Of a stretch of DNA of 64,000 bases, positions 1-64,000 are shown one piece after another. How positions within the stretch are numbered: position 1 is the stretch's first letter; every line of letters starts with the position of its first letter. Origin of the DNA: an uncultured bacterium (lineage in GTDB: Bacteria > Verrucomicrobiota > Kiritimatiellia > PWTM01). The DNA lies in NCBI GenBank assembly GCA_900661335.1, contig CAACVY010000002.1:3955-67954 (forward strand). The letters are read 5' to 3'. Both the position numbers and the translations under genes were made by a program. Below the pieces are notes generated by a model. The model saw only the letters and a program-made list of their open reading frames with translations, had not been told where the DNA came from and ran no database searches.

Positions 1-1
1 C

Positions 2-1051
2 ATGGAGGAACGCGGCATCGGTCGGCCGAGCACGTACGCGTCGACGGTCCAGCTGCTCTACGAACGGGGTTACATTCGGCGCGTCAAACGGGCGATCTAT
101 CCCACCGAGCTGGGCATGAAGGTAGTCGAGTACCTCGTCGAACGCTTCCCGAAGTTGTTCGACATCGGCTTCACGGCCGACATGGAACAGCAGCTCGATG
201 CCATCGAGGAAGGGCGGGCAAACTGGCGCGACATGCTTCAGCGGTTCTACCAGAGCTTCCAAGAATGGATGGAATCGGCGCAGGGCCGCGATCCCAACCC
301 GGACGAGCTCAAACAGCTGATCGAGTTGCTCGTTCAGGACGTGCAGTCGTGGGACGCGCCCGCGCCGGGGCGGCGTGCGTTCAACGAGCAAAAGTTTGTC
401 AAATCGCTCCGCGAGCAAATCGCGGCCGGGCGGCCCGTGACCGAGCGCCAAGGCCAGGTGCTCCGGCGGATCGCATGGAAATATCGCGACCAGGTCCCGG
501 AGGTAGTCCCGTTGCTTTTGCGGCTGGGATGGTCGGAACCTGCCGGGACTTCGCGGCCGCCTTCCGAACGTACGGCGGCTGATGTGCAGCAACTGCTCGA
601 TCGCTTGGCGGATGTGCAGTTCGATCCTCCGCGGAAGGTCCGCGGGCGAACGTGGGATGATAAGAAGTTTTACGAATCCCTCCGCGCACAAGTCGCAGCC
701 GGTCGGGCGCTGACGGACGCGCAGGTCAAAGCGTTGGAGCAACTCGCCCGTCGCTATGGACGGCTGCCCAGTTCCAGCGGGGGCAGCGTGGCCGAGGACC
801 CGATGACCCCGGAGGAGACCCAAGCGATCGAGGAGATGTTCCGCGTGGTCCGGGAAGTGCGGGAATGGAAAACACCTCCGGAGCGCCGCGGCCTCATAAA
901 AGACGATCGAGCGTTCGTCGAGTCGCTGGAACAGCAATTCCGACGTTCTGGTCGACTGAGTCCAAAGCAGGTCGCGGCGTTGCGACGTTTGGTCCAACGC
1001 TATAGTGGAACGGCGACGTCGTCGGAGCCGACGGAAACGAACGCATCGTGA
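2..1051 (+). CDS. topA: DNA topoisomerase I, C-terminal part (5' end outside window)
   Basis: ORF is open from the window edge and begins in the type IA topoisomerase motif GIGRPSTYAS. The last ~260 aa are three tandem copies of a ~75-95 aa unit rather than Zn-ribbons. Confidence 0.8.
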   Translation: MEERGIGRPSTYASTVQLLYERGYIRRVKRAIYPTELGMKVVEYLVERFPKLFDIGFTADMEQQLDAIEEGRANWRDMLQRFYQSFQEWMESAQGRDPNPDELKQLIELLVQDVQSWDAPAPGRRAFNEQKFVKSLREQIAAGRPVTERQGQVLRRIAWKYRDQVPEVVPLLLRLGWSEPAGTSRPPSERTAADVQQLLDRLADVQFDPPRKVRGRTWDDKKFYESLRAQVAAGRALTDAQVKALEQLARRYGRLPSSSGGSVAEDPMTPEETQAIEEMFRVVREVREWKTPPERRGLIKDDRAFVESLEQQFRRSGRLSPKQVAALRRLVQRYSGTATSSEPTETNAS

Positions 1052-1923
1052 TCGACCTTCACTTGCATTCGAACATCTCCGACGGCACCTTGTCCCCCGA
1101 GGACTTGGTTCGGGAGCTCGTTCGTTCGGGCATTCGCTATGCGGCCTTGACTGACCACGACACGATTGCGGGGTGGCGACGGTTCGAACAGGCGGCGAGA
1201 CAGGCGGGTTTGTCGGTCATTCGCGGCGTCGAAATCAGTGCAGCCCACCCGTGCTGTCCGGTGCATTTGTTGGGCTATTTCGTGGAGGCTACCCCTGCGA
1301 TGTGCTCGGCCCTGCGTCGAGTGCGCCGGGGACGCATGCGGCGCAATCAAGCCATCGTGGCGAAACTGGCAGAGCTTGGGAAACCTGTCGCGTGGGAAAG
1401 CGTGCGCCGCACGGCAGGCTCATGCATGATCGGGCGGATGCACATCGCGCGAGCGATGGTGGCGGCGGGCCATGTGCCGACAGTGCGAGCCGCCTTCGAT
1501 GAATGGCTCGCGCGCGGGCGTCCCGCCTACGTGGAGCGGTTCAGGCTGCCGTTTCATCGCGCGATCGCGCAGCTACATGCCGCCAGCGCGGTGGTCGTCC
1601 TTGCGCATCCGGGCCTGCTGCCGTGTGGGTCGGACGACCGAGCGCAGATCCTCCGCGATCTGGTCGGAGCCGGTTTGGACGGTGTGGAGGCGTATCACTC
1701 GCGCCACAATTCGGAGATCACCCGGGAGTTTCGGCGTTGGGCTCAACGGCATGGCGTGCTTGTGACGGGCGGATCCGACTACCATGGGCCACAGCCCAGC
1801 GATGGATCGCACGCAGTGGAACTGGGGCAGTTGCACGTTCCCGAAGAAACCTGGAAGGCGTTGTGCGACGCCGCCCAACGATGGTCTCGCCGCTCTGCGC
1901 GAGTTCATGCGACAAAGCTTTAG
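1048..1923 (+). CDS. PHP-domain phosphoesterase (TrpH/YciV-like)
   Basis: PHP motifs HLHSNISDG, LTDHDT, VLAHPG, GGSDYHG. GTG start overlaps the topA stop (GTGA). Confidence 0.8.
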   Translation: MIDLHLHSNISDGTLSPEDLVRELVRSGIRYAALTDHDTIAGWRRFEQAARQAGLSVIRGVEISAAHPCCPVHLLGYFVEATPAMCSALRRVRRGRMRRNQAIVAKLAELGKPVAWESVRRTAGSCMIGRMHIARAMVAAGHVPTVRAAFDEWLARGRPAYVERFRLPFHRAIAQLHAASAVVVLAHPGLLPCGSDDRAQILRDLVGAGLDGVEAYHSRHNSEITREFRRWAQRHGVLVTGGSDYHGPQPSDGSHAVELGQLHVPEETWKALCDAAQRWSRRSARVHATKL

Positions 1924-1932
1924 AGACTTCCG

Positions 1933-2009
1933 TCCAAGGATTGGAAGTCGCGGTCGGAAATTCGTCCAAAGGTTGGAAGCCCGGCGGCTAAATTCGTCCA
2001 AAGCTTGGA
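1933..2009. repeat. Three 32-bp-phased units with palindromic core TCCAA-N3-TTGGA (locus 1)
   Basis: Cores at 1933-1945 (TCCAAGGATTGGA), 1965-1977 (TCCAAAGGTTGGA) and 1997-2009 (TCCAAAGCTTGGA). Units 1-2 also share the flank AAATTCG. Intergenic, starting 10 nt after the PHP stop codon. Confidence 0.8.
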
Positions 2010-2252
2010 ACACTCGGGGGTGGGTTCTGGTTGGCGCCGGACTTGTCGTCGTGCACGCCCAAGTTCGCGGACACGCCGTGGCAGTTACCGGAGACTTCGC
2101 CGCCGACTCTGGCACGTGCGAGTGCGGCAGCGTCAGCCTTCGCAGGTCGCACGTATTTCGGTCTCGGCGTAGACTGAGCCGACGGACACGAGAACCCATC
2201 GGCGGAATTGGGTGCGCGGAGTTTCCCGCACTTGACGAATCAGGAGGTCGAA

Positions 2253-3674
2253 GTGAAGGAGCGCTGGTTTCGTGGTCGCACTGCGGCGGTGTGGCTGGCG
2301 GTGGGGAGTGCAATCGCAGCCATGGCAGAGGCCCCATCGAATCGGCTGCCGGCCGCCATCGCGTCGGCCGAGGAGTTGTTGGCGTGCATGGCGTCGCAGC
2401 GGCATGCCACGCGGCCAGACTTTGTGGTGTATGTGCCGCAGGTGACGAACTCCGCGCTTGCGGACACGGGCAACGAGCATTTCTTAGTGTTCGAGGGGCC
2501 GGACGGTTCGTTCATGGCGGTATGGACGCAGAGCTCCGCGGAAGCTCGGCCGGACCAGCACATCGTGTTTGCGCGGAGCGAGGATGGTGGACGGACGTGG
2601 TCGCCGCCGAAGGTGATCGCCGGTCCAGCCCGCGCGGGCGAGGGGCCGATGGCCAGCTGGGCGTTTCCGCTCGTTAGCCGGCGGGGCCGGATCTACGTGC
2701 TGTACAGCCAGCACATCGGTCGCTACGACAATTTTCCTCACCACACCGGCTGGCTGGTCGGGATGTACAGTGACGATGCTGGGCGTACATGGTCGGCCCC
2801 GCAGCGCGTATTCATGCCGCGCAGCATTCGGGATAATCCTGATCCGACAATGCCGCCCAATGTTCTGTGTTGGCAAAAACCGCTCCGGCTCGCGCCGGGG
2901 GGACGTTACCTCGTGGGCGTGACACGGTGGACGAGTTTTGCGGTGACGCCCAACCCCACGAAGTCATGGATTTCCGCGGATTCCCGCGTGGAGTTCATTC
3001 GTTTCGAGAATGTGGACGACCACCCAGAACCGAGCGAGCTGAGGCTGTCGTGGTTCATGACGAACGAACGAGCGCTGGCGGTCGAGTTTCCTGGCAACCC
3101 GACGATCAGCGTGTGCCAAGAGCCCTCCATCGTACGGTTGCCGGACGGTCGTTTGTTCTGCGTGATGCGCACCGCCGCGGGCGGCCCCTATTGGAGCGTG
3201 AGCGCCGATGGTGGCGAGACGTGGAGTTCGCCGCGCCCTTTGTGCCGACGCGACGGCGGTACCCGACTGCTACATCCGCTGTCGCCGTGCCCGATCTACG
3301 ACCTGGGTGGTAACGAAGCCGGCAGCGGCCGCTACGCATTGTTCATTCATGGCCATGATGGGCACTACCAAGGATATGGCCCGACCGACACGATGTTTCA
3401 CCGGCGGCCGGTCTACTTGGTGCCGGGGACGTTCATGCCCGGCGCGGACCAGCCGGTGTGGTTCGAGGAGCCCCGGTGGTTCATGGACCACGACGGGACA
3501 CCGCTCGGGCCCGTGGGAAGCCGTGGGCGTTTGGACTTGGCGCTTTATGGCAGTTGGACCGTTTTGGAGGGCGTGCCAGTGTTGTGGTATCCCGACCGCA
3601 AGTTTTTCCTTCTTGGGCGGCGAATCGGACCGGAGTGGTGGCCGAGGACAGCTCCGACGGCGGAAGTTCGCTGA
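2253..3674 (+). CDS. BNR/Asp-box repeat glycosidase, sialidase-like (GH33-like), secreted
   Basis: Three Asp-box motifs: SEDGGRTWS, SDDAGRTWS, SADGGETWS. GTG at 2253 is preceded by AGGAGG (2242-2247) and gives a signal-peptide-like N-terminus (KERWFRGRTAAVWLAVGSAIAAMA). The ORF-track TTG start at 2208 is less likely. Confidence 0.65.
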   Translation: MKERWFRGRTAAVWLAVGSAIAAMAEAPSNRLPAAIASAEELLACMASQRHATRPDFVVYVPQVTNSALADTGNEHFLVFEGPDGSFMAVWTQSSAEARPDQHIVFARSEDGGRTWSPPKVIAGPARAGEGPMASWAFPLVSRRGRIYVLYSQHIGRYDNFPHHTGWLVGMYSDDAGRTWSAPQRVFMPRSIRDNPDPTMPPNVLCWQKPLRLAPGGRYLVGVTRWTSFAVTPNPTKSWISADSRVEFIRFENVDDHPEPSELRLSWFMTNERALAVEFPGNPTISVCQEPSIVRLPDGRLFCVMRTAAGGPYWSVSADGGETWSSPRPLCRRDGGTRLLHPLSPCPIYDLGGNEAGSGRYALFIHGHDGHYQGYGPTDTMFHRRPVYLVPGTFMPGADQPVWFEEPRWFMDHDGTPLGPVGSRGRLDLALYGSWTVLEGVPVLWYPDRKFFLLGRRIGPEWWPRTAPTAEVR

Positions 3675-3809
3675 CGGCGACGCGCGCGGGCCATCCGACC
3701 GGCTGGAAATTTTGAACATAGTTGCGCAGAAGGCCGGCTGGCTCCGCGTGTTGGCGATGCGCTATAGTGGGCGGGTGGCTCCTCGGAGCATCGGGCTCGG
3801 GGTGGGGCG

Positions 3810-4463
3810 GTGGAACTTGAAAGGGCTGGGGAGTTGAACTGGATTCGATCCCATGGGTGGGCGGTCGTGGCGGGTAGTCTTTGGGCTGCATGGTTCGCCT
3901 GGACGCGGTCGGGTGGCGTGGATTTTTGGTGGGGGATGGCCACGATGTCGGCGGGTGTGGCCGGGATCGGTCTGGTGGTGGAGCCAACGTTGCGGCGGGA
4001 GTTGGCAGAGGAACTCCAGCGCGAGGGGGTTCGCGGCGTGGTCGAAGGTGTTGCGCTTGCGCTGAGTCTTTATGCCGTATTCTGGATTGGCAACCACTTG
4101 GTTCGCCATGTCGGGTTCGGGGAACGTGTGGATTCGGTGTATGGCCTGGCGCACGGGGTGTCGCGGGTTCGGATCGCGGCGCTGTTGCTGTGGGTGATCG
4201 GGCCGGCCGAGGAGATTGTTTGGCGTGGCTTGGTTCAGCGGCAGTGGGCTCGGCATGAACCGCGGGCGAGCGTGGGATGGGCCACGGCATTGTATGCCGC
4301 GGTTCACGCCCCGAGCGGGAACTGGGTACTTGTCATGGCTGCGGCGGTGGCGGGCGTGGTGTGGGGTGGGTGGTATTACGCCCGGCGGCGGCTCTGGGCC
4401 AACATCGTGAGCCATGCGCTGTGGGATGTGCTTGTGTTTGTCGCGTGGCCCTTGGGAGCGTGA
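3810..4463 (+). CDS. CPBP-family intramembrane metalloprotease (CAAX protease-like)
   Basis: Multi-pass hydrophobic protein with CPBP motifs EEIVWRG (EExxxR) and SHALWD (HxxxD/N). GTG start. Confidence 0.75.
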   Translation: MELERAGELNWIRSHGWAVVAGSLWAAWFAWTRSGGVDFWWGMATMSAGVAGIGLVVEPTLRRELAEELQREGVRGVVEGVALALSLYAVFWIGNHLVRHVGFGERVDSVYGLAHGVSRVRIAALLLWVIGPAEEIVWRGLVQRQWARHEPRASVGWATALYAAVHAPSGNWVLVMAAAVAGVVWGGWYYARRRLWANIVSHALWDVLVFVAWPLGA

Positions 4464-4479
4464 TCAGGCTCGCTGGACT

Positions 4480-5169
4480 TCACGGGCGGCGAAACGAGTT
4501 CAGCCAGGGCAGGGCATCGGCCAGGTTGGCGGCGACCATATGGGCGCCGGCTTGCCGCAGCGTGGGTTCGTCGAAAGTGCTGGTCAGCCCTAAGCAGTAG
4601 GCGCCGGCGGCGCGTCCTGCTTGGAGTCCGTTGGGCGCGTCTTCGACCACCAGACAGCGCTCGATCGGCGTTCCTACAGCGAGGGCCGCGATAAGGAAGA
4701 TGTCCGGGTGAGGCTTTTTACGCGGCACATCGCTGCCAGTGACCCGTGCATCGAAGAGTGCAGGCGGCAGACCGATCTCGGCGAGATTGCCCTCCAGTTT
4801 GATGCGGTCGGCACTGGTCGCGACGGCGAGTCGCCATCCGAGTTCTCGCGCAGTTTGGACGAATTCGCGCGCGCCGGGAAGCGCCTGCAGCCGTCCGCGG
4901 ATCACCTGCAGGTAGATCTCATAGGTCAACTGCTTGTCCTCAGGCAACCGCAGTGGGAGCCCGCGCCGTTCCGCCACGCCGCCGAGGTAGCGGTCCTCGC
5001 CCGCACCCACAAAGGGCCGGAACTCTTCTGGCGACACTTCCACACCGAAGCGGCGACGGAACATCTCCCGTGCGGCTTCGCAAATGAATGGTTCGGAGTC
5101 GCAGAGCACGCCGTCCATGTCGAACAGGATCGCCTCGATCGGATGTAGCCATGGTTCCAGCACCCGCAT
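4480..5169 (-). CDS. HAD-superfamily hydrolase, subfamily IA (beta-phosphoglucomutase-like)
   Basis: Motif I FDMDGVLCDSE, plus later ATSA and VVEDAPNG motifs typical of HAD-IA. Confidence 0.75.
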   Translation of the reverse strand: MRVLEPWLHPIEAILFDMDGVLCDSEPFICEAAREMFRRRFGVEVSPEEFRPFVGAGEDRYLGGVAERRGLPLRLPEDKQLTYEIYLQVIRGRLQALPGAREFVQTARELGWRLAVATSADRIKLEGNLAEIGLPPALFDARVTGSDVPRKKPHPDIFLIAALAVGTPIERCLVVEDAPNGLQAGRAAGAYCLGLTSTFDEPTLRQAGAHMVAANLADALPWLNSFRRP

Positions 5170-5262
5170 GAATCTTCCCTCGGCGCTGATGCTATGTGTG
5201 CCTCGGCCGCGAGTCGCTCTTGATTCGCCCGCGGACGCTGGCGACGGATCCTGGCGTGGCCG

Positions 5263-6585
5263 TCACGAGTAGCGGTGTCCGTGCACGTTGGAAGTACGGT
5301 AGCCGTACAGCGCAATTACCGCGAAACAGATGAGCGGGAGCGCAAAGGACACCCGGGTGCTGGACAGCACGAGCGAGCCGTAGCGGAAGGCCGGCTGATC
5401 CATGATCCAACCTTGAATGGGGGGCATGAGGGCCCCACCGCCGATGGCCATGATCAAGCCCGCGGCGCCCAACTTTGCGTCGTCGCCTAGCCCTTTGAGG
5501 GCGATGCCGTAGATCGTCGGGAACATCAGCGACATACACGCCGAGACCGCGATCAGACAGTACAGCCCCCAAATGGTTGGGATGAAGATTGTCCCAAGGA
5601 TGAGCAGGAAGCCGCCGGTGGCGAGCGTGAAGAGCAACCCGCCGGGGCTGACATACTTGAGCAGGTACGTGCAGATGAAGCGGAACGTGACGAACGTCCC
5701 CATCGCGTACATGTTGTAGAGCTGGCCAATTTCCTTCTTGATGCCCAACTCGTACTCGGCGTACTGGATGATGAACGTCCAGCACATGATTTGGACGCCG
5801 ACGTAGAAGAACTGCGCGATGACGCCTTCGATGTAGCGGCCGTTGCGGACCAAGCGGCGGACCGTACCTAGAAAATCGATGTTGCGGTTGCCTTCGCCCG
5901 CCACGCGTGGCAGGCGTGCGATCAGAAAGATGATGAGCACCACGAACACGGTGAGTCCGAGCGCGGCGTAGGGTGCAACGATCACGTCCAAGTCATGGTG
6001 CGCCAGTTTCAAGAACTCTTCAGGGTTGGTTTGCTGGAGGATCCGGCGCTCCGCTTCCGGCATTGGATCGAGTCGGCGCAGGATGAACGTCTTTGCGACC
6101 CACATGCCGGTGAGCGAGCCGATGGGGTTGAAGGCCTGGGCGAAGTTCAGCCGACGCGTGGCAGTCTCTTCGGGTCCCAGCGCGAGAATGTACGGGTTGG
6201 CGCTGGTTTCCAAGAACGAGAGCCCGCAAGTCATCACAAAGTACGCCAGTAGAAACGCCCAGAACGCCATCATCCAGCCGGACGGGATGAACAAGAAACA
6301 GCCGAGGGAGTACAGCAGCAGACCCATGAGAAGACCGCTCTTGTAGGAGAACCGCTTGATGAATAGCGCGGCGGGGATGGCCATCACGCAGTAGCCGCCG
6401 TAGAAGGCGAACTGCACGAGCGAGCTTTGAAAGTTGCTGATCAAAAGAATGTTCTTGAACGCCGCCACCATCGGGTTAGTAACGTCGTTCGCGAACCCCC
6501 ACAGCGCGAAGAGGGTCGTGACCAACGCAAAGGGGAACAGAAATTCGCGCGTCAACACCGGTGGGTGTTTGTGAGCACCTTCCAT
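5263..6585 (-). CDS. fucP: L-fucose:H+ symporter family MFS permease
   Basis: Collinear resemblance to E. coli FucP (FPFALVTTLFALWGFANDVTNPMV..., LETSANPY, MFPTIYGIALKGLG). ATG at 6585 is preceded by AGGAGA; the ORF-track start 6660 is probably too far upstream. Confidence 0.8.
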   Translation of the reverse strand: MEGAHKHPPVLTREFLFPFALVTTLFALWGFANDVTNPMVAAFKNILLISNFQSSLVQFAFYGGYCVMAIPAALFIKRFSYKSGLLMGLLLYSLGCFLFIPSGWMMAFWAFLLAYFVMTCGLSFLETSANPYILALGPEETATRRLNFAQAFNPIGSLTGMWVAKTFILRRLDPMPEAERRILQQTNPEEFLKLAHHDLDVIVAPYAALGLTVFVVLIIFLIARLPRVAGEGNRNIDFLGTVRRLVRNGRYIEGVIAQFFYVGVQIMCWTFIIQYAEYELGIKKEIGQLYNMYAMGTFVTFRFICTYLLKYVSPGGLLFTLATGGFLLILGTIFIPTIWGLYCLIAVSACMSLMFPTIYGIALKGLGDDAKLGAAGLIMAIGGGALMPPIQGWIMDQPAFRYGSLVLSSTRVSFALPLICFAVIALYGYRTSNVHGHRYS

Positions 6586-6762
6586 CGTCCTGTCTCCTCT
6601 GCCGGACTCGCCGCCGGCGAACATGCGGGACATGATGGCAAGCAACGGACCTTGTGTCAAATGTCGGCCGCGTTTGGCGCGGCCCAGCGTGATCTTCAGG
6701 GGGCCACGTCGGACGGCACTCCATCCCGCCGCGGTCGGTGCGAGTCACGGAGCTTGGTTCTT

Positions 6763-8241
6763 TTATGGGTCGCGCGTGCCCGGGGGACCGATCCGCGTGA
6801 ACGGGATGCGCAGAAGGCGCGCCAGTTTCTCCAATGTGTCGGCTCGATGCCCCACTCCGACCGCGCAATGGTGCGCAGGACCTGCCTCCGTCCAGGATTG
6901 GATGAATTCGCGCGCACTGATACCGAACCGATAGCGGCTATTCGTGTTGCCGATTTGCAAGGTTGGACCGGGAACGGAGTCACCTTCGGCGACCAAGAGG
7001 CCCACGCCGCCATCGGCTCGTTCGACGACCGACAGCACGGTGATGGGTCCGTGGCGCACCGCCATTTGAATCGAAAGACCGCGGCCGGGTTTGCCGTGGT
7101 AGACCGGTAGCGGCACCAACCCCACGCGTCCTTCAGCGATCGCCGGGTGCGCCGGTCCGTCGTGGCCAAGCAGCACGACGTCGTCGACGAAATCGGCCAG
7201 GTAGAATTCGGAAAAGGACCCACCGGCCTCCAGGAGGTCGAAGATTTTCATCGCGTGGGCGTTTTTGATTTCGCATTCCCCGGCCACCGGTACGTGGCGG
7301 CCCGTCAACAGGGTGAAGCCTGGGATCACGGAGGTGATGATGTCCTGGTAGGGGTGGCCGGCCACGCCTTCATAGTAGTAGGCCAACGCGTGCAAGTCGT
7401 GCCGTTCTACCAGGCGGTCCAATGCCACCGATGTCCGTGCAGCTCGGTCCAGTTCCGCAGGTGGACATTCAGGAGAGACGTCGAACGTTTTGCGGAATTC
7501 GCGAAGTTTCGCTTGAACGTCTCGGCGCGTAGCTTGCTCGCGAAGTTGATGAAGCTCGCACATCTCGAGCAGTTCGAAATGCGTTCCGAACACGCCCGCC
7601 AGGCGAGTCATGTCGGTATAAACGTCCAGCATGCCGCAATAGTAATGGCCCAGAACGCCCATGCGGGTGCGTCGGAGACGCGCTCGCACGCATGCCGCCT
7701 CTACCCATTCGCGGATTTGCTTCCAGGCCGCCGCGTCCCTTAGATGGCCGGTGACCATGTGGAACTGGATGCCGGCGCGACTGAACGCACAGGCCAATTC
7801 GGGGCACGCGCAGGCTTGGCAATGCTCCAGCCAAACTCCGGTCATGCGGCCCCGATCGCCCAGGGCGTTGAACTTCGCGTAATCCAGCTGCGGCACCGGC
7901 TGGAGGTTCAGCACGACCACCGGGACGTTCAGGCGCTGGACGAGAGGCAGCACGGTGGACGACAGCGCGTAGGTGCTGACGTACAGGAACAGCAGTTCCA
8001 CTCCTTCGCATCGGAGACGGTCGGCGACTTGGTGGGCGTGGGGGACTGTGTCCACCAAGCCACCGTTCACTACGCGCAGGTCGCCATAGCGGGCAAGGGT
8101 CTGCGCGATCTGTTGCTGGTACCCGACCAGACGGTCTCGGAGTCCTTCGAATTGCTCCCAGTAAGTTTGGAGTCCGACCCCCACCAACCCGACCGGAGTT
8201 CGCTCCGCAATCTTCGTTTGAGCTTGGACGCTTTTTTTCAT
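6763..8241 (-). CDS. L-arabinose isomerase (AraA) family sugar isomerase
   Basis: About 490 aa with AraA-like blocks ([35 protein letters not shown]). ATG at 8241 (MKKS) is preceded by GGAGG. Lies next to fucP. Confidence 0.7.
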
Positions 8242-8826
8242 GACGACCACCTCCACAACTTCAACGTCAACCCAACGCTAGCACAACAGGCATTTGAAGT
8301 CATCGTTCTGGCGCGCGTCGAACCCGTACCTGATCCTGTGCGCGGCCAGGCTCTGAAAGTCGGACTGGGGCGAGGTCGTGCTGATGAGTGTGGGCGACAC
8401 CCCCCGATGCGATGGGCGCGGAGGCGGGCGTAGGGCTTCGTCGTGGGGTTGCCTCACGTGTACTTCTTGTGCATGGCGGGACTCGATGCCCTCTGCCATC
8501 GGGGGTCCATGCGTAGGTCGGCGGGCGATGCGGCGCGTGATCCTCTCGGCGGGCCATGGCGTTCGTTGTGGCGCACAACCAGAGAACGGGGTTCAAAGCG
8601 TTGTGGTTCATTACGCAGCGGCAATGTTCCAATGCGTTTCGAGCTTGGTCAGGTCTTCTTGATCCAACAGACTAGCTTGAGGCTCTGAAGATCGGTCCAG
8701 GCGACGGCGTGCTTTAGGGCTTGCTTGACCGGGGCGCGTGGTTCGAAGCGGGTGGCGATCGAGGGTTGACTCTGGTTCGGGGAAAGTCGAAACTCGGCTC
8801 GGTTGCAGCGAACAGGAGAAGAAGCC

Positions 8827-9330
8827 ATGGGAACCAAAGGTCGGGAAATTGTAGGTCTGAATGTGGACGAGCTCCTTCGGATGCTCAACCGGGCATTCGC
8901 CGATGAATGGCTGGCATACTACCAATATTGGCTCGGCGCAAAACTGGCCAAAGGGCCTATGAAGGATGCTGTAATGGCCGAGTTGACTCAGCATGCAGCA
9001 GATGAGCTTCGCCATGCAGACATGCTGGCGTTGCGGATCATCCAACTCGGTGGCACACCGGTGCTATCGCCGGCCGACTGGCTCAAGGAGTCGGGGTGTG
9101 GTTACGACGCGCCGGTGGATCCCCACGTGGCGCGCCTGTTGAATCAGAACATCGCTGGCGAGCAGTGCGCGATCGTGACGTACCAGAAGTTGATCCAGGC
9201 CACGCAAACGGCCGATCCCGTGACGTACAATTTGGCTGTCCAGATCCTCTCCGACGAAGTCCAGCACGAAGAAGACCTGCAGGCCCTCAAGGAAGATCTG
9301 ACGCTGTTGATCGCCTCGGCGCAGCGCTAA
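8827..9330 (+). CDS. Ferritin-like / Dps-like di-iron protein
   Basis: Four-helix ferritin-like pattern with two ExxH motifs (ADELRHAD, DEVQHEED). ATG at 8827 is preceded by AGGAGA. Confidence 0.65.
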   Translation: MGTKGREIVGLNVDELLRMLNRAFADEWLAYYQYWLGAKLAKGPMKDAVMAELTQHAADELRHADMLALRIIQLGGTPVLSPADWLKESGCGYDAPVDPHVARLLNQNIAGEQCAIVTYQKLIQATQTADPVTYNLAVQILSDEVQHEEDLQALKEDLTLLIASAQR

Positions 9331-10633
9331 AGAGATCGCTCGGCTCGGCATTGTCGGCCGGTCGTTCAGACTCGAGGCGGTAGAGAATCTCGCCTGCGTG
9401 CGGTACGAGAAGGATGCCCTCGTCCTCGCGGTTGGCAAACTCCTCGACGCGGATGCTGGCGGGATCTCGCCAGCCGAGGCCGATTTTTTCGCATCGCTCC
9501 CGCGGAATTCCTGTGGCCAACGTCACGCGGATTCTTGGGCGCTCGACGCCGTGCTCGTAGGTTCCCGCGCCACGGAGGTGCGTCGAGTGAGCCAGCACCC
9601 CCCAAGGATAGTGGCGGAACTTTTCCCATTGCGCCAGGAAATAGTCTCGCACGTGGTAGCCGATCTCGTCGAGAATGCGGCCATGGGTGTAGGAAACTTC
9701 CGTGATGTGGGGTGCGTAGATGATGACCTCTCCGCCGTCGGCGATCACCGGTTCCAACTTGTACATTCCCTTGGCGCCGGTCCAGAGGTCATCGTACATC
9801 TCTGGCATCACCGCCAGTGCGGTATGGTAGGGGTGTGGCACCCAACGGATGTGAAGCTGGGACGACAGCCGTGCGGCCGCGGTCCATGCCGAGTTCACAT
9901 CGCCCACGAACAAGCCGGCGAGTTGTTCGCCTTGCACGACCATGCAGATATAGGTGCGCGGGGTGGGGATGCATGCTGCCGCCATCTCGATCGCTTGGCG
10001 GACCGGCGTGTCAGCCACGCCGATGATGGCCCGCGAGGTGAGCAAGGCGCCCAGCCAATGGGTCACATGGATCACTTCGGGACCGCTGATGCCAGGGAAG
10101 AAGTATTTCGACCCACCTGAAAAGCCGGCCACTTCGTGCGGAAACACTGGCCCACACACGATCACGTGGTCGCACTCCACGACCATGCGATTAACCTTCA
10201 CAGGTACGTCCACCGACAGGCGGCCGCCGCTGAGGCGTTCGATGTCCGCGTGCGAGAGCGTGCCCACCATCGCGAACGTGGCCGGGTCGCTCCAAAGGTG
10301 GTTGTGGACGTCAACGTTGGGCCATCGTTGAGTCCACGCGGCGCGGGACATGCCCACGAGCCGCTCGATGGCGGCCGTCGACATCGGCGAATGGGTTCCC
10401 AGTGCGATCAACCAATCGAGCCGCCCGACCCGATGCGCCAAGATCTCGCACAGCAGGCGGAACATCATCGGGATCGGTGCGGTACGAGTGCCGTCGGGAA
10501 TGACCACCACGACCCGCGCGGTGGCCGCCGGAATGTGCGCCAGGCCGGCCTCCAACCGGGAGCGCACCGTAGATTCGTCCATGCGTTGGACGGCGGAACC
10601 GATGGTATCCATGGAATGCCAGGTGGTGCTCAT
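9287..10633 (-). CDS. LarA-family (DUF2088) nickel-pincer-dependent 2-hydroxyacid racemase/epimerase homologue
   Basis: IPDGTRTAP, LGTHSPM and PHEVAGFSGGSKYFFPGISGPEVIHVTH. The H-x9-K-x15-H spacing matches what I recall for LarA His174/Lys184/His200. ATG overlaps the SDR stop (ATGA). Confidence 0.75.
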   Translation of the reverse strand: MSTTWHSMDTIGSAVQRMDESTVRSRLEAGLAHIPAATARVVVVIPDGTRTAPIPMMFRLLCEILAHRVGRLDWLIALGTHSPMSTAAIERLVGMSRAAWTQRWPNVDVHNHLWSDPATFAMVGTLSHADIERLSGGRLSVDVPVKVNRMVVECDHVIVCGPVFPHEVAGFSGGSKYFFPGISGPEVIHVTHWLGALLTSRAIIGVADTPVRQAIEMAAACIPTPRTYICMVVQGEQLAGLFVGDVNSAWTAAARLSSQLHIRWVPHPYHTALAVMPEMYDDLWTGAKGMYKLEPVIADGGEVIIYAPHITEVSYTHGRILDEIGYHVRDYFLAQWEKFRHYPWGVLAHSTHLRGAGTYEHGVERPRIRVTLATGIPRERCEKIGLGWRDPASIRVEEFANREDEGILLVPHAGEILYRLESERPADNAEPSDLFSAAPRRSTASDLP

Positions 10634-11460
10634 ACACCACTATACGCCGAAAATCCGCCATCCACCGGAATCACCACGCCCGTGACGAACTCCGACGCAG
10701 GCGAGACCAACCACAGCAGCGTGCCGATGAGGTCCTCGGGCTGCCCAAAGCGCCCCATGGGCGTGTGCGAAATAATCTGTGCTCCCCGCGAGGTGAGTTG
10801 GCCGGTCGCTTCGTCGCGGAGCAGATAGCGGTTCTGGTTCGTTTCGAAGAAGCCCGGGGCGATTGCATTGACACGAATGTGGGGCGAATAGTTTTGCGCC
10901 ATGTGTACGGCCAACCATTGTGTGAAGTTGTTGATGGCCGCCTTGGCCGCAGAGTACCCGACAATCCGCGTGAGCGGTCGGAAGCTGTTCATCGAAGAGA
11001 TGTTGACGATTACGCCGGACTTTTGTTCAGCCATCAACCGGCCGAACACCTGGCAAGGCAGGATCGTGCCCAAGAGGTTGAGATCCAGGACGAAGCGTAA
11101 CGCATCGAGGGGAATGTCGAAAAATGAGAGGTCGGGCGAAGTGGTTGCCTCCTTTCGGTTCCCCCCAGCGCCGTTGACGAGAATATCCAAGCGGCCAAAC
11201 GTTTCTTGCACGCATCCGAGTGCGTCCACGAGGCTCGACCGATCCAACACGTCGGCAATCACGGCCATGGCGTCGCCGCCGCTTGCTTGGATCTCTGATA
11301 CCACTTTATGGGCGGCTTCCACCACCCGGTCCACCACCACGACTTCCGCTCCGCGCCGCGACAGTTCCAACGCCATTCGGCCCACGAGCACGCCGCCGGC
11401 CCCGGTCAACACCGCGACCTTCCCTGCGACGGAAAAGAGATCACCGGTTGATTCGGTCAT
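10630..11460 (-). CDS. SDR-family oxidoreductase (UxuB-like sugar-acid reductase candidate)
   Basis: Rossmann motif LTGAGGVLVG and catalytic YSAAK. GAGGAGG lies upstream of the ATG. Sits between uxaC and the LarA-like gene. Confidence 0.8.
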   Translation of the reverse strand: MTESTGDLFSVAGKVAVLTGAGGVLVGRMALELSRRGAEVVVVDRVVEAAHKVVSEIQASGGDAMAVIADVLDRSSLVDALGCVQETFGRLDILVNGAGGNRKEATTSPDLSFFDIPLDALRFVLDLNLLGTILPCQVFGRLMAEQKSGVIVNISSMNSFRPLTRIVGYSAAKAAINNFTQWLAVHMAQNYSPHIRVNAIAPGFFETNQNRYLLRDEATGQLTSRGAQIISHTPMGRFGQPEDLIGTLLWLVSPASEFVTGVVIPVDGGFSAYSGV

Positions 11461-11476
11461 TGCAGCGAATTCCTCC

Positions 11477-12913
11477 TCAAATGTTCTTCTCCAGCCGATA
11501 GGTTTTGCGCGCCAGTCCCACTGCCATGTCTACGGCCATCTCGGCGGCTTCCTCCTCCGTCACAAGTCCTCGGACCACCAAGCCTGCCAACCAGTTGCAG
11601 GAGGCGCGTCGCCACACGTCATGGCGAGCGGGAATGGAGGGAAACGCACGGGTGTCGTCGTTGAAGCCCGCTGTGTTGTACAGACCCGCCGTTTCCATGA
11701 CCTGATCGAAGTATCGGCGCATACCGTTGAAACTGTCATGGAACCACCACGGTGGTCCCAAGCGCAAGGCCGGATAGTGACCGGCCAGCGGCGCCAGCTC
11801 CCGCGCGTAGGTGGTCTCGTCCATCGTGAAGAGCACGATGGTCAGATTCCGCTCGTTGCCGTAGAGGTCCAACAGCGGTTTGAGCCCGCGGACAAAATCG
11901 CAGGGCAAAGGGATATCGGCCCCCTTGTCCGGCCCGAAGCGCTCCCACAGCAGCGGGTTGTGGTTTCGGTACACACCGGCGTGAATCTGCATCACCATGC
12001 CGTCCTCGAGACTCATCCGCGCCATCTCGATGAGCATGTGGCCGGAGAAACGGACTCCGTCTTCGGGCGTCGCCACGCCACGGAGAGCTCGCTGGAAAAT
12101 CGCTTCCGCATCTGCGGAGCTCAGCACTTCGGTGTGGGGGAGTGTGACGCCGTGGTCGGTCGCTGTGGCACCCAACTGGCGGAATGCCGCGCGGCGCCGC
12201 CGCAGGGCTTCCAAAAAACTTCCGAAGCTGATGATATCCATGTCGGCAGCGTGGGCCAAAGCCTCAAGCTGCTGTCGCCAATCCGGCCGCAAAATGTCCG
12301 TGACGCTATCCGGACGAAATGTGGGACGAATGTCGCCGTTCCAGCCCGACGCGCGAATCGCGCGATGATGGTTCAAAGGATCCGAAGCCGCATCCGTCGT
12401 GCATAGTACTTCGATGCGGAAGCGCTCGAATAGCGCACGGGGGCGAAACTCCGGTCGCCGAAGACAGTCCTCGATTTGGTCGTAGATGACCTGAGCGTTG
12501 CGAGAATTCAGCGGGAGCTTCACCCCGAACACGCTGATCAATTCGTGCTTCAGCCACAGCCCCGAGGGTGTGCCCCGGAAGAGGTAAAAATGGTCCGCGA
12601 ACCGCTGCCAGATTTTTCGGTGATCGGTCTCCACCTGGCCTCCGTCCCGCCGCCGCACGCCGAGGTCCTCCAGCGGTAGGCCTTGGGAGTACAGCATTCG
12701 GAACACGTAGTGGTCTGGAATAATCAAAAGATCCGCCGGGGACCCGAAGCGAGCCTCGGGGTCCGAAAACAAGGACGGATCCACATGGCCATGAGGGCTG
12801 ACGATGGGCAGCTGGGCGACCCGCTCGAACAGGGCGCGGGCCACCGCACGCTGCGAGGGCTCTGGCGAAAACAGCCGGTCCGACGACAGCGTCCAAGTTT
12901 CGTGGTTACTCAT
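11477..12913 (-). CDS. uxaC: Glucuronate (uronate) isomerase
   Basis: About 478 aa with a UxaC-like N-terminus (LFSPEPSQRAVARALFERVAQLPIVSPHGHVDP) and collinear UxaC blocks throughout. Confidence 0.85.
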   Translation of the reverse strand: MSNHETWTLSSDRLFSPEPSQRAVARALFERVAQLPIVSPHGHVDPSLFSDPEARFGSPADLLIIPDHYVFRMLYSQGLPLEDLGVRRRDGGQVETDHRKIWQRFADHFYLFRGTPSGLWLKHELISVFGVKLPLNSRNAQVIYDQIEDCLRRPEFRPRALFERFRIEVLCTTDAASDPLNHHRAIRASGWNGDIRPTFRPDSVTDILRPDWRQQLEALAHAADMDIISFGSFLEALRRRRAAFRQLGATATDHGVTLPHTEVLSSADAEAIFQRALRGVATPEDGVRFSGHMLIEMARMSLEDGMVMQIHAGVYRNHNPLLWERFGPDKGADIPLPCDFVRGLKPLLDLYGNERNLTIVLFTMDETTYARELAPLAGHYPALRLGPPWWFHDSFNGMRRYFDQVMETAGLYNTAGFNDDTRAFPSIPARHDVWRRASCNWLAGLVVRGLVTEEEAAEMAVDMAVGLARKTYRLEKNI

Positions 12914-13264
12914 TGAATCCCTCGCGAATGCGCCGGCGCGTGGCGCAGACCGCCGACGCCTAGCACTGGGCCATACTGTCCATTTGGGGCCTGGATGTCA
13001 AGAAACCCACCGTCGCCAGACTGGGCGGAGCCACCCTAGACGAAGCGAAGCCCCGATACGCGGCGAAATGAACGATGGGGGGCGAAGTAGGGCGCATCCA
13101 CGCGCGGGCGGCGCGATCTCCGCTTCGCGGCCGGTTGTGACCGAGGCCTAGGGCGCCTTGGATAGGGAGAGCAGTCAGGATCGAATCACCTTGACTCCGC
13201 TTGCCTATGGGCGACGAGAGTGATAGAAGGGCCGATGTTGGATGGTGGCACGGAGGTCTCGTCG

Positions 13265-14962
13265 ATGACTTGTGGAACGGATCTGCAGTGTTGGATTCGG
13301 TGGTTTGTGGTAGCGATCCCCTTCGGATGCGCGCTGCCGGCATGCGCGGATCTCTCCGTCGTCAACGGAGATTTTTCGGATCTGAGCGGTTTGGTGGCGA
13401 CACAAGACCAGTGGTATGGGGGTTGCCCGGCGGGTTGGTCGGCCTTCGGACGTTCCGCCTATGCCGTCCATGCCGCTCGGGGTCCAACGCCCCCCACGTG
13501 TAACGTTCAGCCGCTCGGTTTCGTATACCAGCGTCTCGGCGTGCTGGGCGCGGACTCGGATGTGACGGTCACGTTCGACGTGTCGGAGCCTTGGCGGACG
13601 AATTCTTTATTGCGCGCAACGATGATGGATGGCGATTTCCGCATCCTGGCTCGATCCGATGTGATGCCCGGTGAACGCGGAGAACTTGTGGCGCGCGGTG
13701 TGCCGGCCGGCACCGCAATCGTGATCGGGTTCTCGGCGGTGCGGGGAAGTCCAGGTCTTGACAACGTGCGGCTGGCCACGAGTCACGCCAGCCGTCCAGC
13801 CGAGCGCAAATCTCCGGTCCCAGGTGCGGTGACGGTGGCGTGCTACTACTTCCCGAATTATCATCCTGGTGACGCTCGCACCCGCCAGCTGAAAGGCCCG
13901 AATTGGTCGGAATGGGAGTTGGTGCGCGCGGCGCGTCCGAGGTTCCCGAATCATGCCCAGCCCAAGGTGCCGTTGTGGGGCTACGAAGACGAGTCGGATC
14001 CGGCCGTGATGGCTCGGAAAATCGCCGCGGCGGCAGACCACGGCATCGGCGTGTTCATTTTCGATTGGTATTACTACGACGACGGCCCGTTTCTAGAGCG
14101 GGCTCTTGATGAAGGCTTTTTGCGCGCGACGAACAACCACCGCATCCGCTTCGCACTGATGTGGGCCAATCACGACTGGAAGGACATCCACCCGCTTCGC
14201 AAAGGGCACACGCCCGTGGTGCTCTATCCGGGACGTGTGAAACCGGAGACGTGGGAACGCATCACGGACCTGGTGATTCAACGGTATTTCAAACATCCAT
14301 CGTACTGGACCCTCGAGGGCTGCCCGTACTTCTCCTTCTACGACCTGACGTGTTTGCTGGACAGTTTCGGGTCTGTCCAGGCTACGCGCGCGGCGCTGGA
14401 TCGGTTCCGTGCGAAGGCCCGGGCGGCAGGATTCCCAGGCGTGCACTTGAATGCGATCGTTTGGGGCCGCACGGTTCTCCCTGGCGAAAAAGTCCCGACC
14501 GACCCGGTGGCACTGGTGCGCGAGCTTGGGTTCGACTCCGTCGGCTCGTACGTTTGGGTGCACCATGTGGCGTTGCCCGAGTTGGTGACGGACTACGACC
14601 GCGCGCGCGATGCCTATATGTGGTATTTGAACGAAGCGGAGGGCAAGTTCCCCGTGCCCTATTACCCCAACATCACAATGGGATGGGATCCCAGCCCCCG
14701 GACCTGCCAAGACGATCCGTACGGGCACTACGGGTACCCTTTCACCAACACGATCGGCGGGAATACGCCCGATCGGTTTCGTGCTGCCCTGGAGATCGTT
14801 CGGAGACGCTTGATGGACCGCCCGCCGGAACAACGGATTCTGACAATCAACGCGTGGAACGAATGGACCGAAGGCAGCTACTTGGAACCGGACACGGTCC
14901 ATGGGCTGGGCTATCTCGAGGCCATTCGTTCGGTGTTCGGCGGGCCGAATGAAAAGCAATAA
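13265..14962 (+). CDS. Secreted WbsX / GH99-like domain protein with N-terminal beta-rich module
   Basis: ACYYFPNYHPGD...NWSEWELV...WGYEDESDP...HGIGVFIFDWYYYDDG matches the Glyco_tran_WbsX pattern as I recall it. Signal-like start MTCGTDLQCWIRWFVVAIPFGCALPACA at 13265. Confidence 0.6.
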   Translation: MTCGTDLQCWIRWFVVAIPFGCALPACADLSVVNGDFSDLSGLVATQDQWYGGCPAGWSAFGRSAYAVHAARGPTPPTCNVQPLGFVYQRLGVLGADSDVTVTFDVSEPWRTNSLLRATMMDGDFRILARSDVMPGERGELVARGVPAGTAIVIGFSAVRGSPGLDNVRLATSHASRPAERKSPVPGAVTVACYYFPNYHPGDARTRQLKGPNWSEWELVRAARPRFPNHAQPKVPLWGYEDESDPAVMARKIAAAADHGIGVFIFDWYYYDDGPFLERALDEGFLRATNNHRIRFALMWANHDWKDIHPLRKGHTPVVLYPGRVKPETWERITDLVIQRYFKHPSYWTLEGCPYFSFYDLTCLLDSFGSVQATRAALDRFRAKARAAGFPGVHLNAIVWGRTVLPGEKVPTDPVALVRELGFDSVGSYVWVHHVALPELVTDYDRARDAYMWYLNEAEGKFPVPYYPNITMGWDPSPRTCQDDPYGHYGYPFTNTIGGNTPDRFRAALEIVRRRLMDRPPEQRILTINAWNEWTEGSYLEPDTVHGLGYLEAIRSVFGGPNEKQ

Positions 14963-14990
14963 AATTCCGTTGAGCGGCCGGAGGTTGCAC

Positions 14991-16412
14991 ATGAACCCAG
15001 ACACAACGCCGCGCCGGTGGCTCATTCGCGGGTGGACAGCGGTGATGTGCACGTTGTCGTTCGCGCCATGGTGGACATTCGGAGCCGAACCATCGGCCCG
15101 GCCCAACGTAATCCTCATTATTTCGGATGACCATGGGTTCCCCGACTACGGCTTCATGGGACATCCCATCGTGCGTACGCCGAATCTAGACCGTATGGCT
15201 TCAGAGGGGCTGACCTTCACACGCGGGTATGTCACGACTGCACTGTGCTCCCCGTCCTTGGCGACGCTTTTGACCGGCCTGTATCCCCACCAGCACGGCA
15301 TCACGGGCAATGACCTGTATGCGCCGTCGGGTCAGCCGAACGCGGGGGGCATGCGGGCAAACCGTGGGCCCTTGATTGAGCGGCTGCTGGCCAATCCGTT
15401 TCTGTTGCCCCGTGCGCTGACTCAGGTTGGGTATCGAACCTTGCAGACCGGCAAGCTTTGGAACGTCGGGTACGCAGAGGTCGGGTTCACGGATGGCATG
15501 ACCTCGCCGGGCGGTCGGCATGGGGGCGAAGGACTTAGCATCGGACGTGAAACCATGGAGCCGATTTGGAACTTTATCCGCGACGCCCGGACCCGTGGCC
15601 AGCCCTTTTTCGTGTGGTACGCGCCGTTTCTGCCGCACACTCCGCACAACCCGCCGGAACGGTTTCTTCAGCATTACCGCGGGCGCGCACCGACCCATGC
15701 GGCCGAGTTGTACTATGCGATGGTGGAATGGTTGGATTCGACCTGCGGGGAACTCGACGACTTCTTAAAAAAGGAAGGCCTGTTCAACGACACCTTGGTG
15801 ATCTACTTGGCCGACAATGGCTGGGATGCGGCCCAAGGCAACTCGTCGCCGGTCGCCAAACGCTCCGCGTACGAACTCGGGGTTCGAACGCCAGTCCTCG
15901 TACGCTGGCCGGCGCGCGTCCGGCCCCGCCGGGACGACGTCACGCCCGTGTCTATTGTGGATGTCGTGCCGACGATCGTGCGAGCGTGCGGTCTTTCCGT
16001 GCCGATCGAGTTGCCCGGGCTCGACCTTCTCGACGCCGATTCGCTCTCCCAACGCCGCGCGGTGTTTTTGGAAAACTACGGCCACGATATCGTGGACATT
16101 CGCAATCCTGTGGCCAGCCTCCTCAGCCGAGGCCTCGTCAGTGGCGATTGGAAGTTGCTTGTGGCGGGTCCGATGGCTGAACGAGTCCCCGGCGGCACGC
16201 AAGGGAAGTCGCCTTTGCGCGAGTCGATCGAGCTCTACAACGTGCGGGCCGATCCGTTCGAGACGCGAAACTTGGCGGCCTCGGAGCCCGCTCGCGTACA
16301 AGAGCTCCGTCAGTTGCTCGATGCCTGGTGGAATCCGGACGCGACCAGCCCAGCACGCAGTCGCCCGCCGGTCGAAGCTCCTTCCGCGGCGCCCACGCCG
16401 ACGGCAAAGTAG
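14991..16412 (+). CDS. Sulfatase (S1 / alkaline-phosphatase superfamily) with atypical CSPSL active-site motif
   Basis: PNVILIISDDHGFPDYG and LCSPSLATLLTGLYPHQHG. ATG at 14991 is preceded by GGAGG and followed by a signal-like segment. Confidence 0.8.
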   Translation: MNPDTTPRRWLIRGWTAVMCTLSFAPWWTFGAEPSARPNVILIISDDHGFPDYGFMGHPIVRTPNLDRMASEGLTFTRGYVTTALCSPSLATLLTGLYPHQHGITGNDLYAPSGQPNAGGMRANRGPLIERLLANPFLLPRALTQVGYRTLQTGKLWNVGYAEVGFTDGMTSPGGRHGGEGLSIGRETMEPIWNFIRDARTRGQPFFVWYAPFLPHTPHNPPERFLQHYRGRAPTHAAELYYAMVEWLDSTCGELDDFLKKEGLFNDTLVIYLADNGWDAAQGNSSPVAKRSAYELGVRTPVLVRWPARVRPRRDDVTPVSIVDVVPTIVRACGLSVPIELPGLDLLDADSLSQRRAVFLENYGHDIVDIRNPVASLLSRGLVSGDWKLLVAGPMAERVPGGTQGKSPLRESIELYNVRADPFETRNLAASEPARVQELRQLLDAWWNPDATSPARSRPPVEAPSAAPTPTAK

Positions 16413-16766
16413 GCTCGTGCTCTTTTGGATCGAGAGCTTCTCGGTTCGATCCCGTGGTTCATCCGCAACGCGCCGGACTCTGAGTGCGCCATTGGGCGAG
16501 GGAGTGCCGAAACCATCGCACGCGATGGATTTGGTGGGGTCGGACCGCTCTCCTGCGACCAGGTGGCTTCGAAAGTCGAGCGCAACATATCCGCAGCTGG
16601 CTTCGTGGCCCTGCGTTTGTGCAGATCCGTTCCGACTGCCTAAGGTCCGGCCCGCCGAGGCGGCTTGGAACCTGAGAACCCCGCCATTCCAGGCCTTTGC
16701 GCTCACCAGCTCGGCTCGCGCGGTTTGCGGCGTGCACGGAGCGCGTTCGGGTTCTTGTGTAGTGCG

Positions 16767-18122
16767 CTATAGCTGACTGCGCACGAACGCGAAGTAGCCG
16801 GCCATCACGGCCGCGAGAACCAGCGAGACTCCTGGCACCTGGCGCCATCGCCCCGTGGCGATCTTCAAGAGGGGCCAGCTGATCAGTCCCAGCGCCAATC
16901 CATCGGCAATCGAAAAGGTCAGTGGAATGCCTCCCAGAACGAGCAGCGCTGGCACCGCCTCGGTCAAATCCGACCACTCCACTTGGCGCGCGTTGGCCAT
17001 CATGAGCGCGCCCACGATGACCAGCGCGGACGCGGTGATCGGTGGGTAGTTGGCAATGAGCCCGACCAGCGGCGCGAATCCCAACGAGAGGAGGAACGCG
17101 ATGGCCGTGACCAGTGCGGCCAGGCCTGTTCGGGCGCCGGCGTGAATGCCGGCGGCGCTTTCGATGTACGAGGTGACCGTGCTGGTGCCTAAGAATGCGC
17201 CGAAAACCGTGCCCACGGCGTCCGTCATCAACGCGCGGCGGACGCTCGGTCGGTTCCGGAGGTCCGACCACCCGGCCGCGTGCAGTACACCGACGAGCGT
17301 GCCGACGGTGTCGAAGAGGTCCATGAACAAAAAAACCAGCAGGTACGGCCAAGCTCGCGGCGAAAGTGCGCCTCGGAGGTCGAACTGGCCGGCCGCGCTC
17401 AGACTCCACATCGTCGAGGACCATCCCGTCCACCGGGTTCGGCCGCAGAGCCATGCCACAGCGGTGGCAACCAGAATGGCGCCCAACAACGCCGTTGCAC
17501 GTGCGCGCGCCTGCAAGGCCACCGCGGTCAGCAGCCCAATGGAGAATACCAGCACCGCCACGCCGTCGGCGTGCGTGTTGAGTGCGACCCATGTGCCGGC
17601 GGAGCACGTGAGTATCGACGCATTTTTCAGGCCGATGAACGTCAAGAACAGTCCAATCCCGGCCGAGATGGCGGCACACATGGAGGGACTCAGGGATCGC
17701 AGAACCCGTTCGCGCAACCCCGTGACGTTCAACAGCACAAACGCGAACCCCGACCAGAAGACAATTCCGAGTGCCGTGCGCCAGGCATTCGGGAAGCCGA
17801 GCGACGTCAGGCCCATCCCACACGTGACAAAGAAAAAGTTCTCGCCCATGCCCGGAGCCAGGGCGATCGGCAGGCGGGCATAGAGGCCCATCATTGCAGT
17901 AGTCACTGCGGCCGAGACTGCCGTAGCTACGAATACGGCTGCGGGCTCCAACCCGGTAGGGCGGTTCTGAAAATCCCTGGAGAGCACGGCGGGCTGGACG
18001 AACAAAATGTAAGACATGGCGAGGAAGGTCGTAAGGCCCGCCAATATTTCAGTCTTGAACTCGCGCGACCCGGGGCAGGGCCACGGAGCCGCGTCTCCGA
18101 CGACGATCGTACCATCCGCCAT
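16767..18122 (-). CDS. NCS2/AzgA-family purine (adenine/guanine/hypoxanthine) permease
   Basis: FKTEILAGLTTFLAMSYILFVQP and multi-TM body are typical of the AzgA/PbuG family. Start set at ATG 18122 (GAGGA upstream). The 722-aa ORF-track version extends antisense into rpe. Confidence 0.75.
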   Translation of the reverse strand: MADGTIVVGDAAPWPCPGSREFKTEILAGLTTFLAMSYILFVQPAVLSRDFQNRPTGLEPAAVFVATAVSAAVTTAMMGLYARLPIALAPGMGENFFFVTCGMGLTSLGFPNAWRTALGIVFWSGFAFVLLNVTGLRERVLRSLSPSMCAAISAGIGLFLTFIGLKNASILTCSAGTWVALNTHADGVAVLVFSIGLLTAVALQARARATALLGAILVATAVAWLCGRTRWTGWSSTMWSLSAAGQFDLRGALSPRAWPYLLVFLFMDLFDTVGTLVGVLHAAGWSDLRNRPSVRRALMTDAVGTVFGAFLGTSTVTSYIESAAGIHAGARTGLAALVTAIAFLLSLGFAPLVGLIANYPPITASALVIVGALMMANARQVEWSDLTEAVPALLVLGGIPLTFSIADGLALGLISWPLLKIATGRWRQVPGVSLVLAAVMAGYFAFVRSQL

Positions 18123-18428
18123 ACCATCCTCAGCTTGTCCCGAGACTATGTGTCGGTCAACCCCGACGCCAACGAATTCCGGTCCGACGGCCTTCACCCG
18201 GCGGAGGACTGCGGCGCCACCCACCGAGACCATTGTCCAATGGCATTTCCGTTGTGAACGTTTCGGATGCATGTTCCCTATGTTCAATCTGCCCCGTCTG
18301 CTTGTGGGTTTCCCTGCGCGGCACCCCGGCCAAAGGTTCACGTCTTGACTCTCCAAGGTCGTGGTGGGGTGGATCTTGACGGGCCGGCGGGTTCTCAGTA
18401 GCGTTGCGCGGTTGCAACGAGAGACGAT

Positions 18429-19124
18429 ATGCCAACGGAACCTCTTCCATTTCAAATTCTGCCGTCCATTCTGGCCGCGGATTTCACCCGGTTGGGCGAG
18501 GAAATCCGGCGCGCTGAGGAGGCCGGCGCAGATGGCCTGCACCTGGACATCATGGATGGGCATTTTGTCCGCAACATCAGCTTCGGCCCGGACGTGGTGC
18601 GAGCCGTGCGGCGCTGTACGCGGTTGCCGTTGAGTGTGCATCTGATGATCCAGCGTCCAGATCTCTACGTGCGTGAGTTTGCCGAAGCGGGCGCGAACTT
18701 GATCCTTATCCACGTCGAGGCGCCGTGCGATGTCCGCAATGTGCTCCGCGATATCCGTGGACTTGGCATTCGGGCGGGGCTGACGCTGAACCCAGAAACG
18801 CCGTTGGAATGTTTGTGGACGGTGGCGGAAGCGTCGTGGCTGGATGAAGTTCTCCTGATGACGGTGCATCCCGGCTTCGGCGGCCAAAAGTTCCTTCGCG
18901 CGGTCGTGTCGAAAATTCGAGCTTTGCGGGAGCAATGCCCGCGGCTGGATATCTCGGTGGATGGGGGCATCGGGAATGCGACGGCGGCGGAGTGCGCGGC
19001 GGTGGGCGCCAACGTGTTCATCGCAGGCACGACCTTGTTCCGCGCGGCGGACATGCGTGCAGCGATCCAGTCCCTACGAAAATCCATTCAGGCAGCTCTA
19101 GGGGCGACGGAGGCGAAGGGATGA
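18429..19124 (+). CDS. rpe: Ribulose-phosphate 3-epimerase
   Basis: [17 protein letters not shown]...[22 protein letters not shown]...[12 protein letters not shown]. Confidence 0.9.
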
Positions 19125-20929
19125 GTGTTCCGCCGCTCGATAGGATCCGCAACTTTTGCATCATCGCGCACATTGATCATGGCAAGTCTACCTTGGCGGA
19201 CCGCCTGCTGGAATTGACGGGCTTGATCTCGCCGCGCGATGCCATGCCGCAGGTGTTGGATGCGATGGATTTAGAGCGTGAGCGAGGCATCACCATCAAA
19301 GCCCATCCAGTATGCATGCCGTACCGCGCTCGGGATGGCGTGGAGTACTGGTTTCACTTGATCGACACGCCCGGACACGTGGATTTCTCGTACGAAGTGA
19401 CGCGCAGCATGGCCGCGTGCGAAGGGGCGATCTTGGTTGTAGACGCCACGCAAGGGGTGGAGGCTCAAACCGTCGCCAACACCTTGCTGGCGATGGAGTA
19501 CAACCTCACCATCATCCCGGTGCTGAACAAGATCGACCTGCCCGGCGCGGATATCGATGGGGTGCGGCGTCAGATCGAAGAGGTCTTGGCGATTCCGGCG
19601 GACGACGCGTTGTGCGCCAGCGCCAAGACTGGGCAGGGCGTGCCCGAGCTCGTGGAGGAAATCGTCCGGCGCATTCCACCACCGCGGGCAGGACGGGCGG
19701 ACACGCTTCGTGCGTTGGTGTTCGACTCGACCTACGATCCCTACCGCGGCGTGGTGCCGTATGTGCGCGTCGTGGATGGGGAGATTCGTCCGGGCTCGAT
19801 GATCCGGCTGATGAGCACGGGCCGGGACTATGAGGTCAAGGAGGTCGGTCAGTTCTCGCCCAAACCGGTGCCGAAGGACGTCCTAGGGATGGGGATGGTC
19901 GGCTACCTTGTGGCGGGCATCCGGCATCCCAGCGAGATCCGCATCGGCGACACGATCACGGACTCGCGTCGGCCGGCCGGCGAGCCCTTGCCGGGGTTTC
20001 GGCGCGTGCGGCCGATGGTGTTTTGCGGTCTGTATCCAGTCAACAGCGCAGATTACGAGAAGCTTAAGGCGAGCTTGGAAAAGTACAGCTTGAACGACAG
20101 CGCCTTGGAGTTTCAGCCGGAGTCGTCGTCGGCGCTGGGGCTGGGGTTCCGATGTGGGTTCCTTGGCTTGTTGCACATGGAGATCGTTCAAGAGCGATTG
20201 CGCCGAGAGTACGACTGCGACCTGATCGCGACCTATCCGGGGGTCGTCTACCGCGTGTATCTGACCAATGGCGAGATGCGCGAAGTGGACAATCCGGTGC
20301 ACTTGCCCGAACCCACTCGGATCGAGCGGATCGAAGAACCAGTCATCCGGGCACGGATTCTTAGCCATAGCGAGCACATTGGCGACGTGATGCAGTTGAT
20401 TCTGGACAAGCGCGGGACGCTGGAGAAAACCGAGTCGATTGACGCTCGCCGAGTCATGTTGACGGCGCGGCTTCCCTTGAATGAGGTGTTGGTGGACTTC
20501 CATGACCGCCTGAAGAGCATCAGCCGCGGCTATGCGTCGCTCGACTACGAGTTGATCGGCTACGAGCCCTCCGACATCGTCCGCCTGGATATCTTGATCA
20601 ACCACGAGCCTGTGGATGCGTTCGCGTGTTTGGTCCACCGCTCGAAGGCGGCGGCACGCGGTCGTCAGATTTGTCGCTCGTTGCTGGAGGCCATTCCACG
20701 ACACCAGTTCGCCATCCCGATCCAGGCCGCGTTGGGGCGGATGATCATAGCTCGGGAGACAATTCGGCCGTTTCGGAAGGATGTCACTGCCAAATGTTAT
20801 GGCGGCGACATCACGCGTAAGCGCAAGCTGTTGGAGCGGCAGAAAGAAGGAAAGAAGCGCATGAAACAGGTTGGCGAGGTCTCGATTCCCCAGGAGGCGT
20901 TCATCCGTGTACTGAAGGCGGATATCTAG
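19121..20929 (+). CDS. lepA: Translation elongation factor 4
   Basis: [34 protein letters not shown], and the LepA C-terminal block [28 protein letters not shown] at 19121 overlaps the rpe stop (ATGA). Confidence 0.92.
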
Positions 20930-20942
20930 AAGGGACACACGC

Positions 20943-22121
20943 ATGGTTGCTTCGACATCCTCGTCTGGTTTCAGAAAAGTTCTTTGGCTCGTTCGTTGGT
21001 GGCGGGCACGTCGGCGGCGGAAGGCGTTGCGCGACTTGGCCGACCACGCCCGACACGTGCGGGCTATGTGGGAAGACGTGGCATCCGCCAAGCTCGTCGA
21101 CGAGGTTCGCCGCGCGGAAGAGGCGCTTCGGGCCGCCCTTCGAGCGAAGAATCCGGAGGCCGCCGAGCGGGCGGCGGCGCAGCTCGAGACTGCATTGGGT
21201 CAACTCCAGCCGCAACGGCCGTTGCCCTGGGTGCGCGAGGTCGTCGAAATCGTGGCCGTGGCGGGCGCGGTCGCGATGGCGCTTCGTTGCTATTTTGTAC
21301 AGCCGTTTCGAATCCCCACAGGGTCCATGCAGCCGACGTTGTACGGTGTGCAGGTCCAGGAGCAGACGGGCAGAAAATGGTATGACTGGCCTCCCCTGTC
21401 TTGGGCGAGTTGGGCGCTGTTGGGTGAGGGCTACGTAGAAGTGCGCGCCCGCACGTTTGGCTATGTCGGCGCAATCTATCCTACACCGGATGGAGAATAC
21501 AGTGTCTTGGAGGTCGTGGCTCAACCGCCAAACGGAACCGGCCCGATGCCTCTCGGGTCGGGAGTGCCTCACAAATTCCGACTTCGATTGCCTCTTCGCG
21601 TAGTGCCGGGCCAATTTGTCGCGAAGGGCGAGGTGCTGGCATCAGGCCGCGTCAAAATCGGCGATCACGTGTTCGTGGACAAGATCCGCTATAACTTTCT
21701 TCGGCCCTCACGGGGCGACATCATCGTGTTCGACACGGAGAAGGTGGATTTCCCAGATTTGCGGGGGGATTTCTATATCAAGCGGTTGGCCGGTTTGCCC
21801 GGCGAGCGAATTTCAATTCGCCCACCGCACTTGGTGGTCAACGGGGCGCCCATCGAGTCGCCGTACCCGTTCTATCGGTTGGTTCACGACCCACGTTACC
21901 ATGGTTACCAGCTGCCCGCAGGTGGCTCACCGCGCCCGCCGCGGCTGTCCACATCGGAAGACGTGCTCGTGCTCGGACCCGACGAGTATTTGCCGTTGGG
22001 GGACAACACACTCTCGAGCCTCGACGGACGCTACTTTGGACCAGTGCATCGCTCCGCGTTGGTCGGCCCTGCGTTCATGGTCTACTGGCCACTCTCGAAG
22101 CGGTGGGGATGGGTGCGCTGA
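20943..22121 (+). CDS. lepB: Signal peptidase I with long N-terminal extension
   Basis: S26 boxes GSMQPTLYG (Ser), RGDIIVFD, YIKRLAGLPGERI (Lys), GDNTLSSLDGRYFG. Confidence 0.8.
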   Translation: MVASTSSSGFRKVLWLVRWWRARRRRKALRDLADHARHVRAMWEDVASAKLVDEVRRAEEALRAALRAKNPEAAERAAAQLETALGQLQPQRPLPWVREVVEIVAVAGAVAMALRCYFVQPFRIPTGSMQPTLYGVQVQEQTGRKWYDWPPLSWASWALLGEGYVEVRARTFGYVGAIYPTPDGEYSVLEVVAQPPNGTGPMPLGSGVPHKFRLRLPLRVVPGQFVAKGEVLASGRVKIGDHVFVDKIRYNFLRPSRGDIIVFDTEKVDFPDLRGDFYIKRLAGLPGERISIRPPHLVVNGAPIESPYPFYRLVHDPRYHGYQLPAGGSPRPPRLSTSEDVLVLGPDEYLPLGDNTLSSLDGRYFGPVHRSALVGPAFMVYWPLSKRWGWVR

Positions 22122-22690
22122 CGGTGCGTTGCTCGGACCGGCCAGGGACGTCGGAAAGGCCGTGGATGAGCCGCAGGCCTGCCTTTCGCATCGCTGGGTT
22201 GTCACACGCCCCGCGGTATCGACCGCCAAGCGCCCACTCGTCGGGGGAGCTCGTGAACCGCGCTGGGCGGTACTTGGTGGTTCGGGTGTTGCGGATTCTT
22301 GGGCCGGACGGTATGTTGAAAGCGGGTCTGCCCGCACCCGTTCAGAAGCAGGATTCGACTCGACCAACATGTGCTGTGTGCGCTCAATGCTCGAAGTGGC
22401 TCGCCTCCTCACTCCTTTCCAGGTCCGAGCGCAGCGGAGTGATCTGGGCGTGTGCGGCGTGACGAGGACGATCTCAGGAGGCGCGGACGTCGTGGCCACA
22501 GTGTGCACTCTGGCCAGGCCTGCGCGAGATGGACGGAGCCCAACCATGACCGATGCAGTGGCCCCGACGCAATGGGAATTACCGAGACGATTCTGGCCAG
22601 AGTTCGGATGGCGGAACGTACCCAGTCGTTGGATGCGGTGGGCGATCGAATGTTCACTGCGAAACCACGCCCTACGGAATGCGACCACCC

Positions 22691-23497
22691 ATGGAGCGAG
22701 ACCTTCACGTCCACACGTTCTTTTCTCCGTGTGCTGAACCGACCATGAGTTTCGAGGCGATCCTCGAGGCCGCGGCTCGTGCCGGTTTGTACGAGGTGGG
22801 GTTGGTGGATCATCCCCACCGCCCCGGTCTGGACCGACATCAAGTCGCATTGGACCGTGCCCGAGAAACTCATCGCGGCCCCGTGCACGCGTGGATCGGT
22901 GCGGAGCTGGAGGTCGTGGGTTTCCAACGATTGGCCATTCCGCCCTCCCAGCTGCCGGCCGCGGATTACATCCTGGCGGCGGCCTCGCACTACGACGTGG
23001 TGCGCGCGCCACCGGTGATACATCTAGAGGATCCGTTCGAATGGGCCGATCGGCTAATGTCCGATCTGGAAAACGCCGTGGGCTCCGGCGCCCATGTCAT
23101 CGCCCATCCCTTCTACGCATATGTACTGGTCCATCCGACTCCCGGAGTTCGACTCGCAGCGCTGGACGACATTCTTGCTGAGATCCGGCCGGCGCGCGTG
23201 GACCGTTGGTTGGAGTCGCTGGCCCGGGAGGGCATGGCGCTGGAAATCAGTCCGCGCGCGTGTACGCACCTTGGTCTGGAATCGTTTTTGGAAGGCGTGT
23301 ACCGAAAAGCTAAACAGTTGGGCATCCAGTTCGCCACTGGCAGTGATGCGCATCGCGTCGGGGCCATCGGGGCGTTTGGCCAGGCGGAACAACTGATCCG
23401 ACGCCTAGAGCTCGGGGAGCGTGATTTGTGGAGTCCGACCTATGCGATCCGCGCACGAGCCAGAACGCCGCAAACGAATACGATTCGGGGCCATTGA
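22691..23497 (+). CDS. PHP-domain (histidinol-phosphatase-like) metal-dependent phosphoesterase
   Basis: DLHVHTFFSPCA, LVDHPH, VIAHPF, GSDAHR. Start is ATG 22691 or 22679. Confidence 0.65.
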   Translation: MERDLHVHTFFSPCAEPTMSFEAILEAAARAGLYEVGLVDHPHRPGLDRHQVALDRARETHRGPVHAWIGAELEVVGFQRLAIPPSQLPAADYILAAASHYDVVRAPPVIHLEDPFEWADRLMSDLENAVGSGAHVIAHPFYAYVLVHPTPGVRLAALDDILAEIRPARVDRWLESLAREGMALEISPRACTHLGLESFLEGVYRKAKQLGIQFATGSDAHRVGAIGAFGQAEQLIRRLELGERDLWSPTYAIRARARTPQTNTIRGH

Positions 23498-23501
23498 ACT
23501 C

Positions 23502-24233
23502 ATGACCTCGTCTCACCGTGTGGTGCTGATGGACATCGATGGGACTCTGCTTCAGACGGACGGCGCTGGACGCGCATCCTTCTCAGATGCTGTGTGGGCG
23601 GTGCTCGGGCGGCAGGATGACCTCGCGGATATCGCGTTTGCCGGCGCCACGGACCTGGGCGTGCTGCGGCAGATTCTGCAGAAGTATCAGCTATCCTTCT
23701 ATCCCGAATTGGCTGTACGGTTTTTTGCGGCCATGGAGGAGGCGCTTCGGCGCCGCTTGAATGTTACGCGCGTGATGGTGTTTCCAGGCGTGGTGGAGTT
23801 GCTAGATGCTCTGGGGCGGTACCGCCACATCCGGCTGGGGCTACTCACGGGCAATACGAGGGCCGGTGCGAGGGCCAAGCTCGAGGCTGCCGGACTGTGG
23901 GGGAAGTTTGAGTTCGGCGCTTACGGGGATGAACATTGGGACCGAAGTGAATTGGCACGGCGTGCGGTGGCTCGCTCCGGTGCGAGGTCCCCTCGGGACG
24001 TATGGATCGTGGGCGATACCCCCGAGGACGTTCGCTGTGCGCGGGCGGTCGGCGCACGGTGCCTGTGCGTGGCTACGGGGCAGTTTTCGGAAGCGGCGCT
24101 TTGGTCGGCCGGCGCAGATGAGGTGATTCCGAGTTTTGAAGGCAGAGCTGCATGGGTCCTTCAAAAGCTGTCGAACGACGAGACCCACCGGGAGAGACAA
24201 CCATGCGGAGACATCCCGACGGAGTGCAACTGA
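23502..24233 (+). CDS. HAD-superfamily phosphatase (phosphoglycolate-phosphatase-like)
   Basis: Motif I LMDIDGTLLQTDG, LLTGN, VGDTPEDV. ATG lies 5 nt after the upstream stop. Confidence 0.7.
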   Translation: MTSSHRVVLMDIDGTLLQTDGAGRASFSDAVWAVLGRQDDLADIAFAGATDLGVLRQILQKYQLSFYPELAVRFFAAMEEALRRRLNVTRVMVFPGVVELLDALGRYRHIRLGLLTGNTRAGARAKLEAAGLWGKFEFGAYGDEHWDRSELARRAVARSGARSPRDVWIVGDTPEDVRCARAVGARCLCVATGQFSEAALWSAGADEVIPSFEGRAAWVLQKLSNDETHRERQPCGDIPTECN

Positions 24234-24910
24234 CTCGAGCTCAGGTGGCCGCGATGATCGACTTGACGTTGCTGCGCCCCGAGAGCACGGCGCGAGACAT
24301 CGTTCGGCTTTGCGCCGATGCGCGTATCCACCATGTCGCCGCGGTGTGCGTCAATCCCGTATTCGTCGAGCTGGCGGTGCGAGAGTTGTCCGGGACCCGC
24401 GTGCGCGTCGCCACGGTGGTGGGGTTTCCGTTGGGTGCCACGACAACGGCCATCAAGGTCGCCGAGGCGCGCGAGGCCATCGACCACGGGGCGGCAGAAA
24501 TTGACATGGTGATGTTTATTGGTGGACTTAAGGGCGGCGATGCCCCTCGCGTCGAAGAAGATATCCGCCGGGTGGTCGAGGTATGCCATCAACATCGCGC
24601 GCTATGCAAAGTCATTCTCGAGACATGCTTGCTGAACCAGGAAGAGAAGCTCAAAGCCGTCGAGCTTTGCATACGCGCGGGAGCGGACTTCGTGAAAACC
24701 TCCACGGGCTTTTCTACCGGCGGTGCAACGGCCGAGGACGTGGCGCTGCTGGCTTCGGTGGCTCGGCCCGCCGGACTTGGGGTGAAAGCCGCGGGCGGAA
24801 TCCGCACGGCGGATGATGTCCGCCGAATGATCACCGCGGGCGCGACTCGGATTGGAACGAGTAGCGGAGTGGCCATCTTGCAAGCGTGGGAAGGGCCCCA
24901 GCGCCAATGA
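24203..24910 (+). CDS. deoC: Deoxyribose-phosphate aldolase
   Basis: MIDLTLLRPEST, VCVNP, KVILE, and DFVKTSTGF (Schiff-base Lys context). Confidence 0.85.
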   Translation: MRRHPDGVQLTRAQVAAMIDLTLLRPESTARDIVRLCADARIHHVAAVCVNPVFVELAVRELSGTRVRVATVVGFPLGATTTAIKVAEAREAIDHGAAEIDMVMFIGGLKGGDAPRVEEDIRRVVEVCHQHRALCKVILETCLLNQEEKLKAVELCIRAGADFVKTSTGFSTGGATAEDVALLASVARPAGLGVKAAGGIRTADDVRRMITAGATRIGTSSGVAILQAWEGPQRQ

Positions 24911-26097
24911 GAGTCGCGCTGATCGTTCTGGATTCGTGCGGAATTGGGCCGGCTCCGGACGCGGCCGACTACGGGGATGATGGCGCGGCCACGTTACCCC
25001 ACACCGCGGCGGCAGTCGAAGGACTCCACTTGCGGGTTCTCGCGTCGTGGGGGCTGGGGAATATTCCACCGCTCTTTGGAGGACCGCCCATCGTAGGCGT
25101 GCCCCCGGTGCGTGCGCCTGAGGCGTCCTACGGTGCGATGGAAGAGCAGTCCGAAGGCAAGGACACGATTACCGGGCACTGGGAAATCGGCGGGCTCTTG
25201 ATGCGACCAGGCTTTCAGTTGTTCCCGCCCGGTCCGCCGTCGTTTCCCGAGGAGCTCATCCGCGAGTTCGAACGCCGTACGGGGCGGCGGGTGATTGGGA
25301 ACCGGGCGGCGGATGGCGTGGCCATCATGAACGAACTAGGCCCAGTCCAGATGGCCACCGGCGCGTGGATCGTCTATACGAGCGCCGACTCGGTTTTCCA
25401 GATCTGCGCGCACGAAGAGGTCATTCCACTCGAAGAGTTGTACCGTGCTTGCGAAATTGCGCGGGAGTTGTGCAACCCCTTACGAGTGGGTCGCGTGATC
25501 GCGCGCCCGTACGTGGGTCGCCCCGGAGAGTTTCGCCGCACGACGAATCGCCGCGACTATCCGTATCCGATGCCCGAGCCTAGCATCTTGGAAGCGCTTG
25601 CTGGTGCGCGCGTTCAGGTTTACGCCGTGGGGAAAATCGTCGACATTTTCAATGGCCGCGGCATCGCCGAAAGTCTCCACACGGGCACCAACGTGGAGTC
25701 GCAGGCGGCGGTGGAATCGTTCTGGGACCGACTCGAGAATGGCCTGATCATGGCCAACTTCATCGACTTCGACATGTTGTACGGGCACCGCCGCGACCCG
25801 CGGGGCTATGCGCGAGCCTTGGAGCAAACGGATCAGTGGCTCGAGAAGTTTGTTCGCCGAGTGGGACTACACGATGCGATCGTGATCACCGCCGACCATG
25901 GTAATGACCCAACGTGGCGCGGCACCGACCATACGCGCGAGCGCGTCCCGATCCTCGTGTACCGCCCAGGGCATACCGGCCGTTCGCTCGGGCTGCGCAA
26001 GGGCTATTACGATGTCGCCGCTACCTTGGCACAGTGGTTCGGCCTCCCAACGTGGCCGCGCGGGCGGTCGTTCGATGTGCCCGACCACGTGAACTGA
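24907..26097 (+). CDS. deoB: Phosphopentomutase
   Basis: MRVALIVLDSCGIGPAPDAADYGD..., ITADHGNDPT. About 397 aa. ATG overlaps the deoC stop (ATGA). Confidence 0.88.
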   Translation: MRVALIVLDSCGIGPAPDAADYGDDGAATLPHTAAAVEGLHLRVLASWGLGNIPPLFGGPPIVGVPPVRAPEASYGAMEEQSEGKDTITGHWEIGGLLMRPGFQLFPPGPPSFPEELIREFERRTGRRVIGNRAADGVAIMNELGPVQMATGAWIVYTSADSVFQICAHEEVIPLEELYRACEIARELCNPLRVGRVIARPYVGRPGEFRRTTNRRDYPYPMPEPSILEALAGARVQVYAVGKIVDIFNGRGIAESLHTGTNVESQAAVESFWDRLENGLIMANFIDFDMLYGHRRDPRGYARALEQTDQWLEKFVRRVGLHDAIVITADHGNDPTWRGTDHTRERVPILVYRPGHTGRSLGLRKGYYDVAATLAQWFGLPTWPRGRSFDVPDHVN

Positions 26098-26568
26098 CTC
26101 GCGGCGTCGAAGGATATCGTCCTCATCGGGCAGAGGCGAGGCCTGAAGCGCGGCACGTCCACCCTGAGAGCGTTCCAATCGGGGTGCGAACCTAGCCGGA
26201 GTCCAGCCAATCTCCTCTGAAAGCGCGTCGGTCAGCCTATTGTTGTTTTTGTGAGTACCCTTCCTTTCTTTTTGCGTACGGGCGATGATCGGCGGCCAGA
26301 AACCAGGAACCTTCCTAAGCTCCCACGATGGGGCCACCGCACGCCGAGCCATGCGCCCCACGACTCGGCTCGTCCCGGGTTCCGTTTGGGTTTATCCAAA
26401 TCATCCACTCGGCGCCCCCAGCCGCATGAAAACTATCCCAGGAGCGGGCATGGTTTCATTGGAAAAACTTCCCTACACACGTCCAAGGAATGGATAAGTG
26501 CTGGTGGAGGGGGCTTTACGCACGAAGCTCGCCCGCGGGGGATCCTTCGCTCGTGAACGAACGGCGTC

Positions 26569-27435
26569 TTAACGGGACCGCTCCACCACGTGGATGGCGA
26601 GCTGACGGAGCGGCTCGGTCGGTCCCGGAAAGTTCTCCAGATGGCGTAGAGCCTCTGTCATGAGGTCGCGTGCCATGCGAACGGATTCGTCAAGGCCGAA
26701 CACCGACACCCACGTCATCTTTTTTCGTGCTGCGTCGGACCCAGTCGCCTTCCCGAGTTGTTCGGGAGTGGAGGTGACATTGAGAATGTCGTCCACGATT
26801 TGGAAGGCCAGGCCGATCGCGCGTCCGTAACGCCCGAGCGCCTCGAGGATCATGGGCGGTGCTGCGGCGCAAATTCCCCCCATCCGGCAGGATGCTTCGA
26901 TCAACGACGCGGTCTTTCGCTCGTGGATTCGGCGCACGAATGTGGGGTCGGGGGGGAGCCCCTCGGCCTGAAGGTCGTCGCACTGTCCTCCCGCCACACC
27001 GCGCGTTCCCGCGGCGCGAGCGAGTTCGGCCACGAGCGCGGCGGCTTGAGGGCATTGGCTGAGCAGCTCGAACGCAAAGGTATGAAGGGCGTCACCAGCC
27101 AGAATCGCGATGCTCTCGCCGAAGACTTTATGTGTGGTGGGACGCCCTCGGCGCAGATCATCGTTGTCCATCGCCGGTAGATCGTCGTGGACCAAGGTGT
27201 AGGTGTGGAAGCATTCGAGGGCCAGCGCAGGTCGAAGCGCGGATTCCGCCGTGCCTCCGGCCGCTTCTGCTGCGGCCAAGCACAGAATCGGTCGCAGTCG
27301 TTTACCGCCGGACTGCACGGAATAACGCATGGCACGGTGCAGCAGTTCGGGCGGTTCGGTTTCCCGGGGCAAATAATCGTCCAACGCTTGCTCAATCCAT
27401 GTCCGCCGTTCTTCGAGGTACTGTTCGAAGTTCAT
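26569..27435 (-). CDS. Polyprenyl (farnesyl/geranylgeranyl) diphosphate synthase
   Basis: First Asp-rich motif LVHDDLPAMDNDDLRRGRPT and second motif FQIVDDILN. Start at ATG 27435 (MNFEQYL). Confidence 0.85.
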   Translation of the reverse strand: MNFEQYLEERRTWIEQALDDYLPRETEPPELLHRAMRYSVQSGGKRLRPILCLAAAEAAGGTAESALRPALALECFHTYTLVHDDLPAMDNDDLRRGRPTTHKVFGESIAILAGDALHTFAFELLSQCPQAAALVAELARAAGTRGVAGGQCDDLQAEGLPPDPTFVRRIHERKTASLIEASCRMGGICAAAPPMILEALGRYGRAIGLAFQIVDDILNVTSTPEQLGKATGSDAARKKMTWVSVFGLDESVRMARDLMTEALRHLENFPGPTEPLRQLAIHVVERSR

Positions 27436-27860
27436 GTGCTCAGCATACGATGTGTTCAGAGTCCGGCCAAATTCGAAGGCCAACTGCGGCGATGTTGGCC
27501 CTCTCGCATTTGGTGGCAATCGGCGGGGAAAACGCATCGGCGGTAATTCCGACCATGCAAAAAAGCGCGAATCATGCCACTAACTTGAGGAACGCCGAGA
27601 TCTCTTTCGCTGTTTTCATGGGGGCGGAGCCGCCTCAGGTGTGTACTGGGCTAAGGAATGGAACATTTGGACCTTTTGGTGGGCTTGTCCGGTCTTCTTG
27701 AGTGTGGGCTGGCGCGAGGTTCCGGTCGGAGCATGATCCGCTTGACCGAGGAGGTCAAGGCCTACAGCCAGAGGGACATGTCTGGCGCCACCGCCGGCGC
27801 GATGGGTGGGGTGGGCAAGTAGACACTCGCGCCATGGTGTTGGAGTGATACACTAGAGAC

Positions 27861-28883
27861 ATGACCGAATCGATTCTGCTGTGGGTGGTCTTGGTCATTT
27901 TGCTGATAGTGTTGGTGGTGGTCGGGGTCCTACTGTGGAGGAAACTCCTGCGGGTGGATAGGGAGACCGAGCCGGCGTTGATGTTGCTTCAGAACCAGCT
28001 CAACGCAGTCCAACAGCGGCTCGATAGCTTTGCGCAGGTCGTGCAGCAGAGCCTTCAGACCTCTTCCTCGGAAGTGGGGCAGCGGTTGGAGCAGACTGGC
28101 CGCGTGGTAGCGGATTTGCGCGAAAAGGTCGGCCAAATCGAGGAAGTGGGCCGAGCGGCCGTGGAAATGGTGCAGTTGCTGCGAGCGCCGAAGCAGCGGG
28201 GAATCGTCGGCGAGCTGGCGTTGAGTCGTATGCTGGCCGAAACCTTGCCGGTCAGCCACTACGTACTGCAGTACGGCTTCCGCAGCGGGGATCGAGTGGA
28301 CGCGGTGATCCGCGTGGGCGAACACTTGGTGCCGGTTGATGCGAAGTTTCCATTGGAGAGTTATCAACGAGCGGTTCGAGCCGCCACGGAGGCGGATCGC
28401 GTTCAAGCGCGGCGCGCGTTTCAGAAAGACGTGCAGGGTCATATCGAGGCGATCACCAAGAAGTACATTCGGCCCGAGGAGGGCACGTTTGATTTCGCAT
28501 TGATGTATGTGCCGGCGGAGTCGGTGTACTACGAGATCTTGGCGGGGGGCGAGGAGGGGAACGGATCACTGTTTCAGTATGCGTTGAAGCGTCACGTGAT
28601 TCCGGTCAGCCCGGGCACGTTCTATTCCTACCTCCAGACGATTCTCCTGGGATTGCGCGGACTGCAGATCGAGGCCAAGGCGAAGGAAATTCTCGGGGCG
28701 ATTCAAGGGTTGCAACAAGGCCTCGCAGACGTGAAGGACAACTTGAGAACGCTGGGCACGCATTTGCGCAACGCTGTACAGATGCATGGGCGAGTGGAGC
28801 AGGGGTTGAGCCGTCTAGAAGTTCAACTGGCCGGTCTGCAAGGTTCCGGGCGAGCCGCGGAGGATCCTGCGGGACCCACCTGA
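27861..28883 (+). CDS. rmuC: DNA recombination protein RmuC
   Basis: N-terminal TM helix, a long coiled-coil-like segment, then an RmuC nuclease-like block (DAVIRVGEHLVPVDAKFP...ALMYVPAESVYYE). Confidence 0.8.
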   Translation: MTESILLWVVLVILLIVLVVVGVLLWRKLLRVDRETEPALMLLQNQLNAVQQRLDSFAQVVQQSLQTSSSEVGQRLEQTGRVVADLREKVGQIEEVGRAAVEMVQLLRAPKQRGIVGELALSRMLAETLPVSHYVLQYGFRSGDRVDAVIRVGEHLVPVDAKFPLESYQRAVRAATEADRVQARRAFQKDVQGHIEAITKKYIRPEEGTFDFALMYVPAESVYYEILAGGEEGNGSLFQYALKRHVIPVSPGTFYSYLQTILLGLRGLQIEAKAKEILGAIQGLQQGLADVKDNLRTLGTHLRNAVQMHGRVEQGLSRLEVQLAGLQGSGRAAEDPAGPT

Positions 28884-29280
28884 CCGTCGCCAAGCGTGTA
28901 CTTCATGGCCTAGGCTGAGGCCAGAATGTCCGGGTTCGGCCAGCGTCCGCGCGGGTCATGTCGCGCCCGAGCTTCCGCGGGTGGTCCCGGAGAATTGGCG
29001 CAGTTTGAGCCAAAGCAAACTCTTCTGCTGTGTGCGCACATTCCACAAGGTTTCGAAAAACCGGGGGAGTGTAAAGATCGAGTGGTTAAGTGGTAAAACC
29101 GCGCTCGGTCCGGGTGGAAGGACTGGTCTTCGATTCATGGCCGTACAGGGTGCTGGCCCGCATGGCGGGGCTTCTAGCGACAGTCCGGTTTCGAGTGCCG
29201 GTGCGCCGACGTCCGCCGTCTTGCAAGGCTGTCGAATGGGCGGCTCGCACCGCGGTTTGAGAGCATTGCGCGGATTTGGC

Positions 29281-29309
29281 TTGACGATCTGTAGTTGGTT
29301 AGGTTTACT
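29281..29309 (+). promoter_or_regulatory. Candidate sigma70-type promoter TTGACG-N17-TTTACT
   Basis: TTGACG (29281-29286), 17-nt spacer, TTTACT (29304-29309). Lies 27 nt upstream of ATG 29336, with AAGGA between. Confidence 0.3.
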
Positions 29310-29335
29310 CATAAATTCGAAAGGACGCAGCAAGG

Positions 29336-30748
29336 ATGACGCAGAAACTCACGGTCGGGCTTTTGGTAGGTAACCGTGGATTTTTCCCGGCTTGGCTTTG
29401 TCGCGAGGGCCGCCAAGAAGTGATCGGGGTCCTTCAACGCCTTGGGTGGGAGGTGGTGACGCTCACGCCGGAGGACACTCGGTACGGTTCCGTAGAAACC
29501 TCGGCGGACGCGGCGAAATGTGCGGAGTTGTTCCGGCAGAATGCATCCCGCTTGGATGGCGTGGTGGTCACGCTGCCCAATTTCGGGGATGAGCGCGCCG
29601 TGGCGGATGCGCTGCGGTGGTCGGGGCTCGAAGTGCCGGTGTTGATTCACGCGTTCCCGGATGATCCGGCCCACATGGATGTTCGACACCGGCGGGACAG
29701 CTTCTGCGGCAAGCTTTCGGTGTGCAACAACCTCCATCAGTACGGGATTCGCTTCAGCCTCACGCGCTCGCACACGGTGTCGCCTGCGTCGGAGGAATTC
29801 GAGCAAGAACTGCGTTGGTTCGGCGCGGTGTGTCGCACGGTGCGTGGGTTGCGGGGTGCTCGGATCGGCGCGGTGGGGGCTCGGCCGATGGCGTTCAAGA
29901 CCGTGCGTTACAGCGAGAAGCTTCTCGAGCGAGCGGGCATTTCGGTCGAAACGCTGGACCTGTCCGAGGTCCTCGGCCGGTGTGAACGATTGTCCGACCG
30001 CGACCGGGCGGTGCGCGCGCAGCTCACAGAGCTACGCGCACGCTTTGGCGCGCGGGGCATTCCCGCCGCATCGTTAGCGAAGATGGCTAAACTGGCCGTG
30101 GTGTTGGGACGCTGGGTCGAGGCGGAGCGGCTATCGGCGACTGCCATCCAGTGCTGGACGGCGATCGAGGAATACTTCGGCGTGGTCCCGTGCGCGGTGA
30201 TGAGCCTGATGAGCGAGGCACTGCGGCCGAGCGCGTGCGAGGTGGACGTCCTCGGCGCGGTTGCGATGCGCGCGTTGGCGTTGGCATCTGAGCAACCCGC
30301 AGCGTTGCTGGACTGGAACAACAACTACGGCGACGACCCGGACCGATGTGTGATGTTCCACTGCTCCAATCTGCCGCCCTCGATGCTCGATCAACCTGCG
30401 ATGGGTTGCCAAGACATCATCGCTGGGACGGTGGGGAAGGAGAACGCCTACGGAACTGTGGTAGGCCGGATCCGGCCGGGGCCGTTCACGTTCGCGCGGA
30501 TCTCGACTGATGACACTGCGGGCGTGGTGCGTGCCTACACGGGGGAAGGAGTGTTCGAGCCCGCCACACTACAGACGTTCGGCGGCTATGGCGTGGCCTA
30601 CATCCCAGGGCTCTCGAAGTTGCTGAGAGAGATTTGCCTGGGAGGCTTCGAACACCATGTCGCGGTGACCCGTGGGCAAGTTTCGCGAGCAATTGCAGAG
30701 GCATTCGATACCTACTTCGGCTGGCCCACGCTGCACCATCACGGTTAA
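29336..30748 (+). CDS. L-fucose/L-arabinose isomerase-family protein (substrate unknown)
   Basis: About 470 aa. Its N-terminus MTQKLTVGLLVGNRGFFPAWL and overall layout resemble the FucI-like isomerase family as I recall it from PVC genomes. Confidence 0.55.
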   Translation: MTQKLTVGLLVGNRGFFPAWLCREGRQEVIGVLQRLGWEVVTLTPEDTRYGSVETSADAAKCAELFRQNASRLDGVVVTLPNFGDERAVADALRWSGLEVPVLIHAFPDDPAHMDVRHRRDSFCGKLSVCNNLHQYGIRFSLTRSHTVSPASEEFEQELRWFGAVCRTVRGLRGARIGAVGARPMAFKTVRYSEKLLERAGISVETLDLSEVLGRCERLSDRDRAVRAQLTELRARFGARGIPAASLAKMAKLAVVLGRWVEAERLSATAIQCWTAIEEYFGVVPCAVMSLMSEALRPSACEVDVLGAVAMRALALASEQPAALLDWNNNYGDDPDRCVMFHCSNLPPSMLDQPAMGCQDIIAGTVGKENAYGTVVGRIRPGPFTFARISTDDTAGVVRAYTGEGVFEPATLQTFGGYGVAYIPGLSKLLREICLGGFEHHVAVTRGQVSRAIAEAFDTYFGWPTLHHHG

Positions 30749-31074
30749 CGACGCGAATGAATTCCTAGCGCGCCCAACGATGGATTTCCTCGGGGGCTCG
30801 GCTGCCCAGAAAGAGCCGTGTGGCGGCTCCTCAGATTCCGCAAAGGATCCCTGGGTACGACGTCCGAGGCCGGGGCATGGGGTTGTGGCCAGCCTTCGGA
30901 AGAACCTTAGCGCGATTCGGCGTGACCAGTGAGGCGTTTGGGTGGGCGGTTGCACGCAACCCCGCCCCTCGAGAACGCCCATGGCTCTAGCAGGGAATTG
31001 CAGGGCCTTTGCGTAGGGGGACCCAGTCGGCTGAGCTCCGCCCGCGCGGCCAGCTCCCAGCGGGTGTGGGCGGC

Positions 31075-31623
31075 TCAAGCGCTGGCGGGGGGCGGTTCGG
31101 AAGGTGGCGGCGTTGTGGTGGAGGATGCGGCAGACGCGGGCGGTGGTGTTTGACGGCGGCGAATGACCACGCGTTTGAATCCATCCACCGCAGGCTCCAA
31201 CGAAACAGTCTCCAGATCAGGGTCATTGGCCAGGGCGCGGTGCACGGCACGCCGGTCCATCGGACTCAACGGCGGGAACGTGAACGGACGGCCAGTGCTG
31301 CGCACACGCTCGGCAATGTCGCGCGCTTCGCGCGCCATGACCAGTTGGCGTTGCTCGCGGTATCCCGCGGCGTCCACGATGCAAAACCATTCGGCGCTGA
31401 TCCGACGCCGGACGATCCGGTTCATGACGTACTGAAGAGCCTCCAACACCTGACCTTCGCGTCCGATCAGCGCAGCTACTTCGGGTGCCCGAATGGTCAA
31501 ATACGCTCCGGTTTCGCCGTGCGGACGGGCATCCACTTGGACGTCGAAATCCATGTGCCGGAGCAGTTCGAGCAAGAGGGTGCGGCTTTGTTCCACGCGG
31601 TTGGCCACATCGTTCTCGTTCAT
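31075..31623 (-). CDS. jag: Jag/KhpB-type RNA-binding protein (KH + R3H)
   Basis: KH GxxG (LIGREGQVLEAL) and R3H (MDRRAVHRAL). Immediately downstream of yidC. Confidence 0.75.
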   Translation of the reverse strand: MNENDVANRVEQSRTLLLELLRHMDFDVQVDARPHGETGAYLTIRAPEVAALIGREGQVLEALQYVMNRIVRRRISAEWFCIVDAAGYREQRQLVMAREARDIAERVRSTGRPFTFPPLSPMDRRAVHRALANDPDLETVSLEPAVDGFKRVVIRRRQTPPPASAASSTTTPPPSEPPPASA

Positions 31624-31625
31624 TT

Positions 31626-33335
31626 CTAGGCCCTCCCGAGGACCTGCGCTGCTCGGCGTTGGCGAAGCAGCTGCATGATCATCATCGCTTGGCTAGCGGT
31701 CCAGTACAGCGTCAAACCTGATGGGAAGTTGTAGATGAAAAAGATGAACAGGAACGGTATGATTGTGAACATCTTTTGTTGTGCCGGATCCCCGCTCGAA
31801 GGCGTCAAGGCGCTTTGCCACGCCTGGAGTACCGTCATCACGATGGGTAGGGGGTTCAACGAGAACCCGAACGGCAGGCGCCCTTGAAGCAAGTTTTCCG
31901 GTTCGCTCAAGTCACGGATCCACAAGAACGGCGCAAAGCGCAGCTCGATGGCGGAACGCAACACGACGAACAGCGCAAACAGAACGGGTAGCTGGACGAG
32001 GATGGGGAGGCATCCGCTCAGCGGGTTGACCTTGTGGGCCCGGTAGAGCTCGAGGACTTCTTTCTGCGCCCGCTGCGGTTGATCTTTGTAGCGCCGCTGA
32101 ATTTCTTGGACCTGCGGTTGCAACGCTTGCATGCGCTTCATGCTTTCTGTGCTGCGGTGCGTGAGAGGCCAGAACAGGATGCGGATGAGTACCGTAAGCA
32201 CGAGGATCGCGACCCCGTAGTTCGGAACGACTTGATAGGACGCATTCAGCGTGGCTAGCAAAAGCTTCGCAATTCCACTGAGCCGCCCGAACTCCAGCAC
32301 ATCTGCGCGCTTGGCATCCAGCTGGCGCAGAATGTCGTACTTTTTGGGGCCGACGAACAGCTCGTACTCGGCGGTCCAAACCTCGCTCGAGTCCAGGTTC
32401 CGGCTTGACCGTGACATGACCGCCGCGACCGATTCGAGTCGCACCCGCCGCCCGGATTCACCCGCGGCCCGGCGCAGCCGCGCCGACACGCGTTCGAAAC
32501 GGTCGTCCAGCGGTTTGAGTATCTGCGCAAAGTACTTGTTCTTGACTGCCACCCACTCGGCCGGACGGCTTTCCGAGAGCAGTGGGGCGACGACGATTTG
32601 CGGCGGCGGACCACCGGCCACGTCGAAATAGCGGGCCAGCTTCGAGCCCCAGTACGTCACGCGTTCGCCCGGCGAGAGCGTGTCGATGCCCAGATATTCG
32701 AATCCTCCACTGCGGCTTTCGTTCGGCAGGTACCCCATCGGGCCCAGGCGGATCTTAGGAGCGGCCACGGCGACGGTCGCGGTGGACGTATTCACGAATC
32801 GATCTCGCACTCGCACGACATACGAGGTGCCGAGCTCCACGGTACGGATCAACGCCAAGCCCAGTGTGTTGGTGCGAGCGAGCACCAGTCGCTGCGCCGA
32901 CTGCTCGAGAATCGCGAAGCCAAAGGACTCCCCCAAACCTTGGAGGCCTTCGTAATTGAGCGTCGGAAAGTTTGAAAAGTCGAAGCGGACAGGCCCCGAA
33001 TCGGGATCGAGGGTCATCCGGTAGTCGTCGAGGACCGCCTCTGTCAACGCCGCGCCCCGGTTGCTGAACGTCAACCGGACATATTGGTTACTTAGCGTGA
33101 CGGTGACCGGGGGTTCGGACGAGGATGGCTCATCCGTGCTCGGGCGAAGGACGTCGTTGGCAGGTGAAGGGGTCGGCTGCGCCGCCTGCGAGGGCGCCGT
33201 GGCCGGCGCTTCTTCTGCCGGCACGGCCGGCGTCGATGACCTAAAGCGCGGTGCGATCAAATGCCGATCGATCGCTGGCCACGCTAAGATCAGAACCAAC
33301 AACAACACAAAGAACGGTAGATCGCGTTTATCCAT
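31626..33335 (-). CDS. yidC: Membrane protein insertase YidC
   Basis: Large periplasmic domain followed by the YidC/Oxa1 core ([13 protein letters not shown]...[24 protein letters not shown]...[20 protein letters not shown]). Start placed at ATG 33335 (MDKRDLPFF). Confidence 0.88.
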
Positions 33336-33579
33336 GTCGCTCCAGGTGTTCGGCGGCCGCTTCAATGCTCGGTACGGGGTCATACCCGTACCCGCCCCAC
33401 GGATGGCATCGTAACAACCGGCGTATCGCTAGCCACAGCCCCCGCCACGAGCCATGCACGCGAATGGCTTCGACGGCATAGTTCGAGCACGAGGGGTGAT
33501 AACGGCAACAAGGACCGAGCCAGGGCGAAAGAATCCATTGGTACAGCCGAATGAGTCCGATCAAAATCCCACGGATCAT
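33328..33579 (-). CDS. yidD: Membrane protein insertion efficiency factor YidD
   Basis: [38 protein letters not shown] at 33579 overlaps the rnpA stop (ATGA). Confidence 0.85.
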
Positions 33580-33971
33580 GATGTAGACGCCTCCGGACGG
33601 GACCTCCAAAGTTGTGCCCGCCGCGCTAGAACCTCGAAATCTGCACGCAGCTCGTCCCACGTGGCCGATAGCGAGCTGGCGCGAGCCACCAAAACGACGT
33701 CCACGGACCCGCTCAGGTGAGCTCGCTCGCGCCGAAAGAGCTCCCGCAGCCGGCGTCGGGCACGGTTCCGCTGGACCGCACCGCCCACGGAACGTCCTGC
33801 CACCACTCCTAACCGCAAGCAAGAATCGGGCGCTTCTCGGAGGAAAAGGATCATGTGCCGCCCCGAAAACTTTCGGTTTTGAGCGTACGCCTCTTTGAAG
33901 TCGGCGGTTTGTCGCAGCCGCAGCGACCGCGGTAACCCTTCGTTCCGCCGCGGCTGACCAGGCTGAGCCAC
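33576..33971 (-). CDS. rnpA: RNase P protein component
   Basis: [17 protein letters not shown]...[25 protein letters not shown]. No in-frame ATG follows rpmH, so the start is placed at GTG 33971. Confidence 0.7.
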
Positions 33972-34006
33972 CCGAATGTTGGCATGCGGATCTTGACTCG
34001 GCTCGC

Positions 34007-34141
34007 TCAAATTGCCAACCGTTTGCGTCCCTCGCGTCGCCGTCGGGCCAAGACCTTTCGTCCGCCGCGAGTCGCCATCCGTTTCAAAAAGCCATGCTTT
34101 CGTTGGCGTTTCTTTCGATGAGGTTGATAAGTTCTCTTCAT
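34007..34141 (-). CDS. rpmH: 50S ribosomal protein L34 (absent from the ORF track, below its length cutoff)
   Basis: Hand translation of the minus strand gives [49 protein letters not shown] lies upstream of the ATG. Confidence 0.9.
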
Positions 34142-34186
34142 TGCCGTTTTCTCCAAAGGTTTTCGCCTCGAAGCCGCGAAACCACA

Positions 34187-34215
34187 AGTTTATGATCCAC
34201 ACGCACAACCGTCAA
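34187..34215 (-). promoter_or_regulatory. Candidate sigma70-type promoter TTGACG-N17-TAAACT for rpmH operon
   Basis: On the minus strand: TTGACG (34215-34210), 17-nt spacer, TAAACT (34192-34187). About 45 nt upstream of the rpmH ATG. Confidence 0.35.
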
Positions 34216-34508
34216 ATTTGCCCGACTGGTCGGACTAAGAATCGCCGGAACGAGAAGACCACGACCTTTTCATTCGGCCGGTGTATTGGCCATCCCGCGG
34301 CACGCCCGCGACGGGCAATTCACGCAACGGACGGGCCCAGGTCAAGATGCCATTCGAGATAAGCCAGGACGCGGGGCGCTTGCGGGCCTTTGAAGTGGGC
34401 ACCGCAGTGTGCGTTGAAGCTGATTCCGACAGGCCGGAGTGCAGAGTCCGTTTCGGTCCGCCTCTTGGCGGCGGCGTGCGCTACAGGACCGTCTCCCCTG
34501 AACGCATG

Positions 34509-34553
34509 TCCAATCCTTGGACGATCCAGGCCGACACTGTTCCAAGCGTTGGA
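34509..34553. repeat. Two 32-bp-phased TCCAA-N3-TTGGA units (locus 2)
   Basis: GTCCAATCCTTGGAC (core 34509-34521) and TTCCAAGCGTTGGAC (core 34541-34553). Intergenic. Confidence 0.75.
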
Positions 34554-34609
34554 CGAGACTCACCGCCCGTTGCCGGGGCACCTCCGCTTTAGATTGGAGA
34601 GGGCGCGCT

Positions 34610-35608
34610 TCAGAGTCGCGGAGCCGGTGAAAGCTCGGCATTGCCGTTATTTGAAGGAGACGCTTGAGTTGGCCAAGGTTTGCGGTCACAGGCCCGTTGA
34701 CCCCAGGGCCGAGGAGTGAACAAATCTTCTGGGCGCAAACCCAGTTCTTGAATGGCCTCCAGGGCGTAGTTCAGGTCGCCGATTTCGGCCCCCGGGTTGT
34801 TGGTGCCGAAGGAAAACTTGAGCCCCGCCGCCTTGGCCGCACGAAGCATGGGCCATCGTGGGAGGCGCGTGCGGGCGTTGATTTCCATAGCCACTCCGTG
34901 GCGAGCCATCGCGTCGACAACTCGTTGAATGCGCGAAGGAGTCCAAAGTTGGTCGTAGTGGTCCATCAGCGCGGCGGGTAGGTAGGATGGGTTGGCCAGG
35001 ATGTCAATGGGCTCTTTTTCGATAATCTCGACGGTTCGCTCGACAAGGGTGTCCATGAATTCCTCGGGATCTTCCACGTGCACTTCGGCGGGGATCCATA
35101 GCCGCATGCACCGACCACGGCGGTCCGTCCAGGTCATCGCGTCGGTGAAAATGTAGTCGAAGCGAGCGGCGGTCTCGGGCCGGATGAGACGGACCCACTC
35201 GCGGCCCTCGGCCTGAATTGCGCAGTAGACCGGGTAGGGACGGACCATCTGGAGCCACTCGAGAACGGCGTGATCGTTGGTTGTTGGAAAGCCCAAGCCG
35301 ACGTTGATGGCGATCCCGTAGCGGACGCCGGTTCGTTCGGACTCCGCCACGGCCTGCTCGACGGTCAATCCGCCTTTGAGGTGCACGTGCAAGTTCATGA
35401 TGGGATAGCCCGCACGGACGAACTCCCGCACGCGGGACCAACCCTCGCTCCTCGGCTCGGGTACGTTAGTTTGATGGCCCATGGTTTGGGTTTGGGCCAG
35501 CGAGAAGATTGGAGCGGTTATGATCAGCGCAGTCACCAGCCACCGCACAAACTCGGTTGGAACGCGGCGGAGGGTTTGGTCTTCGAACTTAGATCTGTTC
35601 CGGCTCAT
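34610..35608 (-). CDS. Membrane-anchored/secreted PHP- or amidohydrolase-like TIM-barrel hydrolase with partly degenerate metal ligands
   Basis: NLHVHLKGG, FTDAMTW, ILANPSY, AMEINAR, FSFGTNNPG follow PHP motif order, but several His are replaced. N-terminal hydrophobic anchor follows ATG 35608. Confidence 0.45.
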   Translation of the reverse strand: MSRNRSKFEDQTLRRVPTEFVRWLVTALIITAPIFSLAQTQTMGHQTNVPEPRSEGWSRVREFVRAGYPIMNLHVHLKGGLTVEQAVAESERTGVRYGIAINVGLGFPTTNDHAVLEWLQMVRPYPVYCAIQAEGREWVRLIRPETAARFDYIFTDAMTWTDRRGRCMRLWIPAEVHVEDPEEFMDTLVERTVEIIEKEPIDILANPSYLPAALMDHYDQLWTPSRIQRVVDAMARHGVAMEINARTRLPRWPMLRAAKAAGLKFSFGTNNPGAEIGDLNYALEAIQELGLRPEDLFTPRPWGQRACDRKPWPTQASPSNNGNAELSPAPRL

Positions 35609-35831
35609 GTGGCCATGATCCCCAACTGCCTGCGTCGGCGCAAACTCGTCTGGCCATGGGGTGGCAACGTGGTAGCTGTGCGAGCGCTGGGAGCAGTTTC
35701 GTGTTTCGGCGCGGTGACGCCGGCGGTCGAGTCGCGTCCAGTGGTTTGCCGGGCTGGTCATGTGCGGCCGCTCAATCCTCCGTCGCTCCCGGCACTCGAA
35801 GGTTCTGGGCGATTTTGCTAGATGTGCAAGT

Positions 35832-36926
35832 ATGGAACGACGGAAGGTCGGTCGAGTCGAGTGGATTCAGAGGCTATCGCGGTGGTTTGCGCGTCACGCG
35901 CGTTCTCTGCCCTGGAGGGTGCAGCGAACGCCCTACCGCGTGGTGGTCTCTGAAGTTATGCTGCAGCAAACTCGAGTGGACACCGTCATCCCTTATTTTC
36001 GTCGGTTCATTCGGTGGTTCCCGAACTTCCATGCGCTTGCGAGGGCGTCCGTGGACCAGGTGTTACGGGCATGGGACGGATTAGGCTATTACCAGCGTGC
36101 CCACCGTTTGCGGCGCCTGGCGCAGGTAATCTGCGAGCGTTTTGGAGGGCAATTGCCGTCGAGCTATGCAGAGTTGCGAAAGCTGCCGGGCTTGGGCCCC
36201 TATATGGCGGCTGCGGTTGCGAGTTTGGCGTTTGGCGCGCCGGTCCCGGCGGTGGACGGAAACGTTCGACGCGTTGTCTGTCGCTTGAACGCGAAGAACT
36301 GGAGCGAAGCACGGTGTCGGCGCTGGCTGGCGCGGTGGGTGCCGGCCGAGGACCCCGGCCGCTTCAACGAGGCGCTCATCGAGCTGGGTGCCACGGTTTG
36401 TCGGCGGGTGCGGCCGGCGTGTGGGCGCTGCCCGCTGCGCGGGACTTGCCAGGCGTACGTTCGAGGTGACCCGATGGCGGTTCCGCGCGCACGCCGGCGG
36501 AAACCGAAACCGGTCGTCGTGGTCGGGGCGGCAGTGGTGCGAGACGCCGAAGGCCGGATCTTGGTCACGCGGCGACCTGACCACGCCATGCTTGGGGGCC
36601 TCTGGGAGTTCCCAGGCGGGAAAGTCGAGCCGGGTGAGTCGGTGGAAGAGTGCATTCGACGTGAGCTGAAGGAGGAGGTCGGGCTGGAAGTGGGAGTCGG
36701 GCGCGAGATTGTCGTGGTCCGCCATGAGTACAGCCATTTCCGAATTGTCCTGCACGCCCACGAGTGCTGGCCGGAACGGGGGCAGGCGCGGCCGATCCAC
36801 TGCACGGCCGTCCGATGGGTCACGCCGGAAGAGGCTCGTGAGCTCGTGTTTTCGCGCGCAGATCAGCGGATTTGGGACGCTCTGGGCTTAAGGCTGTGGT
36901 CATCGAAGTCTCACCGCCGAGCGTAA
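35832..36926 (+). CDS. mutY: A/G-specific adenine DNA glycosylase with C-terminal domain carrying a complete Nudix box
   Basis: LPWR...PYRVVVSEVMLQQTRV, HhH LPGLGPYMAAAV, Fe-S cluster CRRVRPACGRCPLRGTC, and C-terminal GGKVEPGESVEECIRRELKEEVGL. Confidence 0.8.
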   Translation: MERRKVGRVEWIQRLSRWFARHARSLPWRVQRTPYRVVVSEVMLQQTRVDTVIPYFRRFIRWFPNFHALARASVDQVLRAWDGLGYYQRAHRLRRLAQVICERFGGQLPSSYAELRKLPGLGPYMAAAVASLAFGAPVPAVDGNVRRVVCRLNAKNWSEARCRRWLARWVPAEDPGRFNEALIELGATVCRRVRPACGRCPLRGTCQAYVRGDPMAVPRARRRKPKPVVVVGAAVVRDAEGRILVTRRPDHAMLGGLWEFPGGKVEPGESVEECIRRELKEEVGLEVGVGREIVVVRHEYSHFRIVLHAHECWPERGQARPIHCTAVRWVTPEEARELVFSRADQRIWDALGLRLWSSKSHRRA

Positions 36927-37075
36927 GGCACCGGACTCACGTCGCGCGTACTGGGTGTGGCCGGATCCCGGTCACGGCCGCCCCGGACACGCGAAACCTT
37001 ACGAAGGCGCTGCTTCGATGTAGGCGGCTTGCTCGGACTCGTTCTGCGGGGGTGCGAGCCTAAGGGTTTGGGTGC

Positions 37076-37366
37076 TCAGTTCGACTGGCCGCCGTGCTCA
37101 CGACGGCTGAGGGGCGGAATCAACTCCACGTCGTGCACGAGGGAGCAATCGGACTTTAGAACGCAATAGGCCCGGCAGTATCGCACCCGGAACTCATGTG
37201 CCACTCGGTCTAAATGCGTTCGATAGAAATCGTTTTTAGCTGCCTCCCAACCCACGTCGTAGCCCGCGCGCTCGCTAAGATACCACTTGTGCTCCTCGAT
37301 GGCTCGACGCAGATGCTCGCGTTGGGCCATCAAGTATGCTCGCAGGTTCTGACAGCTTGCCTTCAT
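37076..37366 (-). CDS. Small Cys-containing hypothetical protein (HKWYLSE motif; DUF4032-like from memory)
   Basis: A 96-aa ORF starting at ATG 37366. EEHKWYLSERAGYDVGWEAAKNDF resembles a domain of unknown function I recall as DUF4032. No functional inference. Confidence 0.35.
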   Translation of the reverse strand: MKASCQNLRAYLMAQREHLRRAIEEHKWYLSERAGYDVGWEAAKNDFYRTHLDRVAHEFRVRYCRAYCVLKSDCSLVHDVELIPPLSRREHGGQSN

Positions 37367-37370
37367 CGTT

Positions 37371-37424
37371 ACCCAAAATAATCTAACACAGTCTTGGCCA
37401 AGGGCCAACGGTCTTGAACTGTGT
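37371..37424 (-). terminator. Intrinsic-terminator-like nested hairpin plus U-run
   Basis: On the minus strand: ACACAGT...ACTGTGT outer stem (37424-37418 / 37392-37386) and TTGGCC-CTT-GGCCAA inner stem, followed by ATTATTTTGGG. Confidence 0.4.
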
Positions 37425-37447
37425 CGGTTACGAGGATTTGAACCTCG
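37424..37447 (-). other. Orphan tRNA T-arm-like element (possible tRNA 3' remnant or tRNA-like RNA end)
   Basis: Minus strand reads CGAGG-TTCAAAT-CCTCG (perfect 5-bp stem plus canonical T-loop), followed by TAACCGA. I could not build a matching 5' acceptor, D arm or anticodon arm upstream. Confidence 0.3.
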
Positions 37448-37614
37448 CCAGTGAGGGGCGGTCACGGAGCCGTGTCCAAGGGCGTGCCGTGTAGATTGCT
37501 TGGGCATTGCGTGCGCGAGTGCTGGGGCGCAGATCCTGACGAGGGTCACCCACGGGTCGCTCTGTGCTACGGCCTGGGGGTCTTAAGGGGAGCTGGGCAT
37601 CATCAGCGTGCGTC

Positions 37615-39437
37615 ATGTGCAGAGTGGCCCGCCGACGGTATTCCCAGCGCTCGTGCCGCGCCCGGGGGGCCAGCTCTGGGGTATCCGATCACCGTTGGCA
37701 CGTCCTGGTGTTGATCACGGACGATCAAGGGTGGCGAATTGTCGGCGCATGGCCATCCGGTGGTTCAAACCCCTCCTTTAGGCCAGTTGCGGTCGGAAAG
37801 CATTCGGTTCGTGGATGTTGGTGTTGCGCCGATGTGCTTGCCATACCTAGTCAGTTGATGGGCGGGGTCGATGGTTTTCGCAGTGGTGCCATGAACCTAA
37901 ACGATGATCGTACGTTGTTCGGGCGGGAATTTTCCACCATGGCGAGGATCCCTTGCGCGGCCGTGTATCAAACTACGATCTTTTGAAGATGGCATCTGGG
38001 GGACATGCGTCCCCACCGGCCTCACGATCGGGGCTTCAAGGAGGAGGGTGGGCCGTCTTCTCAAAGGTGCCCGACGCATGCGAAAACGACTACTTCGGCG
38101 AGACGTATTTGTGGAATGACCGATGGAAACAGTTTCGAGGGTATACGATGGACATTCTGTTCGATGAAGCGATGAGGTGGAGCCGGCGCGCTGTGAGCGA
38201 AGGGGGCCAGGGTTCTGTGACTTGGACACCGTGGCAGGGCACGGGTCCCATGGTGTACCGCCGGCGTATCACGAACGCGTGGCGAAGCGGTGGACCGCGG
38301 CGCAAGCAGCTGAGCGGGTTCGATCCTGAGGGTGTGGTATAACGCTCGGTGCGGTTGGAAACTCGGGTCAAAGCTGCCGTGGTGCCTTAGATCGAAAAAC
38401 TTGAGAACAATTAGGGGCGGATGGAGAAGTTTCTGCGCCGGTCGGGCTTGCGGGTCGGACGTTGGTGGTGTTCTTGTCGGACAACAACAGCACGTCGGGG
38501 ACGAGGTAGCTCAACGCCGCTAAGCGCGGCGGCAAAGCCCCGTTGTGGAAAGGTGGGCAACGGGTTCCCTCTTTCACCCGATGGTCGGCTGGGCCCCTCC
38601 GCTCCTCTGGGGGGGAAGTAACGGGCCTGGCCATAGTTCAGGACCTATTGGCGACAATGGTGGAGTTACTCCAATTGCCGGGTGCCGAACCTATGCGATA
38701 GGGCGGCACCAACCCAGCGCCCATACTCCATGCTGTGGCTGAAACTCGGCTTGATTGGGTGGTGGTTATTAGCTGCAATCGCATGGCGCCGGACCGAATG
38801 GATTCGTTGTCCGACGTGCCCTCGGTGCGCCGTATGGATGGTGGGGGCCTCTGCAAGCGTTGGCGTTGGGTGGCGGAGCGCGAGTTGTGGCACCTGGAAC
38901 GGATCCTTCGCAAGCGATCAACGTGGTTTCACGATTCCCGCAGCTCGCCGCAATGTGTCTTGCACTTGGAGTCATCGTGGACGATACGGCGCGAGTCCGC
39001 TCTTCGGTTCGAATATGTGCCACTCCCGCGCGTGGGCCAAGATGACCTCTTGCTGACCAACTACGAGTGGGCCGGAGTATTCCTCGACCAGCAGCGTCGA
39101 ATATGGCCTTAGGGCCGGAAGAATGGGATCTGGCACATCGAGGTGGCAGATCCTGGCTCGTATCGTTTTCGACTGCCAATCGATTGGCACGACCACGGAC
39201 GTACGGCCCGTCGAACGCCAGGACGAGTTTGTGGAGTTCATTTTCAATCTTCCCTCGGGTCAGACCCCCTTGAAAGCTGCCAGGTTGGATCCCGCCGGGG
39301 ATCTCATTGCGGGCATACTATGGGGAAGTTTGTGCACTCGCGCCGTAGAGGGCTCCAATCCGCCTTTGGGGGCAGGGCCAAGGAGCGGGGCAAGGCTCGC
39401 AGTCGCCTGCACGCTACGCAGTAGCAACGCGCCGTGA
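37615..39437 (+). pseudogene. Decayed sulfatase gene (multiple frameshifts and in-frame stops)
   Basis: Collinear sulfatase peptides are scattered over all three + frames: ITDDQGW / GELSAHGHPVVQTPPLGQLRSESIRFVDVGVAPMC...* / SQLMGGVDGFRSGAM / WHLGDMRPHRPHDRGF / ENDYFGETYLWNDRWKQFRGYTMDILFDEAMRW / VVFLSDNNSTSGTR* / KRGGKAPLWKGGQRVPSFTRW...DLLATMVELLQLPG / DPSQAINVVSRFPQLAA / WHIEVADPGSYRFRL. Confidence 0.75.
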
Positions 39438-39494
39438 TGCTATGGGCGATGGGGAGTCCGTTGCTTTGCACCCGGAAAAACGTAGATTTAGGGC

Positions 39495-40421
39495 GTGAGA
39501 CGGAGTCGGCAACGACGCATCGTTGAGGACATTTTAAAGTGGTTGTTCGATCGCGAGGCGTCCGGGCAGTCCAGCGAGCCCTCGGAACTGGCAGGCCATT
39601 TTGGTTGGTCTTCCGCCAGGGCGCAACGGGAGGTTCAGCAGCTTCGGGAACTGGGCCATGTCGAGCCGAACAGTCTTCATTTGACGCCAGAAGGGCGAGC
39701 GTTGGGCGAGCGGATCGCGCGCATCCACCGCCTGGTGGAAACCTACTTGGCCCAGGAAACCGATCTCGACCCGCGCGAGTGGCACCGCCGTGCCCACGCG
39801 GCTGAGCACCAGCTGACGCCGGAAGAGGCCGACGCCTTGGCGAAGTCGCTTGGCGAGCCGGTCTACGATCCTCATGGCGATCCGATTCCCACCGCGGAGG
39901 CCCTCGGGGTGGAATTGCCCAAGTGCAAATCGTTGCTCGATTGCCCAGCGGGATGGACCGGGCGGATCGTCCACATCGAGGACGAGCCAGAAACCCTGTT
40001 TCGCGCCCTCGCGGGCAAAGGACTCACGCCCGACATGCAGTTCCGAGTGGCCCGGGCGGACCCGGATCGCATCCAGATCGAAAGCGAAGGTCGCAGGATC
40101 GAGCTGAGCCGAGAGGAAGCCGGACAAGTGGGAGTTCGAGAACTTGGACCGCACGAGGCGTATGATCCTACGATTCGGCGATTGTCGGACTTGCCGCTCG
40201 GGGCGAGAGCTCTTGTGGTAGGGCTCTCCCCGCGGGTGCGTGGGGTCGCCCGCGATCGCTTGCTGCAGCTGGGGTTCGTACGCAATAGCCTCGTGGAAGT
40301 GGAACTAGAAAATCCTTCCGGGGACCCGGTGGCGTATCGGGTTCGAGGCGCACTCATTGCGCTGCGGCGTTCCCAAGCCGACGATATCTTGGTGCGGCAA
40401 CTCGCGCAGGGATCCTCATGA
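39495..40421 (+). CDS. DtxR/MntR-family metalloregulator fused to two FeoA (SH3-like) domains
   Basis: HLTPEGRALGERIARIHRLVETYL...HRRAHAAEHQLTPEEADAL...DPHGDPIP is DtxR-like. It is followed by two FeoA-like modules (GWTGRIVHIEDEPE...; LPLGARALVVGLSPRVRG...GDPVAYRVRGALIALRRSQADDILV). GTG start; the stop overlaps the feoB ATG. Confidence 0.75.
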   Translation: MRRSRQRRIVEDILKWLFDREASGQSSEPSELAGHFGWSSARAQREVQQLRELGHVEPNSLHLTPEGRALGERIARIHRLVETYLAQETDLDPREWHRRAHAAEHQLTPEEADALAKSLGEPVYDPHGDPIPTAEALGVELPKCKSLLDCPAGWTGRIVHIEDEPETLFRALAGKGLTPDMQFRVARADPDRIQIESEGRRIELSREEAGQVGVRELGPHEAYDPTIRRLSDLPLGARALVVGLSPRVRGVARDRLLQLGFVRNSLVEVELENPSGDPVAYRVRGALIALRRSQADDILVRQLAQGSS

Positions 40422-42619
40422 ACGGCACCATTTCCGAAGTTTGCCGCCGCTGTTTGGCCCGCCGCCACGCACTCTCTGTCCGACTCGAATCCTCCGCCGA
40501 TTCCTCGGCGGTCACAGTGGCACTGGCGGGAAATCCGAACACCGGGAAGACCACCGTGTTCAATGCGCTCACGGGGTTGCGGTACCATACTGGGAACTGG
40601 ACCGGCAAAACTGTCGAGTTGGCCGAGGGCCGAATGGAGGTCGAAGGGCAAGTCTATCGGCTGGTGGATTTGCCCGGAACATACTCGCTGACCTCTGCGT
40701 CCCCCGACGAGACCGTGGCGCGCGAGTTTCTTCTCTTTGGCGGGGCCCGGGTAACCGTTGTGGTGGTGGATGCCTCGCGCCTGGAACGCGGACTGAGTTT
40801 TCTTCTGCAGGTGTTGAGGCTCACCCCCAACGTAGTGCTCTGTGTCAACCTCGTGGATGAAGCGGCGGCCCACGGGTTGGAAATCGATGCGCATGGGTTG
40901 GCCCAGGACCTTGGGATTCCCGTCGTACTGACCGCGGCCCGCCGTGGCCGGGGCTTGGAGGAATTGCGCCGCGCGATTCACGAAGTCGCTCAAGGCAGGC
41001 GGACACTTCGACCCCGACAGTTGTTGCCTGAAGACCCGAATTTGCGCGCGGCTGTGTACGAGATCGCCCGAGAGCTGGCGGTACTGTACCCCAGGTTGCC
41101 CGAGCGGATGGGCGTGGCACTTCGCTTGTTGTCGGGCGACGCCGAGGTAGCCGCCGCGGTCCGTGAGGGCCGTCTCGGGGCGACGCGGAGGGGCTCGTTG
41201 GATCCGGCGGCGACCCGAGCGCTTCTTGAACGCGTGACGCGATGGCGCTTCGCCTTGCCTCGCGACGCAATCGAGCGATGGATCGAGCAAGTGTTTGCGG
41301 AAGCGGCCGAACTGGCGACCCGGCATGTGCGCCAAACCCGACCCTCACGGCGGGCGCAGTGGGAGCGTGCATTGGATCGGTGGTTGACGAACCCCTGGAC
41401 CGGCTACCCCACGATGCTGGCGCTCCTCGCAGTGGTTCTCTGGACCACCATCGAGGGCGCGAACGTCCCCTCACAGTGGTTGTTCCGTGTGTTGGTCCAG
41501 CACGGTCACGGGTGGGTCGTGCGCGGTCTATCGGCGCTCGGGCTGAGCGAGGCGTGGGTGAGCTTACTAGCCGACGGCGCCTATCGGACCACTGCGTGGG
41601 TCGTCAGTGTCATGTTGCCGCCCATGGCAATTTTCTTCCCACTGTTCACCTTACTGGAAGACTTTGGCTATCTACCGCGCGTCGCGTTTAACCTTGACCC
41701 TTTGTTTCGGCGCGTGGGCGCGCACGGACGGCAAGCCTTGACGATGACCATGGGGTGGGGTTGCAACGCCGCGGGCGTGGTCGCCACCCGCATCATCGAT
41801 TCGCCGAGGGAGCGGCTAATTGCGATCCTGACGAACAATTTTTCGTTGTGTAATGGGCGGTGGCCTACTCAGTTCATGATGGCGGCCATTTTCCTGGGGC
41901 CGCTGGCGCCTTCGGGATGGGAGGGCGTGGTCGCGGCCGGCGCCGTGTTTGGGATCGCGCTGCTTGGGGTGGCGCTGATGTTCGCAACGTCCTGGCTGTT
42001 GTCGCGGACTGTGCTTCGAGGAGCACCTTCTCGGTTCAGCCTCGAGCTTCCGCCCTATCGGCCGCCGAACATTTGGACCACGTTGTACACTTCGCTCGTG
42101 GACCGGACGGCCATCGTTCTCTGGCGGGCCATGGTGTTTGCGTGCCCGGCCGGTGTCGTTCTGTGGCTGTTGGGGCGTGTGGATGTAGGAGGCGAAACCT
42201 TGGCGAGGCTTTTGGTACGCACCTTGGATCCGTTCGGCCGGGCCCTTGGGCTTGATGGTGTGATTTTGACCGCGTACATCGTGGCCATTCCTGCCAACGA
42301 AATCGTATTGCCCACAGTGCTGGTACTGCTTTCGCTGCTGGGCGCCTCGGTCCCGGGTGCCGCGGCGACGTCCGGATTGGTCGAGATCGGTGATCTCAGC
42401 TCGCTGGGAGCACTGCTTCGCTCCCATGGATGGACGACGCTGACAGGGGTTTGCCTCATGTTGTTCAGTCTTTGCCACAACCCATGCTCGACGACGATCT
42501 TTACGATTTACCGTGAGACAAAGAGCGCGAAATGGGCCGCGGTGGCCACGTTGTTGCCGCTGGCCATCGGGCTTCTCTTATGCGGGTTGGTGGCCTGGGT
42601 GGCACGACGTCTTGGGTGA
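40418..42619 (+). CDS. feoB: Ferrous iron transporter FeoB
   Basis: G-domain VALAGNPNTGKTTVFNALTG, DLPGTYSL, NLVDE, then a polytopic membrane domain. Confidence 0.9.
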   Translation: MNGTISEVCRRCLARRHALSVRLESSADSSAVTVALAGNPNTGKTTVFNALTGLRYHTGNWTGKTVELAEGRMEVEGQVYRLVDLPGTYSLTSASPDETVAREFLLFGGARVTVVVVDASRLERGLSFLLQVLRLTPNVVLCVNLVDEAAAHGLEIDAHGLAQDLGIPVVLTAARRGRGLEELRRAIHEVAQGRRTLRPRQLLPEDPNLRAAVYEIARELAVLYPRLPERMGVALRLLSGDAEVAAAVREGRLGATRRGSLDPAATRALLERVTRWRFALPRDAIERWIEQVFAEAAELATRHVRQTRPSRRAQWERALDRWLTNPWTGYPTMLALLAVVLWTTIEGANVPSQWLFRVLVQHGHGWVVRGLSALGLSEAWVSLLADGAYRTTAWVVSVMLPPMAIFFPLFTLLEDFGYLPRVAFNLDPLFRRVGAHGRQALTMTMGWGCNAAGVVATRIIDSPRERLIAILTNNFSLCNGRWPTQFMMAAIFLGPLAPSGWEGVVAAGAVFGIALLGVALMFATSWLLSRTVLRGAPSRFSLELPPYRPPNIWTTLYTSLVDRTAIVLWRAMVFACPAGVVLWLLGRVDVGGETLARLLVRTLDPFGRALGLDGVILTAYIVAIPANEIVLPTVLVLLSLLGASVPGAAATSGLVEIGDLSSLGALLRSHGWTTLTGVCLMLFSLCHNPCSTTIFTIYRETKSAKWAAVATLLPLAIGLLLCGLVAWVARRLG

Positions 42620-43124
42620 CCGGCGGATCCCTGAGGGGACGCCAGGCACTCCGATAAGTTCAAAAGGGTGGTCGACGCTCGGCGCCTGGCGCCCGTTTCC
42701 GGTTTTGGTCATCCGCATTGTGGAGTCAGGATGGGCGAGTGGGGCATGCTGCAACTGGAAGATGCCCATGTTCCACGCACGCGGCACCGGATTGTGAGTA
42801 CACCGCTCTGGGTGCGACTCACCGTCGTGCCCTGTGACCACATTCGGCCATAATGGGCATCCGTTCGTTTCCGATGCGGCGAGCGCGGGGATTGGTCATC
42901 ACGCAGTCGGGCGTGTCCGTAGGCCCAAGTCAGACGGAGGCTGATCCTTCGCGAGGTCCGGAGCCCTGGTGTCGTTCGGCTCGGTCAAGGGCATGGGTTC
43001 CAGCCACCGCCTAGCGGTGTCCGAACGTTGAACTCTCGCATCAAAGAAGATTGACCTATCGCCCGCACTGCACCACCATGGTTGTGTCGGGCGAATAAGC
43101 CGGCGGCACATGGAGGTGACGACT

Positions 43125-44480
43125 ATGGATGGACAGCGAGGTTTGTCACTTCGGCGACGAGCATTCTTAAGGATGTCAGGTCTTGCGGTCGTGGCGGGGG
43201 CCGCGCCGGCCGTGAAAACGGAGCCGAGGGATAAGAAGTATGCGACCGTGCTGATTGGGTGCGGTTGGTGGGGTAACAACATTCTGCGCGAAGCGATGGC
43301 AGCCGGGGCGTCTCGCATCGTTGGGCTGTGCGATGTGGATCAACGCGCGTTGCAGGCCACCGCCGGGGTAGTCCAGGAGCGCTGTGGAGATTCGCCGCGG
43401 CTGTACAAAGATTTCCGGGAGTGCATCGAGCGGGAGAAACCGGAGATCGCCATCGTGGCCACGCCCGATCACTGGCATGCGTTGCCGACGCTGGCAGCGT
43501 TGCGCGCTGGTGCGCATGTGTATGTAGAAAAACCGGTGGGTCACACGATCGGCGAGGGCCAGGCGATGGTGCGCGCGGCTCGGGAAGCCGACCGCGTGGT
43601 TCAGGTGGGAACGCATCGGCGGATCTCGCCGCACAACATCTCTGCGCGCGAATTCATTCGAAGTGGCCGGTTGGGCAAGTTGGGCATGGTGCGGGCCTTC
43701 ATCTTGTACGGAGGGGGACCAGAAAAGCCCTTGCCGAACGTGGAGCCACCGCCGGAGTTGGATTGGGACTTCTGGTGCGGTCCGGCTCCCAAGCGGCCGT
43801 ACAACGCCGGGCCCGATGGCCGCGGCGGGATCCACCCGCGAGGGTTCCGACAGTATTTGGACTATGCGAATGGCACGTTGGGCGACTGGGGCGTGCATTG
43901 GCTAGACCAAATTTTGTGGATCACGGGTGAGCTGTGGCCGCGGACGGTCATGTCGCTCGGGGGGCGACCCGTGAAGGGTCCGCCCGTGCTCAACGAGCGC
44001 GAGCAGACTTCGGATGCGCCGGATCATCAGGTGGCGATTTGGGAAATGGAGAACTTCACGATTTCTTGGGAGCACCGCCTCTTTGCCGGCAATGGAGCGG
44101 AAAAAGGCGAGAGCGTCGGATGCTATTTTTACGGCACGGAGGGTACGCTCCATCTGGGCTGGCGAAATGGTTGGGTGTTTTATCCCGTGCGATCTTCGCA
44201 ACCCGAAATCCGTACGCCGGCCGAGTTACACGAACCGGACCATCAGAACATTCGCGAGTTGTGGGCCGACTTCCTGGATGCAATTCGCACACACCGGCGA
44301 CCGGTGTCGGATATCGAGGAAATTCACCGCGCGACGAACATGTGCCTGTTGGCGATGATTTCCATGAAGCTGAAGCGGAGTTTGCGCTGGGACGGTCGCC
44401 GCGAGGAAGTTGTGGGGGATGCGGAGGCCAACGCGTTGCTGCGGCGGACGTACCGCGCGCCTTGGATCTACCCTACGTGA
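43125..44480 (+). CDS. Gfo/Idh/MocA-family oxidoreductase with Tat-type signal
   Basis: Twin-arginine LSLRRRAFLRMSGLAVVAGAAPA, Rossmann VLIGCGWWG, and EKP motif YVEKPVGHT. Confidence 0.8.
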   Translation: MDGQRGLSLRRRAFLRMSGLAVVAGAAPAVKTEPRDKKYATVLIGCGWWGNNILREAMAAGASRIVGLCDVDQRALQATAGVVQERCGDSPRLYKDFRECIEREKPEIAIVATPDHWHALPTLAALRAGAHVYVEKPVGHTIGEGQAMVRAAREADRVVQVGTHRRISPHNISAREFIRSGRLGKLGMVRAFILYGGGPEKPLPNVEPPPELDWDFWCGPAPKRPYNAGPDGRGGIHPRGFRQYLDYANGTLGDWGVHWLDQILWITGELWPRTVMSLGGRPVKGPPVLNEREQTSDAPDHQVAIWEMENFTISWEHRLFAGNGAEKGESVGCYFYGTEGTLHLGWRNGWVFYPVRSSQPEIRTPAELHEPDHQNIRELWADFLDAIRTHRRPVSDIEEIHRATNMCLLAMISMKLKRSLRWDGRREEVVGDAEANALLRRTYRAPWIYPT

Positions 44481-44641
44481 TCGGCGGGGGCCGCTGCAGG
44501 CCCGCGTGGCGGACCGCACCGGGGTTGTGTCCGAGCTAGCGCGAGTGAGCTTTGCGCCGGTGCGGAGTGAACCCTAACTGGTGCTATGAACTGGGGAGCG
44601 GGTGGATTGCCCGCCCAGCGTGAGCATCGACGGGGTGGAGT

Positions 44642-44670
44642 TTGAAGCCGGATTGGGACAGGGCTATAGT
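44642..44670 (+). promoter_or_regulatory. Candidate sigma70-type promoter TTGAAG-N17-TATAGT
   Basis: TTGAAG (44642-44647), 17-nt spacer, TATAGT (44665-44670), then AGGAG and ATG 44691. Confidence 0.35.
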
Positions 44671-44690
44671 GGTGGCGGTTAGGAGTCGCC

Positions 44691-45008
44691 ATGAGACGGA
44701 TGCGACGCGGTGAGTTGGATTTGAAGACGGTTTTGCTGTTCGTGGCCGTTCTGGCGGTCGTGGGGGCCAGCGCATGGTGGGCGCGCCGTCGTTCCCCAGA
44801 GCGAGTGTTGGCCGCGACGGATGATCAATTCCCCGTTGAGTACGTTTGCGAAGCGTGTGGTCACAAGTTTCAAATGACCTACGGCCAAGCCTGGGAATTA
44901 ATTCGGCAAGGCAAGGCGGAAAGCCGTCCGGGACAGTATCGTAGGTTTCCATGTCCCAAGTGTGGGCAAGTGAAGGCGGTGGTCCGTGAAGGCGTTCGTT
45001 CAGAGTAA
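44691..45008 (+). CDS. Small membrane-anchored zinc-ribbon protein (hypothetical)
   Basis: N-terminal TM helix (TVLLFVAVLAVVGASAWW) and a CxxC...CxxC pair (CEACGHKF...CPKCGQV). AGGAG RBS. Overlaps the next gene by 23 nt. Confidence 0.45.
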   Translation: MRRMRRGELDLKTVLLFVAVLAVVGASAWWARRRSPERVLAATDDQFPVEYVCEACGHKFQMTYGQAWELIRQGKAESRPGQYRRFPCPKCGQVKAVVREGVRSE

Positions 45009-45795
45009 ACCTGAACCCGCGTCGGCGCGATATGGATTCACGCTGATCGAGCTGCTCGTGGTCATTGCGGTGATCGCCATCCTCATGTCGATGCTATTGC
45101 CGTCGCTGTTTAGCGTTCGTGAGAAGGCCATCATGGTACGATGTCGGCAAAACCTGAGTAGCATTATGCAGGCGGCCATCCAGTACGCGAGTCAAACGCG
45201 GGACCGTGACTTCCCCGATGCGTGGCGTTGGTGTGATTCGAAGAGCCGCACCTTAGGGGGTGTCTGGATGGATTGGGCATTTGGAGAATCCGTGACCAAT
45301 GGCCTGTTGTGGCCTTATTTAGGGAACGAGCCGCGCGTGTATTACTGCGAGAAGTTTTTGCGCGTGTACCCGCTCAACCCCAACTTCCCCCCTGAGGCCA
45401 AGTGCTACGTGAGCTACGTGATGAATGAGTACTATCGATCCAGCGGTTGGAACGGGTTTCCGCGCATGCGACGAAGCCAGATCATGTTCCCCGCTCAGGA
45501 GGCGATATTTGGCGAAGAAACTCCGATTCAGACACGATACAACAATACCGTGATCAACAACTTGTGCCTCGGGGTTCCGGACTACGATGGCAAACCGCCG
45601 ATCAGTGGCCAGGGAGCCGTTCGAGATGGGTTGGCAACCTTCCACGATCCGCCGGATGGGAACCTCCGCGAAGGGTATTGCCATGCCGCGTTCGCGGATG
45701 GCCACGTGGAGCGCGTGCACGCCCGGGATGTCAAAGAGTTGTTTACGCCCGAAGTAGTCAAGCGCGCGAAATTCCCCAGTCGGATTCCGCAGTGA
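44986..45795 (+). CDS. Prepilin-type N-terminal cleavage/methylation domain protein (pseudopilin, DUF1559-like)
   Basis: GFTLIELLVVIAVIAILMSMLLPSL leader/cleavage motif, and a C-terminal HAAFADGHVERV block typical of the PVC pseudopilin family. Confidence 0.75.
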   Translation: MKAFVQSKPEPASARYGFTLIELLVVIAVIAILMSMLLPSLFSVREKAIMVRCRQNLSSIMQAAIQYASQTRDRDFPDAWRWCDSKSRTLGGVWMDWAFGESVTNGLLWPYLGNEPRVYYCEKFLRVYPLNPNFPPEAKCYVSYVMNEYYRSSGWNGFPRMRRSQIMFPAQEAIFGEETPIQTRYNNTVINNLCLGVPDYDGKPPISGQGAVRDGLATFHDPPDGNLREGYCHAAFADGHVERVHARDVKELFTPEVVKRAKFPSRIPQ

Positions 45796-45833
45796 ATTGA
45801 GCCACCGCTCGGCTGAAAGGGGCCGGCGATCAT

Positions 45834-45874
45834 TCGGTTCACGCGCGGGTGGCAAGAAAAGAGCGCTGAACCGA
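45834..45874. terminator. Long hairpin between convergent genes (possible terminator, no U-run)
   Basis: TCGGTTCACGCGC (45834-45846) pairs with GCGCTGAACCGA (45863-45874): 12 bp with one bulge and a 16-nt loop. Confidence 0.3.
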
Positions 45875-46079
45875 TCGTGTCAGTCGTTCGGTCTTAGGCT
45901 TTCCGAGAGCTTTTTCCTCTTATAAACTGCCCCACCTTGGTAAAACGAGTCGGTCGCCGTCGGGCGGGCGAAACTTTGGTGTACGGCGCCAGTCTTTGAG
46001 AATGCCAGGCATCCGGACAGCCCGGTGCAGGCCGTGCGATGTATCCTCAGCCGCAGGGAAGGGGCGACAAGGTCGTTGA

Positions 46080-47195
46080 TCACCGAGAGGAAAAGATAGG
46101 AGGAAAGCGTTCATATGGTTGCGCGGGGGCCGGTGAGAGACCGATTCGCCCACCTTGGAAATCGAACCAGATCACTTCTCGCTCGAGGATGCCATTTCCA
46201 AGAAGCGCAAACGGCAAATGCGCATGCCCGTGGCCGGTCGCGCCGACGAGGACCTGGACTCGTGGCCACTCGCGAGCTCCGATGCGGAGCGCAACATGGC
46301 CCACAGGATATGCGCGCACGTGCCCTCCTAGACCCGTCATTCGCGGAGTGCTCCGTTCTGTGTCCGGCGGCGGAAGGTCGAGCTGACGGGAGAGCGGTCC
46401 GGATACCCAAAGATCGAAGTCGCCGCCTGTGTCGAAGGCGACCCACAGTCGTCGGTGACCGTCGAGCATTGCCGACGTGATTGGGATGCCGACATTCGTG
46501 TGCAACGCCAGCCACTCCCAGTTTCTCGGCGGAGAATCCGTCGGCGCAAGAACGATCCGTCGGCGCGGCCCGTCCCATTTCATTTGCCCGACCGCGCGCA
46601 GCACGTCGCAGCCCACCAACAGCTCGACGTAGCGGCCGGGCCGATATTCCAAGGTCCATGCATCTGTGATTCCCACCGGCACGTTGGCGATGGCGATGTT
46701 CCCGAGCACAAGCTCTGCGATGTGCTCTATGGATCCCGTGACGGCGGTTCCGAGTCCTTGAATTGTTGCAGCGTCCACGGGGCGGGTATCCCCCACGGAG
46801 TTCGCGGTCGAGAGGGACGAACTCACGCCGAGCCGCCGTGCGCCGCTGGCGCTGAGCAGGCTGCCGGACGAACCTGTATCAATCAGCGCCAGCGCGAGCC
46901 GGCCGTTCACTCGTACCCGAACGATTGGGCGAAGCGGCCCTTCGGCAGTCTGCTCCCAGGAAAGTTCAGTCGGTGCTCGGCGGAGAACTGTGTATGGGGA
47001 AGTCGATACCAGAACCCCAGAGCGGTTGTCGGGTGTGGACTGTGTGCCTGGACGAGCTGTCGGGATTGAGCGGCAACTGGTCAGCGCCCACGTGACGGCG
47101 GCCACCGACATGGCCACTCCCAATCCGCGACCGACACGTGGCCACCATGGGTGTGGGACGGCTGGTTCAACATGTTCCGGGCTTCGCGGCGTCAT
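46080..47195 (-). CDS. Lipoprotein with two retropepsin-like aspartic protease domains (both DTG motifs present)
   Basis: Lipobox-like ALTSC. Domain 1 VNGRLALALIDTGSSGSLLS...LLVGCDVL. Domain 2 LWVAFDTGGDFDLWVS...ALLGNGIL. Confidence 0.6.
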   Translation of the reverse strand: MTPRSPEHVEPAVPHPWWPRVGRGLGVAMSVAAVTWALTSCRSIPTARPGTQSTPDNRSGVLVSTSPYTVLRRAPTELSWEQTAEGPLRPIVRVRVNGRLALALIDTGSSGSLLSASGARRLGVSSSLSTANSVGDTRPVDAATIQGLGTAVTGSIEHIAELVLGNIAIANVPVGITDAWTLEYRPGRYVELLVGCDVLRAVGQMKWDGPRRRIVLAPTDSPPRNWEWLALHTNVGIPITSAMLDGHRRLWVAFDTGGDFDLWVSGPLSRQLDLPPPDTERSTPRMTGLGGHVRAYPVGHVALRIGAREWPRVQVLVGATGHGHAHLPFALLGNGILEREVIWFDFQGGRIGLSPAPAQPYERFPPIFSSR

Positions 47196-47202
47196 CCGCG
47201 CA

Positions 47203-48246
47203 TCATGGGCGCACTCGTGGCGCAAGAATCCAAAGCTCGTTGCGGTGGTTGTCCAACACCACATCGAACCGGCTGAGCAGACGTAGGCCGATACGGCTCA
47301 TGTTCGGAAAGCCAAGTCCTTGTTCTGTGCGGCTGGAGACCCGGACGTTCCGAAACACCACCTCGCCCAGCGACACCTGACGCAGTGGGGTGAGGGAGGC
47401 TTCCTCCTGCACAAATTCAAAGTCGCCGGCGAGATCGATCAAAACCGGTCGGATTTTGCCGTCCACGCTGGCGTTCACAGCCAGCGCGTTGTATCCGGGC
47501 AACAGGGGCAACCGGTCCAACACGCGGGGATGATCCGGTTCGAGTTGCAGCGGCCGGCTGGAGAACACGATCGCCCGTACGGAAAACTCCCAGCTGACGT
47601 ACTCGAACGCTCGGAGGAAAGACCAACCGAGGACGGCGTCCACATCATGCGCGTCCGCCGAACGCGACAGCGGCCATAGCGGCCCGCAGATGGGACGGGC
47701 ATAAAACAGGGCCCCCGCGACGGTCATGACATCCACTTGCAATTCCGGGGACACGCACAGGGCGCCACGCCCAAGCTCCGGCACGTGGTTCGGCTGACCG
47801 TAGATCAAGGGCGGTCCCAGGGGCACCATCCCGTACTTGCGCGCGCGCTCGACCGAGGTCCAGTTGCCGGCCGACGTAGGATCGACCAAGAAGCGCGCGG
47901 GCCGTTGGCCAATCTGGCCCTCCAGGATGGGCAAGGACGAATACTCTGGTCCGGCTAGCGGAACCAACGCCACCAGGTCGGGACGCACACGGTGTGCATT
48001 CACCACCCGCGGCGTTTGGTTTTCATCCAAGGTGATGGTGATCGCAAATTCGCGCGGATCGCGGGCCAGCTGCGTGAATGCTGCGAGTTCCTTCTCGGTG
48101 TAGGGCCGGATCGCTTGGGTCCGGTGCGCGGCCCATGGCAGAGGTACGGAGCTACAACTCGCTCCGATCATCGCGATTCCAATGAGGCCCCACGTGCGCC
48201 GGATGACTTGCGACCTCCAGTGTGTCCACCATGACCAGATATTCAT
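47203..48246 (-). CDS. Paralogous two-domain retropepsin-like lipoprotein with degenerate catalytic motifs
   Basis: Lipobox-like IGASC. Same two-lobe layout, but VDPTSAG and IDLAGDF replace D-T/S-G. Start lies 4 nt after the gpsA stop; the next gene starts 7 nt after its stop. Confidence 0.5.
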   Translation of the reverse strand: MNIWSWWTHWRSQVIRRTWGLIGIAMIGASCSSVPLPWAAHRTQAIRPYTEKELAAFTQLARDPREFAITITLDENQTPRVVNAHRVRPDLVALVPLAGPEYSSLPILEGQIGQRPARFLVDPTSAGNWTSVERARKYGMVPLGPPLIYGQPNHVPELGRGALCVSPELQVDVMTVAGALFYARPICGPLWPLSRSADAHDVDAVLGWSFLRAFEYVSWEFSVRAIVFSSRPLQLEPDHPRVLDRLPLLPGYNALAVNASVDGKIRPVLIDLAGDFEFVQEEASLTPLRQVSLGEVVFRNVRVSSRTEQGLGFPNMSRIGLRLLSRFDVVLDNHRNELWILAPRVRP

Positions 48247-48250
48247 CGTT

Positions 48251-49246
48251 TCAACCCCGTTCAGGTTTGGGTTCCCGTTGAAGAAGCCGTGCGACGGCTT
48301 CGGCGGGCGAAATCCGGCCGTGGACGACATCCCGAACCGCCTCGGCGATCGGCATCTGGACCCCGTGGTGTTCCGCGAGCCGCGCCGCGTGGTCGCAGTT
48401 GGTGACGCCCTCCACAACGTACTCCACGTTCTTCAAAATCTCGGCCGGGCATTCGCCGCGCCCGATTCGCTCGCCGAAGTTTCGGTTTCGGCTGCGGTGA
48501 CCATAGCAGGTGAGCATCAAATCGCCCACGCCGCTCAGCCCGGACAGTGTGGCAGGGTGCGCACCCGCGGCCACCGCCAAACGAGTCATTTCCGCTAAAC
48601 CTCGTGTGACCAGCGCCGCCTTGGCATTGGCGCCCAGACCGAGGCCGTCGCAAACACCGGCGGCAATCGCGATCACGTTTTTGAGCGCGCCGCCCAACTC
48701 CACCCCGATCACGTCGTCGCTGGTGTACACGCGGAAGCTCGGACGCACGAACCACTGTTGCACCGCCCGGGCTTGGCCATGATCGCGACAGGCCGCGACG
48801 ACTGCGGTGGGCCAGTCCTGCGCCACCTCAACCGCAAAACTGGGCCCCGACAATGCCACTACGGGGCCCACGCCCCAGATCCGTTCGATGGTCTCCGTCA
48901 TCCGCCACAGATGCGTGGGGTGGAGCCCTTTCGTCACACTGACATACAGCGCATGCCGCGAGACCCGACCCACGAACCGGCGGAGGACGCTGTCCATATG
49001 CCCCGACGGAACCGCGACGACGACCAGTTCCACGTTCTGCATGGCCAGGTCCTCGCGGTCGGTCCATTCTAGTTCCGGAGGAAGCGGAATCCCGGGCAAG
49101 AACCGGCGATTTTCGCCCGCGGCGATAGCCTCGTGCACATGTTCGGGAAACGGGCTCCAAATGCGCACGCGTCGCCCGTTGCGAAGAAGCACCAACGCCA
49201 GGGCCGTGCCCCATGCGCCGTCGCCGATGATCGTAGCGCAACTCAT
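48251..49246 (-). CDS. gpsA: NAD(P)H-dependent glycerol-3-phosphate dehydrogenase
   Basis: IIGDGAWGTALALVL Rossmann motif and GALKNVIAIAAG. ATG overlaps the plsY stop (ATGA). Confidence 0.9.
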   Translation of the reverse strand: MSCATIIGDGAWGTALALVLLRNGRRVRIWSPFPEHVHEAIAAGENRRFLPGIPLPPELEWTDREDLAMQNVELVVVAVPSGHMDSVLRRFVGRVSRHALYVSVTKGLHPTHLWRMTETIERIWGVGPVVALSGPSFAVEVAQDWPTAVVAACRDHGQARAVQQWFVRPSFRVYTSDDVIGVELGGALKNVIAIAAGVCDGLGLGANAKAALVTRGLAEMTRLAVAAGAHPATLSGLSGVGDLMLTCYGHRSRNRNFGERIGRGECPAEILKNVEYVVEGVTNCDHAARLAEHHGVQMPIAEAVRDVVHGRISPAEAVARLLQREPKPERG

Positions 49247-49932
49247 GGATGTTCAGTCGTTTGGCCTGTTGGGGGCGCGCCTTGGTTGGCCGCCGCCAAG
49301 GAAGGGTTGCTCCGCCCAATTTTAGGTTCCGTACCAGCGAACAGCCGTTGCAGATTGGTTCGGTGGCGCACTACCACCAATAGTCCCAACGCGGTCAATG
49401 CCCACGGCCGCCACAGGTCGTGGACGCCATACAAGGCCCACGCCGCCAGGGGCACCGTGATGGCCGCGCAAATCGAGGCCACGGAGATATAGCGGGTGAG
49501 GCCCAGCGCGACCAGCCAGGTTCCCGCGCCCACCGCCGCTGCCCACGGCGCGAGGCCCACGACCACACCCGCGCCGGTGGCGACGCCTTTGCCGCCTCGA
49601 AATTTTAACCACACCGGCCATGTGTGCCCCACAACCGCGCCGACTCCGGCGACCAGGCTCAGGGGGCATCCGCCTGGCAGCGGCGAGCTCCATGCACGAT
49701 CTGCCAACGCGACCGCGCCCCAGCCTTTGCCGGCGTCGAGCACGAACACGAACCAGCCCCACGCCCGCCCGAGAGTCCGACCGACGTTGGTCGCGCCGAT
49801 GTTCCCACTGCCAACGCGTTGAATATCCACCCTGTGGGCCTTGGCCACCAGCCACCCGAAAGGGATCGAGCCCAAGAGGTAGCCTAAGGCCGCTGCCATG
49901 ACCGTATCGGGCCAGAACATGTTGTGGATCAT
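49243..49932 (-). CDS. plsY: Glycerol-3-phosphate acyltransferase PlsY
   Basis: LGYLLGSIPFGWLVAK...GSGNIGATNVGR...FRGGKGVAT. Start is ATG 49932 or 49920. Confidence 0.85.
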   Translation of the reverse strand: MIHNMFWPDTVMAAALGYLLGSIPFGWLVAKAHRVDIQRVGSGNIGATNVGRTLGRAWGWFVFVLDAGKGWGAVALADRAWSSPLPGGCPLSLVAGVGAVVGHTWPVWLKFRGGKGVATGAGVVVGLAPWAAAVGAGTWLVALGLTRYISVASICAAITVPLAAWALYGVHDLWRPWALTALGLLVVVRHRTNLQRLFAGTEPKIGRSNPSLAAANQGAPPTGQTTEHP

Positions 49933-50115
49933 GTCCCAGACGAATCCGAACCGCAAGCTTGGAGGAGTGGTCGGGCTTTTGCAGGCCGATGGCGCCGCCT
50001 ACCGGGGGATGCGGTCTCGCCGCGACGGCAGTCCAATTTCCGCAGAGTTTTTCCCATGGTTGTGCGAAAGCATGGACAGGGGCGGTGGACTCGGGATGTT
50101 GGGAGGCAACGCCCG

Positions 50116-50336
50116 TCCAAGCGTTGGAACAAACTCGACCTAGAGTTTCCAAGGTTTGGGCGAATCAAGCCATGGATGGTCCAATCCTGGAACGGTGGGC
50201 CAGTGATCCGTTCAAGACAGCTGAGGTCGTTTGTCAAGGGGTTGGGGGCAGTTATGCACAGGTCGCCTCCGTGGGCAGCTTGAGTTGTTGGGCCAGGGGT
50301 TGGACGCGCAGGGCACATCTTGGTCCAAACCTTGGC
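50116..50336. repeat. Extended array of 32-bp-phased TCCAA-N3-TTGGA-type units (locus 3)
   Basis: Cores at 50116 (TCCAAGCGTTGGA), 50148 (TCCAAGGTTTGGG) and 50180 (TCCAATCCTGGAA), with a degenerate one at 50244 (TCAAGGGGTTGGG). A second phase set lies at 50292 (GCCAGGGGTTGGA) and 50324 (TCCAAACCTTGGC). Intergenic between the alpha-galactosidase stop and the plsY start. Confidence 0.7.
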
Positions 50337-50367
50337 CACGCGGGGTAGACTCGTCTCCCACCACCGC

Positions 50368-52455
50368 TTACGGCGCGGGCGGCGTGGATAGTTGCTTGGC
50401 CATCTCGGCTTCCCACGTGGTGGGTGGCCGCGCCGGAGTCGCCCGCGCCGTGGCGTCCTCGGGCCACAGGCGGAAAAGTTCACACCCGTGGCGCGGAAGT
50501 TCAACTTCCAACATTTGCTCGAACTTTCCAAGATCGCGTTGGCGCCACAGATCGCGGACTCGCCATTGTCCGCCAATGCGGAGGTCTCCCCATTCGACCC
50601 GCGCCACTTGGCGTTCCTCATCGAGGTTGAACACACCCACGGCGAGCGAGCCATCGGCGAGTTGGCGGGCCCAAATTTGAACCGGCCCGCGCACCGCGAC
50701 CCGAGAGGCAGCGCGCCCCAGTGGATCTTGGTTGATTTCGAGCACTTCGCCGTTCGTAATCAGGTTGCGGGTGAAGTCGTCCATGGTGGTGAGGTCGCAC
50801 CCGAGAAACAGCGGAGCGGCGAGCAGGCACCATAGCGTCACGTGCGTGTACTGTTCGTTGGGCGTTAGACGGGTCGGGCGCTGCACCGCACCCCATCCAA
50901 CCCGGCCGATGACCAGCATGTCCGGGTCGTTCCAGCCACCGGGGCCCGCAAACAGTTCGAGGCCCGCTTGGCCGAACCCAATGCGGCGAACCGACTCCCA
51001 TGTGTCCTCGATATCGCCCGTGGTGCGCCAGAGGTGGCCGCCGGCGGTCCGTCCCCACGCGGCCACGTTGCCTTGGCCGTACTGGCAGATGCTATAGACG
51101 ATGTCGCGTGGTTGGCGCCGGAGCAGTTCCGCCATGCATAGGTACGGCTTCATCAGTTCTTGCAGTGTGGATCCCCGGGCGACGCGGGCGTAGGTGCACC
51201 AGTCGTATTTGAGGAAATCGAAGCCCCACTCCGCGAACTGGGCGGCATCGAGGGCTTCGTGGCCGTAACTGCCCACCGCACCGGCGCAGGTCTGTGGGCC
51301 GGGCGATGAATAGATGCCAGCGCGTAGCCCGAGATCGTGGATTCTGCGGACCATTCCGGCAAGGTCGGGAAACCGCGCGTTGGGTTGAATCCGCCCTCGC
51401 GTATCGCGACCTGGGCCGCGCACGGATGGGTCGTCCGAATCGGGAGCTTGCTGCCACATGTCGTCCACGACGACGTACGACCACCCGTAGCGAGCGAGTC
51501 CCTGGGTGACCATGGCGGCGGCTTGGGCTTCGACGAGGTCTTGCCGCACCGCGGGGCCGTAGCAATTCCAGCTATTCCATCCCATGGGCGGCGTGAGGGC
51601 GAGTGCGTCCCCGATCACGAGCATTAGGGTACCCGTGGCCGCGCCATGGCGGTTGGCGGCACTGAGCTGCACCATGTACTGGCCGTTTGTTGGCGTGCGT
51701 CCTTCAATGCGCAGCCGGGCGGCATCGAAATGGAGACCTGGGGGTAGGGACGCGACCGACACGGTCAGCGGTTCTTCACCGGTGATGGGCAGAGTGAACA
51801 GGAAGGGCCGGTGAGCTCGGGCGCCGATGACCCGTGGTGCCTGAAAACGAGGCGCGGGATTGGGGGGTGGTGTGCGTAGTTGCGGCGGTTCCTCAGGAAT
51901 GGGGGAAAGTGGCCGCACGGCTTCGTTGGCGACTATGAGCGTGGGCTCTGCCCAGTTCGCCACGTCGTCCGTAGTACCGTCGCCCGCGTCGGTGACCCGC
52001 AGGGCGATTCGACGATGGCCGGTGAGATCCAGTTCGACCCGAACAGGCAAGTCGCCACCGCGCAGGCACGGGCTCGTCCAGACCAGTCGGTCTCCATCGC
52101 CAAGAATTCGGAAGATGACGCTGCCGCGACCCGGCCGGACTAGGTCGTCCACTCCGACCCAAGCCGTGAACCGGACCGGCCCGTCGGGCAGCTCCAGACG
52201 CCACAAACTTTCCGCGTGAACGCCTATTCCGCGAGAGAAGGTACGTCCGCCCATTTGGATCGGTTGACCTCGGACGTTTCGGTTGACCGCGGGTTTTCCC
52301 CAACCGACGACCAGTTGGGAGAGGTCCAGCGTTTCCAGCGGGATTTCCACGGGGCGCCCGTCCGTGGCGATGCAGATAAGCCCCCACACAAACGGACCCA
52401 CAAGCCGGCGGCAACGATGAGCTTGACTCAGCATGCCAAGGTTCATGATCACCAT
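50368..52455 (-). CDS. Secreted alpha-galactosidase (GH27) with N-terminal NPCBM domain
   Basis: NPCBM-like block (GWGKPAVNRNVRGQPIQMGGRTFSRGIGVHAES). GH27 motifs PPMGWNSWNCYG, VVDDMWQ, LKYDWC. Start is ATG 52455 or 52446, around the folK stop. Confidence 0.8.
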   Translation of the reverse strand: MVIMNLGMLSQAHRCRRLVGPFVWGLICIATDGRPVEIPLETLDLSQLVVGWGKPAVNRNVRGQPIQMGGRTFSRGIGVHAESLWRLELPDGPVRFTAWVGVDDLVRPGRGSVIFRILGDGDRLVWTSPCLRGGDLPVRVELDLTGHRRIALRVTDAGDGTTDDVANWAEPTLIVANEAVRPLSPIPEEPPQLRTPPPNPAPRFQAPRVIGARAHRPFLFTLPITGEEPLTVSVASLPPGLHFDAARLRIEGRTPTNGQYMVQLSAANRHGAATGTLMLVIGDALALTPPMGWNSWNCYGPAVRQDLVEAQAAAMVTQGLARYGWSYVVVDDMWQQAPDSDDPSVRGPGRDTRGRIQPNARFPDLAGMVRRIHDLGLRAGIYSSPGPQTCAGAVGSYGHEALDAAQFAEWGFDFLKYDWCTYARVARGSTLQELMKPYLCMAELLRRQPRDIVYSICQYGQGNVAAWGRTAGGHLWRTTGDIEDTWESVRRIGFGQAGLELFAGPGGWNDPDMLVIGRVGWGAVQRPTRLTPNEQYTHVTLWCLLAAPLFLGCDLTTMDDFTRNLITNGEVLEINQDPLGRAASRVAVRGPVQIWARQLADGSLAVGVFNLDEERQVARVEWGDLRIGGQWRVRDLWRQRDLGKFEQMLEVELPRHGCELFRLWPEDATARATPARPPTTWEAEMAKQLSTPPAP

Positions 52456-52976
52456 TCGTTTTTCCAACGGCGAACTTCGCCGGAGCTCGCGTCGAGCAAA
52501 GCGAGAATTTCCGCGACTGTTTGGGATTGTCCAGGCAGGCGGAGGTTGGGGCGGACGTCGGCGAGGGGCTGGACCACGAAGCGGCGGGTGGCCCATCGGG
52601 GGTGGGGGACCGTGGCGACGTCGTTGTCCAAAACTTCGTCGCCACAATACAGCAGGTCCACGTCCACCGTGCGCGGCGCATTTCGGTCTTCAGTTCGGAT
52701 TCTGCCGAGGGACGTTTCGATTTCATGCAGCCGCTCCAGCCACCACGGTGCGGTCCATGGCGCCGCGACGATCAGCACAGCGTTGAGGTATTTCAGGTGC
52801 TGGTATTCCGGCCGAACGCCGACCGGTTCGGTTTCGTAGAGGGGCGAACAGGCCACGAGCCGCACCTCGGGGAGTGCAACAATCTTGGCGCGGGCCGCGC
52901 GAAGATGGGCTTCGCGGTCCCCCAGGTTGGACCCGAGACTGAGTCCGACTTCACGTTCATGGGCGAGAGCATTCAT
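52449..52976 (-). CDS. folK: 2-amino-4-hydroxy-6-hydroxymethyldihydropteridine diphosphokinase
   Basis: LGSNLGDREAHLRAA...SPLYETEPVG...RTVDVDLL...VPHPR. Confidence 0.85.
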   Translation of the reverse strand: MNALAHEREVGLSLGSNLGDREAHLRAARAKIVALPEVRLVACSPLYETEPVGVRPEYQHLKYLNAVLIVAAPWTAPWWLERLHEIETSLGRIRTEDRNAPRTVDVDLLYCGDEVLDNDVATVPHPRWATRRFVVQPLADVRPNLRLPGQSQTVAEILALLDASSGEVRRWKNEW

Positions 52977-54147
52977 TGCGTTGGCGCTCCTCCATGCATT
53001 CGCGCAACACCGCGTGCAATCCGTCCACAAAGGACTGGATGCTGAACCGCTCGGCATTGCGCCGGATCCGCACCGGATCCCATGGGGTGCGGTCGAATCG
53101 TTGCAGCGTTTCGATCAGAGATTCTTCTGTGGGCTCGGAAAACCATAGGCCGGTGACCCCGTTGACTACGGACTCCGTCGCACCGCCACGACCGTAGGCC
53201 ACGACGGGACGCCCGCAGGCTTGCGCTTCCACGGGCGCGAGGCCGAAGTCCTCCTCGCCGGGGAAGATCAGACAACGGCAATGCCGGTAGAGCTCGCGCA
53301 ACGTGGGGTCGTCCACGCGACCCAGGAACTGCACGGTGGGGCCTGCCAGCCGTCGTAAACGACGTTCCTCGCTTCCGGTCCCCACCACGCGCAGGTTGCG
53401 GCGTAGGTGGTTGCACGCGCGGATGGCGAGGTCCACGCGCTTGTAGGGTACGAGCGCAGCGACGACCAGATCGTAGGGTTCCGGGGTCGCGGTGGGGGCC
53501 TCGTGGGTTGGGGTAAAGAAATCCAAATCCGCGGGCGGGTACACGACGGTCGCGTCGCGTTCGTAGAAGTCCCAGATTCGATGCCGGACGTGTCGGCTGA
53601 GCGTCACGAACCGATCCACCCGCGCCGCCGTGGCGACATCCCAGCGTTGCAGCAGGTGGATCAGTGGGGCGGCCACATGCTGCCCGATGGAGCCGAGATA
53701 CTCGCGGCGGAAGGACCAGACATAGCGCATGGGGGTGAAGCAGTAGCACACATGGGCCGCGCTGGGCGGCGGCCGTACGGCTTTGATCGCGCAATGGCTG
53801 GTGGAGAGCACAAGGTCCGCGGGGGGCAGTTGCAGCCGTTCAACGGCGAGCGGAAACAGCGGTAACAGTGCCCGGTAGTAGCGATGCACTCGAGGCCAGC
53901 GCTGAAGAAACGACGTGTGGATGGTTCGATGGCGAAGCCGCGGCGAGAGGGCGTCAGGCCGGGCCAACAAGGTGACGATGGGCGCGGATGGGAATCCCTC
54001 AGCAAGAATCTCCAACACGCGCTCGCCACCTCGCATGCCGACTAGCCAGTCGTGGGCGAGTACTACCCGCCACTGTGCCCATTCGTCCGGAAACTTTGGC
54101 ATCGTTGCATACGCCACAAAGGGCATGTTCGCGCCTATGGTAGGCAC
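52957..54147 (-). CDS. Glycosyltransferase family 4 (GT-B, group 1)
   Basis: VLAHDWLVGMRGGERVLE N-terminal block and EDFGLAPVEAQACGRPVVA C-terminal motif. The true start may be ATG 54102. Confidence 0.75.
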   Translation of the reverse strand: MPTIGANMPFVAYATMPKFPDEWAQWRVVLAHDWLVGMRGGERVLEILAEGFPSAPIVTLLARPDALSPRLRHRTIHTSFLQRWPRVHRYYRALLPLFPLAVERLQLPPADLVLSTSHCAIKAVRPPPSAAHVCYCFTPMRYVWSFRREYLGSIGQHVAAPLIHLLQRWDVATAARVDRFVTLSRHVRHRIWDFYERDATVVYPPADLDFFTPTHEAPTATPEPYDLVVAALVPYKRVDLAIRACNHLRRNLRVVGTGSEERRLRRLAGPTVQFLGRVDDPTLRELYRHCRCLIFPGEEDFGLAPVEAQACGRPVVAYGRGGATESVVNGVTGLWFSEPTEESLIETLQRFDRTPWDPVRIRRNAERFSIQSFVDGLHAVLRECMEERQRNECSRP

Positions 54148-54811
54148 GCCGGGTGGTTCTGGAAAGCGGCACGCCGAGGATGCTCATAAAAAGCTCTCCA
54201 GGGTCGGGTTGGGCCATGTGGATCAGCAATTGAATTCCAAAGTAGGCGACCAAGATCGTTCGCATCGACACGGGAGCGGATTGGTCCCTGTGCCGTTCGA
54301 CTCCGGGTCTGAGGATTCCTTCGGTGCAGCCGAGAGACCCCGTGAAACAACGTGGTCGCGTCGAAAGGATCCTCAGTGGGCGACCCGCGCACTGGCACTG
54401 CGCCCACAGGGTTGCGGGGATTCAAGTGTGCCAGCGCGGAGGGCGATCCTTACATTTCCCCATGGGGACGTGTCGACGTCGTCGGTACAGGCGAATGGAA
54501 ATGTGTCGGTTGCAAGCCTGGGCGCGTCCTTGCGTATGGGATGTAGCACAATCGGCGCGGCGGCCGCGGAGGTGCAATTCGGGGTGAATTGTTCGGTGGT
54601 TCTGCGATTGGTTTCACGACCCTTCCGCGCGACTTTAAGTCCTCTGCTCTTGCTAAGCCGGTGCGTCGGGGAGGGGCGGCTTGTCAGCTTGTCGAAAGTA
54701 TTCTATGGTACTTCAGTCGGACCTGCCCGTGTCTAAGAGTTTTTGGACTCGTTGAGGACCATGTGGGATTTTTGCGTTCGTGACCAGGCGGTCCGGGGTC
54801 GAGGTACGAAC

Positions 54812-56914
54812 ATGTTGGATGCATTTTGGGCACCTTCATCGGTGGCGGTGGTCGGGGCGTCGAAGTCGCCCGGAAAAGTCGGGAATCGGATTCTCGCCAA
54901 CCTGATCGAATGCGGTTATGAGGGCGAGATCGTGCCGGTGAATCCGGCAGCCACGGAGATCATGGGGCGGCGATGCTATCCGAATCTGGCCGCATATGGA
55001 CGCCCCGTGGACTTGGCGGTCGTGGTGGTTCCACGCGCAGGCGTGATGGACGCGGTCCGGGATTGCGTGGCCGCGGGCGTCAAAGCGCTGGTCGTCATCA
55101 CGGCGGGCTTCAAAGAGGTCGGGGCAGAGGGAGCGGCGTTGGAGCGGGAGCTGGTTTCGGTGTGTCGCTCGCATGGTGTGCGACTGATCGGCCCGAACTG
55201 CCTCGGGCTTTTAAACACCGCGACGAAGTTGAACGCCTCGTTTGCGAAGGAATGGCCCACGCGCGGGCATATCTCATTCGTTTCGCAGTCCGGTGCGCTG
55301 GTGTCGGCCATTTTGGACTATGCCGTTCTGCATGGGCTCGGCATTTCCAAGATGATCAGCATGGGCAACAAGGCCGACGTGGATGAGAACGACCTCATCC
55401 ATGCGTTGAGCCAGGATGACGACACACGGGTGATTGTGGGCTACTTGGAGAGCATCATGGACGGCAACCGTTTTTTGCGGATTGCCGAGACCGCGGCCAG
55501 CCGCAAACCCATCGTGATTTTCAAGTCTGGCGTCACGCAAGCGGGTGTGCGGGCGGCGTCCTCACACACCGGTAGCCTAGCGGGTGCGGACATCGCCTAC
55601 GGTGCGGCGTTTCGTCGAGCCGGCGTGATCCGCGCCGAGACGTTCGAACACATGATTGACTATGCGATGGCATTCGCGATGCAGCCGTTGCCGAAAGGGA
55701 ATCGGGTCGCGGTGATCACCAACGCAGGTGGGCCCGGGATCATGGCCGCCGACGCCGTCGAGCAAACGGGTTTGGTCATGAGTTCATTGACCCCGGCGAC
55801 CGCCGATGTATTGCGCAAGCATTTGCCGCCCGCGGCGAGCGTGGCCAATCCCGTCGATGTACTCGGTGACGCGGACCCGGAGCGGTACGCCATGGCCGTG
55901 CGAATGGCGCTGCAGGATTCCCAGGTGGACATGGTGTTGGTGCTCCTGACTCCGCAGGCGGTGACCCAGGTGGTCGAGACCGCGGAGGCCGTGGCCTCGG
56001 CCGCGGACGGTTCCAAACCCGTGCTCGTGTCGTTTATGGGCGGGCGGGACGTGGCGCCCGCGGTTCGGTTGCTGATGGAGCGGAACATTCCAAACTACCC
56101 ATCGCCCGAGCGCGCGGTCCAAGTCCTGTACGCTATGCATCAGTACGTGGCTTGGTTGAAGCGGCCGCCTCGAGTGATCATGCGATTCCCCGTCAACCGC
56201 CGCCGCGCCGAGCGGATCATTGAGCGTCACCTGCGTATGGGCCAGTTTCAGGTGGGTGAGGTCGCGGCCAAAGACATCCTGCGGGCCTACGATTTCAACG
56301 TGCCTCCGGGCGCCCACGCATTGACCACCGATGAAGCGGTCGAAGCGGCGGAGCGAATCGGGTATCCGGTCGCAATGAAGATCGTATCGCGCGACATCAT
56401 CCACAAGTCCGACATCGGCGGGGTGCGCCTGAACCTGGATTCCCCCGAAGCGGTCCGCGACGCGTTCGACTTAATGATGGTGCGCATTCGCCAGCGCGTG
56501 CCGGAAGCGCGGCTGGAGGGCGTATACATTGAAAAGATGTGTCCTCGCGGGCGCGAGGTGATTCTGGGCATGGTACGAGACCCGCAGTTTGGCCCCATGC
56601 TGATGTTCGGCTTGGGTGGCATCTTCGTGGAAGTCATGAAGGACGTGACGTTCCACATCGCTCCCATTACCCGCGATGAGGCTCGGCAGATGCTGGAGGG
56701 CACGCGCTCGTATGCGCTGTTGATGGGTGCCCGCGGGCAGGCCCGCGTGGACGTGGATGCCATCGCGGAGAGCCTGCAGCGGATCAGCCAGCTGGTGACC
56801 GATTTTCCGGAGATTCAAGAAATGGACATCAACCCATTTATCGTTGGGCCTGTGGGGGGTGTGTCGTTGGCCGCGGATGCCCGCATCACCCTCCGGCCCC
56901 GACGTAAAGGATGA
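54812..56914 (+). CDS. ADP-forming (NDP-forming) acetyl/acyl-CoA synthetase, fused alpha-beta type
   Basis: CoA-binding VAVVGASKSPGKVG, ITAGFKE, phosphohistidine loop ASSHTGSLAG, and a C-terminal ATP-grasp (GYPVAMKIVSRDIIHKSDIGGV). Confidence 0.85.
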   Translation: MLDAFWAPSSVAVVGASKSPGKVGNRILANLIECGYEGEIVPVNPAATEIMGRRCYPNLAAYGRPVDLAVVVVPRAGVMDAVRDCVAAGVKALVVITAGFKEVGAEGAALERELVSVCRSHGVRLIGPNCLGLLNTATKLNASFAKEWPTRGHISFVSQSGALVSAILDYAVLHGLGISKMISMGNKADVDENDLIHALSQDDDTRVIVGYLESIMDGNRFLRIAETAASRKPIVIFKSGVTQAGVRAASSHTGSLAGADIAYGAAFRRAGVIRAETFEHMIDYAMAFAMQPLPKGNRVAVITNAGGPGIMAADAVEQTGLVMSSLTPATADVLRKHLPPAASVANPVDVLGDADPERYAMAVRMALQDSQVDMVLVLLTPQAVTQVVETAEAVASAADGSKPVLVSFMGGRDVAPAVRLLMERNIPNYPSPERAVQVLYAMHQYVAWLKRPPRVIMRFPVNRRRAERIIERHLRMGQFQVGEVAAKDILRAYDFNVPPGAHALTTDEAVEAAERIGYPVAMKIVSRDIIHKSDIGGVRLNLDSPEAVRDAFDLMMVRIRQRVPEARLEGVYIEKMCPRGREVILGMVRDPQFGPMLMFGLGGIFVEVMKDVTFHIAPITRDEARQMLEGTRSYALLMGARGQARVDVDAIAESLQRISQLVTDFPEIQEMDINPFIVGPVGGVSLAADARITLRPRRKG

Positions 56915-56921
56915 TTCTACG

Positions 56922-58808
56922 ATGGCGACGATTCCAACTGCGTACGATCCAGAGTGGATGAACAAATATCGGGATCGGATCGCGACGCCCCAAGAGGCCG
57001 TCCGCGCGATCCGCCCGGGCCAGCGGGTCTTTGTGGGCACCGGGTGCGCCCAACCGGTGGAGTTGGTGCGTGCGATGGTCGAACGCACGGACTTGCTGGA
57101 TGTGGAAGTGGTGCATTTGCTGACCATCGGCGATGCCCCATATGCCCACCGAGATCTCGTGGACCGCTTTCGCGTGAACAGCTTTTTCATTGCCGCCAAC
57201 GTGCGCGGCTTGATCCAGGAAGGGCTGGGCGACTATACCCCCATTTCGCTTTCGGATATCCCCAGGCTTTTTTCCGAAGGTCGCCTACCGCTGGACGTGG
57301 CGCTGATCCAAGTGACACCGCCGGATGAACACGGTCGGTGCAGTCTGGGGATTTCGGTGGATATTTGTAAGAGCGCCGCGGAGAATGCACGGCTAGTGAT
57401 TGCGCAAGTCAATCCTCGAATGCCGCGGACCCTCGGCAATTCTTTTTTGAACATCTACGACCTGGACATCCTTGTGCCGGTGGACGCACCCCTCGCCGAG
57501 TACCAATCGCCGGAGCCCGACGAGGTCATTACCAAGATCGCGGAGTATGTCGCTGCACTGGTGGAAGACCATTCGACCATTGAGTTGGGAATCGGGGCAA
57601 TTCCTCAGGCGGTTGCGAAGTTTTTGCGTGGCAAAAAGGACTTGGGCGTTCACACGGAGATGTTCACGGATAGCATGATCGACCTGATCGAGTCGGGAGC
57701 GGTGACGGGTCGGCACAAAACGATCGACCGCGGAAAAGTGGTCGCCAGTTTTTGCTTGGGCAGCCAGCGGTTGTACGAGTATGTCCACAACAACCCCCGG
57801 TTCGCATTCCACCCCACCGAGTACGTCAACGATGTGGAGATCATCGGACGTCAGAGCAAAATGATCGCGATCAACGTTGCGCTGGAGGTGGACCTGACTG
57901 GGCAGGTGTGCGCGGACTCGATCGGAACGCGGTTTTATTCCGGCATTGGTGGGCAGCTGGATTTCACGCGCGGTGCGGCTCGGTCGGAAGGAGGACGGGC
58001 CATCATCGCGCTGCGTTCCACGGCAGAAACTCCCGAAGGGTGCGTTTCTCGGATCGTTACCCGGTTGAGTCCAGGCGCGGGTGTGGTCACCCCGCGGGGT
58101 GACGTCCATTATGTGGTGACCGAGTACGGCGTAGCCTACCTTCACGGGAAAAACATCCATGAGCGCGCCCTGGCGCTGATCTCGATCGCCCACCCGGACT
58201 TCCGCGCGCAACTCCTCCGCGAAGCGGTCGACGTGCGCTATTTGCGCCCGGAAATGAAAGACCTCGAGGGTCGATTGGTGGTCGGCCCACAGCAGTTCCG
58301 AACCACGAAGGTGCTTGAAGATGGAACGCAGATCACCTTCCGACCCATCCACCCCACCGACGAGCCGCGGATGAAGGAGCTGTTCTACGCGCTGTCGCAA
58401 GAAACCATTTACTACCGTTTCATGACGCGCAGCTATCAAATCCCGCGGCGAGAGTTTCAGGACTTCGTGTTCATCGATCACCGCCGGGACGTTGCGATCG
58501 TCGCGACCCTGCCGGCGCCGTACGGAGAAGAGATCATTGCGGTCGGCCGATATTACCTTGATGAAAAAACTAACTACGCAGAGGTTGCGTTCGTCGTTCG
58601 CGACGATTGGCAGAATCGCGGGATCGGTACGATGTTGCTGCATCACCTGGAGAACATCGCAAAGCGCAATGGTATCGCAGGTTTTACGGCCGAAGTTCTC
58701 AAAGAAAACCGTGCCATGCAACGCGTGTTCGCAAAGAGCCAACACCGGGTCACGGCGGTGCCGTCCGAGGACGTGGTCAGCTTTCGGATCGATTTCTCTG
58801 GTCATTGA
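56922..58808 (+). CDS. Acetyl-CoA hydrolase/transferase-family domain fused to C-terminal GNAT acetyltransferase
   Basis: The N-terminal ~430 aa are 4-hydroxybutyrate-CoA-transferase-like (GQRVFVGTGCAQP...GIGGQLDF). The C-terminus is GNAT (AFVVRDDWQNRGIGTMLLHHLENIAKRNG). ATG lies 8 nt after the upstream stop. Confidence 0.75.
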   Translation: MATIPTAYDPEWMNKYRDRIATPQEAVRAIRPGQRVFVGTGCAQPVELVRAMVERTDLLDVEVVHLLTIGDAPYAHRDLVDRFRVNSFFIAANVRGLIQEGLGDYTPISLSDIPRLFSEGRLPLDVALIQVTPPDEHGRCSLGISVDICKSAAENARLVIAQVNPRMPRTLGNSFLNIYDLDILVPVDAPLAEYQSPEPDEVITKIAEYVAALVEDHSTIELGIGAIPQAVAKFLRGKKDLGVHTEMFTDSMIDLIESGAVTGRHKTIDRGKVVASFCLGSQRLYEYVHNNPRFAFHPTEYVNDVEIIGRQSKMIAINVALEVDLTGQVCADSIGTRFYSGIGGQLDFTRGAARSEGGRAIIALRSTAETPEGCVSRIVTRLSPGAGVVTPRGDVHYVVTEYGVAYLHGKNIHERALALISIAHPDFRAQLLREAVDVRYLRPEMKDLEGRLVVGPQQFRTTKVLEDGTQITFRPIHPTDEPRMKELFYALSQETIYYRFMTRSYQIPRREFQDFVFIDHRRDVAIVATLPAPYGEEIIAVGRYYLDEKTNYAEVAFVVRDDWQNRGIGTMLLHHLENIAKRNGIAGFTAEVLKENRAMQRVFAKSQHRVTAVPSEDVVSFRIDFSGH

Positions 58809-59482
58809 ATTGCAGTGCGGTTGTGGGCGGAGGATAGGGTACCCGAACCGTGCACGGTGGAACCTCACGCAGCAGGTCAACGTGCGGCCATACACCGAGC
58901 GCGAGCTTGCGCGGAGGCCCAGAACGCGCGGAGTCCGACGCCGTGGACGCGGCCCGTGCGAAGGGCACTGCCGTCGTCGGCCCCCCAATGTGGATGAATG
59001 GCCAATGTTGAATCATCCGCGTCTCATGCCCTGGTCCAGAGGACATGCTCGCGGACTGAGTCTTCTGCGGAGCCCCATCGTGGTAGGCGGTGTGGTGTGA
59101 GGTTGCGCGGTGATCCCCCGCAACCGGCGGGCGCGGTTAGGTCGAATGGGAACATCCGCGCGGACCCGCCGACCTGCGTGGAATCGAGGGTGGAAAGGCG
59201 GGGCGGGCGTCGGAAGGGACTTTAGGTCGGGCAGAGGGGATTGGGGACCCGAGGTCTCAAAGCCGAGGCATGATGGCAGAACTTCGGTGGCCGAATGACT
59301 TGATCGGACGAGACTTGACACCACGGACAAGCGGAGGTAGGTTCAGCGCGTGATCCGACGCTCCCATCGTAGTGCTGGTGTAGTCGTCACGGGGTTGGAC
59401 CTCGGTGGCTTGCGACTGCGTCCGCGCCGCGGTGGGCGCCGGATCGGACGTGGACAGTAAGCGTGGTCCGGCTTCCAAGGCT

Positions 59483-59516
59483 AGCCCCACCGCATGAAGG
59501 ATGGGGCTTTTTTGTT
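59483..59516 (+). terminator. Strong rho-independent terminator-like hairpin 30 nt upstream of the leuA ATG
   Basis: AGCCCCA(CC)-loop-(GG)aTGGGGCT followed by TTTTTTGTTG. Confidence 0.5.
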
Positions 59517-59546
59517 GTGGAGCCTATTGGTACGGAAGGAGAGCCG

Positions 59547-61142
59547 ATGAAAGCGAAAGTCGAACGGGTGCGGATATTCGATACCACCCTCCGCGACGGA
59601 GAGCAGTGTCCCGGCGCTTCGATGACCGCCCGCGAAAAATTGGAGATCGCGCGGCAGTTGGCGCGGCTCGGTGTGGACGTGATCGAGGCAGGCTTCCCGG
59701 TCATCAGCCAGGGTGACTTTGACGCGGTGCAGACCATTGCGCGGGAGGTGCGCGGACCAATCATCGCAGGGTTGGCTCGATGTGTACCGAAGGATATCGA
59801 AGCAGCCGGTCTCGCGGTACGTCCTGCGGGGGCCAAAGGGCGGATCCACGTGTTTCTGGCCACGTCGAAGATTCATCGCGAGTTCAAGCTTCACAAAGCT
59901 CAAGAGGAAATCCTTCGCTTGGCGGTTGAAGGCGTCCGTCTGGCGCGGCAATACACGGACGATGTTGAATTCTCGCCGGAGGACGCATCCCGGACCGAAC
60001 CGGAGTTTTTGCTCCAAGTGTGCCGTGCCGTGATCGAGGCCGGGGCGCGGACGGTGAACATTCCCGACACGGTGGGCTACGCCACTCCGGACGAGTTCGG
60101 CACGCTCATCCGGTACCTGCGCGACAACGTACCGGCGTTCACCTCTGGTGAGGCGATCATCAGCGTGCACTGCCACAACGATCTGGGGTTGGCGGTGGCC
60201 AATTCCTTGGCCGCGGTTCGGAACGGAGCACGGCAGGTGGAATGTACGATCAACGGGATCGGCGAACGTGCGGGCAATGCGGCGCTGGAAGAGATCGTGA
60301 TGATCCTGCGTACGCGGCGCGACCTGTTTGGCCATGTAACGACGGGCATTCGAACGCAGGAGATCCTCAAAACCTCTCGGCTTGTATCGCGGTTGAGTGG
60401 CTTACTGGTGCAGCGGAACAAAGCCATTGTGGGCGAGAACGCGTTTGCGCACTCTAGCGGCATCCATCAGGATGGGATCCTCAAGAAGCGGGAAACCTAC
60501 GAGATCATGGACCCGCGCGAGGTGGGTTGGGGCCAGAGCGAATTGCCGCTGACCAAACACAGCGGCCGGCACGCGGTCGCGGTACGGCTCAAGCAATTGG
60601 GCTTTCGGCTGAGCGAAAAAGACATCAACGACATCTTCGAGCGGTTCAAGGAGATCGGCGACAAGAAGAAGTTTGTCTATGACGATGATTTGGTGTCCCT
60701 GGTGGAGAACCACATCGCCGAGGTCCCGCTGACTTGGTCGCTCGAATATCTTGGGTTCAGTAGCGGGAACCGAGCCATTCCGACCGCCACGGTGCAGTTG
60801 GTGCGGCATGGTACGAAGGCGGGAGAACGGGAAGTGCGACAGGAAGCGGGCACGGGCGATGGGCCGGTTCATGCGGCGATCCGCGCCATTGACCGCATCG
60901 TGGGGCTGTCGGGCCAGTTGGTGGAGTACAACCTGCGGGCGGTGTCCGAAGGTACCGACGCGATGGGCGAAGTCACGGTGAAGGTTCGGTTTGACCAAGG
61001 CGAGCCGGTGGTGGGGCGCGGGGCCAGCACCGACGTAGTCGAAGCCAGCGCGCGTGCGTACTTGAACGCGGTCAACCGGTATTTGTACACTCGCGCTGCG
61101 ACCGGGCGGCGGACTCGTGCGCGCAAGGACGGAGAACCGTGA
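59547..61142 (+). CDS. leuA: 2-isopropylmalate synthase
   Basis: VRIFDTTLRDGEQCPGASM, HCHNDLGLAVANSLAA, and a LeuA regulatory C-terminal domain. GGAAGGAGAG RBS. Confidence 0.9.
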   Translation: MKAKVERVRIFDTTLRDGEQCPGASMTAREKLEIARQLARLGVDVIEAGFPVISQGDFDAVQTIAREVRGPIIAGLARCVPKDIEAAGLAVRPAGAKGRIHVFLATSKIHREFKLHKAQEEILRLAVEGVRLARQYTDDVEFSPEDASRTEPEFLLQVCRAVIEAGARTVNIPDTVGYATPDEFGTLIRYLRDNVPAFTSGEAIISVHCHNDLGLAVANSLAAVRNGARQVECTINGIGERAGNAALEEIVMILRTRRDLFGHVTTGIRTQEILKTSRLVSRLSGLLVQRNKAIVGENAFAHSSGIHQDGILKKRETYEIMDPREVGWGQSELPLTKHSGRHAVAVRLKQLGFRLSEKDINDIFERFKEIGDKKKFVYDDDLVSLVENHIAEVPLTWSLEYLGFSSGNRAIPTATVQLVRHGTKAGEREVRQEAGTGDGPVHAAIRAIDRIVGLSGQLVEYNLRAVSEGTDAMGEVTVKVRFDQGEPVVGRGASTDVVEASARAYLNAVNRYLYTRAATGRRTRARKDGEP

Positions 61143-62014
61143 CGACCACTGAGCTACGCTGGGAGCCCAACGGCCGTACTCGCTTGTTTGGGGTACTGGG
61201 ACACCCGATCGAACATACGCTGTCACCGGCGATGCACAACGCCGCGTTTCGTACGTTGGGAATCAACGCAATCTACTTGGCGTTCGATGTGCCGCCTGAG
61301 GATGTGAGTACGGTCTTGGCGGCCCTGCGGGCGGTCCGTGCAGGCGGGGTGAACGTGACTGTGCCTCTGAAAGAAGTCGTCGCCGCCCAGGTCACGCGGC
61401 TGCATGAATCGGCTCGGCGCGCCGGCGCGGTGAATACGGTCGTGTTTACCGAGGATGGCACGGTGGGTTACAGCACCGACGGCGAAGGGTTTCTGCGCGG
61501 ACTTCGCGAAGCATTCGGTGGCGAGCCGACGGGTCGTCGCGTGTTTGTGCTGGGCGCGGGTGGAGCGGGGAGGACGGTCGCCTTGGAGTGCGCACGGTTT
61601 GGGGCAGCGTCGGTCTACGTGAGCGATGTGCGGGCAGACCGCGTGGACCGCTTGGTGAGTGAACTTCGTGCCGTGGCGCCGACTTGCGAGTGCGGCGGGG
61701 GAGGTGTGGAGCAGGCCGTGGAACTGGCCTGCGCCGCGGATCTCATCATCCAAGCCACGCCGGTGGGGATGCGGCAGGAGGATCCGTCGCCGCTACCGCC
61801 GGAGGCATTTCGAGCCGGCGTGTGGGCCTACGATCTGATCTACCATTGGCCGGAAACGCCGTTCATGCGCACCGCGCGCGCGGCGGGAGCCCAGGCTGCG
61901 AATGGGCTCGGCATGCTGTTGCATCAAGGCGCCCGGGCCTGGGAGATCTGGATGGGCCGGCCTGCGCCCATCGAAGTGATGCGCGCTGCGCTGAAGAAGG
62001 CCGTCTATGGATAA
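61139..62014 (+). CDS. aroE: Shikimate dehydrogenase
   Basis: LFGVLGHPIEHTLSPAMHNAAF, NVTVPLK, and GAGGAGR Rossmann motif. GTG overlaps the leuA stop (GTGA). Confidence 0.85.
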   Translation: MTTTELRWEPNGRTRLFGVLGHPIEHTLSPAMHNAAFRTLGINAIYLAFDVPPEDVSTVLAALRAVRAGGVNVTVPLKEVVAAQVTRLHESARRAGAVNTVVFTEDGTVGYSTDGEGFLRGLREAFGGEPTGRRVFVLGAGGAGRTVALECARFGAASVYVSDVRADRVDRLVSELRAVAPTCECGGGGVEQAVELACAADLIIQATPVGMRQEDPSPLPPEAFRAGVWAYDLIYHWPETPFMRTARAAGAQAANGLGMLLHQGARAWEIWMGRPAPIEVMRAALKKAVYG

Positions 62015-62846
62015 GATGATCGGCGCGCTATACAACCCGTCAGCTCTGGCGGTCATGGCGTCGCTGTTCGGCGCTTGTGTGGGCAGCTTCCTCAACGTGT
62101 GCATTTACCGCTTACCACGCGGCTTGTCGGTGGTCCATCCACGGTCGCGATGCTCTGCGTGCGGCACCCCCATTGCATGGTACGACAATCTCCCCCTGAT
62201 CAGTTGGTGGGTGCTCCGGGGTCGGTGTCGCGCGTGCGGGGCGCCCTTCTCGATTCGGTATTGGGTGGTCGAGGCGCTCACCGCCGGCCTGTGGGCTGCC
62301 GTCGCGTGGACCTATGGGTGGAGCATTCATACGCTGGTCTACTGTGTCGCCGTGGCCGGACTGATCTTGGCCACGTTCGTGGATTTGGATGCGATGTACA
62401 TTCCTGATCGTGTTTCGCTCGGTGGTGGGTCGCTCGCGCTTATTGCCAGCGCGCTTTGGCCGGACTTACATGATACTCACGATGCGTGGGAAGCGCTGAT
62501 CCGTTCAGCCGTGGGCGCTGCGTTGGGGGCCGGTTTGCTCGGCGGATTGGGCTGGTTGGGCACGCGGCTGTTCGGCGAGGAAGCGATGGGCTTGGGGGAT
62601 GTGAAGCTGATGGGAGCGATCGGCGCGTTGGTGGGCTGGCGGGGGGTCTTGTTCACGTTCTTCGTTTCCGCTTGCGCCGGCGCGGTGGTCGGGCTGACCC
62701 TCGTGGCCATGGGGCGCCGCCAACTGCGTAGCGCCATTCCATTCGGCCCGTTTCTGTCGTTCGCGGCCGTCTGGTGGTTGCTGGGCGGCGAATGGCTCTG
62801 GAATCGCTACTGGTGGGCTTTGTCGAGCTGGGTGCGCGACATATGA
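62007..62846 (+). CDS. pilD: Prepilin peptidase (A24 family, PilD-like)
   Basis: N-terminal Cys pairs (CSACGTPI...CRACGAPF), polytopic body, and GLGDVKLMGAIGA. Overlaps the aroE end by 8 nt. Confidence 0.85.
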   Translation: MDKMIGALYNPSALAVMASLFGACVGSFLNVCIYRLPRGLSVVHPRSRCSACGTPIAWYDNLPLISWWVLRGRCRACGAPFSIRYWVVEALTAGLWAAVAWTYGWSIHTLVYCVAVAGLILATFVDLDAMYIPDRVSLGGGSLALIASALWPDLHDTHDAWEALIRSAVGAALGAGLLGGLGWLGTRLFGEEAMGLGDVKLMGAIGALVGWRGVLFTFFVSACAGAVVGLTLVAMGRRQLRSAIPFGPFLSFAAVWWLLGGEWLWNRYWWALSSWVRDI

Positions 62847-63418
62847 ACGATCTTCCTCCGGACGCCAACCTCGTCCTGATGGGTTTCATGGGCACTGGGA
62901 AGTCCGAGGTCGGACGCCGCGCAGCCATGACATTGGGACGCGAGTTCGTGGATATGGACTCAGTGATCGAGGAACGAGAAGGGCGGTCGATTCCGGAGAT
63001 TTTCCGTGACTCTGGAGAACCTTATTTCCGTGCGCTCGAACGAGCACTCGTGGGAGAACTCGCGGCTCGACGCAATCTCGTGATCGCCTGCGGAGGTGGT
63101 GTCGTACTGGATCCGTCCAACGTCCACCGCTTCGAGGAGACCGGCGTGGTGGTGTGTTTGACCGCTACGCCGGAGACCATTCTCCAGCGGGTGGCCCATG
63201 ATACTCACCGGCCGTTGTTGCAGGCGCCGGACCGCGAACAACGCATTCGTGAATTACTGGAACAACGGCGCCCGTTCTACGAGGCTATTCGGTACCGCGT
63301 GGACACCACGAGCCGGTCCCCCGAGGAGGTCACCTGCGCGGTGTTGGAAGTCTTCCGCCGCGTGGTCAGCGGGTCGCCGGACCGTTCGCCAGGCTGTCAC
63401 GGAGCCTCGGGCGAGTAG
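62843..63418 (+). CDS. aroK: Shikimate kinase
   Basis: P-loop LMGFMGTGKSEVGR, followed by DMDSVIEEREGRSIPEIF. ATG overlaps the pilD stop (ATGA). Confidence 0.85.
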   Translation: MNDLPPDANLVLMGFMGTGKSEVGRRAAMTLGREFVDMDSVIEEREGRSIPEIFRDSGEPYFRALERALVGELAARRNLVIACGGGVVLDPSNVHRFEETGVVVCLTATPETILQRVAHDTHRPLLQAPDREQRIRELLEQRRPFYEAIRYRVDTTSRSPEEVTCAVLEVFRRVVSGSPDRSPGCHGASGE

Positions 63419-63450
63419 AACCGCCGCACGCACAGCCGCGCCCCGTTCAC

Positions 63451-64000
63451 TCACTTCACGAAGTGCTCGTATCCCTGTTCAGTCAATCGCCAGCGTTGCC
63501 CCCCTTGGAGTAGCACCGGGTCTCGCTGTCGAGGATCCGCAGGGACGATCCGGCCGATCTCGCTCAACGGCACGCGTGGAAACTTTTTACGCCAGAGCCG
63601 CACCAGGCGGGCTGCGCGGGTAGGACGCACAGTAAAGAGAAGCTCGAAGTCTTCCCCGTCGCACAGGGCGTGGTGGAGCGGGGATTGGTGATCGTCAAGC
63701 CGACGGGCGGCGCGTGCAATTGGGATCGCCTCAGCGACCAATTCCGCGCCTACATGGCTTTCTTCCATCAAGCGACGGAGATCCGAAGCCAGGCCGTCGC
63801 TGAGGTCCAACATGGCGGTGGCCCAGCGCCCCGCCGCCAACCATCGGCCTTCGTCCACGCGAGGCTGGAACGTGAGATGATGCCCCAGGATGCTACCCCC
63901 GAGTCGTCCGGTCACGAACAACCGATCGCCTGGGCGGGCCCCACTGCGAAGCACTGCAGTACCCTGAGGCACCCGACCAACGCCGAACGCGTGGAGCTCT
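63451..64000 (-). CDS. thiL: Thiamine-monophosphate kinase, C-terminal part (5' end beyond window)
   Basis: PGDRLFVTGRLGGS...MLDLSDGLASDLRRL...GEDFELLFTV. The reading frame stays open to the window edge. Confidence 0.75.
   Translation of the reverse strand, partial: ELHAFGVGRVPQGTAVLRSGARPGDRLFVTGRLGGSILGHHLTFQPRVDEGRWLAAGRWATAMLDLSDGLASDLRRLMEESHVGAELVAEAIPIARAARRLDDHQSPLHHALCDGEDFELLFTVRPTRAARLVRLWRKKFPRVPLSEIGRIVPADPRQRDPVLLQGGQRWRLTEQGYEHFVK

Follow-up and report, generated by a model that had tools for sequence, protein, structure and literature searches.

The window, by which we mean the whole 64-kb stretch of DNA analysed here, has a G+C content of 62.5% and carries three loci at which copies of a short palindromic core are set at regular distances between genes, the third locus being divided into two parts, 3a and 3b (Table 1). 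Apart from the genes that flank these arrays, the window consists of ordinary housekeeping, sulfatase and sugar-metabolism genes. It is identical to part of assembly GCA_900661315.1. An apparent 8-kb inversion between the two was rejected; it is probably a chimeric join in GCA_900661315.1, because its junctions carry no inverted repeat and the join truncates the BNR gene.

Table 1. Repeat arrays of the window and the genes next to them (figures in the form 9/10 are matched positions of the core).
Feature	Position	Strand	Remarks
PHP-domain phosphoesterase gene	1048..1923	+	stop 10 nt ahead of array 1
Array 1	1931..2010	none	three units, period 32, CG before each core
Array 1, core 1	1933-1945		TCCAAGGATTGGA, perfect
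Array 1, core 2	1965-1977		TCCAAAGGTTGGA, perfect
Array 1, core 3	1997-2009		TCCAAAGCTTGGA, perfect
Secreted BNR/sialidase-like protein gene	2253..3674	+	start ~245 nt past array 1
rpmH (ribosomal protein L34), then rnpA, yidC	34007..34141	-	array 2 ~370 nt upstream
Array 2	34509..34553	none	two perfect cores 32 nt apart, CG after each
Array 2, core 1	34509-34521		TCCAATCCTTGGA
Array 2, core 2	34541-34553		TCCAAGCGTTGGA
383-aa protein gene, no Pfam match	34610..35761	-	stop 57 nt from array 2
plsY (G3P acyltransferase), then gpsA	49243..49932	-	start ~183 nt beyond array 3a
Array 3a	50116..50192	none	three units, period 32
Array 3a, core 1	50116-50128		10/10
Array 3a, core 2	50148-50160		9/10, one mismatch
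Array 3a, core 3	50180-50192		8/10, two mismatches
Array 3b	50292..50336	none	two degenerate units 32 nt apart; out of phase with array 3a (112 nt from 50180)
Array 3b, core 1	50292-50304		8/10, two mismatches
Array 3b, core 2	50324-50336		9/10, one mismatch
Alpha-galactosidase gene (NPCBM + Melibiase_2)	50368..52647	-	stop 31 nt from array 3b

The motif TCCAANNNTTGGA has six exact matches in the 64-kb window, at 1933, 1965, 1997, 34509, 34541 and 50116, whereas 100 dinucleotide-preserving shuffles gave a mean of 0.04 and a largest count of 1, none reaching six. All six perfect cores lie outside called genes and in sets spaced at 32 nt, which bears out the statement of a preliminary description that the copies are intergenic, phased and far above chance. 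The same description had noted the recurrence of the motif at 34509/34541, 50116/50148/50180 and 50292/50324, and this holds, with the units at 50148, 50180, 50292 and 50324 being imperfect; these four degenerate units stand in phase beside the six perfect cores, and the central base is G or C in all ten. Among the 48 window sites that match at least 8 of 10 positions, distances within 100 nt take three values, 32 (six cases), 64 (two) and 100 (one), and nine pairs are phased, against 0.7 in Markov shuffles. For 1928-2011 the sequence is as first described, with three cores in 32-nt phase, the first of them 10 nt past the TAG stop codon of the PHP gene (1048-1923) and units 1 and 2 sharing the 3' flank AAATTCG; Tandem Repeats Finder also delimits an array of period 32 there, at 1931-2010.

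Neither a sigma-70 promoter-like nor an intrinsic terminator-like site was found within the arrays at the three window loci, and the sole terminator-like prediction near them, at chance level, falls outside array 2. The sigma-70-like site of rpmH is at 34215-34187. A conserved neighbour gene or regulon was considered and rejected, as the largest arrays and the window loci flank unrelated housekeeping or carbohydrate-active-enzyme genes. Gene-specific operators are an unlikely reading of the window arrays, given flanking genes of unrelated kinds and a distance of about 300 nt from array 2 down to the promoter-like site of rpmH. The annotated window genes include no obvious candidate for a partner protein of the repeat, no RAYT-like (Y1 transposase) or Lrp-like gene and no cas domains.

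The preliminary description had proposed a whole-genome scan for the motif with a tally of distances. Our search took one genome per species, 185,579 in all, and looked for pairs of cores at any period from 17 to 47 nt; it gave at least 120 matches. Among the matches listed, about 113 come from about 49 assemblies of Kiritimatiellota and relatives (counted under the names Kiritimatiellae, Kiritimatiellales, Kiritimatiellia, Tichowtungia, Pontiella, 'Lentisphaerae', Victivallales, Verrucomicrobia and Verrucomicrobiota; Tichowtungia and Pontiella belong to Kiritimatiellota according to NCBI taxonomy), and seven come from other phyla, where they are unrelated repeats or matches in coding sequence. 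Among these listed matches the motif is thus clade-wide, with a distance peak at 31-32 nt. The best homologues of the PHP protein of the window share 51-55% identity with it and are likewise named Kiritimatiellae or Lentisphaerae. As a negative control, 79 metagenome loci (415 kb) that encode more distant PHP relatives contain no core. In the sampled sequence an array occurs about once in 10-20 kb, and in dense genomes once in a few kb; 77 cores were counted in 127 kb of assembly CAIVKH, and three loci in the 64 kb of the window. In a full-text literature search neither this motif nor a repeat family of any kind in Kiritimatiellota turned up, so that this palindromic family has apparently not been described before.

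In the listed loci, the consensus of the unit is tTTCCAA-N-S-N-TTGGAAa. The base 5' of the core is T in 92% and the base 3' of it is A in 93% of 379 perfect cores, so that the core is really TTCCAA-N3-TTGGAA, often with further runs of T and A, and the extended palindrome measures 15-25 bp. In the same 379 cores the loop is always 3 nt long, its central base is S (G or C) in 98%, and its first and third bases are complementary in 49%. The flanks are often G or C in the lineage of the window, giving CGTCCAA...TTGGACG, and in CAIVKH the spacer reads AATTT-[G+C-rich 9 nt]-AAATT, so that about 25 of each 32 bp are patterned there. Both loop triplet and period are genome-specific among the listed assemblies. 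The loop is TCA/TGA in 74 of 77 cores of CAIVKH, with period 32, and in 13 of 18 cores of RZZM, with period 31 in 14 of 14 cases; CAISWQ has GCC/GGC in 19 of 27 and a period of 31 or 32, and the window has mixed loops, G flanks and period 32. Most arrays are small: the listed loci comprise 50 single units, 101 pairs, 26 triplets and 17 arrays of four to seven units. A spacer module common to several loci of one genome was found only in the murF and murD arrays of locus L011.

Between successive units that match at least 11 of 12 positions in Kiritimatiellota-type loci among the matches listed, the spacing is 31 (90 times) or 32 nt (86 times), with 30 or 33 (8), 21-22 (14), 41-43 (12) and five other values making up the rest. 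The three spacing classes sit about one helical turn apart, at about two, three and four turns, although this reading is weaker for the 41-43 class because most of that class is supplied by two genomes with an extra G+C-rich hairpin in their spacers. Such steps point to recognition of duplex, symmetric DNA over an RNA hairpin, and so does a palindromy that runs into positions which cannot pair in a 3-nt loop. The suggestion of the preliminary description that the spacing places the sites on one face of the helix for a dimeric binder therefore gains from the dyad symmetry and from the spacings of about two, three and four turns; no binding protein was found.

We also considered that the arrays act in RNA, as hairpins of untranslated regions or through pairing between units, and there stabilise, terminate or direct the processing of transcripts. 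REPs are thought to act partly as RNA (PMC3733652), the arrays lie a median of 29 nt past stop codons, and arrays that are strongly conserved form much more stable folds than shuffled sequences do (z = -5 to -6). The window arrays, however, do not surpass their shuffles in four of five tests, and in a small sample of 38 degenerate in-phase units there are 52 one-sided arm changes against two compensatory doubles. Hairpin covariation was accordingly rejected, and the remark that the arms are weak for an RNA hairpin is borne out. Taken relative to the upstream gene, the central base is C in 85 cases and G in 83 and so has no strand bias, and the cores have no U-tract, their 3' flank being A-rich; with two G:C among 5-8 pairs, the stem is not that of an intrinsic terminator. 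Rfam gave no match at gathering score on the window and, under an E-value threshold, only sub-threshold chance matches on the arrays of four array-rich loci. Moreover, arrays are common in divergent spacers, spacing classes about 10 bp apart have no RNA rationale, and the palindromy often reaches loop bases that a 3-nt loop cannot pair. A role at the RNA level is thus improbable. The ATG of cores with a TGA loop (TCCA-ATG-ATTGGA) was examined as a start codon and rejected, long open frames being just as frequent in the control frame (31 vs 30).

With respect to genes, which were called with a home-made gene finder, the arrays of the listed loci occupy 61 co-directional, 20 divergent and 12 convergent spacers; normalised occupancy with these home-made calls is 24% for divergent, 16% for co-directional and 9% for convergent spacers. 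This excess of divergent over convergent occupancy is, as far as the home-made calls go, the reverse of that of typical REPs and counts against a REP-like reading. In co-directional spacers the median distance of the array to the stop before it is 29 nt, and to the start that follows 77 nt (nearer the stop in 36 cases, nearer the start in 17; p=0.013), and the three window loci show the same closeness to stop codons. Published REP families likewise sit near the upstream stop (PMC3733652).

The placement also bears on adjacent cores as bidirectional promoters of the ECF-sigma type, GGAA-N16/17-(CG)TCCAA. At a period of 31 or 32 the gap from GGAA to TCCAA is 16-17 nt, and the window units contain CGTC. 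But the arrays fill convergent spacers between two stop codons, lie nearer stops than starts, and include 21-22 and 41-43 classes that do not fit, and rpmH, about 370 nt away from array 2, has a sigma-70-like site of its own, all of which makes such promoters extremely improbable.

The closest comparison between relatives comes from metagenome contig L143, whose PHP protein has 93% amino acid identity to that of the window (about 90% at the nucleotide level). Its cores are unselected, because the contig was found through its protein. The orthologous array there has five units (periods 32, 32, 31 and 32) against three in the window, a difference of two whole units (63 nt), and spacer 1 of the window resembles a chimera of L143 spacers 1 and 3, which looks like what unequal recombination would produce. 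All 50 arm positions of L143 are perfect. Between the orthologous units of L143 and the window, the arms differ at 0 of 30 positions, compared with 2 of 9 in the loops and 17 of 59 (29%) in flanks and spacers (arms against flanks and spacers, Fisher p=4e-4). In more distant species pairs, arrays are present at orthologous spacers in three of five comparisons and absent in two; the three occupied spacers have unrelated spacer sequences, and one has a different period. Conservation of array 1 after the PHP gene of relatives at 50-55% amino acid identity was rejected, as the array is absent there and cores occur elsewhere in those loci. Conservation in the orthologous spacers of relatives, for which the preliminary description had suggested looking, is therefore found in L143 and in three of the five comparisons, and not in the other two or in these PHP relatives.

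Only one of the six frames through the core holds a stop codon, so that open frames often run through arrays. Many of the about 24 arrays called genic by the home-made finder are read-through artefacts, and at least six are truly intragenic. Compared with solved homologues, MurF (locus L011) has 22 additional residues bounded by two cores, and an array lies inside an extra stretch of about 47 residues in MurD (L011), about 45 in a KamA-like enzyme (L044) and about 38 in the linker of NadE (L076). These extra stretches are often mixed with G+C-rich hairpin modules, and the murF and murD spacers have a 22-nt module in common; some in-frame copies occupy surface loops or linkers of the proteins. 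Intragenic REP and RPE copies have been reported in Opitutus terrae and Rickettsia (PMC3733652). Core pairs in a DHODH-like gene (L070) and in RsmE (L064), on the other hand, lie in conserved domains and cause no change of length relative to homologues; in the DHODH-like gene GC3 falls locally to 0.44, while the gene as a whole has 0.76. Insertion does not readily account for these two pairs, which point to selection or conversion in place.

A DNA-uptake-type signal, or another sequence built up by biased recombination (molecular drive), would account for clade 'dialects', coding copies made by codon choice, the lack of strand bias and inverted pairs. Features of this kind are also those of DUS and USS. 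Phased arrays of up to seven units and a strong restriction to intergenic DNA are, however, foreign to uptake sequences, and we regard this explanation as very improbable.

Among known systems, the family resembles the REP, BIME and REPIN elements of Enterobacteria and Pseudomonas (PMC3733652; PMC2817692) in consisting of short palindromes that are present in high copy, mostly intergenic and near the 3' end of the upstream gene, in that pairs are the commonest form, in its genome-specific variants, and in having some in-frame intragenic copies; the units of BIMEs are regularly spaced as well. By the broad definition of a REP (a palindrome of 20-40 bp in high copy and mainly intergenic), the family qualifies as one. 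It does not belong to the superfamilies of GTAG/CGTC-tagged REPs. CGTC-tagged REPs carry an unpaired tag and a CCA tail, and in them a stem of 8-9 bp closes a loop of 4-5 nt (PMC3733652). In most of the genomes here neither GTAG nor CGTC occurs as an unpaired tag, T stands 5' of the core in 92% of the 379 cases, and the loop has 3 nt with a G:C centre; the CGTC of the window lineage overlaps the stem (CGTCCAA). The regular spacing of BIMEs is present but their alternating orientation is not, neighbouring units being in the same orientation, as judged by the centre base, in 113 cases and in opposite orientation in 69. REPs and REPINs go with a dedicated RAYT (Y1 transposase) gene, present once and flanked by the repeat; among the annotated window genes there is no Y1 transposase. 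The family further differs from REP/BIME in its strict 31-32 bp period with largely unrelated spacers, and in that divergent spacers are not depleted. Finally, its arms are identical phylum-wide, while REP families normally differ between genera, which counts against a REP-like reading.

Like the dRS3/NIME elements of Neisseria (CGTC-1; PMC3733652), the family forms clustered mosaics in which variable segments are flanked by short inverted repeats, and some genomes here interleave G+C-rich hairpin modules as NIME mosaics do; its sequence is not that of dRS3, and it has much shorter units and a fixed period. With the Rickettsia palindromic elements (RPE) it shares the tolerance of copies in frame in essential genes, with 20-47 residues added, and the MurF, MurD, NadE and KamA-like cases are in-frame, stop-free insertions in conserved genes as RPEs are. 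RPEs, however, are single elements of 100-150 bp in one genus, in contrast to the phased arrays of 15-19 bp cores described here. The arrays also recall CRISPRs, as both are regularly interspaced short palindromic repeats with non-repeated spacers of fixed length. CRISPRs have repeats of 24-48 bp, unique spacers about as long as these, few loci and cas genes, whereas here the repeat is 15-19 bp, the spacer 12-17 nt, the arrays of 2-7 units are frequent, the spacers are constrained in composition and the window has no cas, so that the arrays do not qualify as CRISPRs.

A different kind of likeness is that to the operator clusters of Lrp/AsnC (FFRP) regulators. The sites bound by Lrp-type regulators are 13-bp palindromes, clustered on one face of the DNA at steps of two or three helical turns, and the regulators wrap the DNA (PMC2995911). 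Both systems have a palindrome of 13-15 bp in a 5+3+5 layout with a spacing of two to three turns, and the 21-22 and 31-32 spacings agree with such clusters; the centre does not, being AT-rich in Lrp sites and S in 98% of the cores here. Lrp sites are degenerate and tied to particular genes, while the present family has near-invariant arms and very frequent loci.

Taken together, the three window loci are best read as copies of a phylum-wide palindromic repeat family with REP/BIME/RPE-like behaviour. This identity follows from the high copy number, the genome variants, the pairs, the proximity to stop codons, the hairpin mosaics, the in-frame copies and the change in unit number, and the departures from REPs together with the constancy of the arms at the locus level lead to a candidate conserved symmetric reader of the DNA. 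Of the two readings offered in the preliminary description, that of a REP/BIME-like family is the one favoured; a gene-specific operator is unlikely, and an insulator array remains a rival. That the family is self-propagating in the manner of REP, BIME or RPE elements, with its arms recognised on DNA by such a conserved symmetric protein, has in our estimate an even chance of being right. In this proposal, the invariant dyad arms and the G:C centre would be the DNA recognition site of a conserved dimeric protein, which may propagate or homogenise the repeat but may also be a host protein that uses it, and the period of 31-32 bp (with minor classes at 21-22 and 41-43) would reflect a same-face geometry imposed by that protein. 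Arrays would gain or lose whole units by unequal recombination or duplication. The host may or may not draw a function from them, for example in insulation, in the handling of supercoils or in chromatin organisation. Against self-propagation count the DHODH-like and RsmE pairs without length change and the fact that no transposase, recombinase or binding protein tied to the repeat was found.

The rival to be weighed most carefully against self-propagation is that the arrays are non-mobile binding sites which serve the host, on which dimers of an abundant nucleoid-associated or insulator protein bind cooperatively to one face and wrap or stiffen the intergenic DNA, in the manner of Lrp/FFRP site clusters or of sopC of the F plasmid. 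Besides the 13-15 bp palindrome with its 5+3+5 layout and spacings of about two, three and four helical turns, as in Lrp-type clusters (PMC2995911), this explanation would account for arms and centre conserved phylum-wide, for the occupation of orthologous spacers in three of five cross-species comparisons, for coding pairs that involve no insertion and have locally atypical codons, and for divergent spacers that are not depleted and a lack of strand bias. In particular, strict constancy of the arms at an orthologous locus whose spacers diverge by 29% fits selection at the level of the host at least as well as a selfish element. Yet the loop and period are homogeneous within a genome, which indicates copying from a master sequence and not independent upkeep of sites, and in-frame insertions of 22-47 residues in murF, murD, nadE and the kamA-like gene make no sense as regulatory sites. 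The G/C centre is unlike the AT-rich centre of Lrp sites, arrays are absent in two of five orthologous-spacer comparisons and after the PHP gene of distant relatives, and no candidate protein was found among the window genes. On balance we consider host-serving arrays rather unlikely, though well short of negligible.

A further, still more doubtful view is that of a ruler-type machine, in which a symmetric protein that reads the cores sets them at two, three or four turns, the arrays being landing pads for a chromatin-organising protein. One version of this view would have integration aimed at the core and duplicating it, a formal parallel to the duplication of the repeat in CRISPR adaptation or to the long target duplications that casposons make.

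The kind of element described here is known, and the Kiritimatiellota family is an unusual form of it. Kiritimatiellota are abundant degraders of sulfated polysaccharides, and to our knowledge almost nothing is known of the organisation of their genomes. In practical terms, the repeat can break short-read assemblies, open frames run through the intergenic DNA that it occupies, and it is usable as a strain-typing marker. A palindrome of 15-19 bp that is letter-perfect phylum-wide, spaced by helical turns and present in essential genes implies a conserved protein partner, and that partner would tell whether REP-like replicators can last at the scale of a phylum or whether these bacteria have a sequence-coded, phased chromatin or insulator system.

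In a single Verrucomicrobiota MAG (L011), murF as well as murD contains an in-frame array of the motif (the TTCCAA-N3-TTGGAA palindrome). The spacers of the two arrays share the module CCGGCTGAGCCGGGGCTTGCTG, and the two products carry about 22 and about 47 extra residues, respectively, compared with solved homologues. In the KamA-like radical-SAM gene of another locus (L044), an inserted segment (aa 110-158) contains a second, G+C-rich inverted repeat, GGTGTAGGGCGTGCTTCC...GGAAGTACGCCCTACACC, which itself begins with a GTAG-like tag. The presence of this second repeat suggests that two repeat families form a mosaic here.

A perfect motif pair with 31-nt spacing also lies within a genuine DHODH-like coding sequence (L070), which shows no insertion relative to PDB 1ep1_A. 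The pair encodes the residues PIIG and SKGW, contains the sole GGA glycine codon of the gene, and has a local GC3 of 0.44 vs. 0.76 for the whole gene.

Coordinates of the coding and intergenic features described here (loci labeled L lie on contigs other than that of the window)
Feature	Location	Strand
murF with in-frame array	L011:1179-2585	
murD with in-frame array	L011:4071-5324	
KamA-like radical-SAM gene	L044:1064-2221	minus
DHODH-like gene	L070:5140-6150	minus
Motif pair in DHODH-like gene	L070:5802-5845	
Spacer 3' of PHP gene	L142:5000-5260	
TTTCAAG/TTTCAAA heptamer run	L015:7690-7730	
Array orthologous in position to the heptamer run	L036:2171-2214	
GTCCAA...TTGGAC cores, pair	L139:5788-5832	
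GTCCAA...TTGGAC core, single	L141:5852-5864	
Region with three small ORFs	window 36927-39494	
Sigma-70-like match, TTGACG-17-TAAACT	window 34187-34215	minus

The spacer past the PHP gene of a relative (L142, PHP 49% identical) lacks the TTCCAA core and holds two copies of GGATATGCGACGCGTCGCATATCC, about 130 nt apart; this 24-bp perfect palindrome is a palindromic repeat different from the core. At the spot orthologous to the L036 array, L015 has a short heptamer run in place of an array. GTCCAA...TTGGAC cores occur in L139 (a pair with 32-nt spacing) and L141 (one core), both from relatives of the window's lineage. The two loci have them in the same place, a short spacer that separates a ThuA gene from the gene after it, where the core abuts or overlaps the start called for a signal-peptide protein.

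A few contigs classed as viral (L126/L131, L130/L134, and L138, from IMG/VR) carry typical 31-nt arrays, and three related contigs (L125, L127, and L128) have pairs with 28-nt spacing. In L136, gagtTCCAAACTTTGGAactccgt is present six times at 36–60 nt, an arrangement that looks iteron-like.

In contig CAACVZ010000039 of assembly GCA_900661315.1 (L121), window 1-2744 is fused to window 10795-8614, the latter in reverse orientation. Compared with this contig, the junctions at window 2744/2745 and 10795/10796 both lack inverted repeats and show CTCACC microhomology only. The sialidase-like BNR gene is intact in the window, and in the contig it is cut off at the join, which is probably a chimera of that assembly.

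Elsewhere in the window, our home-made gene finder called just three small ORFs in a region of about 2.5 kb, one with a weak DUF4032 match and the other two with no Pfam match. The sigma-70-like promoter match is located about 50 nt upstream of rpmH and suggests that the organism uses conventional promoters.

Follow-up and report, generated by a model that had tools for sequence, protein, structure and literature searches.

Described systems and the array upstream of plsY

Dispersed palindromic repeats of bacteria are usually classed as REP-type selfish DNA. The uptake sequences USS and DUS have a density of roughly 1 per kb. CRISPR arrays are few and long and accompanied by cas genes, with repeats of ~23–50 nt and spacers of ~26–72 nt. 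The palindrome family described here shares with CRISPR regularly spaced, partly palindromic repeats and unique spacers of constant length. However, its core of 13–19 nt and its spacers of 19 nt are far under CRISPR sizes, it forms ~100 short arrays per genome, each of 2–7 units, and no neighbour gene recurs beside it. The genuine CRISPR array of one relative (G007) looks quite different from the palindrome arrays.

Cooperative dimer arrays of the Lrp type have their sites on one side of the DNA, at intervals of two or three helical turns (PMC2995911). The present family has the 13-bp 5-3-5 palindrome of the Lrp/FFRP sites (FL11, Ss-LrpB, E. coli Lrp) and their clusters of imperfect copies. 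Dyads of 13–15 bp are found here in clusters, with centres two or three turns apart on one face, an arrangement from which cooperative binding with wrapping would be expected (PMC2995911). Unlike Lrp/FFRP sites, the units populate ~100+ loci in each genome, which lie in every type of spacer and in genes and not at promoters only. Their placement is not the one expected of sites in control regions of regulated genes, given the enrichment in convergent spacers, the in-gene copies and the lack of the plsY array in 12 relatives, and neither an effector nor a regulon logic can be made out. With the REP, BIME and REPIN elements of Enterobacteria and Pseudomonas and their RAYT (PMC3116915, PMC3337134, PMC5581495), the family shares short, mostly extragenic, clustered palindromes in hundreds of copies, lineage specificity, a bias to spacers at 3′ ends and some recent copies between loci; unlike theirs, its units follow one another in direct register, and the spacers between them are unique in sequence and constant in length. 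Like the USS of Pasteurellaceae and the DUS of Neisseriaceae (PMC2817400), the motif is over-represented across a lineage, with a preferred frame and skewed codons in its coding copies and no transposase. It differs from them in being palindromic, in forming phased pairs and arrays, and in being roughly 10-fold sparser.

The window, the whole 64,000-nt stretch of DNA analysed, contains a spacer of 435 nt between the stop codon of an alpha-galactosidase gene and plsY. Both flanking genes had been named in the original prediction and are borne out. The GH27-type alpha-galactosidase, with NPCBM and Ig-like domains, lies at 50368–52647 on the minus strand and ends with the TAA at 50368–50370. The plsY gene (G3P_acyltransf, PF02660) lies at 49243–49932, also on the minus strand; its first ATG is at 49932 and its ORF is open from the TTG at 49956. 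It is followed by gpsA (48251–49246). The array of six units occupies 50116–50336 and, like its units, is listed without strand. It lies 32 nt past the alpha-galactosidase stop, and 184 nt separate the unit U1 from the first ATG of plsY downstream.

The palindrome unit is 13 bp long, TCCAA-N3-TTGGA (5-3-5). The six units start at 50116, 50148, 50180, 50211, 50268 and 50324 and are separated by spacers of 19, 19, 19, 21 and 19 nt. Units were scored with a PWM trained on 214 units elsewhere in the genome, and the scores were ranked against the genome background. U1 (50116–50128, TCCAAGCGTTGGA, extended form cGTCCAAgcgTTGGAAc) is perfect and scores 24.0. U2 (50148–50160, TCCAAGGTTTGGG) has one mismatch, which gives a TTGGG arm, and scores 17.7. 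U3 (50180–50191, TCCAATCC-TGGA) lacks 1 nt of its right arm and scores 12.5. These three had been predicted as such, and so had two signals 32 nt apart, at 50292 (two mismatches, 9.3) and at 50324 (one mismatch, 17.5), the latter being U6 (50324–50336, TCCAAACCTTGGC). The background tail P of the five positions ranges from 3e-5, at 50116, to 1.3e-4.

A degenerate unit had also been proposed at 50244. That position scores −35.8, which is the background median, and the nearby TTGGG (50242–50246) is the right arm of another unit, U4. U4 (50211–50246, GACAGCTGAGGTCGTTTGTCAAGGGG) was recognized by BLAST and alignment as a long-loop unit with the arms TTCAA and TTGGG and a loop of 26 nt. U5 (50268–50304) is a diverged tandem copy of the long-loop form, with the arms TCCGT and TTGGA and a loop of 27 nt, identified by direct repeat, by alignment and by the PWM score at 50292, which is its right half. 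The direct repeat and alignment give a 75% match between U4 and U5 over 28 nt at an offset of 58 nt.

The long loops account for the impression of two phase sets. The distance from 50116 to 50292 is 176 nt, or 5.5 periods. The loop expansions in U4 and U5 amount to +23 and +24 nt, ~47 nt together, and the apparent half-period offset of 48 nt is due to them; it is their sum, and there is no second lattice. The 32-nt lattice claimed for all units holds for the first three. The later starts are off it, the 1-nt deletion in U3 shifting U4 to +31, although the spacers stay near-constant (19 nt, one of 21). Autocorrelation at lag 32 reaches z 3.7 in 50100–50200 (95% shuffle maximum 3.49), but 2.5 in 50100–50345 and 1.7 over the whole spacer. 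The lack of a 32-nt peak past the three clear units had been named as an outcome that would speak against the array; there is no simple lattice beyond them, which goes halfway to that outcome. On the whole, the original observation is borne out for the most part and its coordinates are of use; the unit at 50244 and the two phase sets are misread long-loop units.

The long-loop form is found at three loci of this genome. In a short-word BLAST search of the genome with this spacer, the U4 stretch 50213–50245 (33 nt) is found again at C46:699–731 and C44:35227–35259 with 94–97% identity. The long-loop units that match the U4 loop and right-arm core (30–33 nt) lie in the arrays at C46:695–731 and C44:35223–35259. 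The C46 unit, TCCAA-[26 nt]-TTGGA, is on the lattice with 19-nt spacers on both sides, and its N3 centre is replaced by GACAGCTGAGGTCGCTTGTCAAGGGG. The long-loop unit was not found in 14 relatives; being confined to this species, it spread recently. The proposed growth by duplication followed by decay agrees with this locus, where U4 and U5 are diverged tandem copies with eroded arms and U3 has suffered a deletion. An ageing array, which grew through tandem duplication of a long-loop variant and is now eroding, is thus supported.

Two sister arrays lie in the window, one of three perfect units with a 32-nt period (1933–2009) and one of two perfect units 32 nt apart (34509–34553), neither with a strand. 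The window holds 15 motif matches at ≤1 mismatch versus 1.3 expected. The plsY spacer array is the longest in the window, as had been stated, but arrays with 6–7 units occur elsewhere in the genome, on C56 and C39.

A phased dyad family, probably read on duplex DNA

The genome (G000), a MAG of 2.63 Mb with 62% G+C, consists of 137 contigs; its completeness is 68%. Perfect sites number 177 genome-wide with N3 between the arms, versus 1–11 at each other arm spacing from N0 to N7. Adjacent sites are 31 or 32 nt apart in 74 cases, and the lattice continues at 64, 96 and 128 nt. The sites form about 75–96 clusters (~100 loci) of 2–7 units, at a density of ~1 site per 15 kb. The family therefore exists and is phased, and it is dyad symmetric at the DNA level: the extended consensus yyGTCCAAgscTTGGACrr is dyad symmetric, and so is the composition of the spacers, which have a G+C-rich centre. 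The N3 centre is also G+C-rich, unlike that of classical Lrp sites, and this was counted against a binding platform. The spacer sequences are otherwise unique, with an identity of 0.41 between adjacent spacers and 0.33 between random pairs. Their identity to their own reverse complement is 0.275, versus 0.33 for random pairs.

Arrays are found in every spacer type according to crude gene calls. Convergent and divergent spacers with arrays stand at 36:19 versus a background of 297:302, with p 0.02, which is approximate given the crude codon log-odds gene caller. No recurrent neighbour gene was found around 199 arrays, the largest cluster having 6 members. Contig ends fall on arrays in 14/274 cases versus ~1.6 expected (p 1e-9). 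Twelve array pairs share at least 24 bp beyond the core, including 178 bp at 88% between two arrays on C56. Copying between loci, as seen for the long-loop unit and the C56 arrays, is not needed in a pure binding-site model and was counted against a platform.

At 120 loci from many genomes, the centre-to-centre distances fall into classes of 20–22 nt (19 cases), 30–33 nt (331) and 42–43 nt (3), with almost none between. The 31/32 class is inflated, for the loci were chosen on that spacing, and the other classes are unselected. The classes correspond to about two, three and four helical turns. Compensatory changes were not seen beyond chance among the lattice-supported variants: 1/15 double variants is mirror-complementary, and 48 single mismatches are uncompensated. 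A perfect unit folded as a single-stranded hairpin has a 5-bp stem of only −2.7 kcal/mol. The array as RNA is no stabler than shuffled sequences (z −0.65). The plsY spacer shows no terminator-like site, that is, no G+C-rich stem with a T-run, and no sigma-70-type promoter, and Rfam gives no family match even at E <= 1. The quantised spacing, the uncompensated variants and the weak hairpins point to base-specific recognition on the duplex, on one face of the helix, and not to a hairpin.

In-gene pairs, taxonomic range and turnover

Three real in-gene arrays, of two units each, were identified; most other genic calls are over-extended 5′ ends of ORFs. They lie in a hemW-like radical-SAM gene (C50:19735–19779), a methyltransferase gene (C18:6939–6983) and a membrane protein gene (C108:1031–1075). 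All three pairs occupy gap-free homologous positions in congeners (all of them in G002), and two reach other genera. The in-gene copies use one preferred reading frame; similar biases in frame and codon use are described for uptake sequences in coding regions (PMC2817400).

The hemW gene has two perfect sites exactly 32 bp apart in G000, G002, G003, G006 and G010, and one-mismatch versions of the pair in G001, G008 and G011. In G007, the family member without arrays, it has decayed, and further out it is absent. The alignment block around it is ungapped in most orthologues. All four congeners have the methyltransferase pair in perfect form, G008 has it almost perfect, and paralogues lack it. 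Orthologues without the in-gene pairs align to them free of gaps, which indicates that the pairs arose by point mutation and not by insertion.

The synonymous codons specified by the motif (CAA, TTG, TCC) are invariant, whereas other codons for invariant amino acids vary. The synonymous-site sets used to measure this are unselected. In hemW from 8 orthologues, 2/2 such codons are invariant inside the motif versus 1/107 outside (p 5e-4), and the same comparison in the genus only gives p 0.002. The values for the methyltransferase and the C108 membrane protein are p 0.064 and p 0.097. Fisher combination of the genus-only hemW value with these two gives p 0.001. Selection thus acts on the motif as DNA, and what is conserved is the 32-bp pair.

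The pair pattern is present in 27/41 relatives, with up to 497 pairs, and the reversed control never is. In a phylum-wide sample, the motif occurs in 24/67 genomes of the class Kiritimatiellia and in 0/134 of other classes. When the three-unit pattern was searched for in 185,579 species genomes, the only hits were in PVC MAGs (with the labels Kiritimatiellae/Kiritimatiellia, Verrucomicrobiota, Lentisphaerae or Spartobacteria) and in some genomes labelled only "uncultured bacterium". The unit in most relatives is TTTTCCAA-N3-TTGGAAAA, and it is A+T-rich even in genomes of 70% G+C. In most genomes, runs of T stand 5′ and runs of A stand 3′ of the stem, and in some low-GC relatives A- and T-runs flank the units. 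In the literature, as far as a limited keyword search of full texts reaches, there is no description of the motif or of palindromic repeats in Kiritimatiellia, and the family is to that extent undescribed.

The distribution is patchy inside genera: one genus (g23) has 63 versus 0–4 pairs, and another (g24) has 104 and 87 versus 0 and 2. This all-or-none pattern fits dependence on a dispensable trans-acting factor. The motif family probably goes back to the ancestor of the class, and many lineages would have lost it together with its putative factor. No substitute palindrome was found in the array-free G007, whose sole enriched palindrome is an ordinary CRISPR repeat.

Several candidates for the acting factor were considered. 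Y1/RAYT (PF01797) has 0 matches in seven array-rich genomes (G000–G003, G006, G023 with 497 pairs and G034 with 79 pairs) and has matches in 12 array-free genomes. A RAYT/IS200 link is rejected, as there is no co-distribution with the arrays. The Lrp/AsnC RAM domain (PF01037) is present in 37/41 genomes, array-free ones included, and absent from G019, which has 84 pairs and is 95% complete. Its presence does not track the arrays, in contrast to what a binder of the Lrp/FFRP kind would require, so that the domain as such is not supported as the binder, although a specific paralogue may be. The family is independent of RAYT and of the mere presence of Lrp-family proteins. ComEC is found in 24/24 genomes tested and does not separate array-bearing from array-free ones; a second ComEC-like paralogue likewise does not track the arrays.

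The intergenic copies turn over. A comparison of the same spacer in relatives, which the original prediction had called for, found the motif upstream of plsY in 0/12, four of which are covered for just 110–830 nt. In two congeners with listed ORFs, a different gene precedes plsY by about 15–70 nt. Three more spacers with conserved flanks (C42:4500, C121:13379 and L172 of G002) have an array in one species and are empty in the other. Array spacers of G002 have a flank lacking a G000 orthologue in 10/11 cases versus 123/229 controls (p 0.025). The positions of intergenic arrays are not conserved, and this was counted against a platform.

A proposed docking platform and its rivals

The array is best explained as a docking or binding platform for a putative dimeric, cooperative DNA-binding protein, with an architectural role that is not specific to plsY. 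We hold this reading to fall just short of an even chance. The motif recurs genome- and class-wide and is kept intact even in genes, which speaks for a platform over a plsY-specific switch. A binding platform had been offered in the original prediction as one possibility. It is now favoured through the family-wide quantisation in helical turns and the constraint on synonymous sites, and not on this locus alone. From these patterns we infer protein binding, oligomerisation and function. Each dyad unit, TCCAA-N3-TTGGA or the form seen in most relatives, would be read on the duplex by a dimeric sequence-specific protein. Neighbouring dimers would share one face of the helix, at a distance of three turns (31–32 bp), or of two turns in some lineages, and would bind cooperatively. 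The logic would be that of Lrp-type regulators (PMC2995911), applied here across the genome to an architectural element. With cooperative dimers on one face, the working unit would be the pair. A short nucleoprotein filament, or a wrap, may form from longer arrays as nuclei. The role would probably be architectural, of the nucleoid-associated, insulator or roadblock type, and not the control of a particular gene.

The array could instead be an inert, decaying cluster of a REP/BIME/REPIN-like selfish hairpin repeat spread by a domesticated transposase. Such a repeat would account for high-copy, mostly extragenic, clustered palindromes, for the 36:19 excess of convergent over divergent spacers and for unconserved intergenic positions that tend to adjoin non-conserved genes (10/11 versus 123/229). 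The recent copying of the long-loop unit to three loci, the duplication of whole arrays on C56 and the enrichment of contig ends at arrays agree with it as well. However, RAYT is missing from the seven array-rich genomes and present in 12 array-free ones, and no flanking gene was found to recur. The hairpins are very weak, and the spacers are unique and not self-complementary, so that the inverted-doublet hairpin of a REPIN does not form. The in-gene pairs also differ from REP elements: they evolved by point mutation, no indel being involved, and synonymous constraint keeps them across genera. We regard a selfish repeat as unlikely. Still less probable, in our view, is an uptake-signal-like or repair-driven motif that accumulates by molecular drive, through biased uptake and recombination or through mismatch repair tied to a methyltransferase, and has no chromosomal function. 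Drive would explain a motif that is over-represented lineage-wide and whose copies in genes arose in situ by point mutation, in a preferred frame, at conserved positions and with skewed codons. The synonymous constraint could likewise stem from biased drive and not from selection for binding, a point counted against the platform. Frequent loss of the driving system would lead to a patchy distribution, and ComEC is present in every tested genome. But the same ComEC does not discriminate array-bearing from array-free genomes. The density of ~1 per 15 kb is low for drive, and neither uptake bias nor short-patch repair explains the palindromy and the exact 32-bp pairing that is kept even in genes.

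Two readings that act on the neighbouring genes or their transcripts are poorly supported. The array might be a cis-regulatory operator or promoter array for plsY-gpsA, for example with an ECF- or sigma-70-like −35 element (TTGGAA/C), a spacer of 16–18 nt and a −10 element (TCCAA). Its position is on the transcribed side of plsY, 184–400 nt ahead of the gene, and its 19-nt gap between arms resembles, as judged from the sequence, a promoter spacer. A link to the plsY-gpsA operon, of which the original prediction noted that the array lies directly upstream, found no support, as 12 relatives lack the motif in the sequence covered upstream of plsY and arrays occur in all kinds of spacer. In addition, plsY abuts another gene in the two congeners, a sigma-70-type promoter is not found, and the family is enriched in convergent spacers and also occurs inside genes. 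We know of no precedent for a −35 element whose exact reverse complement serves as the −10 element. Regulation of plsY by this array is unsupported, and we give the operator very little credence. The other reading, an RNA-level element in which transcribed hairpin arrays serve as terminators, 3′-end stabilisers or protein-titrating RNAs, seems to us the least probable of all. It would fit the position of the array 32 nt after the alpha-galactosidase stop, the modest enrichment in convergent spacers and the A- and T-run flanks in some low-GC relatives. Against it stand the strand symmetry of the element, the order of T-runs before and A-runs after the stem in most genomes, the missing terminator-like site and Rfam match, the fold no better than shuffles (z −0.65) with 5-bp stems of −2.7 kcal/mol, and the absence of covariation.

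The docking platform can be extended, more tentatively, to the class. The Kiritimatiellia may possess an undescribed and repeatedly lost system, in which a putative oligomerising protein reads TTCCAA-N3-TTGGAA dyads two or three turns apart and forms filaments at ~100–1000 places per genome. Such a system, which we consider possible but distinctly less probable than the platform itself, would be a new bacterial chromatin or insulator element and not a REP-type selfish repeat. The family lacks what marks REP elements: RAYT is missing, the hairpins are not stable and the in-gene copies arose without insertion. Its hallmarks fit a selected, helically phased, putative protein-binding element, which a little-studied PVC class shares and some species have lost wholesale.

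For annotation, the array upstream of plsY is not to be read as a plsY operator. If the system proposed for the class is true, its sites are important enough to persist inside coding genes despite the cost in codon choice. The all-or-none pattern, including the contrasts within a genus, means that the putative binder should be findable by phylogenetic profiling or by DNA-affinity capture. If found, it would establish a new architectural DNA-protein system.

Duplicated and capped arrays

The two largest arrays of G000, the genome containing the window, are located on contig C56 (C56:9279–9623 and C56:37143–37387), about 28 kb apart, and both occupy convergent spacers. The two display 88% identity across 178 common bp, which therefore indicates duplication of the whole array. 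A different arrangement was observed in rumen Kiritimatiellae MAGs (stretches L033, L045, L093 and L117), whose array-bearing genomes have a G+C content of 68–70%. Here a unit doublet 22 nt apart caps one or both array ends, for instance with the spacing 22-31-31-30-22, and these end doublets give the arrays a symmetric overall architecture.

In-gene arrays and weak matches

Two-unit arrays also lie outside the window within three coding genes of G000, encoding a hemW-like protein (C50:19735–19779), a methyltransferase (C18:6939–6983) and a membrane protein (C108:1031–1075). The reading frames are identical in all three, with the first unit translated as x-Q-x-L-D/E and the second as S-K/N-x-W, and relatives keep every one of the three at the orthologous position.

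In the plsY-upstream spacer, two weak unit-like matches with three mismatches each were found, at 50052–50064 (position weight matrix score 5.2; on the lattice of the perfect unit U1, at −64 nt) and at 50164–50176 (score 0.9; half-period position). Neither is individually significant.

Other elements

Downstream of gpsA are two neighbouring minus-strand ORFs (46080–48417); one matched the retropepsin-like Asp_protease_2 twice, and the ORF at 47203–48417 (minus strand) gave no Pfam match. Some genomes of the class (G001, G002, G003, G019, G020, G030, G128 and G210) harbor a second, much longer ComEC-like paralogue with open frames of about 1155–1190 aa, the presence of which does not track the array distribution. 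The array-free family member G007 contains an ordinary CRISPR array (G007:C1:28450–30560, L197–L199) of 35 repeats with CCCACGCGCGTGGG and a period of 61 nt.

Arrays at contig ends

A perfect site lies within 100 nt of 14 of the 274 contig ends of G000, with about 1.6 expected; examples are C38:32, C54:32, C126:32, C91:29 and C50:14. Several contigs start in exact lattice register. Both observations suggest assembly breaks caused by array polymorphism or repetition.
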